A stretch of 64,000 nucleotides of DNA from the human T2T-CHM13v2.0 reference genome, Homo sapiens: the NCBI RefSeq assembly GCF_009914755.1, contig NC_060936.1; one strand, given 5' to 3'. Positions 1-64,000 of the stretch are shown here, in pieces. Both the position numbers and the translations under genes were made by a program. The notes beneath the pieces are model-generated. The model did not search any database. It had not been told where the DNA came from and saw nothing but the letters and a program-made list of their open reading frames with translations. Each line of letters starts with the position of its first letter. The stretch's first letter is position 1.

Positions 1-1236
1 AGCTAATAAGTGGTAGAACTGGGATTTTACTTCAAACAGTCTTGCTTAGAACTTGAATGCTAATCTTGGGTGCTATTCTGCCCTCCTAACTTGGGGACAC
101 TACTTTTCTGAGCTCCAAAGCAGGCAAGGCAAGAATGTTTAATACTGTTTCCAAGTGCTAAATTCTTGAGGAAGTCACTGGGTGAATTGTAATATACTCA
201 TGTAACATTATGTAACATGACAAAAACAAGATCCAAAAGTGTTCTTCATAGTATTTCTCTTATCCACCCTCAACAAAGGGAGCTCAAACAGTAACTCAGT
301 GAACACAGCTAATGTGATTTGAAATCCAGATTTCCTAAAATGAATAGCATTGATGATTGGGTGTGATTTCTGTCATTGACCCCTGTTTTACTTACTTCAT
401 AGCATGTGCAGCAGTCTATGATCTTGTTTATATGTTTATTTGACTTTGCATTGCTGGCCTCCCCTGCTAGAGTGACAGCAAGGAACAGTCTGCTTTGTTC
501 ATCTGCGTGTCTTCAGAACTTAGCATAGAGTCTGGAATGGTAGGTGCTGAAAAATTTTTTTAGTAAATAATTCCCCAAAGGCAAAGAATTCTGTCTAAGA
601 ACATGGACTCAAGATCTTCAAATATAAATTATGACTACGAAGAGTCATTGTTGCTTAAGGAGTTACTAGCAGAGCATTCTGGACCAGAGTTGGAGAGCAG
701 GGTGTTGACACTTCTAGTTGTTTTTTTCTTCTTTATAAGCCCTGATGTCAGGGCCAGTCCCTGGAGCTGTTCTGCAGGATCCATCCAAACCCTGTCCACA
801 TAGGCAGTTGAGGCCTTTCTACAGTTGACAAAGTGAGTGGACAGAAAGGAAGATCTTCCCCACACCTCCAGCACTGTTTAGTTCAAAGCTCTCTGCTGCT
901 GTCTCCAATCAATTATCTCCAACCAGAACTGAAAGACAAAACACTTCATGGTGCGTTTCTGCAGCAAGAGTTGCATCTGGCTTCCTGCTACCAGATTCAT
1001 TTTTTCTCAGCACTTCTGGAAACACAGGACTTATGTGGACAAACCAAGCCTTGCATTGCAGCCCAAGCTATTTCAGGGCACACCAAAACCTGTGGTCGGT
1101 GGCCTCCCTTTTCAGCCTCCTCTACCTTTGCTTTTCAGTGTCTCTACCCCCTGAGCAGCATATAAGGGGGAAAAAGGTGGCACTTGACCTAGACACATTT
1201 TCAACTCAAGGAAGAGATTAACAAAACTATATTATT

Positions 1237-2298
1237 TATTGGGGAACCTGCCCCGTAGGTTCTTTTCTATTTTCCTTAAGCATCAGCCAGCTTGAGAAAT
1301 AAAGGGACAGAGTACAAAAGAGAGAAATTTTAAAGCTGGGCATCCGGGGGAGACATCACATGTCGGTAGGTTCCATGATGCCCCACAAGCCGCAAAAACC
1401 AGCAAGTTTTTATTAGGGATTTTCAAAAGGGGAGGGAGTGTGCAAATAGGTGTGGGTCACAGACATCAAGTCCTTTACAAGGTAATAGAATATCACAAGG
1501 CAAGTGGAGGCAGGGCAAGATCTCAGGACCACAGGACCAAGGTGAAATTAAAATTTCTAATGAAGTTTCGGGCACCATTGTCATTGATAACATCTTATCA
1601 GGAGACAGGATTTTGACAGCAACCGGTCTGACCAAAATTATTAGGCGGGAATTTCCTCTTCCTAATAAGCCTGGGAGTGCTATAGGAGACTGGGGTCTAT
1701 TTCACCCCTAGAGTCTTGACCATAAAAGACAGGTGCACCTTGGGGGGGCCGTTCATAGGCCTATACCTCCAGGCGCGTATTCTCCTTCTCAGGGATGTTC
1801 TTTGCTGAGAAAAAGAATTCAGCAATATTTCTCCCATTTGCTTTTGAAAGAAGAGAAATATGGCTCTGTTCCTCCCAGCTCACTGGCAGTCAGAGTTTAA
1901 GGTTATTTCTCTTATTCCCTGAACAATTTCTGTTATCCTGTTCTTTTTTCAAGGTGCCTAGATTTCATATTGCTCAAACACACATGCTGTACAATTTGTG
2001 CAGTTAATGCAATTATTACAGGGTCCTGAGGCGACATACATCCTCCTCAGCTGACAGGATTAAGAGATTAAAGTAAAGACAGGCATAGGAAATCACCAGG
2101 GTATTGACTGGGGAAGTGATAAGTGTCCATGAAATCTTTACAATTTATGTTTAGAGATTGCAGTAAAGACAGGCATAATAAATTATAAAAGTATTAATTT
2201 GAGAAACTAATAAATGTCTATGAAATCTTCACAATCCACGTTCTTCTGCCATGGCTTCAGCCGGTCCCTCTGTTTAAGGTCCTTGACTTCCCGCAACA
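1237..2298 (-). mobile_element. MER11-family (HERV-K11/HML-8) solo LTR
   Basis: Minus strand begins TGTTGCGGGAAGTCAAGGACC and ends GGGGCAGGTTCCCCAATA; 6-bp TSD ATTATT at 1231-1236 and 2299-2304. Confidence 0.88.
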
Positions 2299-2984
2299 AT
2301 TATTTATTCCAGTATTTTCTCTAAATAAATCTGAAACTCAAACTCTAATTACATCATAATTTTAAAAAACCTGATAGCTGTTCTAAGCTTTGGTTTCACA
2401 AACTGCTGGGCCAGTCCTAACCTTCTCATTTATGTCCTGTAACACTGCATCCCTTTATTTCCCCTAAGCACGCTGTGCCACACCACTGCACCTTTGCCCT
2501 TGCTCTTTCCTTGGCCTGGGACACCATGACCCCAGCCCTTCTCTGCCTTCCAAGCTTCAGCTCAGATGTCACAGACACTTTGAAATTTCCAGATGCTTCT
2601 ATGTACCCCTCTCAGGTCTCCCTTTGTTTTAGCACTTACTATATTGTATTTAACAGTCTCTTTATTGTCTGCCTCCTCCATTAGACTGCAAGCAATTCCT
2701 TGAAAGCAGGAATCATGTCTTTCTCATTTCTTGCTCACAGTTCCTGGCATAAAGTCTAGCATGTAGAGAGAACTCAATAAATATTGATTGGAATGAGTCG
2801 TATTGCTTAAAAGCCACGATGCTCTCACTGTCTGACCTATTTTTTTCTGCATTCAAAGCTCTTGGAAGCAACAGAAACATTTTAAGTGACTTTGAATATG
2901 AGAACTTCTGAAGATGTAATCTTTTGTTATTTCTCTTCCTTTTCAGGAACCTCTTTCAGGAGCTATAAAAGAAAGGGAGGAATC

Positions 2985-3173
2985 ATGTCCACAATTGCAG
3001 CTTTCTATGGCGGCAAGTCCATTCTCATCACGGGGGCCACAGGCTTTCTGGGCAAAGTGCTGATGGAGAAGCTGTTTCGCACCAGCCCAGACCTGAAAGT
3101 CATTTACATCCTTGTGAGGCCCAAGGCTGGCCAGACACTGCAGCAGAGGGTTTTCCAGATCCTAGACAGTAAG
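2985..3173 (+). CDS. FAR2: FAR2 first coding exon (exon starts at 2947 with 38 nt of 5'UTR); MSTIAAFYGGKSILITGATGFLGKVLMEKL...LDSK
   Basis: Acceptor ttttcag|G at 2946/2947, ATG at 2985 in aatcATGt context, Rossmann motif TGATGFLG, donor AAG|gtatgc at 3173/3174; 189 nt, phase 0. Confidence 0.97.
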
Positions 3174-4643
3174 GTATGCCTTATAGGAAAGCGTGTGTGA
3201 TGGGCAATGCCTTAGGGCAAGATGATTCACTACAATGTTCTCTTATAGTCTCATATTGCAAGTGGGGACCAGGCTACCTGCACAGGTAGAGGAAGGCAGA
3301 CAAAACAAGACAGCAACAAGCTGCTGGTGGAAATCGGTGTTTTCCCAAAGGAGGGAAAAGAGTGCTTAGTTTCAGTCCAGGGCAGGTGAGATTGTCTATG
3401 TCTGGAAACTACTAATTATCAAAATACTCAAACTCCCTGAGTGGATGCTTCAGCCTTAATATCTGCTGCAAGTTCATCTGAATTCTTCACTAATTTTCTT
3501 TTAAATTTAAGGTTGATTTCCTCCCCAAATTTTTTGGATATTCTTCTATTCTGTTCTATTCTATTGCTTAGGGAGCAGATGTGACTACTAAGTAGCCATG
3601 CAGTGATACTTTCAGTTGTCTAAACTCTACAAGGTTTAGCTGTTATATATTTTATTTATGGGAACTTTTGATATTTCTATTATCCAATAAGTTCTTCTAA
3701 GGTAAAAACATTGGAAATAAAATATTACATCTGTGAATGAGCATTTGGATATCAAACCCTCTCTCCTCTCGGAAAAAAAAGACATTATGCATATTCTCTC
3801 ATGTTTTAATTTATAAATTTCAAGGCAGTATAACCTTGGGTCTCAAACATATCTGGGTTCAAATTCTGGCTTATGAATTTGTTGTCATATCACCTCTTAA
3901 CCTTCAGATTTTAGATTTTCAAACTTTCCAATGTTTTAAATAAAAACAACAACTAATTTCATAGGAACTAAATGAGAAAATGTACATATGTTGTTCATAA
4001 TGCACTTTGGAATATAGGGGGTGACATAAGATTGGCAATAAGAAAATTCAGAGTTCCTTTTTTTACAATCTCCTTTCCAGTGTGTAGGAATGTTAACATC
4101 TATGATGCACATGTATCTGTTAGCACAGCACATTGTAGACTGCCCAGAAACACTGATGATCAAATTTATCTGCTTGCAACAGAATACGATTTTGTTACAA
4201 ACCATCATCAAGCAAATTGGAAAAGCCTCACATCTCATGGCTTGACTCAGCAGTGGGACAAAATAATCCTAACAGCTAACATTTACTGGATACTTAGTAC
4301 ATGGCACCTACTATCCAAAGGTCTTTTCACACCTTACTTCATGTATCTTTGCAATAACCCTGTGAAGTAAGAACCATTACTATTCTCATTTTATAGATGG
4401 GGAAACTGAGGCCTGAAGCTTTAACTTACCAAAGGTCTTCTACCTAGTAGAGGAAAAATTGGATTTCCAACCCTACAGCCTGACTCTAAGGCCAGCACAC
4501 TTGCTCCTGCCCCACACTGCCTTCGGGATAACTAATGGTTCTTAAAAGGCTGATATGACATAGAACCAAAACCTAGAATAAATTCCCAGATCCCTCTTCA
4601 GGCAGTTTTTCTCAGTTATCTACCCCTAATGCACTTTGTTTTC

Positions 4644-6581
4644 TTGGGGTTGATCTTCTCATGGAGTATCTTAATGGTGTTCTCTGTTTTTCCTGAATTT
4701 GCGTGTTGGCCTGTCTTGCTAGGTTGGGGAGGTTTTCCTGGATAATATCCTAAAATGTGTTTTCCAGCTTGTTTCCATTCTCCCCGTCTCCTTCTGGTAC
4801 TGCAATCAATTGTAGGTTTGGTCTTTTTATGAAGTCCCATATTTCTTGGAGGCTTTGTTCATTCCTTTTCATTCCTTTTTCTCTATTCTTGTCGGCATCT
4901 TATTTCAGTAAGGTGGTCTTTAAACTCTGATATCCTTTCTTCCACTCAGTTGATTCAGCTGCTGATAACTGTGTATGCCTTACGACATTGTTGTGCTGTG
5001 TTTTTCAGCACCATCTGGTCCTTCACGTTCCTCTCTAAACTGGTTATTCTAGTTAGCAATTCCTCTAACTTTTTATCAAGATTCTTAGCTTCTTTGCTTT
5101 AGGTTAGAACATGCTCCTTTAGCTCATCATAGTTTTATATTACTCATCTTCTGAAGCCTACTTCTGTCAATTTGTCCATCTGATCCTCCGTCCAGTTCTG
5201 CATCCTTGATGGAGAGATGTTGTGATCATTTGGAGGAGAAGAGGCACTCTGGCCTTTTGGGTTTTTGGCATTTTTTCCATTGATTCTTTCTTATCTTTGT
5301 GAGTTTGTCTAGTTTCAGTCTTTGAGGCTGCTGACCCTTGGATAGGGTTTTTGTGTGGGCCTTTTTGTTGTTGTTGTTCTTGATGTTGTTGTCGCTTTCT
5401 GCTTGTTTTTCTTTCAATGGTCAGGTTCCTCTTCTGCAGGGCTGCTGCAGTTTGCTGGGCATTCGCTTCAGGCCTTATTCATCTGATTTTCTGCTGTGCC
5501 TGGAGATGTCACTCAAAGAGGCTGGAGAGCAGCAAAGATGGGTCCCTGCTCCTTCTCCTGGGACCTCTGACCTCGAGGGGCACCAGCCTGATGCCAGTAG
5601 GATTGCCCCTGTATAGAGTGTCTGACAACCCCTGTAGGAAGGTCTCACCCTGTTGTGGCATTGGGAGTAGGACCGTTTAACGAACCACTTTGTCCCTTGG
5701 TGGAGAGGGTGTGTTTCACTGGGGGGAAACCCACTTGTCTGGGTTGCCCTGATTCCTCAGAACTACCAGGAGGAGAGGCTAAGTCTGCTGGTCCACAGAG
5801 ACTGCAGCCACCTCTCCCCTTAGGGGCTCAGGACCAGGGAGATCAGAATTCTGTTCCTAAGCCTCTGGCTAGAGTTATTGGAGATCCTGCAGGGAAGCCC
5901 CTCCCCCACCAACGAGGAAGGATGGGTGGGGGTTAGGCCTGAAGAGGCACTCTGGCCGCAGACTGCCACAGTGTGTGTGTGGCTGCCACGGTGTGTAGGG
6001 CTGTGGGGACAAGTCTTGGGACCAAGCCATCCAGCCTTCCTGGCACTAGCAGGGGAAAAGCACAGCCTGGAGCTATAGAAATGGGTGCCACCCTTCCCCT
6101 GCCCAGGGAGCTTAGCCTGTTAGGCAGTTGCCAGTCCCAGTGCTGGCTGCTGCCCCTCCCCCAAGGAGCTCAAATGGCTTAGACAGCAGGTGATGGCAGC
6201 CAGGGCTCGTCGCCCCTCTGCCCCCAGGAGTTCAGTAGGCTTAAGCAGATTTTAGCTGAGAGGCTGTAAGAATCTGCACTTTCTCAGGTTGGGATGGTAG
6301 GCCCTGGTGGCCTGGGTTCCGGAGTGGGCTCTTCTGACCCATAGGTTGCACTGTTCCATGGAAAAAGCAGTTCCCCGGGCCGGGTAGCATGCTCACTCAC
6401 CACCTCCCTTGGCTGGGGAGAGGGGACTCCCCTTCGCCGTGTGGCTCTCAGGTGGGCCACCGCACCACACTGCTCTTCCTTCTCTTGGTGGGTCACACCA
6501 GCCTTCTAGTCAATTTTGATGAGAGAACCTGGATAACTCTGTTGCTGGCGAAGGATTCACACGGTTATTGTGTTTGTTTTT
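4644..6581 (-). mobile_element. Older primate L1 (L1P-type): 5'UTR plus first part of ORF1, 3'-truncated; main segment
   Basis: Minus strand carries ORF1 remnants (WDFIKRPNL...ENTF..IIQENLPNLAR in broken frames) and a GC-rich 5'UTR; interrupted by a younger L1. Confidence 0.85.
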
Positions 6582-7087
6582 CTTTTTCTTTTTTTTAATT
6601 ATACTTTAAGTTTTAGGGTACGTGTGTGCAGGTTTGTTACATATGTATACGTGTGCCATGTTGGTGTGCTGCACCCATTAACTCGTCATTTAACATTAGG
6701 TATATCTCCTAATGCTATCCCTCCCCCCTCCCCCCACCCCACAACAGGCCCCGGTATGTGATGTTCCCCTTCCTGTGTCCATGTGTTCTCATTGTTCAGT
6801 TCCCACCTCTGAGTGAGAACATGTGGTGTTTGGTTTTTTGTCCTTGTGATAGTTTGCTGAGAATGATGGTTTCCAGCTTCATCCGTGTCCCTACAAAGGA
6901 CATGAACTCATCATTTTTTATGGCTGCCTAGTATTCCATGATGTATATGTGCCACATTTTCTTAATCCAGTCTATCATTATTGGACATTTGGGTTGGTTC
7001 CAAGTCTTTGCTATTGTGAATAGTGCCGCAATAAACATACATGTGCATGTGTCTTTATAGCAGCATGACTTATAATCCTTTGGGTAT
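6582..7087 (-). mobile_element. L1PA (about PA4-5) 3' end, 5'-truncated; left part (poly(A), 3'UTR, end of ORF2)
   Basis: T-rich tail, then AATTATACTTTAAGTTTTAGGGTAC and typical L1PA 3'UTR; TSD TGTTTGTTTTT at 6571-6581 and 8132-8142. Confidence 0.92.
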
Positions 7088-7492
7088 TGTCAGGCCTCTG
7101 AGCCCAAGCTAAGCCATCATATCCCCTGTGACCTGCACGTACACATCCAGCTGGCCGGTTCCTGCCTTAACTGATGACATTCCACCACAAAAGATGTGAA
7201 AATGGCCTGTTCCTGCCTTAACTGATGACATTGTCTTGTGAAATTCCTTCTCCTGGCTCATTCTGGCTCAAAATCTCCGCCACTGAGTACCTTGTGACCC
7301 CCACTCCTGCCCGCCAGAGAACAATCCCCCTTTTTCCTTTACCTACCCAAATCCTATAAAACGGCCCCCACCCCTATCTCCCTTCGCTGACTCTCTTTTC
7401 GGACTCAGCCCGCCTGCACCCAGGTGAAATAAACAGCCTTGTTGCTCACACAAAGCCTGTTTGGTGGTCTCCTCAAATGGACGCGCATGAAA
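7088..7492 (+). mobile_element. HERV-H LTR (LTR7 family, LTR7Y-like U3), left arm
   Basis: Starts TGTCAGGCCTCTGAGCCCAAGC, TATA at 7355-7361, AATAAA at 7428-7433, ends GGACGCGCATGAAA. Confidence 0.95.
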
Positions 7493-7590
7493 TTTGGTGC
7501 CGTGACTCGGATCGGGGGACCTCCCTTGGGAGATCAATCCCGTCCTCCTGCTCTTTGCTCCATGAGAAAGATCCACCTATGACCTCAGGT
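7493..7590 (+). mobile_element. HERV-H internal leader with tRNA-His primer-binding site (PBS, 7495-7512)
   Basis: TGGTGCCGTGACTCGGAT is the 18-nt complement of the tRNA-His 3' end; followed by leader CGGGGGACCTCCCTTGGGAGATCAATCCC...GACCTCAGGT. Confidence 0.93.
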
Positions 7591-8002
7591 TGGCACCAAA
7601 TTTCATGCGCGTCCATGTGAAGAGACCACCAAACAGGCTTTGTGTGAGCAATAAAGCTTTTAATCATCTGGGTGCAGGCGGGCTGAGTCCGAAAAGAGAG
7701 TCAGCGAAGGGAGACAGGGGTGGGGCCGTTTTATAGGATTTGGGTAGGTAAAGGAAAAAGGTGGGTTGTTCTCTGGCAGGCAGGAGTGGGGGTCACAAGG
7801 TACTCAGTGGGGGAGCTTTTGAGCCAGGATGAGCCAGGAGAAGGAATTTCACAAGACGATGTCATCAGTTAAGGCAGGAACAGGCCATTTTCACTTCTTT
7901 TGTGGTGGAATGTCATCAGTTAAGGCAGGAACCGGCCATCTGGATGTGTACGTGCAGGTCACTGGGGATATGATGGCCTAGCTTGGGGTCAGAGGCCTGA
8001 CA
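7591..8002 (-). mobile_element. Second HERV-H LTR7-family LTR (7601-8002), inverted, with PBS stub (7591-7600)
   Basis: Reverse complement reads TGTCAGGCCTCTGACCCCAAGC...GGACGCGCATGAAA TTTGGTGCCA; TSD GGTAT at 8003-8007 matches 7083-7087. Confidence 0.95.
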
Positions 8003-8007
8003 GGTAT

Positions 8008-8130
8008 ATACCCAGTAATGGGATGGCTGGGTCAAATGGTATTTCTAGTTCTAGATCCCTGAGGAATCGCCACACTGACTTCCACAATGGTTGAACTAGT
8101 TTACAGTCCCACCAACAGTGTAAAAGTGTT
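8008..8130 (-). mobile_element. Same L1PA, right part after the LTR insertion
   Basis: ATACCCAGTAATGGG continues colinearly from TTTGGGTAT at 7087; minus strand encodes [42 protein letters not shown] (ORF2 C-terminus). Confidence 0.92.
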
Positions 8131-8142
8131 ATGTTTGTTTTT

Positions 8143-8199
8143 CGATGGGAGCCTCCAATCACCCCTGCTTCTAGTAGGCCATCTTGGTCGCACCTCTGG
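8143..8199 (-). mobile_element. Extreme 5' end of the same older L1
   Basis: Minus strand GACCAAGATGGCCTACTAGAAGCAG (YY1 motif); resumes after the TSD of the nested L1. Confidence 0.8.
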
Positions 8200-9434
8200 A
8201 CTTTGTTTTCCTCACATAGTAGACGTTTCGTGTTAGTCTGGGAGCTTTGTTGCCAACTATGCATTTCTAGATAAATATTGTGGCAGAGAGTCTTGTGGTC
8301 AACCCAATCTTTACCTACTGCTTCTTTCAATGCAGTGTTTTTTATAACACGGCAACATTGCTTTTGTTCTGGAAATCGTGATTATACTCTATGTAACTTA
8401 TCTGTGAAACTGCCTTGCAAATCTCAGCACCTGTTTTCACTATTGGGCTATTTACTGTCAGCTGTTGACTTTTATGAACAGTGGTTCTCAAAGTGTGGTC
8501 CCAATATCAGCAGCATTCAAGATCACCTGAGAACTATCTGTTGTGATCAGATGGTACTTAACAGCCTGGGCTTCAGAGGCAGACAGACCTGGGTGTGAAT
8601 CTCCATACGACCAATTGTGAGTTGTGTGATAGTGGACTAGATATATACTTTGCTGAGCCTTGGTTTCTTTATCTGTAAAATGCTGTAATAATACCTTGCT
8701 TACCCAGGGAGTCTCTGCGTCTTTCTCTCTTGCCCTCAAGCCTTTCTGGATTTAAGGTATGGCTTTTACCACTATTTCCTAGGGCCTCACTTTTTACTAA
8801 GTTAGGCTGTATACTAAGTTATGCCAAAAAAAGAAGTGTTTTTTTTCCCATAAATTTTTCCCTCAAAGAGTTGTGGGAGGAAGGGAATCTGATGTGTATA
8901 ATATAGTTGAAAAACACATCTACGGTAGATCACAAACCATGTCTACATGGCCATTTTGTGGGTAACAAGAACAGATTCTATCACCTGATTATTAATGCAC
9001 AAGCCATTAGCTATGCAAATATCTACTTTCTTGTCACTATATGGAATCTGATACCTGTAAAGAGATTTTCCATGGAAAAAAATATGTGCTTGATTTTATT
9101 GCTGCGTATCCCAAAACTGAAAAGTTTTTGCTACAAAATTGTGTATGCTTCAGAATATAAGAATGCTATCGCTGATTGGCTGTGGATAAAGCTCTGTGCA
9201 AATAAGGAATTATGCAAGAAGTAGTTACTGGCCATCTATGAGATTCAAGATATTATTGCTTGTATTCCCTTTGAAATTGAAAATTCAAAATAAAGACAAG
9301 ACAGATAAAATTGTATTTTTTTATATTTTTTAAGTTATGGGGATGAGCTATGTTTGAAAGGTGAAAGAAACCTCTAGATTTTATATATATATATATGTAA
9401 AATCTCTAGATTATATATATATATGTGTGTGTAT

Positions 9435-9490
9435 GTGCCACTGCACTCCAGCCTGGGCAACAGAGTGAAACTCTGTCTCAAAAAAAAAAA
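9435..9490 (+). mobile_element. Alu 3' fragment
   Basis: GTGCCACTGCACTCCAGCCTGGGCAACAGAGTGAAACTCTGTCTC plus A tail. Confidence 0.85.
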
Positions 9491-9493
9491 TAG

Positions 9494-9811
<318 letters not shown>

Positions 9812-10459
9812 ATAAAATAGTTTTAATGCATAGCTGACCTTGAGGCAAAATAAGGAAATCCGTAAGTGTCCAGAAATAACAAGAAAGTACACACCTACAC
9901 ACAAAAAGAGTGAGAAAAGTTGAACAAGCACACAAATATGACAAGTATTTATTGAGAGCCAAATGTATGTCAGGCACTTATTGCTTTGTGCCTGGGGAAC
10001 AGGGGCAATAAAGTAGAAAATAAAACAGGCATGGAATTGGCCTCACAGATCTTAAAGTCCAGTGAGGCAAACGAGTTTCATAAGAAACACATGTATATTT
10101 AAGTATTTTCAAAAGTACTGTGAAGACAAAGAACACGGCAATTTGAGAGAGAAAATAACAAGTGACGCCTGCTTTAAAATTATCTGCCGGAAAAGGACTC
10201 CAGAGATAGTGCCACTGGAGCTCAGGAAGAGTTAATATGTTCAAGAAAATGCAGGAGGGCATTTCTTTCAGGTAGATGCCTAGGCTCTGCCTACTTTGCA
10301 TGCTTCTATCTGACTATGTAAGGCAAAAATTTATAGAAGTATAATCATGCCTTTGCTGCAAAATGAGAAATAGACATTTAAGAAGAAATTTCCATCTCAT
10401 CGAATGAGCATTTTGGTGCTATAGTAATTGTTTCAATTTAAAACATTCATTTGTACATA

Positions 10460-10767
10460 TTTTCTTTCTTTTTTTTTTTTTTTTTTTTTGAGATAGGGTC
10501 TCACTCTGTTGCCCAGGTTGGAGTACAGTTCACAATCAGCTCACTGTAACCTTAAACTCCTGGGTTCAAAGGATTCTCTTGCCTCAACCTCCTGAGTTGC
10601 TGGGAATACAGGCACACACTGCCAAAGCTGGCTAATTTTCAAATTTTTGTACAGATGGGATCTCACTATGTTGCTTAGGCTGGTCTTGAACTTGTGGCCT
10701 CAAACAATCCTCCTGCCTCAGTCTCCCAAAGTGCTAGGATTACAAGTGTGAGCCACCACACCTGGTT
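10460..10767 (-). mobile_element. AluJ
   Basis: Diverged full dimer with poly-T. Confidence 0.9.
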
Positions 10768-10878
10768 TATATATATTTTCAATAGTTTTAATAAAATATG
10801 TTTATATTTAATAAGATATATTTATACAAATTTTCAGTAGTTTTATAACAACAAAGTCCCTTAGAGGCAGAGGATAGA

Positions 10879-11184
10879 CTTTTTTTAAATTTCTGAGACA
10901 TGGTCTCACTCTTATCACTAAGGCTGGAGGGCACTGCATGATCATTGTTCACTGCAGCCTCAACCTCCCGGGCTCACGTGATCCACCCACCTCAGCCTCC
11001 CAAGTAGCTGGGACCACAAATATGTGACACCATGCCCAGCTATTGTTTTTAATTTTTTTTTTTTTAAGACATGGTGGTCTCACTACATTGTACAGGCTGA
11101 TCTCAAACTCCTGGTTTCAAGCAATCTTCTGGTCTCAGCCTCCCAAAGTGCTGGGACTACAGGCATGAGCCACCACACCTGGCT
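10879..11184 (-). mobile_element. AluJ
   Basis: Diverged full dimer. Confidence 0.88.
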
Positions 11185-12465
11185 AGAGAACAGACTTTTA
11201 ACAACAAAAAAGTACTTTTTATTCTAAGGTTGAATTTAGGAGGCTGTATAAAGTAAAGGTGGGTAGATGAGACTGATTGCTTACAGAAAGCTAGCTTTGT
11301 GTGCTGGACTTGATACTATTACAGGTTTCTTGAAAGATCTGGGAAAAATGTTTAAAATTGCAACTGGAAGACATTTGCTAGACTAGAAATGGAGACTCCT
11401 AAGCACTCAGGAATTCAGCAAATGGCTGCTGGTTGGGTTTTTATTTTTATTTTTTGGATTTAAGATACTATCGAACTCTAGTTTAGTTCTTTCTGAATTG
11501 AAGACAACTAATTGATGGGTATGTTTCATATTAGTAAAAGCAAAAAGCTTATTAATTTATATTTTACATTAACAAAACCCATAGAGGGAAATTCTACTTT
11601 GCCTTTGTAACCCATATGTCAGCTTGGGCATCCCTGCCCTGTAATAAAAATGTAATTAATGACATTCTCCAAGAATCGTTGAGAATTCTCAGATGGCTCA
11701 TTTTTCATGGTCATTTCTGCTGTTGCCTGGGATGAATTAGGTATGTTTATGAATCATCTTTCATTTCTCATGGGCTCCATACCAAGTTGATCCAGACCAG
11801 GCCAAGGCCCTTTCTTCAGTTGTCATAAATTTAGAATCAAACAACAAAAAGAGAGAACACTTGCCTCGGACTGCCTACCACTCACAGGACTTGCCTTTAC
11901 CTCCCACACATGAATGCCCAATCTTTCAATAGGTCATCCTCTACCCTGTTAATTGAGGTTTTCTGTGTTTATTTTTCTCATCATTTTAAGTCTTCCATTT
12001 ATTGTAATCTAGGAGAAAATGAGGTCACTGAGTTTGTTAATTCATTATGCTGAGTTTAGTACACAAATTCTAAGCAATATTTCACAGACATGGCTTTTTC
12101 TTGGTGCAATAAATATGGGCTTTTGTAAACTGTTTTTTGCTTTTTGGTCCCACAGCTATGTTTTGGATGGTTAAAGATGCTAAAAGTCTAAACCCTCAAT
12201 TGCAGGTTACTTGTAGGTTTAGTTGTTATACCTGTACTGGGAGGTAGCATAAGGCAGTAAAAAGAACACTGATGCTCTAGATACTCTCTCCTCAATCAGA
12301 GAGATAGAGCTTGGTAGAGAGACCATGGCCTAGTTACCTAACCCATATGAGTCTTGTTTTTATTATTCATAAACTGTATCTGATAATAATAGCTATTTCA
12401 TATGGATTTGCAAAGATCAAATGTGATCCTAAGTATAAAATAATGTTTTATATTGTGCAATATAA

Positions 12466-12761
<296 letters not shown>

Positions 12762-13084
12762 AAATGTTAGTTTTTTATCAGTAACCTCTCATTTCTTTTA
12801 CCCAGGTATGTTATTTTGTTCGTTATCCCTAGGCAAGACCCTCTAGATTGCCTGTAACAGTTTCACACTCTTATCAAGGATGTATATATTCCTGCATTCT
12901 CTTTTCTATAGTTAGTCATCATTTCATTAGAAAGATATTTAAGAATTCACATTTATATTACAACATTTAATTTGAAAAAAACTTTTTGCGGGAAAGGAAA
13001 GTATAATCAGAAATTCATCTATCATCTTAAAGTCCTAGGTTTCACCAGTCTGTGCCATATGTGTTCACATTAACTCTCCATTCT

Positions 13085-13500
13085 GCATGAGTTGTACTAA
13101 TGTGGGTGCTGAAGGAGATAAACCCCCCAAATCAGTAGCTTAATACAAATGAAATTTGATTCTCAAACACAGTAGGTGTAATTGGTAGAAGGCATTGCAC
13201 TCCACAGTCATTCAAGGATCCATGCTAAGGGAAGGTTGCCATCTTCTACACATGGCTTCTAAACCATCCAAGGTCTCTCTGGATGACAATAAAAAACTGT
13301 CAGTGGGGTAAAAGAGGCACTGGACATCATGTGGAAGGTTTTTGTGGCCCAGGCCCAGAAGTGCCTATCACATCTGTCCATATTCCATTCTCAGAACTGT
13401 CACTGGGCATCTAACCACAAGGATGGCTGGAAAATGCATAGCTGTGTGTCCAGGAGAAAAGGAAAATAGGATTGTTGAACAACTAATGAGGTTCTGCCAT
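13085..13500. mobile_element. Degenerate MaLR (MLT1-like) LTR
   Basis: Loose resemblance to recalled MLT1 motifs (CCAGGCCCAGAAGTG..ATCACATCTGTCCATATTCCATT..AGAACT); boundaries approximate. Confidence 0.45.
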
Positions 13501-16500
13501 GGCCTTCTTTTTAGGTCGCCAAATATCTGCTTTCCTCTCTTTCCCACACATAGAAGACACTCATTCCTACCCCAGGGTCTCATACCATTATTGCATCCAG
13601 TCCAAAGTCCAAGGGGGAATAGACTATCCTCTCTATCAGATCCAGATATTTCAGCTTCTGGTTTGGTATTCTTGGATAAAAAGGTGAATTTTCTGCCTCC
13701 CAATGTTGAGGTAGAAAATGTCTCTGTTCTATCTCTTGTCATTGTAGAACAGCGAAGTTGAAGAAAAAATAAAATCAAACAAACAAAGACACCTTCTATT
13801 CAAAAAAGAGAAGACAGGCAGGCAAGCAGCAGTCCCTAGAATATAACCATAAGGAAATCCTGATTAGCGAGTATTGAGAAGCTTCCTACACTGGGAGTGG
13901 GGAAATTCCTTAAATAGCCTCTAAATCTAATCTCTGGGAGGAACCTTCTTTTCCATTATTATTTGTGGTGGCTCCATCCTCTGGAAAGTTCTTCCTTATT
14001 TCTTATTCCCTGGCTGTCACCTCTGAAGTGGCTGTTAAGAAGTGTGCTCTTCTTGCGATCTTTGGCTTCATAACTCATTCTGCAAGAGTAAAGACGGAAA
14101 CTAATGGGTGTTTTAGGTTTAAGGTCTGTCATTTGCGGACTCTGGGGCTGTGGGAGAAAAAATAAATCGTTTGGTTCATGCACACAATGTGACAGCTTGG
14201 CATAAGTAAAAGACATGAACAAAAGGATTAATGAAGAAGTGAAAGAAAGAAGGTGTATACATTAGGCACAACATCACCTAAAAAAAAAAAAAAACTGGAA
14301 TGCATTAAACTTGTTCATTCAATAAGTGTTGGCTGAGTGCCTACTAAGTGTCAAGCACTGAACCAGATGTGGAGGATTCAGTGGCAACACACGGAAAAGT
14401 TAAAGGAAAAAAAAATTGGGTAATAAATTTGTTATTGGTTTTAGCAAATCCAAAAAATTCAAGAAAATAGTGCAGTGTTTGCCAAATCTAAAACTCTTTC
14501 ACCCTCACTGAGTCTTAAATTAGGAATGCACAAAAGCAGAATTACTAGAAAATCAAAGTTTTATGGGTGTATTCCCTTAAGTAATAGCCCTATATTGGAA
14601 AGTTGGTGGAGGTGACTGCACATTTTAAATAACCAACCTGCACCTTTACCCCCTCCCCCATATCCTAACCAAATAAAGTATAAAATGAGGTAGAACTCAC
14701 CATGTTACATCAGCTTGCCAGGAATGAAGTCAATGCTGATTGGAAAAGTGTCAAGCAATAAAGAAGAGTTTGGATTTATCTTTAACACTGTCTTCATGTC
14801 ACTCGAGACTTTAATTTCAGCCAACTCTACTTCTAAAACCAACCTCTTATGCAATGATCCTGTCTGGGTCAGAGTTTCTTCTGGTAGGCATCAGATTCTG
14901 CAAATATTTATTATCTCATGTTAATCAAGTCCCCCTCTAGATTCTGCCATTTAACTTTAACGAGTTTGACACAAACAGAGTGATTTAATGCAGTTGTAAC
15001 TTATTCCTAAGTAGGGCCTGGTATAGCTTTTAAGCAATACATCTCTCCAGTCACACATAATAATGAATGAATTCTAACTCACTGCAAGTACTACAGTGTT
15101 CCTGAAGGTAATAAACCATGTCAGCTATGTGAGGCTTGGAAATTTTTTTTTAAAACATAGTAACCAAAAATGTTACCAGTTGGCCTTTGATTACAACTAC
15201 ATCCCCCAGGAAATGTGATCAAAAGGACATCTGTTCTATGTATCAAAATTCAGACATCTGCTTCCTTCTTTTCCTTTTATGGTATGCATAGATATCACAT
15301 CTGACTTCCAGTTTCCCTGCTGTCAAAGAGAAACTATTAAATGGGAGATGCTCTAGACAAAGGGATTTTAAAAAATCCATTGGCCACAGAGAACTAGAAG
15401 TGAAGAATCGAAAAAGAAGATTAATTTTCTTTCTTATTACTAAGTTTCTTAAGTATTTTCAGAGCACTTAAAGGGACATACCAGTGGGGGGAAAGTATAT
15501 GAATTAATGGCAGGATTCTTGAGGACTTTCTCACAAAGATAATTAAGGTGTCACTCCAAGACAACAGCCAGAGACACCACAAATAATGTATAGATATTTT
15601 TATTGTAGTATTACTTATAGTAAACTTGGATCCAATTTAAATGTTCCACAATAGAGGAATGACTAAATAAACAATATATACAAGTGTTAGACAAGTATCC
15701 AGGCATTAAGAATCATGTTTTATAAAATAGTAAATGACACAAAAAGCCTTGTAATATATTGGTGCAAAAACAGATGCAAAACTATATTCAGTATAATCTC
15801 AACTATTAGCCCTAAATGTTGTTGTGATCTTGGATTACAATTTTTTTGCATTTTCAAATTTTCAAATTAGAATTATGATTATGCTACTTCTATGGTGAGG
15901 AAAAATTACCCTTTATAATAGTGAAAAAATAAGAACAGTAATCTTCTATCTTCCACATTTTCCAAATACGATGAACACATTACACTTTTACAGTGGAAGA
16001 AAAGAAACACCTATCTTGTAAAGTAGTAAATAAATCAGAATAAGGCAGAAATCAATCATGAATTTACAAAATTATGTCATCAAGTATAAGTTCAGTTCAT
16101 TTTTAGTTTTGAAACTGTTTATCAAAATTAAATAGTTTGACTTATTTTTATTAGAAATATGATTCTAAGTATTCAACATTGCTTTTTAAAAAATTATCAT
16201 CTAGTTTTTCATAAAATCTGAGGAGCTGCTAGGTAAATTTCGCACACCAAATTTCGTGTGTTGAAATGTGAACATGCTCACCACAGACCAAGGGTTTCCG
16301 AGCTGCTGTTTCATCTCTTACTTATGGAAAATATGCTCATGTAATTATGAACCAATCAGCTTTTCATTGTGTCAAAAGCAAATGTAGATAGTGCAATTGA
16401 TATTTTAGCTTTATTATTGTCTTAAATATGTCTTGGCTTAAAAAGACATGGATGGCTTTTCCCCACTATACCAGATAATGAGTTGCAAATAAATCATTCA

Positions 16501-17309
16501 GTAGTAAAGTTCAAAGAAATGTTGAAAGCATTTCGAGTTTCCTAGTGTCTTACCGATATGTTTCTTTTTACAACAACCATGTCCCACGTCTATCTGTTTA
16601 GGATCTTAAGTTGCTAATAATCTACTCTCAATAATTCCTTAAGAAAACATTGAAAGGACAGTATCTATACCAAGGGAATAAAACCCTAAGTAGTAGAAAT
16701 TATTAAAAGTGATGTAGCTACTTAGGAATGAGTGTGAGCTCAGACACTGAAAAATGTATCATTGAGATAATACCAAAAATGGTCAACCTTTTCCTGTTAA
16801 GTTATAGTAAAGTATATAGTTTGAGTACTTAGTATATAAGAGAAGAGTTAGAATGAGATTGTACCAGGTTGAGAATTCCTCATCCGAGAAGACCAGACAA
16901 AATTCAAGGTTTTTAGAGAGGGACTATCTTGAATGATATCACCAGTAAGTGGGTTTATAAACAAAGACAGAGCTAGGCAGGTTGCACTGGATCCTTCAAA
17001 CCAGTTTCTCTGGAAAAATCTGAATTACTCAGTAAACCCTCAGTTGCCCCTGAGGTAAATCAACTTTGAAATACAGTAGAGAACTCTGGGTGATAAATCA
17101 CGCAGGGTTACACACTGGGTCCACAGTTCACAGAACATGATTAGATTTAAGACAATAGAAGACAGGGACATTTTATGAACTAGTTTATTGAATCCTTTTG
17201 AGACTATCACTGGCAGTTCCCAGAAGGCTTAGATAAATTAATCTTTAAGAGGTAAACAAATTAACTTCGAACTAAGAAAACAAAAACAAAACAAAAAACT
17301 TTGAATTAG

Positions 17310-17677
<368 letters not shown>

Positions 17678-18064
17678 GCATTACTGCTAAGTTTCTTGTT
17701 AATTTTCAGACTCTTTTGTAGGGAAAAAAAAGTGTGTTCATGCTTCGCTGTATAAAAGCTGCTTGTTCTCAACTTCCAAAAATGAATTTCTGATTGACAT
17801 TAATGATTCTGTTAAATCTCTACATAAGGCAAAGGCAATTGGAAACATTTGCATTAAAACTTCCAAAATTGGAAATATTTGCATTTAAACTTCCAAAGCC
17901 AGTTGTGTTCCATTACTGTTTTACGCCCCGCCCCTCCAAAGGACTAAGAAACTATCCCACAAAAAGCAAGAGGCCTCTAGTGTAAGCAGTTTTCAGTTTT
18001 CCTGTTACTCAAGTCAGATCAGCTGAAGGATGTTCAACCTCTCCCCTGCAGGCCATTTACTTTA

Positions 18065-18126
18065 AGGAAGGAAGGAAGGGAGGAAGGGAAGAAGGAAGGG
18101 AGGGAAGGAGGGAAGGAAGGAAGGAA
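18065..18126. repeat. (GGAA)n-type purine-rich microsatellite
   Basis: Seen directly. Confidence 0.85.
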
Positions 18127-18175
18127 AAAAATCTCTTCCAATCACATTAAGTCTTTTTCTTAAAAGCTTCAAATT

Positions 18176-18457
<282 letters not shown>

Positions 18458-18589
18458 GCTTCAAATTGCCCATACTAATTTCATTAAAAAAAGTTACCAA
18501 GCCATGAGGTTCAACATGATTTTGGCATACATTTTGTTCTTAGAAGTATCTGGATCACAGGATAAAATCAGAAACGTTGGCATGACCCA

Positions 18590-18637
18590 ACACACACACA
18601 GACACACACACACACACACACACATACACACACACAC
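18590..18637. repeat. (CA)n microsatellite
   Basis: Seen directly. Confidence 0.9.
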
Positions 18638-19263
18638 AACACAGCTTTCTGATCAGCAGTTTTTGGAAATGGAGTATTGCTGTGGAAGTAGAAAGGGAAT
18701 TTTCCTATTATTAGGGAACTACAAAGCGGTGGGCACTATGACAAACATCTGACTTTCATTACACGAATCCTCAGAAATCTCTGCAGTATGCCTATTCCTA
18801 CATCACAGATGAGATACAGTTGTCATCTCTCCAAGGTTATGTAATTTGTGCCAAGTGATACAGCAAAATTGGAATGCAGGTCTCTAATCTCTAAGTCCAT
18901 ACTTTCCCTATTGTACTGCATTGCCTCCCCTAGGAAATTTCTTCCTCGATGACAATATCATGAGGAAAGTGAAACTATTGCTTGCCATTTCTGAGTTAAT
19001 ATCAGTGTTTTTTCCATCCTCTAGCATGGATAATGCAGAGATGCCACCAGTTCTGTTGGAGAGTAGAAATAATCTTAAGTTTGGTCTCCATCTTCCTAGC
19101 CACCCTAGCTCTTTTCCTGCCCAGATGCAAGAAACAATTCTCAAAGGACTGTGAAATTGATCTTTGGTGTGGGGAAAAGAAAACATAACCAGATGATGAA
19201 TCAAGCACTGTGTTGCCTTTAGCATTTATTGTAGAATATTATGTAAAGTGAACTAAAATTTTG

Positions 19264-19469
19264 TTAAATACAAAATTGTCTTTAAGAATAGCATAATATA
19301 TGCTTAAATCTCTGAGGTCACAGAATACGATTTTAAGTGCAAAATTGTCTTTAAGAACAGCAAAATATATGCTTAATTCTCTGAGGTCACAGAATACGAT
19401 TTTAAATGCAAAATTGTCTTTAAGAACAGCATAATATATGCTTAATTCTCTGAGGTCACAGAATACGAT
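19264..19469. repeat. Tandem repeat, 69-bp unit x ~3
   Basis: CAAAATTGTCTTTAAGAA recurs at 19271, 19340 and 19409. Confidence 0.95.
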
Positions 19470-21448
19470 AGTCAGGTGGTTGGCATTTTAGATAAATATG
19501 CAAAAACACAATGACCCAGAGAGGTAAGTAACTTCCCCCAGTCACATAGCAAATCAATGGCAGAATCAGAATTCAAATATAATATTTCATGACTCCTAAG
19601 GGCCTGAGCTCTTTCCAATACACCAATGGTTCTCAACTTCAGGGTATATCAGAATTACTAGAGACCATGTTCAAAGAAAAGATAGATGCCCAAGCTTGGA
19701 CTAATAACTGTTGAATGAGAATCTTCAGGGTCAGGACATAGGTTTGTTTGTTTGAGCAACTTCCTGGGCAACCCTGCTATATGCCGAAAGTTGACAGCCA
19801 TACTACTACACCATGCTGCCTTATGGAGTTATAGAAACGGTCTTCGCTAAAGCACTAAAAACGTCTAGATTAATCCTTTACATCTTATGAGAGTTACTAG
19901 TGAACTAGCAACAATTTTAACATTTTGTGAATTTTTGTTAATCTGTACATTGGGTATAATGGTTTTTGCTTAAATTAACGAACTTATTTGTGTTTGTTTT
20001 CAACTTAAAGCTAATTTGCAGAATTCATTGATTTGTTTTTACTCAGCACTCTAAAAATTCTCTAAAAAAAATTACAGTGTCTCTTTCACCTTGGGACACC
20101 AAATATTCCACAGAGATTGCCCCTTAGTTTAAGCAACCTTACTCATTTATTTTCCAAAAAAAATTAAGCAAATTTTGGTGGGTTATTGGGACTACATAAT
20201 GTAGTTATTTTTGAAGAGAAAGACTTTTTGAAGAGAAAGACGTAGTAAAATGATTAAAGATCAAAGATTCTCATGATTAGAAAAGATTAGATTACCTTCA
20301 ATGAGCCCCAGGAAGTAGAGGGCAAATCTCCTGTGGATACTTACAAAATGAGGTCATGTGGCTAACTAGTTCATTGTAAGAGACCATGTTAAAGGCCTCT
20401 GGATTGTTTCAAAAGCATTATATAAATGTAATGCCCCCACCCCAATTCCTACTTCTAATAAAAATGCAGTCTTGATGTCTGACTACAGAAGTCATACCCA
20501 AGGAGTTTATTTAAACCAGACAAATTTTTTTTTCTGGTTTTCTCTTTCTGCTGAATTTTCTTACTTAAGAGTTTGCAGTTTCTCTGTTGCCTCTGGGCTA
20601 CAAGTAACTATTCATATAATTAGAAGAGTATCTTATGTTTAAAAACAAATTAAGGAGAGAAATACTTGCCTGTGTAATGGCAAGTCAATGGAACACTCCC
20701 AAAGTTTCCAATCTGAAATGCTTAGATCACCTTTCAGCTGTATCTTTCAGTGACCACAGAAATGTGTCCTACTCTTGTAAAGAACAAGGTTTCCTAAAAT
20801 GGATCAACAGCAATCCCTCTGCTTGAGTTTTGATGATGGTGAGCAGCTTTCCAACTATTTACCTCTCAGTCTTGTGCCATCAAGTAGAGAATATGAGTTT
20901 ATGCAATGAGAAGAAACAGGATAAGCTCTTAGAATTTAAAATAATTATATTGTTCTTTATTGGTGGGCTTTCAATGAAATTTCTGAAATTCTGTTTTTTC
21001 TTTACTCATTTTGATTTCATCTATTTTTCTTACTTTAATCTCTCACATTAGCAACAAACACACCAAAAAGAAAATTTTTTTTAGAAGAGCTGGTGCTTAT
21101 CCAGGTTCCATTTGCACCATTTCATCTTGTCCCTTCAGTCTTGTCATTATTATAAAAATAGAAGGTCTGCTATAAAGACTGGAGAAATTACATTACTTCA
21201 AGCTCCCACTGGCAGTTAATATAGAGGACTCAGGAAACACTTGTGTCCTCGTTTAGCAGTCGCTATCTGCTATCTCTCATCACAGTCATACAAACTTCAG
21301 GAATCAGGCTTCCATTCTATTGTAGTAATAGTTCTATTACTGATCTTACAGGAATTAATTTTAATTCAATAAGCAAAATTTGAGTCTTTTCAATGAATGG
21401 CATACTGTCAGGCATAAAGAGATGAATAAGAATCAAGGAGTTTACAAA

Positions 21449-23712
21449 GAAATTTTTTAAAAAGCCTTTAAAATAGCCACACATAAAATTAAATACCTAG
21501 GAATTAACTTGACCAGAGAAGTGAAAGATCTCTATAATGAAAACTATAAAACACTGATGAATGAAATTGAAGAGGACACCAAAAACTAGAAAAGTATTCC
21601 ATGTTCATGGATTAGAAGAATCAATATTGTTAAAATGTCCATACTACCATCCAAAGCAGTGTACAGATTCAGTGCAATCCTTATCAAAATATCAGTAACA
21701 TTATTCATAGAAATAGAAAAAAACAATCCTAAAATTTATTTGGAACCGCAAAAGACTGAGAATAGCCAAAGCTAACCTGAGCAAAAAAGAATAAAACTGG
21801 AGGAATCACATTACTTGACTTCAAATTATACTACAAAGCTATGGTAACCAAAATAGCATGGTACCAGCATAAAAACAGACACACAGACCAATAGAACAGA
21901 ATAGAGAACTCAGAAAAAAATCCACACACCTACAGTGAACTCTTTTGACAAAGGTGCCAAGAATATACACTGCAGAAAAGACAGCCTCTTCAATAAATGG
22001 TGTTGGGAAAACGATATCCAGATACAGCAGAATGAAACTAGACCTCTATCTCTCTCCATATACAAAAATCAAATCAAAATGGATTAAAGACTTAGATCTA
22101 AGACTTCAAACTATGAAACTACTACAAGAAAACATTTGGGAAAATCTCCAGGACGTTGGTCTGGGCAAAAATTTATTGAGCAATACCCCACAAGCACAGG
22201 CAACCAAAGCAAGAATGGACAAATGGGATCACATCAAGTTAAAAAGCTTCTACACAGCAAAGGATACAATCAACAAAGTGAAGAGACAAGCCACAGAATG
22301 GGGGAAAATATTTGCAAACAACCTATCTGATAAAGGATTAATAACCAGAATACATAAGGAGCTCAAACAACTATACAGTAAAAAGTATAATAATCCGATC
22401 AAAAAATGAGCAAAATATTTGAATAACCATTTCTCAAAAGAAGACATACAAAAGACAAACAGGCATATAAAAAGGTGCTCAACATCACTGATCATTAGAC
22501 ATGCAAATCAAAACTACAATGAGATATTATTTCACCCCAGTTAAAATGGCTTATATCCAAAAGATAGGCAATAAAAAATGTTGTCAATGATGTGGAGCAA
22601 AAGGAACCCTCATATGCTGTTGGTAGGAATGTAAATTAGTACAACCACTACGGAGAACAGTTTGCATGTTCCTCAAAAAACAATAGAAATACCATATGGG
22701 CCAGGTGTGGTGGCTCATGCCTGTAATCCCAGCACTTTGGGAGGCTGAGACGGGTGGATCACTGGAGGTCGGGAGTTCAAGATCAGCCTGGCCAACGTAG
22801 CGAAACCCCATCTCTACTAAAAATACAAAAATTGGCCAGACATGGTGGTGCATACTTGTAATCCCAGCTACTCAGGAGGCTGAGGCAAGAGAATCACTTG
22901 AACTCAGAAGGTGAAGGTTGTAGTGAGCCAAGATTGTGCCACTGCACTCCAGCCTGGGTGACAGAGTGAGACTCTGTCTGAGAAAAAAAAAAAAAGAAAG
23001 AAATACCATATGATCCAGCAGTCCCACTGCAAGGTATATACCCAACAAAAAGGAAATCAGTATCTCAAAGAGGTATCTGCACTCCCATATTTGTTGCAGT
23101 ACTGCTCACACTAGCTAAGATTTGGAAGCCACCTAAGTGTCCATCAATAGATGAATGGATAAAGAAAATGTGGTACATATACACAATGGAGTACTACTCA
23201 GCCATCAAAAAGAATGGGATTCAGTCATTTGCAACAACATGGATGGAAATGGAGGTCATTATGCTAAGTGAAATGAACCAGGCACAGAAAGACAAACATT
23301 GCATGTTTTCACTTATTTGTCAGGTACAAAAATCAAAACAATTGAACTCATGGACATAAAGAGTAGAAGGATGGTTACCAGAGGCTGGGAAGGCAAGTGG
23401 GAGGGGGTGGATGGGAATGGTAAAGGGTGGCAAACAATAGAAGAATTAATAAGACCTACTATTTGATAGCACAATAGGGTGACTATAGTCAATAATAATG
23501 GTACATTTTAAAATAATTTAAAGAGTATAATTGGATTGCTTGTAACTCAAAGGATAAATGCTTGAAGGGATAGATACCCCTTCTCCATGATGTGCTTATT
23601 TCATATAGCATACCTGTATAAAAACATCTCATGTACCCCATAAATATATATACCTACTATGTACCCACAGAAATTAAAGAAAAATAGAAAGAGTTTCCCT
23701 ACAAAAGAAAAA
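21449..23712 (+). mobile_element. Old 5'-truncated L1 (L1PB/L1MA-type 3' region), interrupted by an Alu
   Basis: Degenerate ORF2 (KWIKDLDLR, DKWDHIKLKSF, MWYIYTMEYYSAIKKN); 21-bp TSD AAGAATCAAGGAGTTTACAAA at 21428-21448 and 23713-23733. Confidence 0.92.
22699..22998 (+). mobile_element. AluS nested in the L1
   Basis: TSD AGAAATACCATATG at 22685-22698 and 22999-23012. Confidence 0.93.
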
Positions 23713-25496
23713 AAGAATCAAGGAGTTTACAAACTAGAGGGGGAAATATAAGCCCTGAATTTAAGAACAGACATGAATTTTTCAGAGTCAGTGTTTCCCA
23801 ATTATGGTACCTGGACCATCAGATCCACCTGCAGAGGCGGTTAAGAAATACAATTTCCTAGGTTACACACAAAACTACTGAGCCAGGGTCTCTGAGGGTG
23901 GAATAAAGAAATAATTTTTAACCAGGTTCTTTGATTTTTCATGCCTACAGTTTGAAAGCTACTGATGCGAAGATTGCTCTGGGCAGTTATAAAGGGAAAT
24001 GAGTTGTATGCAGTTATTCATCTGCAATGGTCCGTGTTTGCACTCTAAATGGAGAAATTCTCATCATTTGCATGCCTTAAAATCAATTGGGGGACTTGGT
24101 GTGAAATACAGATTCCTGGGTGTGCCCTAGTAATTTCTTATTTAGTGGGTATGGGATAGGACCCAGGAATATACATTTTAATTATGCTACTAGTGATTCC
24201 AATGCAGTTCACTTTGTGGACAGCGTTATGAAAAGACCAAAACCACTGACCTGTTGGATTCCAGTTGGCTGCCATCTCTGTCACTCTATTCAGGACATGG
24301 CACTATTAAAGAGTATTATTTTAGAAGCTATAGGGGTATGGTGAGATTCCTGACAGGGCAAGTCCTATTATTAAGCAAGGCTAATGTAGTAAAATGGAAT
24401 CCTCATTTAGTACTGTGGTTTGAATTGATGCAGCCAATTCATTGATTTATTTCAGTGGAACATTATCAACTACTATCTAAATCAGAAAACTCAGACTTTT
24501 AAAAAATTGTACTATGTTCATTCAGATATGCATTCTTGATTGAAAATACAATGCAACAGATACAACACAGATTGGAACATTATTTCCTAAAATTGTAATG
24601 ATCTCCTGAAAAGTAATGCAAATATGGGATCTTGGTGCTGTTCAACGTTGCACAGGTTGTCTGAAAGTATAATATGGAATAGCAGTAACTTCTGTCTTTT
24701 AAAGTCATAAAAACCAAAGGCAAAAGAAAATCTAAATATGACTACTTACATCATATGTAAGGAACCCCATCGTGAGAAGGGTGGATGCTGAAACCATCTC
24801 CTACTTCTTGCTTTCCAGTAGTCAGAAGTCTTCACAGGCCAAAGTGAAAGAGTCCACAGAACCCTAAGTAAATTTCTAGTGAATAAAATATATCATGTAG
24901 ACTCAAAAAGAGTCTTCTCCAAATTCAGTTACCAAAAAAGAGAAAATTATACAAATTTTAGATAAGCTTACCCAAAAATATTCAACATATGTTTGTTGTA
25001 CAATTAACATTAACTATCAAGAGGGAAAACATCTGACTCTAGAAGAAAACATTTAGCATGCTTATGATTGATTAATATTAGAAAAACTGTTAAAGATCTT
25101 TCTGGAAGAGATGTACCCCAGGGTGTTTTTATTGGGTAATAAAAAGTTGATCTCAAGTAGTCAGAGAAATCATGTCTCATTTGTATCAGGCAAGAGCATG
25201 TTCAGAAGCCATTCTGAGGATTTAATGAAGATGACTAGGAAAGGGAAGAAATCCACATATTGATCTGGCAAGTTAACATATTTCAATTCTGTCTACCATT
25301 TTTCTGCACTGTAGGGCCAGCCTTTTCAGTGGTGTGTTACTGCAATTCTGAAGATCATTTGGAAGTTAGGTCAGTCCTCAATGCTTTTGACATCTGGGAT
25401 TGATAAGGTTGATAAAGTGTCCTGGGCACATTCTCAACAAAGAGGTCATTCTGACTCTTCCAGAAAGATCTTTAACAGTTTTTCTAATATTAATCA

Positions 25497-25701
25497 ATCA
25501 AGGGATCCTCCCATCTCAGCCTCCCAAGCAGTTGGGACTACAGGCACACACCACCATGCCTGGCTAATTTTTTGTATTTTTAGTAGAGACAGGTTTTTAC
25601 CATGTTGCGCAGGCTGGTGTCGAACTCCTGGGCTCAAGTGATCTCCCTGCTTTGGCTTCCCAAAGTGCTGAGATTACAGGCATATGCCACCATGCCCAGC
25701 C
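25497..25701 (-). mobile_element. Partial AluJ
   Basis: Left arm plus part of right arm, no tail. Confidence 0.85.
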
Positions 25702-25834
25702 AGATGTCTTCTTTAAGTAATGTTATTACAACTAAAACCAGTTTTTGAGTATAATTAAGCAGGTTGTTATAAACAAGAACAATGTGATAATGATGGTGCT
25801 ATTTTTTGTATATTGATCTATATTTATGTTTCAG

Positions 25835-26010
25835 CTATTTGAGAAAGTCAAAGAAGTTTGTCCAAATGTGCATGAGAAGATCAGAGCTATTTATGCAGAT
25901 CTCAATCAGAATGACTTTGCCATCAGCAAAGAGGACATGCAGGAGCTTCTCTCCTGTACAAACATAATATTTCACTGTGCAGCCACTGTACGCTTTGACG
26001 ACACTCTCAG
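25835..26010 (+). CDS. FAR2: FAR2 coding exon 2 (LFEKVKEVCPNVHEKIRAIYADL...FHCAATVRFDDTL)
   Basis: tttcag|CTA acceptor, AG|gtacat donor, 176 nt; FHCAATVRF motif typical of FAR NAD-binding domains; in frame with previous exon. Confidence 0.97.
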
Positions 26011-26832
26011 GTACATTCCCATTTCCCTCTCATGGCTTGTATACATATGTGTGCATGTAAATTTCTTCATAGTTTCTGTAAAAAAAAAGAAATACACTCT
26101 AAACAAAAAAGACATACAAAGAAGCAAAACTCCTCCAAAATCCCACCATCTAGAAACAACCATTTACTATTGTGGAGAATATTCACTCCAATTTTTCTTT
26201 ATGTATCTATGATTACATAGGTGTATGTTCAATTTTACTGGAAGAAAATGGCATCCTAGCGAGAATGATGTTTTGCAACCTGCTCAATTATATTTTTTGA
26301 TATCTATCATTGTCAATAAATATTCTATTATAATTTGTAATGATTACATGACATTCCATTGTACATATATATATAATATATTAAACCAGTTCTATGTCGG
26401 TGGACATTTGGATTGTTTTAATTTTTCACTATTAACAACACTGCAATGAACATCTGTGTGCATGTGTATTTTTCACCCCTTTGTGTGCTCTTCTTGAGAT
26501 AAATTCCTAGAAGTACAATTATCAGATACATATCAGATGTTACCCAGGTTATGAACAGTTTGCATTTTCACACATAATGCTAAATTGCTCTCCAAAAATG
26601 TGGTGTCCACTTACACTGTCTCTGTGCACATGAATGCTCATTTTTACAGTCACAAAATAATACTATAATTTTTAAATTATTTTAATGTTGCTAATAGGAT
26701 AATGGAAATGGTAGCACATGTTCTGATTTGTATTTCTTTGATGATTACAAAGGCTAATGATATTTAAATGCTTATTGGCATTTTGTTCTTTGTGAAATGC
26801 CTATTGATGTTCTTTGCCTATTTTTCTATTGA

Positions 26833-27221
<389 letters not shown>

Positions 27222-27613
27222 TAACAATTTATCAAATGTCTTTCAAGTCAATTATTTATGCAGTTATTTATAATTTCTCCTAGTATTTTTATGGTTTCAT
27301 TTTTACATTTAGATTTTTGATCCATTTATAAAGTATTTACCTAGAAAGAGGAGTACGGGCCAATTCTGTAAGAAGAGTGATGCAGATGTGAAAGTAAAGC
27401 AGCTTTATTTTTTTTTTCTGCCACATGGTTAGTTTTTGAACAATATTTGTTAAATATTTTATTTTTACTCTTTATCTGATATAAAGCTCTTAAACTAAAT
27501 TTCAGTTTTTAAACTATTTTGTTACATTAAATCAGGCTTTCACTTCCAGTACTGTATCATTTTAATTACTGTAATTTTTATTATATTAGAGCAAGCATAC
27601 TCACAGCACTGTA

Positions 27614-27908
27614 TTTTTTTCTTTTGAGATGGAGTTTCGCTCTGTTGCCCAGGCTGGAGTGCATTGGCGTGATCTTGGCTCACTGCAACCTCCACCTCCT
27701 GGGTTCAAGTGATTCTTTTGCCTCAGCCTCCCCATGTAGCTGGGACTACAGGCACCCACCACCATGCCTAGCTAATTTTTGTATTTTTGGTAGAGACGGG
27801 GTTTCACAATCATGGCCAGGCTGGTCTTGAACTCCTGACCTCAGGTGATCCGCCCGCCTCGGCCTCCTAAAGTGCTGGGATTACAGGCGTGAGCCACCGT
27901 GCCCAGCC
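27614..27908 (-). mobile_element. AluS
   Basis: Full dimer. Confidence 0.92.
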
Positions 27909-27999
27909 ACACTTCCATTTTTATAGAATTTTCCTTACTGTTCTCTTTGCATATACTTCCTGATTAAATTTAAGATAATTTTGCCAGGTTTTTAAAAAT

Positions 28000-28082
28000 C
28001 TTGGGAGTTTGATTAGAATTACCTTGCATATGTAGAATACTTGGGAGTTTGATTAGAATTACCTTGTATATGTAGAATACTT
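28000..28082. repeat. 40-bp tandem duplication
   Basis: TTGGGAGTTTGATTAGAATTACCTTG(C/T)ATATGTAGAATAC twice, one mismatch. Confidence 0.95.
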
Positions 28083-28291
28083 TAAAAACATTTAGTATAT
28101 TTAAAATATTCATTCTTCCCATCCAAGAACAATATGTTTTCCCATTTTATTCAATTTTTTATTTGTTTTTTGTTATTATATATTCATTTATGATGAATTT
28201 GATATATTTTAAACGTTCAACTTTGGACATTTCTTCCCTTTTCTTCTCTAATTTTTGTTTATATACAAGCAGCTAGTGATTTTTTACGTAA

Positions 28292-28601
<310 letters not shown>

Positions 28602-29550
28602 TTTTAACGTAATTTTTATCAGTGGACACCTTACTGAATTATAGTACATTTCAGTTTTTTTAAAAAGCTGCTTCTGTTTTCCATGTATGCAATTATATAA
28701 TCCGACAGTAATTTTTGTGGCTTTTTAGTATCTATATCTGTTCTTTAATTTTATTTTTCTAATTAATTCCAAGGCTAGGACTTCAGAACAATGTTAAGTA
28801 GTAGTGTGATTGTAGGCATTATTCCTACCACTGACGTTACAAGCAGTGCTCCTAGCTTTTCACCAGTTCTAGTGAATTTGTTTAACTAAATTGGAAATGG
28901 AAATTAAATGTCATTTTAAACTTTTCAAAATACATATAGATTCTTATATAGTTTTTCTCATTTGAGTTAAATTAAATTAGTAAGTTTCCTGGTATTTGAT
29001 AAACCATGTATTCCTGGAATGAACTATTTCATTGTTATCACATACTGTTTATATAGCTTTGCATTCTACTAGCTGCAATTTTAGATTTTGACATCAATTT
29101 TCATGTCTTGCCTGGATCTTTACAAGAGCAACTTACATTGCTCCTTTAAAAAATGTACTGTTGCTCCCCTCCAGTTTATTTACATTTTCCAACTTCTTCA
29201 GTTAGATGCTTAATTTACATGTTTGTGTTCTTTTAATGGCTGCCTATAGAAGCACCTTTATAAATTCAGAGTATTGTAATTCTTTTTCCGGTTGATTAGA
29301 ACCAATTGTCCTCTAGATATATGTACAGTGTGTCAGTGAATAGGATTTATGTGCACAAAACACATCATCACTACATAAAACATTCCGAGTATCACATAAC
29401 TGTGTAGCCATGACCCATCCTTCTCTTCCTGGTGTTTTGGTGCGGCCACCAAAATCTGATAGGTATGCCAGTTATTGGAGTAGGTGCAGTTATAGCAAGG
29501 CATGATACTGACTTACTTCATTGTATTTCCTTCTGCTTAATCTTCTCTAG

Positions 29551-29730
29551 ACATGCTGTGCAACTTAACGTCACTGCCACCCGGCAGCTCTTGCTTATGG
29601 CTAGTCAGATGCCAAAGCTGGAAGCCTTTATACATATCTCTACTGCCTATTCAAATTGTAACCTGAAGCACATCGATGAAGTTATCTATCCGTGCCCTGT
29701 GGAGCCAAAAAAAATCATTGATTCCCTTGA
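29551..29730 (+). CDS. FAR2: FAR2 coding exon 3 ([14 protein letters not shown]...HISTAYSNC...KKIIDSL)
   Basis: tcttctctag|A acceptor, GA|gtaagt donor, 180 nt, phase 2-2. Confidence 0.97.
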
Positions 29731-30293
29731 GTAAGTTGGTCTAATAAAAGGATCAAGGGGCGGGTAGAATAAGTTCCTTTGTTCTCTTTGATTCTTTGTA
29801 GCTATTAATGAGATGATGAAGTCAAACACTTTTGAAGCAAAATGTTTTGAAACGGTGCTAGCCTTAGCTACCTTGTCCCTGCTAGTTCTGGTGGGGAATA
29901 TACTGCTAAAAGAGAAGGGGGATAGAAAATTCTTAAACATTTTGTGGAATTGCGTAGGATTGCATGAGGTACTTGGGAATACTATACATAGAAGTTGTTT
30001 CTCACTTCTTAATGAACTTAGCATTGTCACTGGATAAAGCAAGTATAATGTATAGTATAAAAGTTCAGAAGAAAAATGTCTGATTCAGACTGACGTGAGT
30101 TTGGCATAGCTCCACCAGTAACTACCTGTGTGACTGAGCAAATTCCTTGCCCTCTCTGAGCCCCAAGTCCTTCATTTGTAAAATGGGCCCATTTTATAGT
30201 TGTGAGGTTGAAAAAAGTTATATAAAACACTTATTGCAGTGCTAGGGAGTGTTTAACAGCACTTAATCAAATAATTCATAAAAAAGAACTAGA

Positions 30294-30586
<293 letters not shown>

Positions 30587-31445
30587 GAACTAATGAAGAA
30601 TAAGAATTGCTCCAAGATCTGGCAGAAGGTGACAGTCTCTTGACTTATTTGGCTGAGACACACTTTCTTTACTGTCCTAGGATGCAAGAGAAATAATGTC
30701 TAGGATTTTTCTCTTCTTGCCAATGAGCAGAAACCACTTTCATCTTAAAACACAGCTCAGGTCTTAGAATAAGTTTGTTTTCTGCTTCTTTATTCTTCTG
30801 CTCCATTTTACTAAGTTTACCTTGTTTTTTTTTTTTGTAAAAAACTATATAAAAAGTATTATAGCAGAAAAATGGACTATTTCACAATGAATTTGTCACA
30901 TTATAATTTTATATAATACTGTATTTATATTTAATATATACTCTTTAAAAAGTTTTAGCTAAATCAAGAGTTCATTACCTTCAGGGCAAACATTTTTATC
31001 TCCTCCAGCTCTGAGAATAGATATTTTTGTCTGTCATGTAAAAATATCCAGGACAAAGAAGAATGAAAGTCATCTAAAGGATCTGGAGGTTAAAGTTGCT
31101 AATAAATGGAGGTTTGCTAAATTGGTACAGAGAAAAATTTTAGAGTGCAGAGTTCATCAGGATAGTGGGAGAAAAAGCAGGTGTATTCTGAGGCCCAAAG
31201 TCTAGACAATAAAGTATGTTTAAAGCCTCAGAGCATTTTCAGGATGGAATTGGTTTCTGTCAGTTACCCTCTTATGGTGTTGTCTCTTGGTAAATGTGAT
31301 GTTTTCATATTTGATATGTCCAGGAGAGGGGCAGACCCCTTTTGATTCCAGATTGTTTCCTGGGACTTTCTCCACTGCTGATCTCTCTAACACCTGACAG
31401 GTCATAGTGCAATTTGAGGTAGCAAAAGAGCCTGAGAGTTCATCA

Positions 31446-31796
<351 letters not shown>

Positions 31797-33159
31797 TCAC
31801 CCATAGTGAAGGGCTTCTCTAGGTACTCCATACCACTTCCTCCCAAACTATATCCAGACACTAAATACCCCTAGGTTTCAAAGAAGAATAAACTCACCTC
31901 CCAGAGGAAGAGCTGATTTATCTTCAGGCATTCAGCACTTTCCATCCTCCCTCAAGTATATGTCAACCAGACAAGGCAGGTAATTGCTACATGATTTATG
32001 AACAAACTGTAACTGACATTTGTACAAAATTTTTAACCTCCATCTGTCATTTACTGCTCTCCAAGGATAACAATTATTTAAGCAACTAATTAGAACTAGG
32101 AATGAAATTATTTTATCTCAACAGATAAATTCTGGGTGCAATTAAGGAACTAAGTTTTTTTAAAAAACAGGGAAAAGTCATACTTATTATTTGCTAATTC
32201 AGAATTAATTAGGACATCCAGGACCACCTATCCAGCCTCATCTCTCTCAGTCCTCCCCTTACTTTCATGCTGCAGTCACAAAGAAGTAAGGCCTTCCCTC
32301 CTCATACTCTGCCTGCCTTTGCACTCGAAACTCTGTTTGTCCCTAGAGCTTAGTTCCCCTTCTGCTTCACCTGGTTAATTCTTACTCAGATATCAAGGCT
32401 CCCCAGCGAAGCTCTCTGGCTTAGGCACCCTTCCCAAGTGCTCCCATAGTACCCAGTGTTCAGCTGTATTATTGCTTGTAACACAGGTCATTCTGAATGT
32501 CTGGTTGCTTATCTACATTCTACATTAGACAATGAGCTTCTCAACAGAAGAGAATATTTCTTGCTCCTCTTTGCATCTCCAGCTAGGGACTCAATGCTCA
32601 CTGAATGAATGAAAAGCTTTTGGTGGCATAGACGATTATTGTTCATACTGTTTTGACTGTTTTTGTTTGTTTGTTTTGACTGAAGCAAGAATAGATGACA
32701 GAATTCTGTAACAAGCTGATATTTTGGGATGCAGAAGTCTTATGTATAAAATATCTATCCATATCCCCACATCTTACCCTTGTTTCTGGTTGTTCATTTT
32801 TTTCTTCTTAAACTTTGAATGAAACCTGTATGTTAACTTTTGAATAGCACTTTAAATAAAACCCAGCAACCCCTCACCAACTATACCATGATCTACGACT
32901 ATTTCAACGACTCCTATACCAGATGGAATTTTTGGAAGTTTTAGAATAACAACATTAAAAATCATTCTGAATAAATATCAATTCACCTAAATCCAGGTTT
33001 AGTTTCTTTGTTTTAGGAAAATACTTTGTTTCTTTGAGTAATTCTCTATTTAGTAATTGGTCTGTGTTAAAATGGAATTATTTTCCAAGGTTTTTAGGTT
33101 TCTATTTCCCCTGGGAGTTTTCCTTTCTTTCAGTGCAACAGAGAAATGCCTGGGGGAAA

Positions 33160-33160
33160 G

Positions 33161-33192
<32 letters not shown>
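33160..33192. repeat. (GTT)11 microsatellite
   Basis: Seen directly. Confidence 0.9.
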
Positions 33193-34484
33193 AACAGTAA
33201 CTTCAAGGGGTCTAGTGGCTGCCATTGCTCTTAGTAATTCAGCAGTTCTTATTTATTTATTTATAAGGAACCAGGCGTTAGACAACAAGATGATCTTGAA
33301 GCTGTACTCTTGGCATTATATTCTCAAGAAAATCACCATGACGACGTAAAATGAAACTTTATTTTTCCAGAAAATCAGTTGAATGGGAATTCCAGTTCTG
33401 GGAAATAAAGAAGGATATGCATTTTTGGCCCGGACCTTTCCTGTTTGCTTGGGCAGCAGTGGTACTGCTCAGTGTTGTTAATAATGGGACTGTGAACTTG
33501 AACCCCATGCTTACATCCTGGTCCCAACCTTTGCAGGCCTAAAGTCTCTGCTCATTCAGCTCCCCCCATTTTCTATCCATCCTGTATGCTGAGACTGTCA
33601 GGCCTGAGCTCCCTTTCTTTAGCCCCTATCTAAAAACTTTTAGCATTACCTTGGCCCTGAAATATTCCAGAAAGATGAAGTTAGTACAAAAACTTTAGCA
33701 CATTAGCAGAAATATATTTTAAAAATAACTTAAATCAGGAGTTAATGCTTTTAATGAGTATGACAAGCCTGGCCGTTAATCAGTGTTTAGCGACTCATTT
33801 TCCTGGCTCTTATATCTGTAGTTGTCTTCTGCCCCTCATCCCAGCCACCGGTTCCCATTCTGACTCAGCTCTACCTTCATATTGCCAGCTTCTGCCTAGT
33901 TGGTATATTTACCTTTGGAAATTTATGTGCATAAATGGATCAGGGATTGCCAGTGAAATTCCAGTTTTCCAGAATAACAGCTTATGTAGAATGTTTATTT
34001 TTTAAAATGCACATAACTGACCAAGAAAGGCAGGGTTTTATGGTTGGTGCTTTCCTTATTTTTTAGGTCAAGGTAACTCCTCTTAGGGAAAGCAGTGTAG
34101 AAGAAAAGGGCTTTTGTGCCTGTATAAAAACCTGAAATAACTGGAAGCAGGTACTAGAAAAATGGAATCACAAATATTTATTGCTCTATTGAGCATATGT
34201 AAATAAATCTGAATTAAGAAGGGAAGGGAGGACATGAATCATTATTGAGCAATTACTGTGAGGAAGACACTTCCACAGACATTTAATTCCATAACGTAAT
34301 ATTGTAAGGTTGATATTATTATCACTGCTATACTAATCACGGAGCAAAAAGCTCAGAATGGCTAAGTAACTCCTTGAAAGTCTCTCAGACACAATTTTTA
34401 TCCATGGCCACTTGATTCTGAAGCCCATGGTCTTTCCAGTCTACTCACGTACTTGGCAGTGGTAGAGATTAAAAGGTGCTTTCT

Positions 34485-34791
34485 CGCTGCGTGCAGTGGC
34501 TCAAGCCTGTAATCCCAGCACTTTGGGAGGCTGGGTTGGGCGGATTACGAGGTCAGATCGAGACCATCCTGGCTAACGCGGTGAAACCCCGTCTCTACTA
34601 AAAATACAAAAAATTAGCCGGGCGTGGTGGTGGGCGCCTGTACTCCCAGCTACTCGGGAGGCTGAGGCAGGAGAATGGCGTGAACCCGGGAGGCAGAGCT
34701 TGAAGTGAGCCGAGAGATTGTGCCACTGCCCTCCAGCCTGGGCGACAGAGCGAGACTCCATCTCAAAGGAAAAAAAAAAAAAAAAAAAAAA
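34485..34791 (+). mobile_element. AluY
   Basis: GAATGGCGTGAACCCGGG diagnostic; TSD AAAAGGTGCTTTCT. Confidence 0.93.
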
Positions 34792-37632
34792 AAAAGGTGC
34801 TTTCTTAAGATATAGACTATGTTCCAAAGAGCTCGTATCCAAGACAAATAGAACACGGCAGAATTATACACGTGTGGTGGTGGGGAAACAGGTCATATTA
34901 AGTCTGGTGGAGTGGAGGGAGGCATATGAGAAGACTTGGAAGAGTGGATAGAGTGTGGATAGGTGAGATGTGCACACGTGCCTGGCAGGGCAGCTGGAGC
35001 TGGGAAACCCAGGCGTGTTTGGGACACAGCCAGTAGTCCATCTTGGCAGCGCATGTGTTACGTGTAGGGAAGAAGTTAGAGATCAAGCTGGAGGGGAGGA
35101 TGGGCCATACTGTGGAGATTTTGCATACCATGCAGAGGAATTGTATTTAATTCTCTATGCAGTAGAGATCCATTGAAGGAGGGCCATGTGTGCGCATGCA
35201 TTTTTGTGTGTAATTTGGGGTTGTTTGCTCATTTGTTTTCATCATGGAAAAATACTGATGAAAGTGGGCTTCAGGAATATTAATATAGCCAGGGGCCGGG
35301 GGAGGCAGTGGATTAGCATAGGGAGTAGACGGAGGAAGCGAGACCCATTACCAGAGAGGAGTAGTATGGAAGACTAGAATGAGGGTGAGGCAACAGGTAT
35401 AAAAAACATCTCCATGTTTTGGGAAAGAAAAAAACAATAGGACATGGCTACTGCTTTGCATATGGGGTTGCACCTATCAAATTAACTCCAGATTAGAACA
35501 TGCATACTTGTCATGTTTTGCATTTCTAGTACCAGGGATTTAATTCTTTTAAAATTCAATTCTGTTGAAATTTTACTCCATGAAGCAATGCGTTTTTGAG
35601 AGCTAATCCTGATATATTCAAATCTCAATGACTTAAGTTTATGGAGTGGACTTCTTTTAAATTAGTGATTCCCTGATTTGCCCGACTGTTGGAATTTCCA
35701 GGGCATGTTGAAAATACAGATTATCAGACTCTTAACTCTGCAGATGTATTTAGTGATTCTAAAATGGTACCCAGGAATCTGGATTTTTCCCAGGGGCCCT
35801 GTGTAATTCATATTTATGAGCAGGCAAGTTTGGGAAAGACTACCTTAAGGAGGTTTTTCACTGAGCAGTCTTCATTTGAAATGAGGATCATTTATCTTCT
35901 TTATCTCTATGCTCCCTCTTTCTCCTGCTCTCCTTGCCTCCTGTTGTCTTTCAGTTCTTAGAAGCTTTAATGGAAAGTTCCTAGTAGATCTGTACCTACT
36001 AAAAACCATGCTTCTGAGGCTACACAGTCACCAGAAGACACAGCTAAGCTGCCATGTGAAAAAGGAAAGGTGGCGTGTGCACTGAGGGTGCAGGTGTGAG
36101 AGGCAGGGGAATGGAGGCCCCCACAGCCAGCAGCAGTGGCCCTTATCACAGTCCTCTGGGAGATATGAAAGGAGGTCAGATGTTAGAAAGTAGTCTTTTT
36201 TGCCTTCGTGCTATAGAACACATTGTTAACACTAAAAAAGCTGACCTCTTCTAGGGGAACGGTGAAAGCTGATTCTAGCACTTGTGCTTTTAATTTCAGG
36301 ATGGCACAGCTTCAAAATGACATCTATGTAGCTAAGTAAAAATGAGAATTCTGTGTACTTTGATATTAGCAGGCTTTAAATTACAAACCAGAATAAGATT
36401 AAATTGTTTCTTAACCAAACTGAGTAATTTTCAAATGGCAGGCCATTGGCAGGGTATTCAGCATCTGGCTCATGTTTGAGCCTGGCTAGGTGCTCCGTAA
36501 AAGTCTTGAGGGAAATACAGAGGCCAATTCTCCATAAGCATTAGGCTCAGAAATACCCTGCTTCCCACTGGAAAGTTTAAGTTGACCTTGAAGCCACCTT
36601 CACCAAAACGAGGTTGGTCAACACTTTTCACCATTGCCACTGGACACTTTACTTCCAATTTTGCTTCCTGCTCTAAAAGATAACCCCTTCCTTCCTTTCC
36701 CACATTCTCCCTACAACCTCGTCTTCTTTTGAGTTCATCCACTTTCTCTCATCATTGTCCATCTCTGCTTCCCAAAACCTTACATAGTATAGAAATTGGC
36801 CAATCAAGATTATCATGTGGAAGAACATGCATTTACTGAATAAGGCAGCTGGCTCCTGGGGGCAGAAAGGTGATTAGACACAGTGATAAAAATCATAATC
36901 CCTGATCTTCTGGACTCACTGTCTGTCCAGTGGGGAGACAGACACATAAGCAAATACAACTTGATAACTACAACAATCAAGAGAATGACATAATCTACCC
37001 TGGAGAAAGAGAGAGCAAACATTATCATAAGACAGTGTGTCCACTACTTACTCTCTAACAGATTTCCTGATAAACTACTAGGCTTGCCCACTTGTTGCAT
37101 AAGAAAATTGAGGGTATCAGGGGAGGGGAAATACATATGCCTCTTGGTAATTCATTCAGTAAATACATAAATAAACCATTAATGATATAATCATGTTGAT
37201 TCAATAAGTTTGAAACCAAAATTGATAATATTTAGAAGAAATTGTGTATGTGTGTATATGTGAACACACATAGACATATACATACTGCTTTCTGAAATTT
37301 TCAATGACTTTATGCTTCTTCTGAAGCAATTCAAGTTTAGAATTTGAGACCCATGGGTTCAAAACATCTTCTTGAGTATACTGGAGGACATTTAGATTAA
37401 TTTCAGACATGTATTTTGGTTTATATGTGTTTTTTATCTATGCTAACTTATTTACTGTTTTAAAAACAAATTGAGAACAAACAGCAGCAGCAACCCTGAA
37501 TTGAGTGTTTAAGTCCTAAGAATGGCTTGGCCCAACCAGTGGATGTGCATGTTTATTACACTAATCTCCTCTGAACCTAGGAAGTGGCTGGATGAGCTTC
37601 AGATGGTCTGTTTGGCTGTATTATAAGTGATA

Positions 37633-37970
<338 letters not shown>

Positions 37971-38100
37971 AGAAATGACACTTTAAAACTAACTATTACC
38001 TACAAAGATGCATGCTCACTGGTTGTTTTATTAAAAAATAACAATGCCTTAGGTTTATTGGCTCATTTTGTTTTATCAAAGAGCTTAAATGCAGTTGTGA

Positions 38101-38253
38101 ATATTCCTGTTTACCCTTATGATAATTTAGAATGAGTATAATTATTGCCATTTTCACAAGTACAATTGGAACTAGGTAATTTATATTCCTGTTTACTCTT
38201 ATGAGAATTTAGAATCAGTATAATTATTGCCATTTTCACAAGTACAATTGGAA
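38101..38253. repeat. 71-bp direct duplication with 11-bp spacer
   Basis: ATATTCCTGTTTAC...GTACAATTGGAA at 38101-38171 and 38183-38253, about 3 mismatches. Confidence 0.92.
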
Positions 38254-40190
38254 TGAAAAGATAAAACAGTGGAATACAGGTGTAGCTGAGAGTAGCAGAG
38301 GCAAGTCATCTATAGAATATTAAAATTTCTTGCATGCGTGCTGTCAGAAATCTACGAAACCAAAATTTTCTAAGACAAGCAAACTCACCAAGCTTTATAA
38401 GGCCCCTATCCCCCCAAATATTATCCTTTCCATGTACCCCAACATTAATGACAGCAACTGGTACTAGCCATGTGACATACAATCCCTGCACATTATTGGG
38501 CTCTGATGTTTCCTAGGTTTTTTTTTTTTTACAGCTTTATTGAAATTAAGCTTTATTCCCTCAAGACCTGGTTTTCATAAACTATATATTTTTGCAGGTG
38601 AGAGAAAATGGTCTCAGGTCAGTCAATCCACTGTTGACCCACCAAATGAAATGAGATAGTGGTAGGACTGTTAAGATGGAGAGGTGTCTGCATCATCCTA
38701 TATTCTTTCCCAGCCCCCAGGTGACCATATAATTAAAATATCCTAGATATTTCTATGTAGTTGAAGTTGTTTTTAATTCTAGAACCCCTCAATCTTTCTC
38801 TATTCAATTCAAATAAAAAGACATTTGAGTATCCAGAACACACTCAGCACTAATAGAAGCAAAGCAAGAAAAGTGGAAACATTATAGTCGATGCCCATGT
38901 TCTACCTCAGGATCAAATGAGGCATTAAAATTGAAAGTTGTGATTCTGAATAAGTCTTAACATCATGCACATCTTAGCTGCTCAAAAATTTGTCATGTCA
39001 GCAAAGTGGTAACAGTGAAGATTTTCTACAATCAAAATAGTATAGTTCTGTTCTGTTCTATAAAATAGAAATAAATATACCACATTGATTAGAAAAATCA
39101 CACTAGCATATTTCGGCAGCTTAATTTTTAAAAAGCTATGTTATATCAATGATTTAACCACATAGATCTGTCAGCTAGAAGAATGTTAAATATATAATTG
39201 ACAATACTTTTGTTGCTTTCTTAGAGAGGTGTAGATAGACTTTGGGGTTATCAAGTGGTTCTGACATATTTTTAAGAAAGATTAGGCTGATGCTATGGTA
39301 ACTTGGTTATTCATGATACATTATCTTGTAAGTAGGAGTAGTCAATAATCGTGATTTTGAAGCTATTTCAGAGCACTATAATCACCCCACTTGACAGACT
39401 TCAGAATTCACTGGAAATCTCTGGAGATAATTTTCAAGTTATTAGCATAGACTCTAAACAGACCTTCAAAATGCATTACATAGGTTTGCTAAAACAGACT
39501 GTAAGTGCCAAAAGTAGTCACTTTGATTTGATTTGCATTGAGTGGAATTTTTAAAATTTAAAGCTAAAGGCTTCAGGATTACTGCACTGGATTTTTATCG
39601 GACAACACTGAGTAGGGCTGCCACTGAAGCACCTTGGATGACAGCCTCTAACTCCCTGAACACAGCATGCAGCACACTACTGGGAGAATGACTGGGACTC
39701 AAATATGTGTTCAATGAGTGTACTTATGAGCTTGCTAGAGAGGAAGTAAAGTAATAATAATCTCTAATATAGTACTAAAGTTCTAATTTAGTACTACTAC
39801 AATAAAGTAGTAATCAGTACTGATAAAGTAGCAGTAGTGCTAAAGTAATACTAATAAAGTAGTACTAATAGTCCTATGCTATCATTCGTAATAAAGTAGT
39901 ATTGCTATTGATTCTATCGGTCTATCTACCTACCTGCCTGCCTACCTACCTACCTACCTACCTATCTGTTTGGATGGGAGGGCATAGGATAAGATTGGGC
40001 TTAGCAGTGAAGAGCAAAAAGCTCATGCATGCTTTGAGCAGGTACACACTCAAACTTGGTATCATGTGACTGTTCTGAATTCCAGAACCGAGGCTAAAAG
40101 GTGGAAGTTTTGTTTGATTGTGTCTCACATTTTCCTTTTGGTTTATTGTCTAACATATGTTACTAGAATTCTCTTTACTCTACCTTTTAG

Positions 40191-40368
40191 GTGGTTAGAC
40201 GATGCTATTATTGACGAGATTACACCCAAGCTGATCAGAGATTGGCCCAATATTTATACCTACACCAAGGCCTTGGGAGAAATGGTGGTGCAGCAAGAGA
40301 GCAGGAACCTGAACATTGCCATCATAAGGCCCTCCATTGTGGGAGCAACTTGGCAGGAGCCTTTCCCA
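40191..40368 (+). CDS. FAR2: FAR2 coding exon 4 ([30 protein letters not shown]...[14 protein letters not shown])
   Basis: ccttttag|G acceptor, CCA|gtaagc donor, 178 nt; catalytic YxxxK (YTYTK) and RPSIV motifs. Confidence 0.97.
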
Positions 40369-41206
40369 GTAAGCCCACTTACCTGGATTCTGTGTTTTGC
40401 TTCCAAACTAAGGTTCTTCTAGTCCAATTACTTTCTGATGTCTTTCTTCTTCTCCTCCTCAGGATTTATAGCTAAGTGCAGCCAATCGAATATGAACCCA
40501 TTATACTAGGGCAAAATTCCACTTTGGGTTCAGGATTTACCCAGCATGTGGCTCCTCTGGCAGTTATCTTGACTGCCCTAGAGTTGGACGGAGAGCTTAA
40601 ATTAGCTTCTAACTACTCTAGTCTCAAAATTCACATGGGTGATGGTTTCATATCTTGGCTTTCCTACTATAGTTTAAGCATACCAGAATGTCCTTGATGG
40701 CCAAATTGGTAGTATTACAACTGCCAGGGTAAACAAGAGTTTCAAAGCTCACAGAAGGATCTCAGTTTAGGAATACTAATTTTTTTTAAACCTCAGTATA
40801 CTGTCATGACCTTTTGAAAGTACTTTGAATTATACCATCTTCTTGAAAGCAAGTCTGTGAAGCTTTGGGGTAGATAAATTCCAGCTCCACTACTTACTGG
40901 TAATGCAACATTTTTGAGTTGTCCCTTCCATAAAACAGGACAGATACTATGGAGAGTTGATTTGATGAGACAATGTATGAGGAGTGGTCCCTACTAAAAG
41001 GCTCAACAAATATTAATCCCTTCATCTTCTCCTCTCTTCTCTCTCCTCTCCTGTTATACTCACACATTTGACTTTTATACTGTAACGTAAAGAGACATAA
41101 TAAGGTCAGCTGAATGGCTTAGGTCTTAAGAAACAAACTTAAAAACACATTTCCCTCTAGCTGCTCTTAAATATAATCTCTGTAACATCTTTAAGTAAGT
41201 CAATAT

Positions 41207-41222
41207 ACACACAGACACACAG

Positions 41223-41264
<42 letters not shown>

Positions 41265-41274
41265 GTATATATAT
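41207..41274. repeat. Compound (CA)n(TA)n microsatellite
   Basis: Seen directly. Confidence 0.9.
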
Positions 41275-41716
41275 CTGGCATGGACTCTATAGCTGGTAAA
41301 AAATGTTAAGAAATGGGCCATTAACACAAATCATGTTTTCAATGTTCTCCTAAGGAGGCTGAAATCAGGACTAAGGTGGAGAAGTATGGTTGGTGAATTG
41401 CTTAGCAGATCATGATATAAGGACAAGGTCCAATTTAGTCCATAAGAGGTCATAAAACACCACAAAACCATTCATGATTCCTGCTAAGAAAAACAATCCT
41501 GGCAAAATTCTAATTTTTGCACAGTCAAATAAAGTACAGAAAATGGCCAATGCTTTGCCATTATCTTTTGAGATCTTAATAATACTGAATTAGATAGTTC
41601 TATTGGCTGGGATCTCAGTGCTCTTGTTTGAAATTTATTAAGATTAGACTGCAGATGTTCCAAAGATAAAACAATTTTCTGAAATGTGTAACCAATAGAA
41701 ATCTTCTTTCTTTTAG

Positions 41717-41761
41717 GGTTGGGTTGATAATATAAATGGACCTAATGGAATCATTATTGCG
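41717..41761 (+). CDS. FAR2: FAR2 coding exon 5 (GWVDNINGPNGIIIA)
   Basis: ctttcttttag|GGT acceptor, GCG|gtatgt donor, 45 nt, phase 0-0; completes the conserved PFPGWVDN motif. Confidence 0.95.
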
Positions 41762-43558
41762 GTATGTATAATGATGAAGAAATAACTCCCTGAAATGTAG
41801 TAGAGAAATAGTAACAAAATTCTTAGTGCTGGCTTAGCTTCATTGATCCAAAAACATAAATGTTACTTTACTAATAACTGAGGCATATTATTTTAATTGT
41901 TCTGATTGTAATATACAGGCAGGATGAAATTATTCTTTGAGAATTTTTTATCAGAAAAACAGAGGTAATGTGCTATCAGTTACTATTTAGGAGTTTTATT
42001 TTTGAAGTCTTTGAGCATCAAGGACTTTTCTTTAGTTACCACAAGATGGGGGTATTTCCTCCTTTTTGCAGTTTATAATCTCATGAATTAGTGCAGTGAA
42101 TTGAGGATGCAGTAAAAATATCTTCAAAGATTATTAAATTCTTGATTATAAAACACATGTAAGAGTTTATGTGCGTGTGTAGAAAAGAGATATACATCAA
42201 TAATTTTTAATGAATACAAGAAAGAGAACTACCAATTGGAGCAAATTTTTCAAATACAAAAATCCATGAATATAGGCAACATCTTTTCAATAATATCTTA
42301 CCAGGAGAAACGTGGCTCCTCTAGGTAAGCAGCCCTTAGTGCGCATCTGCCCGAAGTCCAGATTGATCCAGCCAAGCTGTGGGGCTTCACAGCTCACACT
42401 GAAGCATTTAGGGTCTAAACCCCACTTCATTCTTCTGTACAATGAATAGGAAATCAGTGATCTAAATGAGTTTAAATTTTATTAGGGATTTAGACTGCGA
42501 TTCAGACTCTGACTCTGTTCCTCCCAGAACTAGGTTCAACATGAATTGCAATACAGATATGAGACAGTGAATTATAACAGTGACAAAGATCTTCCTTCCG
42601 ATTTCTGATTTTTCTAGCAGCCCCTTTCTTTCTGCTTCCCACCTGCCTTCAACTCTTTCTTCTACAAAAGTTCAGTTGGGGTGAACGTTTAGTGACTTAG
42701 AACATCATTATTTTAACGTGATCCCAAAACGGCTTTCATTACATGCAAAGCTACATATTTATTTACATTTTCTAAAATGTTCTAAATTGGTTTCTTATGT
42801 CCAAAAGAAGGGGAGCTAGTTATAAGAAAACAGAACTGAGTAACATAAGAAAGTGCTAATCGTTGCAAATCAATGTTGGAAACATGCAAAGCACAAAGAA
42901 TCAATTTCATAAACTCAACCAATTATTAACATGAATAATTCCTAATTCTTGCATCTATATAACATCAGTGATCTGTGAGGTGAACTAAGATACTGAATAA
43001 AAAGTAAATAATAAGGCAATTTTTCCAAGCCAAAAAAAAAGTTTTCTTTTATTAATGGTGGAATTTCACCAATTAATGTTTTTCAAATAAGTATTTCTTA
43101 AACTTTTAGTGCCTACTATTGCTTGTAAGTTAATAAACCCTAGCAGAAAACAAAATCATCAAGGAAATGGTAAACAAATATTAATGGGAAAATTAATGGG
43201 AAATTTGTATAACCTTAATTCTTAACATGTCTTATGAATTAATTTTTAAGATGTAAAAGTTTATTCTTGGTGTTTGTTAATTGAGTTTATTAACCTCTCA
43301 CAAATTTGAGGAATTTTATTCCCTAAAGGAACGTGAGGAACACTAGTAGTTCATGAAAATGCTGGAGACGCATGCACTTGGCTGGGAAGGTAGGATAGGC
43401 TGAGGAAGTCAGACTTAGCATAAGAACCTGGTAAGCAGTGGATCAATGTTAGCTGTTTTCACTTATTGCACTAGTATAACCAGTTTGATGATACATACTT
43501 TAGCCCCAGCTATTATTTAAGACCTGGTTTAATATTTTATGTTCTTTTTCCTATGCAG

Positions 43559-43677
43559 ACTGGGAAAGGGTTTCTTCGGGCCATAAAAGCTACTCCAATG
43601 GCTGTGGCAGACGTAATTCCAGTTGATACAGTCGTCAATCTCATGCTAGCTGTAGGATGGTATACTGCAGTTCACAG
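43559..43677 (+). CDS. FAR2: FAR2 coding exon 6 (TGKGFLRAIKATPMAVADVIPVDTVVNLMLAVGWYTAVH)
   Basis: ttcctatgcag|ACT acceptor, AG|gtgtgg donor, 119 nt; DVIPVD motif. Confidence 0.96.
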
Positions 43678-44192
43678 GTGTGGATGCTCAAGTGGGCTTT
43701 CAAAGACTTCATGAGGGGCAGAGTGAATATATTAGGCCCATTTTCCAAATATAGGCATTTCATTGTACAAGACCCCAAATGTGTGAAAGTGCGTATTTCA
43801 ATATTTTATAGAGTTCCTAATATGCCATCATATATGCATTGAGTTGTTTTATAAATACAGTTTAGTACTTGGCTACTCATAAAGTAATAAAACCTTTAAA
43901 TCACTTAACCATAAAATTCTTGATAACCAAAAGGCTTTTCTTTCTATTCAGTAGTCTAAAATTCAGCTTTCTCTTTTAGGGCAAAGGAGATAGAAGCTGA
44001 TGAAATGACAGAATTTTTTTTTAATTGAACTCTGGTAAATGCCAAAAGTTCAGTCACGATGTGTGGGGAAGCTTCCTGGTACAAAGGAAAAAAAATAGGT
44101 TGTTCATATATTTGGGTCTGTTAGTAAATTAAATTTTTCTTATGTGAACTCACATATATGTACTCCATAATATGTCACTCCTATTTAACATC

Positions 44193-44197
<5 letters not shown>

Positions 44198-44225
<28 letters not shown>
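44198..44225. repeat. (CA)14 microsatellite
   Basis: Seen directly. Confidence 0.9.
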
Positions 44226-44413
44226 TGCTTTTCCTAGTCTTCTTCCATTTTGCTTATTAACCCAGAGAAAGAATGAACGATGGAAGCCTTTCATAGGTTG
44301 CCTTAATCAGATGAATTACTGAAACCACTCTGTCTAAATATTATTTTTCCTTATTTTTCTCTCATTAGTTTTCTATTTTGTTGTACTTATCTAATTTTTA
44401 TTTCATTTTCCAG

Positions 44414-44481
44414 ACCTAAGTCAACATTAGTCTACCACATTACATCTGGTAACATGAATCCCTGCAATTGGCACAAAATGG
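44414..44481 (+). CDS. FAR2: FAR2 coding exon 7 (PKSTLVYHITSGNMNPCNWHKM)
   Basis: ttttccag|A acceptor, G|gtaagt donor, 68 nt, phase consistent. Confidence 0.95.
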
Positions 44482-45772
44482 GTAAGTACTTTAGCTATGT
44501 AACTCTATAATTACTAGTGTCTGGCACAGAGAAAAAGTTGACAAAGTGTGTCATGGAGCTTAGAGCTTATATGGGGAGAAAGACAAAAAGTAAGTAAAGA
44601 GACAAAATAATGAGAAATTGTAAATGTGTGATAGTTAACTAGAATGTACTGTGGTTACCAAAGAAAGGAGTCAGTGGCAACATGTACAAGATTGTAAGCA
44701 GTAAGGGGTCCATTGGCTATAGCGATTTTAAAAATGATGAAACAAAGCAAAAGTTGGCAGTTATAAAGAATGTCAGTGATAAAATACTGAAATACTCCTC
44801 CCTGTTGGAGCAATGGCTCCTACACACACCCCTTCCCTTCTTGATATGTCACTGAGAATGCGACATCATCAATGACCAATGAGATAGAAAAGTTAGGTGA
44901 TATTAATCCTTTGTTATTGAGTCCATCATACTGATCATTAATTTATGCAGCTTGCCTCTCAGGTGTGCAATAACCACTCCACTAGCGATTTGTAAAAGTG
45001 AATAGGAAGCACTATGGGAGAAATAAAAACAACACCCAGATTCCTTGAACCCTGGGACCAAGGTCTTGGGTGGTGCTGAGGAAACTATATGTTTAATAAG
45101 CATCTAGATGATTCTTGATGCTTGGTGAAACAGAGAAACCCTGTACTATACAAATGATTGATCTGTCTGAATGTAAAGGATTGGATCTGTTCAATGTATA
45201 AAACCATGGAAATAGAGTTGAGTACAACTTAAACATCTAATGATGGTAGAAAGTTAAAGTAGGGAGTTTGGCTATTCTGTAGGATTTCTTACTACCTACT
45301 AATGCACACTTTCTTTCCCTGTTACATAGGTAACACTACCTCTACACATTCCAGTGGTAAGCCATGGTGCCACACTGAGAGTTCTATTGCAGGGCAGCTA
45401 GACACTGTGGCTCATTTTATAATAGGCTTTGAATTGAAAAATGCTTTTCCAAGAATGGAAAATACCTGGCATGCAGGTATTTTTCTCTCCTCCTCTTACA
45501 CCTATAGCAAACATTGTTGGCTGATACAACATTGTTTCTTCCTGTGCCAAGGCTCTGTTCTAGATTCCCATCTAATATAGCATTTCTGGAAGATATTACT
45601 AATTAATCTGATGTTGCATTCAAATTAAATTAGTTTGTGTTTCCTACCAGGGTTAAGAGGGATCAAAATGCTTCCTACTAGGAGCAGTAGCCATGCCATA
45701 GGAGGTTGAACATACATAGCCTCAGGTGACATTACAAGGAGTGACAGACAGCTGGGTCGGTGAACATGGGAT

Positions 45773-45894
45773 ATCAGAATCTCTTATGCTATCAACCTGT
45801 GCATAACTTTTGGTTATGCACAGAACCAAATGTTTTAATAATGCCACATATGTTTTAATAAATGCCTATGAACCGGTGATTCTTGAGACTCTTC
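45773..45894 (+). repeat. Dispersed direct repeat, copy 1 (contains a 28-bp hairpin segment)
   Basis: Matches 48466-48560 apart from the 28-bp segment and a few differences. Confidence 0.92.
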
Positions 45895-47454
45895 AAATTT
45901 TAAACTATCCTGCCATTTTTAGGATAAACCCAAGTTGGTCATAGCATATTATCTTTTTTATATTCTGTTTAATTCAGTTTGCTAATATTTCCCTTGTTGT
46001 TTTCTATTGTCTGAAAGTGTTTGTGTAATATTGGAGCAATCTATTCCTTGGAAACTTGGTAAAATTACCTATAAATTATCTGGATTTGTAATTTTGTTGT
46101 GAAAGGATTCTGTATTGCTTCAATAGTTAAAGAATTTTGCAGGCTTTCAGTTTCTACTGGAATCAGTTTTAGTAAATTATATTTGTCTCTTTTTCTAATA
46201 ATTTGTTTTAAAATGTATTCACATAAAATTTTTCACATTACATCAATTTTTTTGTCCTAAACTGTATTTATAATTATGTTTCTCTTTTAATTCATAATAG
46301 TTGTGTGTCTTCTCCAAAGGGTTTATTATTTTTTTCAAAGAACCAACTTCTGGCTTTATTGATTCTTTATTATGTTGCTTCATTTTCTACTGCATTGATA
46401 TATTGCCTTATCTCTATTTTCTCCTTCCTCCTGTTTTCTTTGATTATTTCTTTCTTCTCTTTAACTTAGAAATATAGCTCACGAATATTCGGCTTTTCTA
46501 ATACATGCATTTATGGCTTTATATTTCGCTCAAATGCCACTTTGGCTGTATCCCACACATTTAGTTGTATGATGTTTATGTTATTACTCTCTAAGCATTA
46601 AGCATTTTTCATTTAAATTCTTCTTTGACCTATGAGGATGTAGAAGTGCAGTTTTCAATTGCCAAATTAAACTTTCTACATGTGCATGAATTTCTACTTG
46701 TCCTTCAGATCAGAAAGACAGTAGCTTAATGGTTAAAAGTCTTGGGCTTTAAGATCTAATAGACTTGGATTCAAATCTTAGCTCATTCATTCACTCCTGT
46801 ATTCATTAAATAGGCATTATTCTTGGGCTATGGATACATCACTAAACAGAAATCCATGCCCACACAGATGTTATATGCTGGTATGGGTCCTACCATTTAG
46901 TAGACTCCACTACTTACTAGTTGTATCAACTTGAAAAAGTCACTCAGTTTCTCCCTGTAGATCTTTTTTTTTTTTTTTTATCTGTCAATGAGAATAATAA
47001 TTATTCTATTCCAGGGAGCTCTTGGGAGGATTTAATGAGATAAAGTGCTTAGCACAGTGATTAGAACGGTGAACATTTCAGTAAACGCTTGCTATTACCA
47101 TTTGGACAGCTTTCTCAGAAAGCCTTTCCTAACCCAGCCTCACCCCTCCCCTTCCTGGCACCCAGACAGAGCTAGAGGCTTCTTTTGTCTTCCTCCAGAG
47201 CAGAATACTCTGCACTGATCTCTAGCAGAATACTCAGGCAAAATATTGCAATCATAAACTGTCCACACCTCCCACCAAATTGCCAATTCCTTAAAGACAG
47301 GGAATATATCATATATATTATTATTATTTTTTTACCTCAGCACCTACCACAATGCCTAGCAAGTGTTAAATGCTAAATAAATGTATTTGTAATGACTAAA
47401 AGAAGGATTGGTATGGATTTAGGAAATGGAAAGTAATTGTATGTTGCTGAGCTA

Positions 47455-48460
47455 TTTATTCATTCATTTACTCAAAAAATATTTATTGGGCACTGATTAC
47501 CTGCCAGCCACTTTCAAGGTACTATATAGGTTGAAACAAAACAGACAAAATTTTGTTATGGTACTTAAATCTTAAAAAGGAGAAATATACATCAGATATG
47601 GTTGAGAGACTGCAAAAAAATAAAACAGACTAAAGAAGTAAATAGTGATGTGGGAAGGCTGCTATTTTATATGTGATGGCCAAGGAAAGTCTCCCTGATA
47701 AGGTGTCATCTTAGCAGAGACCTGAAAGAAGTGAGGGGGCAAATCAGAGGGACATGTGGAGGAGATATTCCAAGTTGAAGAAACAATAAGTGCTACAGCT
47801 CTTTAATCATATTCAAGGACAGCAAGGAGGCCAGTATGGCTGCAGCAGAAGCACTGAGGGGGAGGATGGTAGGAGATAAAGTCAGAGTGGTGGGCAGAGA
47901 GAGTGAGGATGCAGAGTGTGCAAAGCCTTCCAGACCATGGCTTTGCCTCCAAATGAGATGAGATTCCACTGAAGGGCTCTGAATGGAGAAGTATCTGTAA
48001 TATATTCTGAGTTACATTTTACAAGAATCACTCCGGCTGCCACATGGAGGTCAGACTGTAGGAGTACAAGGGTAGTGGCAGAGACCATTTAGGACAGTAC
48101 TGCAACACTCCAGGCTACAGTAGTGGTTTGGATCAGAGACACAGAAGGTGGAAATTATGATTCTGGGTATTTTTCAAACAGAAGGCTGATAGATTTTGTT
48201 GAATTGTGTGTGGGTTGTTAAAGAGAAGAATCAAGGATGACCCCAAAGTTTTTGGCTGAACTACTAAAAAAACTGAATTACCATTTGGTTAGAGGTAGAA
48301 GATTAGTGAAGAAGCAAGTTTGTGTATGCATTGGGAAGGGGGTGGTTGGTAGTGGGAGTATCAGGAGGCCAATTTTAGAGCTGTTAAATGTGAATGTCTA
48401 TTACACATCCAGATGGAAATGTTGAACAGGTATATGGATATATACATCAGAATGTCAGTG
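47455..48460 (-). mobile_element. L2 remnant
   Basis: ATTCATTCATTTACTCAAAAAATATTTATTG tail motif and GA-rich L2-like body; approximate boundaries. Confidence 0.6.
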
Positions 48461-48465
48461 TTGAG

Positions 48466-48560
48466 ATCAGAATCTCTTACGCTATCAGAACCAAATGTTT
48501 TAATAATGCCACAAATGTTTCAATAAATGCCTATGAACCAGGTGATTCTTGAGACTCTTC
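48466..48560 (+). repeat. Dispersed direct repeat, copy 2
   Basis: ATCAGAATCTCTTA...GGTGATTCTTGAGACTCTTC. Confidence 0.92.
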
Positions 48561-49372
48561 TTTGTATAGGATTTATATTTTCAGACAGATTTTAGCTGGT
48601 ATTTTTTTAAGGAGGGCAATAATCATATTACCATAATAAGTGATATCATCATAATTGAATAATGAGCTTAGGCATATGCTTTGAAAAAAAACCTACATAC
48701 ATTAAATAAAATTGAATTCAAATGAATATCTTTTGGAAACAACTACTGAATTCACAAATGTACATAAAAAGTTCTTAAGCTTAATCTAAGTAATAATATA
48801 AAAAGAAAAATACTATTATGAATAAAACTCTGGATACCAGAGTGGACAATTGAGTCTAACATATTCCCAGAGAAGTATTTGAAGTAGACTAACACAAAGA
48901 AATCTTGCCTTGAGAATCTTTACAATCTTTTACTTAAACCTTTAATAAAGATTCAAATAAAATGTTAAGAAACTTTCTAAATGGTTCTGAAAGTAATGGT
49001 CCAGCCAGGGAAATAAGGTCTCTCGCCTCTGTCTTGGGGCTTTCAGAATAGACTGGATGACCTTAGAATTAAAGGCAGATTCATGTTTTTCTGAACAGTA
49101 CCTCCTTGTATTGACAAGTGTTTCCCCAATAGTTTGTTTTACAGTAAATGCTTCAACTAAAGAATCCAATTATTAACCCATTCACACTGTTTCAGTTTGC
49201 AGATAACCATTTGCCCAGCACAAAAATCTTTATATTGTTCTCAGAAATTGATTCTTGACTCTACACAGCAAATCCTTCGTCTTTATTGTTTTGACCCATT
49301 ACAAATGCTTTCCACTATGATGGACTTATATTCTCCTTTTCTCCTCTAGCACTTACTTTCTTTTTTCCCCAG

Positions 49373-49544
49373 GAGTCCAAGTCTTGGCAACCTTTGAAAA
49401 AATCCCATTTGAGAGACCTTTCAGGAGGCCAAATGCTAATTTTACCAGCAACAGCTTCACATCACAGTACTGGAATGCGGTCAGCCACCGGGCCCCTGCC
49501 ATTATCTATGACTGCTATCTGCGGCTCACTGGAAGGAAGCCCAG
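49373..49544 (+). CDS. FAR2: FAR2 coding exon 8 ([23 protein letters not shown]...[19 protein letters not shown])
   Basis: ttttccccag|GA acceptor, AG|gtgaga donor, 172 nt; start of FAR C-terminal domain. Confidence 0.96.
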
Positions 49545-49663
49545 GTGAGAAGCTGAGTCAATGGCTTTGAGAGTGTCACTGCATGGGAGATTAAGGCCCC
49601 AAAATCTTTAGTGCTTCCTTCAGCCGAGGATTAAAGGAGACAACTGAATCTTACCCATATATA

Positions 49664-50028
49664 CAGATTGAACACACCTAATCTGAAAATCCAAAATCTG
49701 AAATTCTCCAAAATCCAAAACGTTTTGAGTGCTGACATGATGCCACAAGTGGAAAATTCCACATACCTTACCTCATGTGATGGGTCACAGTCAAAAGACA
49801 TTCAAAACTGTTTCATACATAAAATTATTTAAAATATTATGTAAGATTACCTTCAGGCTCTGTGTATATGGCTAAGTGTGTATGAAACAGAAATGAATTT
49901 TGTGTTTAGACATGGGTCCCATCCCCAAGATAGCTCATTACATATATGCAAATATTCCAAAATCTGAAAACAATCAAAACCCAAAACACTTCTGGCCCAA
50001 GTATTTCACATAAAGGATACTCGACCTG
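49664..50028. mobile_element. Tigger4/MER46-type non-autonomous DNA transposon
   Basis: Degenerate terminal inverted repeats CAGATTGAACA... / ...ATACTCGACCTG, TA on both sides, ~365 bp, internal AAAATCCAAAATCTGAAA repeats. Confidence 0.8.
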
Positions 50029-51442
50029 TATAAGTTTTGAACAAAGCAGTCATAGTGAGAAGCCACAAAAGACATTAAAAATGTTCCAGCACAATAAAGG
50101 AAGGTAAATGTTAAAGAGGTTGATGAATTCAGCAAGTAATCATTCATGCGAAAAGAAAAGCAATTGAGACTCTGTCACTAGGGTTTTCTGAATAGGTAGA
50201 TAATCTTAAATATACAATAATGATGACAACCTCACTTACTGAGAGTTTACTGTGGCACTCGTGGGGCTAAGGCTGATGCATGATGATCCCATTTTCATTG
50301 TCACAGCTACCCAAGGAAGATGTCCTCATCATCCCAATTTTACAAATGGGGAAATAGAAGCTAAGGAAAGAATCTGAATTAGTCTCAAAGGAAGTGACAG
50401 GAAGGATGTGGAGAAAGCCGAGTCTCAAAGTCAGTATTCGGAACCAGATTTACTGCCACCTAGAGATGAGTGAAGAAATTAGAGGGAACACAGTGTGCTG
50501 ATGCTAAGGCAGCTGTCACCACCTAGCTGTGTGACACAGGACATACGCCTTTATCTGTCTCGCTTGAATAATATTATGTGTCAGAGGAGTCATTGTTATA
50601 ATTGCCTAAGGCAATTCTCGTGATCAAGAATCAGAAGTATGAACAGTATTGCCTTCTGTGCTAGCCCCTTTATAAGGGAGGAAGTCTTCTTCAGCGTGTT
50701 TGTCATCTTTATTAGCAGTGCAAATGACTAAAACTTAGCCAATGTAGAGTTTATCTAAATTTTTAAAGACCTCATTTGGAGCTCATAACTCAGTTCTTGA
50801 GCAAGGTGAAAAGGAAACATTGTGATTATGGGGAAAATATTTGTATGGGGCTTATTAAATAAAGACAGGAAAAGAAGAAAACCCAAATATTGTAGGCAGA
50901 AATGCTAAAGGTTTTAAAATATATCAGGATTGGAAGAGGGCCTGCATAAAGAACAAAGTTCAGTTAGGAAAAAAGAGAAACACAGAAGGAAGAGACACAA
51001 TAAAAATCTATATGTATCTTGTGAGAAGTCAAACAGTAATATTTGTGGGAAATGGGTTGGTTTGTTGTGTGGTATGTATTTTAGCAATAATCTTTATGGC
51101 AGAAAAAGCTGAAATCCTTCTAGACCCTTTCCTGCTCCAGGTGTGCTTGTGTATACTCTCCTATGCTTTTACATCCATATATGGACGTACATAGTTTGCT
51201 TTGCAGTAGGGGGGTATGTGTGTATATAAATCAATTGTACATATTTTACAACTTTTTCCACTAATTTTCCATGAAAATCTAAGTCATTCTGCCCGGTGTT
51301 GTCTTTTTTTTCTACTGCAAATAGGGCAATGAATATCAGTGTGCATGCCTCTTTGTAGAATGTGCCTGTGTCAGGAGAGGATGCTGAGGAGGGAGACTGC
51401 TGGATTGAAGAGTATGTGGAGTTTGTGACTAGTGCCAGGTGA

Positions 51443-51853
<411 letters not shown>

Positions 51854-52451
51854 TAATGGGGGTAAGAATACTTTGTAAAAATCAACTTCTGAATTGTCAA
51901 ACTCATAAGGAATGACATCTTTTTGTTTTTTTGATTTGCATTCATGATTGCTGGAGGGGCTGGACTTTCATTCATTTATTGGACATTTAAGTTTTCCCCT
52001 CTGTGTGCTGCCTGCTTCTGCTCCCTATTTTCCTATTGGGTTGTCCTTATTAATGTATGGGAACATGTGTGTGTGAATACATATTTCATATATTTTCTCC
52101 AGGTCTGTTTCTTTTTAGCTTTGACTATAAAGCTTTTTGTAATATGAGTGAAGATACATATAATGCAGGGCTTAGGAACATGGAGTTTGGAGTCAGGCTT
52201 ATAGGATTTAAATCCTGGCTTCACCAATTTAGCCATTAGAGCCCTAAATTACTTCATCTCTCTAAATCCTAACTTCCTATTCTGTAAAATGGGCACAGTA
52301 ATCGTAACCTATTTTATATAGTTTAATATGAGTGCTTAGAATATAATAATCCCTATTAATACTAAAGATGTTTAAAATTTTTATGTGGTAAAATGAATCA
52401 ATCATTGTTTTCCTTCAGCTTTTGCATTTTGGGTATTAAGAAGACCTTCTT

Positions 52452-52750
52452 GGCTGGGTGTGGTGGCTCACACCTGTAACCCCAGCAATTTTGGAGGCTG
52501 AGGAAGGAGTATCACTTAAGCCCAGGACTTCAAGACCAGACTAGGCAACATAGTGAGACCCCATCACTACAAAAATAAAATTTAAAAACGTTGTCCAGGC
52601 ATGGTGGCATGTGCCTGTAGTCCCAGCTACTCAGGAGTCTGAGGCAGAAGATTGCTTGAACCCAGGAGGTCAAGGCTGCAGTGAGTCATGATTGAGCCAC
52701 TGCACTACAGCCTGGGCAATAAAGCGAGACCCTGTCTCAGACAAACAATA
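52452..52750 (+). mobile_element. AluJ
   Basis: Dimer; TSD AAGACCTTCT. Confidence 0.9.
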
Positions 52751-53775
52751 AAGACCTTCTCTATCTGGGAGTAATACAAGTATATTTTCTAAAACATATC
52801 ATTAGGTTGATATAGTTCTGTACATCCAATGATATCATGTCCAACCGTTATTTTTAACAATTAAAATAAATGTATTGAAATCATATCAATTGCATCAGAG
52901 TTGGAGAATGACTAAAGATTTAGATAATAGTAAAGTGGAACCCTATTATGGTGCTTATATCAGGCACAATGATGTCTACCTCATGCCTAAGAAATTTCCT
53001 ATGATACAGTAAGAGAAATACCTCATGAGTCATTAAGTACATGGGCATTAACTTTGACCAGAAGTAAGACCAAATCCCCACAATAGCATCATAATTACTG
53101 AGCCAACTATAGTAATCACTACTGCCAAGACTGGTTAACTACAAATCAAGTGCTTTACAGGCCAAAAGTGACTTGTAGCTAAAAGACCTAGGTTGGGGAT
53201 TAGCTATGGGACCTTGAGCATAATCTCTCTGTAAAATGGAGATACATAATATACATCCTGACTATCTTACAGCCATATTGTTAGGATCAAGTAAGATTGT
53301 ATATGAAAGTTTTTTGTAAATTGTTATAAAGTTGGGAGGTGCACAAAGAAGATCTGGTCCAAGTCCTGACCACAAGATTGGACAGTGTGGTTCATCTTGT
53401 GTAATGGGACACAGGGTAGTGAGATTACACAGCGCAGGTTTTTTGAGGTCAGTTAAAACTGGGTTGGAATTTGACTTTGACACTTTTTATCTTAAGCTTA
53501 TGTTACTCATTTGTAAAACTGCAGACTTACCTAACAAAGATGATATCAAAATTAGCAGAGAGAATACTTTGTGAAAGTATCAGGACTGTGCCTAACACAG
53601 AATAGGTTATCAACAAGAAGTTTTTTTTTTTTTTAATCTCCACTATGATTGACAACTGCTTTTGATTCAACAAACACTAATACAGTCAACACTTCTGCCC
53701 AAAAGTTACATACTAAGACCTCAGATCCTATCAACTTCTTAAAATACAAGAAAGTACAATAAAAATGAGAAATAA

Positions 53776-53965
53776 GGCCAGGTGCAGTGGCTCATGCCTG
53801 CAATCCCAACACTTTGGGAGGCCAAGGCAGCTGGCTCCCTTGAGCCCAGGAGTTCAAGACCAGCCTGGGCAACATGGCAAAACCCTATCTACAAAATATA
53901 CAAAAAATTAGCTGGGCCCCACTGCGCTCCAGCCTGGGTGACAGAGTAAGACCCTGTCTCAAAAA
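53776..53965 (+). mobile_element. Alu with most of the right arm deleted
   Basis: AATTAGCTGGGC joined to CCACTGCGCTCCAGCCTGGG. Confidence 0.85.
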
Positions 53966-54326
53966 GAAAGATGAGAAAGTTTTCTAATTGTCTACATCAG
54001 AATTCAAAAAATGAACAGTATGTCATTCAAGCTGAATAGTTGGCTCACTTTTAAAATAGGTTTGCTATTCTTGAGAAATAGGTGTTAGAAAAGGAGTCTG
54101 GTATTAAATGCCTAACAGAACAAGCTCCTTTAGATCCAGCCCTTTTCTTTTTCTGTTGAATGAATAGAGAGTTAATGTGGAAGGAGAAAAAAGAAGAAGA
54201 ATTTTAATGAGGAGTGGTAGACAGGGATAATTTTTGTATTTTCTTAAAAATAATTTCTCATACATCCCTGTAGAGTGACAGGGAAGTGGTGCGCTGATAT
54301 TTACTCCTATCTGATGGTTATCTCAG

Positions 54327-54456
54327 GATGACAAAGCTCATGAATCGGCTTTTAAGAACTGTTTCCATGTTGGAGTATTTCATCAACCGGAGTTGGGAAT
54401 GGAGCACGTACAATACAGAAATGCTGATGTCTGAGCTGAGTCCTGAAGACCAGAGA
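54327..54456 (+). CDS. FAR2: FAR2 coding exon 9 (MTKLMNRLLRTVSMLEYFINRSWEWSTYNTEMLMSELSPEDQR); gene continues past window end
   Basis: tatctcag|G acceptor, AGA|gtaagt donor, 130 nt; cumulative CDS 1257 nt (phase 0), no stop reached. Confidence 0.95.
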
Positions 54457-55342
54457 GTAAGTAGAGCACTGACTTAAGCACCAGGAAAATGCTACTCACT
54501 TGGAATTTAGAATTATTTGATTTGGAAAGCTGATGAATGAATAAGACGTTTGGTTATAGACACAGATTTTGTTTTGCTTTGTTTTTCTAAGAAAATCAGT
54601 CAATGCTATCAACACCACCGTAGGAAACAAGTTTAATGTAAGTAAGAAATGTAGGTTCTTGGACTTTGGTTAAATCTTTAACTGCTGATCTGCCAACATG
54701 TTTTATCTACTGCACTTCAATCGTTTTGTCACTCCTTGATAGTTATCATTTCTACAAACCCTCAGTACCTCTGGGTGGCTGTGTTCTTCCCTTATCTGCC
54801 ACAGCATATGACTTCAATGAAAAATAATGATTTTATTGCTTATAAACTCAATCATCCACTATTCTTGTCCAATCAAAATTGTTCTGCCTCTCCCAGCTAC
54901 AGTTCCTTCCTTACCTTGTTAAAGCTAATCCCTACACCTATGCACTCTGCCTCACCTCAGACCTCCCTTCATCAGTGCTGCATCGTCGATCTCCCTCTCT
55001 ATAGGATTTCTCTACAACAGTTCAGACTTTCATTTCTCAAGACAGGTCTTCAGTTTAATTCCTTAGCACCAGCACCACTTATTTCTTTAACTTCTTGGCA
55101 GTCACAAAGGATAAGTCCTAAAATCTTTGCATATTCTGAAATTCTTTTGTATATTATACATGTTCCTAGCCTTTTTCTCAGTCATGTATCCCGTTTTTAA
55201 CTAAATTTTAAGGTTTTCACTCCATATTGATTGACATTTCCCACTAAGAAACAATTTTCTAAAATGTATCTTTTGTTTTATTTTGTACCTGACAGCATGT
55301 AGAAGAAACCAAGTCACACTGGGGAGTAAATATCAGATGGCT

Positions 55343-61453
<6,111 letters not shown>

Positions 61454-62556
61454 ATATCAGATGGCTAACTGACCTTGCTTGCCAGCTAAGGGTTTCACTT
61501 CTACATACCAAACTTACTGAGTGTGATTCAAATCCAAGCCCTAGAATTATTTCCTAAGCATTATCCATGTCAAATACAATAAATATTATATTAGGCACAA
61601 AAGGAAAGATTTAGAGGGATATTTTATCTGAAATCATTGCTCCCTCTCAAAGTGACATGAAATAGTTATTCAGAAATGTTTACATATCACATATAGACAA
61701 AATTCTTCAAACTAGTGTTTGAAATGATGATTAAGCCAGTTTATAAATCAAAAACAAATCAACAAATTCAAGCTATTGTAAGTTCTTTTAAAATTTAGCT
61801 TTAAACTCTATGTAGGCTTATCCTTATGTATTTTCTCCATGGAATTTTCCTGCCGAAATAACTCAAAAGGTAATGAGCTTGGTTTCATTTCTGACATTTT
61901 ACTATTTTAACCTTTCAAAATTTTATGAAAAAGAATCAAAGCTTCAGTGGATTTAACATATGCTCTCAAAAATATCTTAGCAAAAGTAATAGTACTAAAT
62001 GTAATTACCAAATTCTGGTGTGGCTCAAAATTCAGTTTGAATTGCCATATGGAATCAGGATTCTGAACAGGGCCACTTTGAAATCAAACTTAGAAATGTT
62101 AAACACTATAAAAATAAAAGCCTCTGCTTATATGAATGACTAAGCAATATTAATGATACTATGAAAACCATATCCAATCAAAGTGATAATGGAATTTCTT
62201 TCAAAAAGCAATTCAGCTTTTGGACAAGTCTTTGAAGCTCTCTGGAACAATCGCATCTGCTCTCTTTATTAATACTCCAAATCTCACAAAGGTTTGAGGT
62301 ATCTTGCAAAAAAATACATATAATGAAAGAACAAAATAGAAATAAAATAAAATGCAAAACCAAGGAAAATATGAATCAGAATATGAAGTCACAGCTAAAA
62401 ATTTAAAAAGAGAATGCCCATACATAATCTACAAGATCCTACTAAGTTGCTGTAGTTAATTTAAGCAGTGAATTTGTTCTTGAGCTTTCTGGTAGTAAAG
62501 TGAAAAGGAAAATATAGTTTCATAGGACTCGTTGTTCAAAAGGAAGAATGAATTAG

Positions 62557-62901
<345 letters not shown>

Positions 62902-64000
62902 TAAAAAGTTATTTCTTGTCATGTTTCTCCATGCAAGTTGAGAGGATAAAGCAAAAGCAATATGCACAATGAATCAGCAAAGGGCTCATTATTAAATGTT
63001 TACTGAATGCCTAGAATGTTAAATAGGGATAATAATATTTAGTTACTTTCCTCCGAGTTCTAAGATGGTTTTCTGTGATTAAAATATAACATTTAATTTG
63101 CATATAAAGGAGAAAGAATCGAGTAGCCTTAGAGAACTACTAAATCTTTAAGATGTCAAATTCAATTACATTCTTTAGAAGTGTAATATTTCCTGAAGAG
63201 AAAAAGAGCTAAATATAGACTCTGGAGGAAAGATGCAATTTATGAATTAAACCCAAGAGATTCTCAGAAAATCGTGTAGCCATTTTAAAGTTAACAAACT
63301 TGACCTTTAGTGGTGATTGGCTTTTTGGTTTTGATAATATATGCCTTTTATTTGGTACCATCTAAGCCTCGATCAAAGACTGATTGTCTGAAAAAAGGAA
63401 ACTAAGAGTTTACTTTGGTCATATTCATGTAAAGCTTATATACAGACTAAATAGAATAAATTGTTGTGTAACAAAAAAGAAACACTTTTGGTGTTCAAAA
63501 TTAATATTTAAATTAATTTGACCTAAATTCTATAATTCATTAATAGCAAGTATTTATTGAATGTCTACTTTGTGCCATTCAAAGGAACATCATTCTTGTT
63601 GTTCTAGGAATATCATTTATTTGAATTAAGCCATTTTAGCTATTAAAGTCCTTCCTAGTGAGGCCTCACCAGAAGTTAAGTAAGTTAAGAGTAACGAGCA
63701 ACTTTCTTTCACTGTACGTGAAACTCTCCACTAAAGATAGGCTTTTTTTTTTTTTTTAATGTCCAGGGATGAATAGACAAAAAGTGATCTGAGAGTGCTG
63801 TATGTCCAAGGAGAGAGAAGAGTGCCCAATTGGAAGGACAAAAGCACCTTAAACACACCCTCCACTTGCTAAGATTTATAAATATTAGACTTTTTAAATG
63901 CTAGCACAAGTCCATTTTCCAGGCCATTCTCTCCAAATACATGAAATAAAACTCTATTGAACCAAATCCACTCACTGATGCAATCTTTTATTTGATAACA

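What the first reader, a model, noticed from the sequence alone, without database searches (positions are those of the whole stretch)
7083..8007. Palindromic HERV-H element: two inverted 5'-type LTR7s integrated as one unit with a single 5-bp TSD
Seen: GGTAT | LTR(+) 7088-7492 | full tRNA-His PBS and ~80 nt of leader | reverse-complement PBS stub (TGGCACCAAA) | LTR(-) 7601-8002 | GGTAT. The host L1 resumes exactly colinearly on both sides. Established: proviruses have direct LTRs, one U3 end and one U5 end, and a polypurine tract before the 3' LTR; HERV-H typically makes 5-bp TSDs. Here both outer ends are U3 ends (TG...CA overall), both LTRs are followed by PBS sequence, and there is no polypurine tract or gag/pol. 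Inference: integrase joined an aberrant reverse-transcription product made of two plus-strand strong-stop-like DNAs (U3-R-U5-PBS) fused tail to tail. Both U5 ends read TGAAA and lack the canonical CA, so a U3-U3 molecule has two canonical att sites. This may represent an overlooked class of foldback-like ERV insertions.
Basis: partly seen in the sequence, partly recalled or inferred. Interest (0 to 1): 0.9.

Follow-up and report, generated by a model that had tools for sequence, protein, structure and literature searches.

The report
Mirror-image HERV-H double-LTR insertion
An old retrovirus remnant in an intron of FAR2 consists of two copies of the virus's end-repeat facing each other, put in as a single piece roughly 15-25 million years ago, and it shows an unusual way in which a faulty retroviral DNA copy can still be inserted into a chromosome.

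Summary
Window 7088-8002 is a 915-bp palindrome. [quoted passage not shown] Then come the reversed TT plus the first 7 PBS bases and a 402-nt LTR (-). The arms are 95.4% identical (K2P 0.048). Both outer ends are U3 starts. GGTAT flanks both sides, and 5 of 5 uninterrupted L1 copies show the host L1 is colinear with exactly 5 bases duplicated.

One integrase-type insertion of a DNA with two U3 ends is the best reading. Two independent insertions, a later fold-back duplication and an assembly artefact all fit poorly.

The family is HERV-H/LTR7, and two published HERV-H primers match exactly. Age is about 15-25 My by clock only; no ape loci were available.

Neither arm has strong-stop length. 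The junction shares 0-1 nt. The TGAAA U5 end is a family trait that integrates normally.

No second case was found: among 2,012 motif-bearing LTRs, the 4 other close convergent pairs and 1 head-to-head pair are independent insertions. Eight literature searches found no precedent.

It is a real, rare variant, and so far the only one known.

The parts
6573..7082 (+). Host L1 fragment, left part (its start is approximate)
   Evidence: Matches uninterrupted L1 copies at about 95% from window 6573-6589 up to 7087. The last 200 nt are 96.5-98% identical in 5 of 5 copies.
7083..7087 (.). Left copy of the 5-bp target-site duplication (GGTAT)
   Evidence: The flanks overlap by 5 bases in 5 of 5 L1 copies.
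7088..7492 (+). Arm A: HERV-H LTR (U3-R-U5), 405 nt, starts TGTCAGG and ends TGAAA
   Evidence: Colinear with the 5' LTRs of 40 scored copies at 92-95%. The complement of the published HERV-H R-region primer matches at 7389.
7493..7512 (+). TT spacer (7493-7494) and the full 18-nt tRNA-His primer-binding site (7495-7512)
   Evidence: The 15 encoded bases equal the 3' end of 4 of 4 tRNA-His(GTG) genes. The 18-mer is printed as the HERV-H PBS primer in PMC3253121.
7513..7590 (+). 78 nt of proviral leader, colinear with ordinary copies
   Evidence: All 11 ordinary copies continue the leader beyond this point, and the window does not.
7591..7591 (.). Junction base T of ambiguous origin
   Evidence: 2 of 11 ordinary copies have T here and 9 of 11 have C. 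It pairs with nothing in arm A.
7592..7600 (-). Reversed stub: the first 7 bases of the PBS plus the TT spacer
   Evidence: Reverse complement of 7493-7501.
7601..8002 (-). Arm B: the same LTR reversed, 402 nt, with its U3 start at 8002
   Evidence: The published R-region primer matches exactly at 7682.
8003..8007 (.). Right copy of the 5-bp target-site duplication (GGTAT)
8008..8130 (+). Host L1 fragment, right part, in the same orientation as the left part
   Evidence: Window 8003-8130 matches L1 copies at 94-98%, starting 4 bases before the point where the left flank ends.

Best explanation
Core claim, which is what the confidence figure refers to: a single integrase-type insertion placed a 915-bp inverted-dimer copy of the left end of a HERV-H DNA into an L1 fragment in what is now a FAR2 intron. 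Both ends of the inserted DNA were U3 ends. Each was joined at the family's usual first base, and the usual 5 bases of host DNA were duplicated.

Shown: the architecture, the exact termini, the single duplication, the colinear host sequence and the family.

Inferred: how the dimer arose. My preferred route (about 0.4-0.45 on its own) is an error around the plus-strand transfer step of reverse transcription. One plus strand had already crossed the PBS and gone 78-79 nt into the leader. It then continued on a second plus-strand DNA that ended 7 bases into the PBS. That second strand was extended back in turn, giving a full duplex with two U3 ends. I prefer this route because both inner break points lie within about 100 nt of the PBS, where that step takes place.

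Since insertion the two arms have decayed independently for roughly 15-25 My. Today the element has no shown function. If transcribed within FAR2 pre-mRNA it would fold into a hairpin of about 410 bp.
For: - Architecture and arm identity.
- Arm A plus the centre is colinear with the 5' LTR, PBS and leader of 40 scored copies. The window leaves the normal leader at 7590/7591.
- Exact 5-base overlap of the host flanks in 5 of 5 L1 copies, both flanks in the same orientation.
- Both outer ends start at the base where family LTRs meet host DNA. All 10 sampled 5' LTRs begin with the same 7-mer or a one-base variant of it.
- A 5-bp duplication is the family norm.
- Independent insertions look different. 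All 5 other close LTR pairs lack PBS and leader between the LTRs or have host DNA and their own duplications.
- Arm differences are symmetric: 7 derived on A, 7 on B, 4 ambiguous, and 0 of 374 shared-derived columns. This fits two initially alike copies.
- Arm K2P of 0.048 lies inside the 0.013-0.102 range of 10 ordinary LTR pairs.
Against: - It is a single case. No second example turned up in the scanned geometries.
- No orthologous ape locus could be examined, so a later rearrangement is excluded only by sequence logic.
- The junction shares 0-1 nt, whereas template switching by reverse transcriptase usually uses some homology (recalled). No snap-back pairing of the leader's 3' end with the PBS region is visible (my reading).
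- Neither arm ends where a canonical strong-stop DNA ends.
- The 4 ambiguous differing columns sit at sites that vary within the family, so the two arms may not have been strictly identical at insertion.
- I found no printed precedent. That could mean the structure is rare, or that my search terms were poor.
Confidence: 0.75

Rival explanations
1. Same single insertion event, but the dimer was made by the host and not by reverse transcriptase. Either two incomplete viral DNAs each contributed a U3 end to one integration complex and the free inner ends were joined afterwards by end-joining repair, or the two fragments were ligated tail to tail before insertion.
For: The junction is blunt with 0-1 shared base and no filler, which is typical of end-joining (recalled). 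Integration complexes built from two ends of the same type, on separate DNA molecules, work in vitro (recalled). PMC7240061 passages say that only about 20 nt of a U3 or U5 end is needed.
Against: If breaks were random along a provirus with LTRs about 5.2-6.3 kb apart, both landing within about 100 nt of the PBS would be unlikely, roughly 3 in 10,000 by my arithmetic. Compact cases are easier to notice, so that figure is biased. No direct evidence separates this route from the preferred one.
Confidence: 0.3
2. A normal provirus or partial provirus was inserted, and a later replication or repair error (fold-back inverted duplication or inversion) made the second, reversed arm.
For: Fold-back inverted duplications are a known class of rearrangement (recalled). 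The target GGTAT+ATACC is itself a 10-nt palindrome, which invites the idea.
Against: A fold-back copy would carry the reversed left flank with it. Instead, arm B is followed by GGTAT and 123 nt more of L1 in the forward orientation, exactly colinear. A second switch back would have had to land on the very base where U3 starts. The arm divergence matches that of ordinary LTR pairs, so any such event would have had to follow insertion almost at once.
Confidence: 0.05
3. Two independent HERV-H insertions landed close together in opposite orientation, and deletions trimmed them to the present form.
For: Close pairs of independent LTR7 insertions do exist, and more often than uniform placement predicts: 4 convergent pairs within 592 nt against 0.19 expected, and one head-to-head pair 35 nt apart.
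Against: In those pairs host DNA lies between the LTRs, no PBS or leader is present (0 of 4), and LTRs have their own duplications. Here there is one duplication around the whole unit, no host DNA inside, and a perfectly colinear host. Two deletions ending exactly at element boundaries would be needed.
Confidence: 0.02
4. The palindrome is an assembly artefact, such as a chimeric fold-back read.
For: Palindromes can arise as library or assembly artefacts (recalled). I could not look at reads or at other assemblies.
Against: The arms differ at 19 substitutions and 3 one-base gaps, split evenly between the arms. An artefactual fold-back would give identical arms. The flanks are ordinary and colinear.
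Confidence: 0.02

Closest known systems
Ordinary HERV-H provirus and solo LTR7
   Same: Same LTR sequence, same tRNA-His PBS and leader, same first base at the host junction, same 5-bp duplication.
   Different: Ordinary copies have direct LTRs (one U3 end and one U5 end) about 5.2-6.3 kb apart, or a single LTR. This one has two inverted 5'-type LTRs, two U3 outer ends, and no internal genes or 3'-type LTR.
Close pairs of independent LTR7 insertions (C13, C3, C1, C12:72.98 Mb, C16)
   Same: Two LTR7s in opposite orientation within 35-530 nt.
   Different: They have host DNA between the LTRs, no PBS or leader (0 of 4 convergent pairs), and separate duplications where readable.
5'-inverted L1 insertions ('twin priming'; recalled, no paper seen)
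   Same: An inverted segment created during the insertion process itself and enclosed by one target-site duplication.
   Different: A different element class and enzyme (target-primed reverse transcription). Only part of the L1 is inverted, and the two ends are not of the same type.
In-vitro integration complexes built with two ends of the same type (recalled; PMC7240061 passages seen)
   Same: Two like viral ends are inserted in concert with the normal spacing.
   Different: Those are test-tube reactions with short oligonucleotides. This would be a natural germ-line product.
Aberrant retroviral DNA forms with large inverted repeats, and self-primed minus-strand strong-stop DNA (recalled; search listings only)
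   Same: Fold-back or inverted products of faulty reverse transcription.
   Different: The forms I recall involve R-U5 only or unintegrated circles. I know of none that carries U3 on both ends and is integrated with a duplication.
DIRS retrotransposons (abstracts only: PMC7192593, PMC3950715)
   Same: Inverted terminal repeats.
   Different: In DIRS the inverted repeats are the normal design. DIRS elements use a tyrosine recombinase and are unrelated in sequence. Here the inversion is an accident in a family whose normal design is direct LTRs.

Membership tests
HERV-H (LTR7) endogenous retrovirus | Primer-binding site complementary to the 3' end of tRNA-His | tested here: met
   The 15 encoded bases are identical to the 3' ends of 4 of 4 tRNA-His(GTG) genes. 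The 18-mer is printed as the HERV-H PBS primer in PMC3253121. That CCA is added after transcription is recalled.
HERV-H (LTR7) endogenous retrovirus | LTR homologous to the family's LTR | tested here: met
   Forty scored copies at 92-95% over LTR, PBS and leader, out of 3,273 first-look candidates. Published copy numbers imply about 3,000-3,500 LTRs. The published R-region primer matches both arms exactly.
HERV-H (LTR7) endogenous retrovirus | 5-bp target-site duplication | tested here: met
   GGTAT on both sides, with a 5-base flank overlap in 5 of 5 L1 copies. Family sample.
Canonical provirus | Two direct LTRs, internal genes, and a polypurine tract before the 3' LTR | tested here: not met
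   The LTRs are inverted. The centre is only 90 nt of PBS plus leader.
Solo LTR (recombinational deletion product) | One LTR flanked by the duplication | tested here: not met
   There are two LTRs plus PBS and leader inside one duplication.
Two independent insertions | Each LTR has its own duplication, with host DNA between them | tested here: not met
   No host DNA lies inside, and there is one duplication. The contrast loci L033, L054, L055, L056 and L057 do show those features.
Fold-back inverted duplication of chromosomal DNA | The flanking host sequence is inverted together with the arm | tested here: not met
   The right flank is forward-oriented L1, colinear with the left flank.
LTR7 subfamily 7d1/7d2 (Carter et al. 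2022) | Lacks sequence block 2b; amplified about 14-20 Mya | tested here: inconclusive
   Both arms lack a block of about 39-42 nt in the repeated-unit region compared with the longest, youngest LTRs sampled. The paper says block 2b is absent from 7d1/2 and 7bc/o. I could not see the block coordinates (figures and supplements are not held), so the equation with 2b is a guess.
   Arm A runs 78-79 nt beyond the PBS, and arm B stops after 7 PBS bases.

The most novel reading that the evidence does not exclude
This is the first recognised member of a rare but general class. Errors around plus-strand transfer make inverted dimers of the left end of retroviral DNA. Integrase inserts them in vivo using two U3 ends, leaving compact palindromes that repeat annotation reads as two unrelated LTR fragments. 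Further cases would then exist in other ERV families, in other hosts, and in long-read data on present-day proviruses.
Probability: 0.3. Interest if true: 0.7.

Novelty: new variant of a known kind. Interest (0 to 1): 0.55.

Why it matters
Retroviral insertions are expected to have one U3 end and one U5 end. A germ-line fossil with two U3 ends, exact termini and a normal duplication would be natural evidence of two things. First, an integration complex can use two like ends in a living cell. Second, reverse transcription (or host repair) can turn the left end of the viral DNA into an inverted dimer.

It also matters in practice. Annotation pipelines that report 'LTR7 +, HERVH-int fragment, LTR7 -' would hide such events. 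Counts of insertions, and LTR-pair dating, would treat them wrongly.

Lastly, a near-perfect hairpin of about 410 bp inside a FAR2 intron is the kind of structure that host sensors of double-stranded RNA are reported to bind for other inverted LTR pairs (PMC12711578 passages). Nothing here shows that this locus does so.

Tried and rejected
Things that led nowhere or were set aside:

1. Querying the genome with the whole palindrome and with the junction. Only 40 of 3,408 and 40 of 1,736 candidates were scored. No other locus spans the junction, but this is a shallow test.
3. Pfam on three open frames, taken as they stand, just downstream of the leader in the closest relative L002. There were 0 families, so no family name came from proteins.
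4. Rfam on window 6000-9500. There were 0 matches.
5. Subfamily naming. The paper text names no labelled locus that I could use, so the block comparison is only suggestive.
6. I wondered whether the point where the leader breaks off coincides with a processing signal of the family's RNA. The one paper I checked has no text on it. I dropped the question as unnecessary and close to a barred topic.
7. Snap-back self-priming of the leader's 3' end on the PBS region was rejected, because the bases do not pair (my reading).
9. Literature. Searches found no paper describing an inverted LTR pair inside one duplication. In one search, none of the 10 papers listed (of 228) contains FAR2. The word stem for 'inverted' occurs 0 times in PMC8912925 and in PMC12657518.
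10. Supplements were closed and I did not ask for them. The per-locus tables of PMC8912925 may give this locus's subfamily and its presence in other primates.
11. Not done: spacings above 592 (tail-to-tail) or above 182 (head-to-head); arms truncated before the motifs; other ERV families; any cross-species comparison, for which no primate collection was on hand.
Full report
**What is there.** Window 7083-8007 reads as follows:
- GGTAT at 7083-7087.
- A 405-nt LTR on the + strand (7088-7492), beginning TGTCAGG and ending TGAAA.
- TT, then an 18-nt primer-binding site (7495-7512).
- 78 nt of leader (7513-7590) and one ambiguous T (7591).
- The reverse complement of TT plus the first 7 PBS bases (7592-7600).
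- The same LTR reversed (7601-8002, 402 nt).
- GGTAT again at 8003-8007.

The inverted arms (7088-7501 and 7592-8002) share 392 of 411 aligned bases (95.4%). They differ by 19 substitutions (10 transitions, 9 transversions, 3 in CpG context) and 3 one-base gaps, giving K2P 0.048. As RNA the unit folds into a near-perfect hairpin (-834 kcal/mol against -316 ± 7 for 20 shuffles, z = -76).

**Family.** Arm A plus the centre (504 nt) is colinear over positions 1-503/504 with 40 scored copies elsewhere in this genome at 92-95% identity, out of 3,273 first-look candidates. Four points name the family:
- The 15 gene-encoded bases of the PBS occur at 250 genomic sites. Four sites that I picked on chromosome 1 are tRNA-His(GTG) genes whose 3' ends coincide with the match (4 of 4).
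- A HERV-H paper prints the same 18-mer as its 'PBS-tRNAHis' primer (PMC3253121, passages).
- That paper's R-region primer matches arm B exactly at 7682, and its complement matches arm A at 7389.
- Published copy numbers are 962 proviruses plus 1,535 solo LTRs across LTR7/7b/7c/7y (PMC8912925 passages), or 1,000-1,200 LTR-flanked copies plus about 1,000 solo (PMC12228294 table). These imply about 3,000-3,500 LTRs, in line with my candidate counts of 3,273 and 3,408.

So this is HERV-H with an LTR7-type LTR. The label 'LTR7' itself comes from those papers and from recall; no tool here names repeats.

The subfamily is unresolved. Both arms lack a block of about 39-42 nt and a 10-nt block that the longest, youngest sampled LTRs carry. 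This fits the printed statement that block 2b is absent from 7d1/2 and 7bc/o (PMC8912925 section 9, read whole). I could not see the block coordinates.

**One insertion, not two.** I compared the two L1 flanks apart with five uninterrupted L1 copies. In 5 of 5 the left flank ends at a position x and the right flank begins at x-4, in the same orientation, so exactly five bases are duplicated. Both outer ends of the unit start at the base where family LTRs meet host DNA (10 of 10 sampled 5' LTRs).

The family's usual duplication is 5 bp:
- It is perfect in 4 of 10 sampled proviruses and 4 of 5 bases in 2 more. The other 4 were not assessable.
- Three further perfect cases appear at L033 and L057.

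Independent insertions look different. I scanned for a conserved 16-mer of U5 facing its own complement. The motif occurs 2,012 times, 1,027 + 985. The scan found 5 loci at spacings 0-592: this one and four others. None of the four has PBS or leader between the LTRs (0 of 4, with the window locus as positive control). Where I read them, host DNA lies between the LTRs and they carry their own duplications.

A mirror-image scan with U3 starts facing inward, at spacings 0-182, found one locus. It is two solo LTRs, each with its own perfect 5-bp duplication.

A fold-back duplication after insertion is excluded by the right flank. It is forward L1 beginning with GGTAT, not the reversed left flank. 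An assembly artefact is unlikely because the arms differ at 22 places.

**Junction.** In 11 ordinary copies the leader continues beyond the break. The base after the last colinear position is C in 9 and T in 2. The window therefore leaves the leader at 7590 or 7591 and enters the reversed PBS stub with 0-1 shared base and no filler. By my reading, the 3' end of the leader piece cannot pair with the PBS region, so simple snap-back priming is not supported.

Neither arm has the length of a plus-strand strong-stop DNA, which would end after 18 PBS bases (established knowledge, recalled). One arm is 78-79 nt longer and the other is 11 nt shorter.

**Mechanism.** Shown: one unit, two U3 ends, exact termini, a normal duplication. 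From established retrovirology (recalled), exact LTR termini plus a fixed-length duplication are the signature of integrase. I therefore infer concerted insertion using two U3 ends (confidence 0.75).

How the dimer arose is inference only.
- I prefer a template switch between two plus-strand DNAs around the plus-strand transfer step (about 0.4-0.45), because both inner break points lie within about 100 nt of the PBS.
- The blunt junction fits host end-joining equally well, either before insertion or after concerted insertion of two U3 ends from separate molecules (about 0.3).

However, it is a family trait seen in most sampled LTRs that have ordinary duplications. More diverged pairs end in TGACA. 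It is therefore not needed to explain this case.

**Age.** At the 18 assessable differing columns, 7 changes are derived on arm A, 7 on arm B and 4 are ambiguous. This was judged against 30 of 41 comparator LTRs; 11 were dropped because their best match was under 300 nt or too weak. No column (0 of 374) carries a state shared by both arms but rare in the family. This fits two initially alike copies decaying independently.

The arm K2P of 0.048 lies between the sixth and seventh of ten ordinary LTR pairs (0.013-0.102). With lineage rates of 1.0-1.5 x 10^-9 per site per year (recalled), the age is about 16-24 My. Set against the published waves of 25-40, 9-20 and 4-10 Mya (PMC8912925 passages), it falls in or near the middle wave.

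Gene conversion between the arms would make this an underestimate. Two unlike templates would make it an overestimate. No primate sequence was available, so there is no orthology date. PMC8912925 cites a report that no polymorphic HERVH insertions are known in humans.

**Setting and possible effect.** The unit lies in a FAR2 intron between the exons at 2947-3173 and 25835-26010. It is masked as repeat and has no annotated functional element. It is outside FAR2-AS1, according to the gene table given with the task. The host L1 is only an internal fragment of about 640 bp.

Inverted LTR pairs in host transcripts are reported to form double-stranded or Z-RNA bound by ZBP1 (PMC12711578 passages). 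That paper does not mention LTR7 or HERVH (0 occurrences each). Any such role here is untested.

**Is it known?** Eight searches of the paper library found no description of an inverted LTR pair inside one duplication, and no paper in the listing linking FAR2 with HERVH. From memory, the nearest things are:
- L1 twin-priming inversions.
- In-vitro integration with two like ends.
- Old reports of aberrant retroviral DNAs with inverted repeats.

I saw none of those papers. Subscription journals are largely outside the library, so an earlier report cannot be excluded.

**Verdict.** This is a real, rare structural variant of a HERV-H insertion. Interest is 0.55. It would rise if further cases were found.

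Noticed in passing
L033 (C13:68419113-68419357), L054 (C3:115121210-115121511), L055 (C1:232858704-232859221), L056 (C12:72979348-72979908), L057 (C16:62469744-62469806): Independent LTR7 insertions sit close together more often than uniform placement predicts. There are 4 convergent pairs within 592 nt against 0.19 expected, plus two solo LTRs head-to-head only 35 nt apart. One possible reason is a preference for inserting near already active LTR7s. That gamma-type retroviruses favour active enhancers is recalled.
   Followed up: partly
L034-L053; L055: The 3' end of the LTR reads TGAAA in most sampled pairs but TGACA in some more diverged ones. TGACA with the TGTCA start would make a perfect 5-nt terminal inverted repeat, so the younger lineages seem to have spread with a non-CA U5 end.
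   Followed up: partly
window 7078-7092 and 8003-8012: The L1 target GGTAT+ATACC is itself a 10-nt palindrome. It is not centred on the duplicated 5 bases, and I found no role for it.
   Followed up: partly
window about 6573-7087 and 8003-8130: The host L1 is only an internal fragment of about 640 bp, with non-L1 DNA on both sides. It lacks the 3' end that L1 insertions normally keep.
   Followed up: no
L036/L037 (C1:54903605-54909330): One sampled provirus has a partial duplication of the PBS region after its 5' LTR. Its downstream LTR is followed by PBS-like sequence and not by host DNA, with no matching duplication. It may be a tandem array with more than two LTRs.
   Followed up: no
window 7152-7232 and 7859-7939: Each arm carries a 30-nt internal direct repeat at 51-nt spacing, 97% identical. 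Longer family LTRs have extra sequence in this repeated-unit region.
   Followed up: partly
window 7088-7492 versus 7601-8002: Arm A keeps an AATAAA signal in the same orientation as FAR2. Arm B has ATTAAA at the matching place. Whether either is used in FAR2 transcripts is unknown.
   Followed up: no
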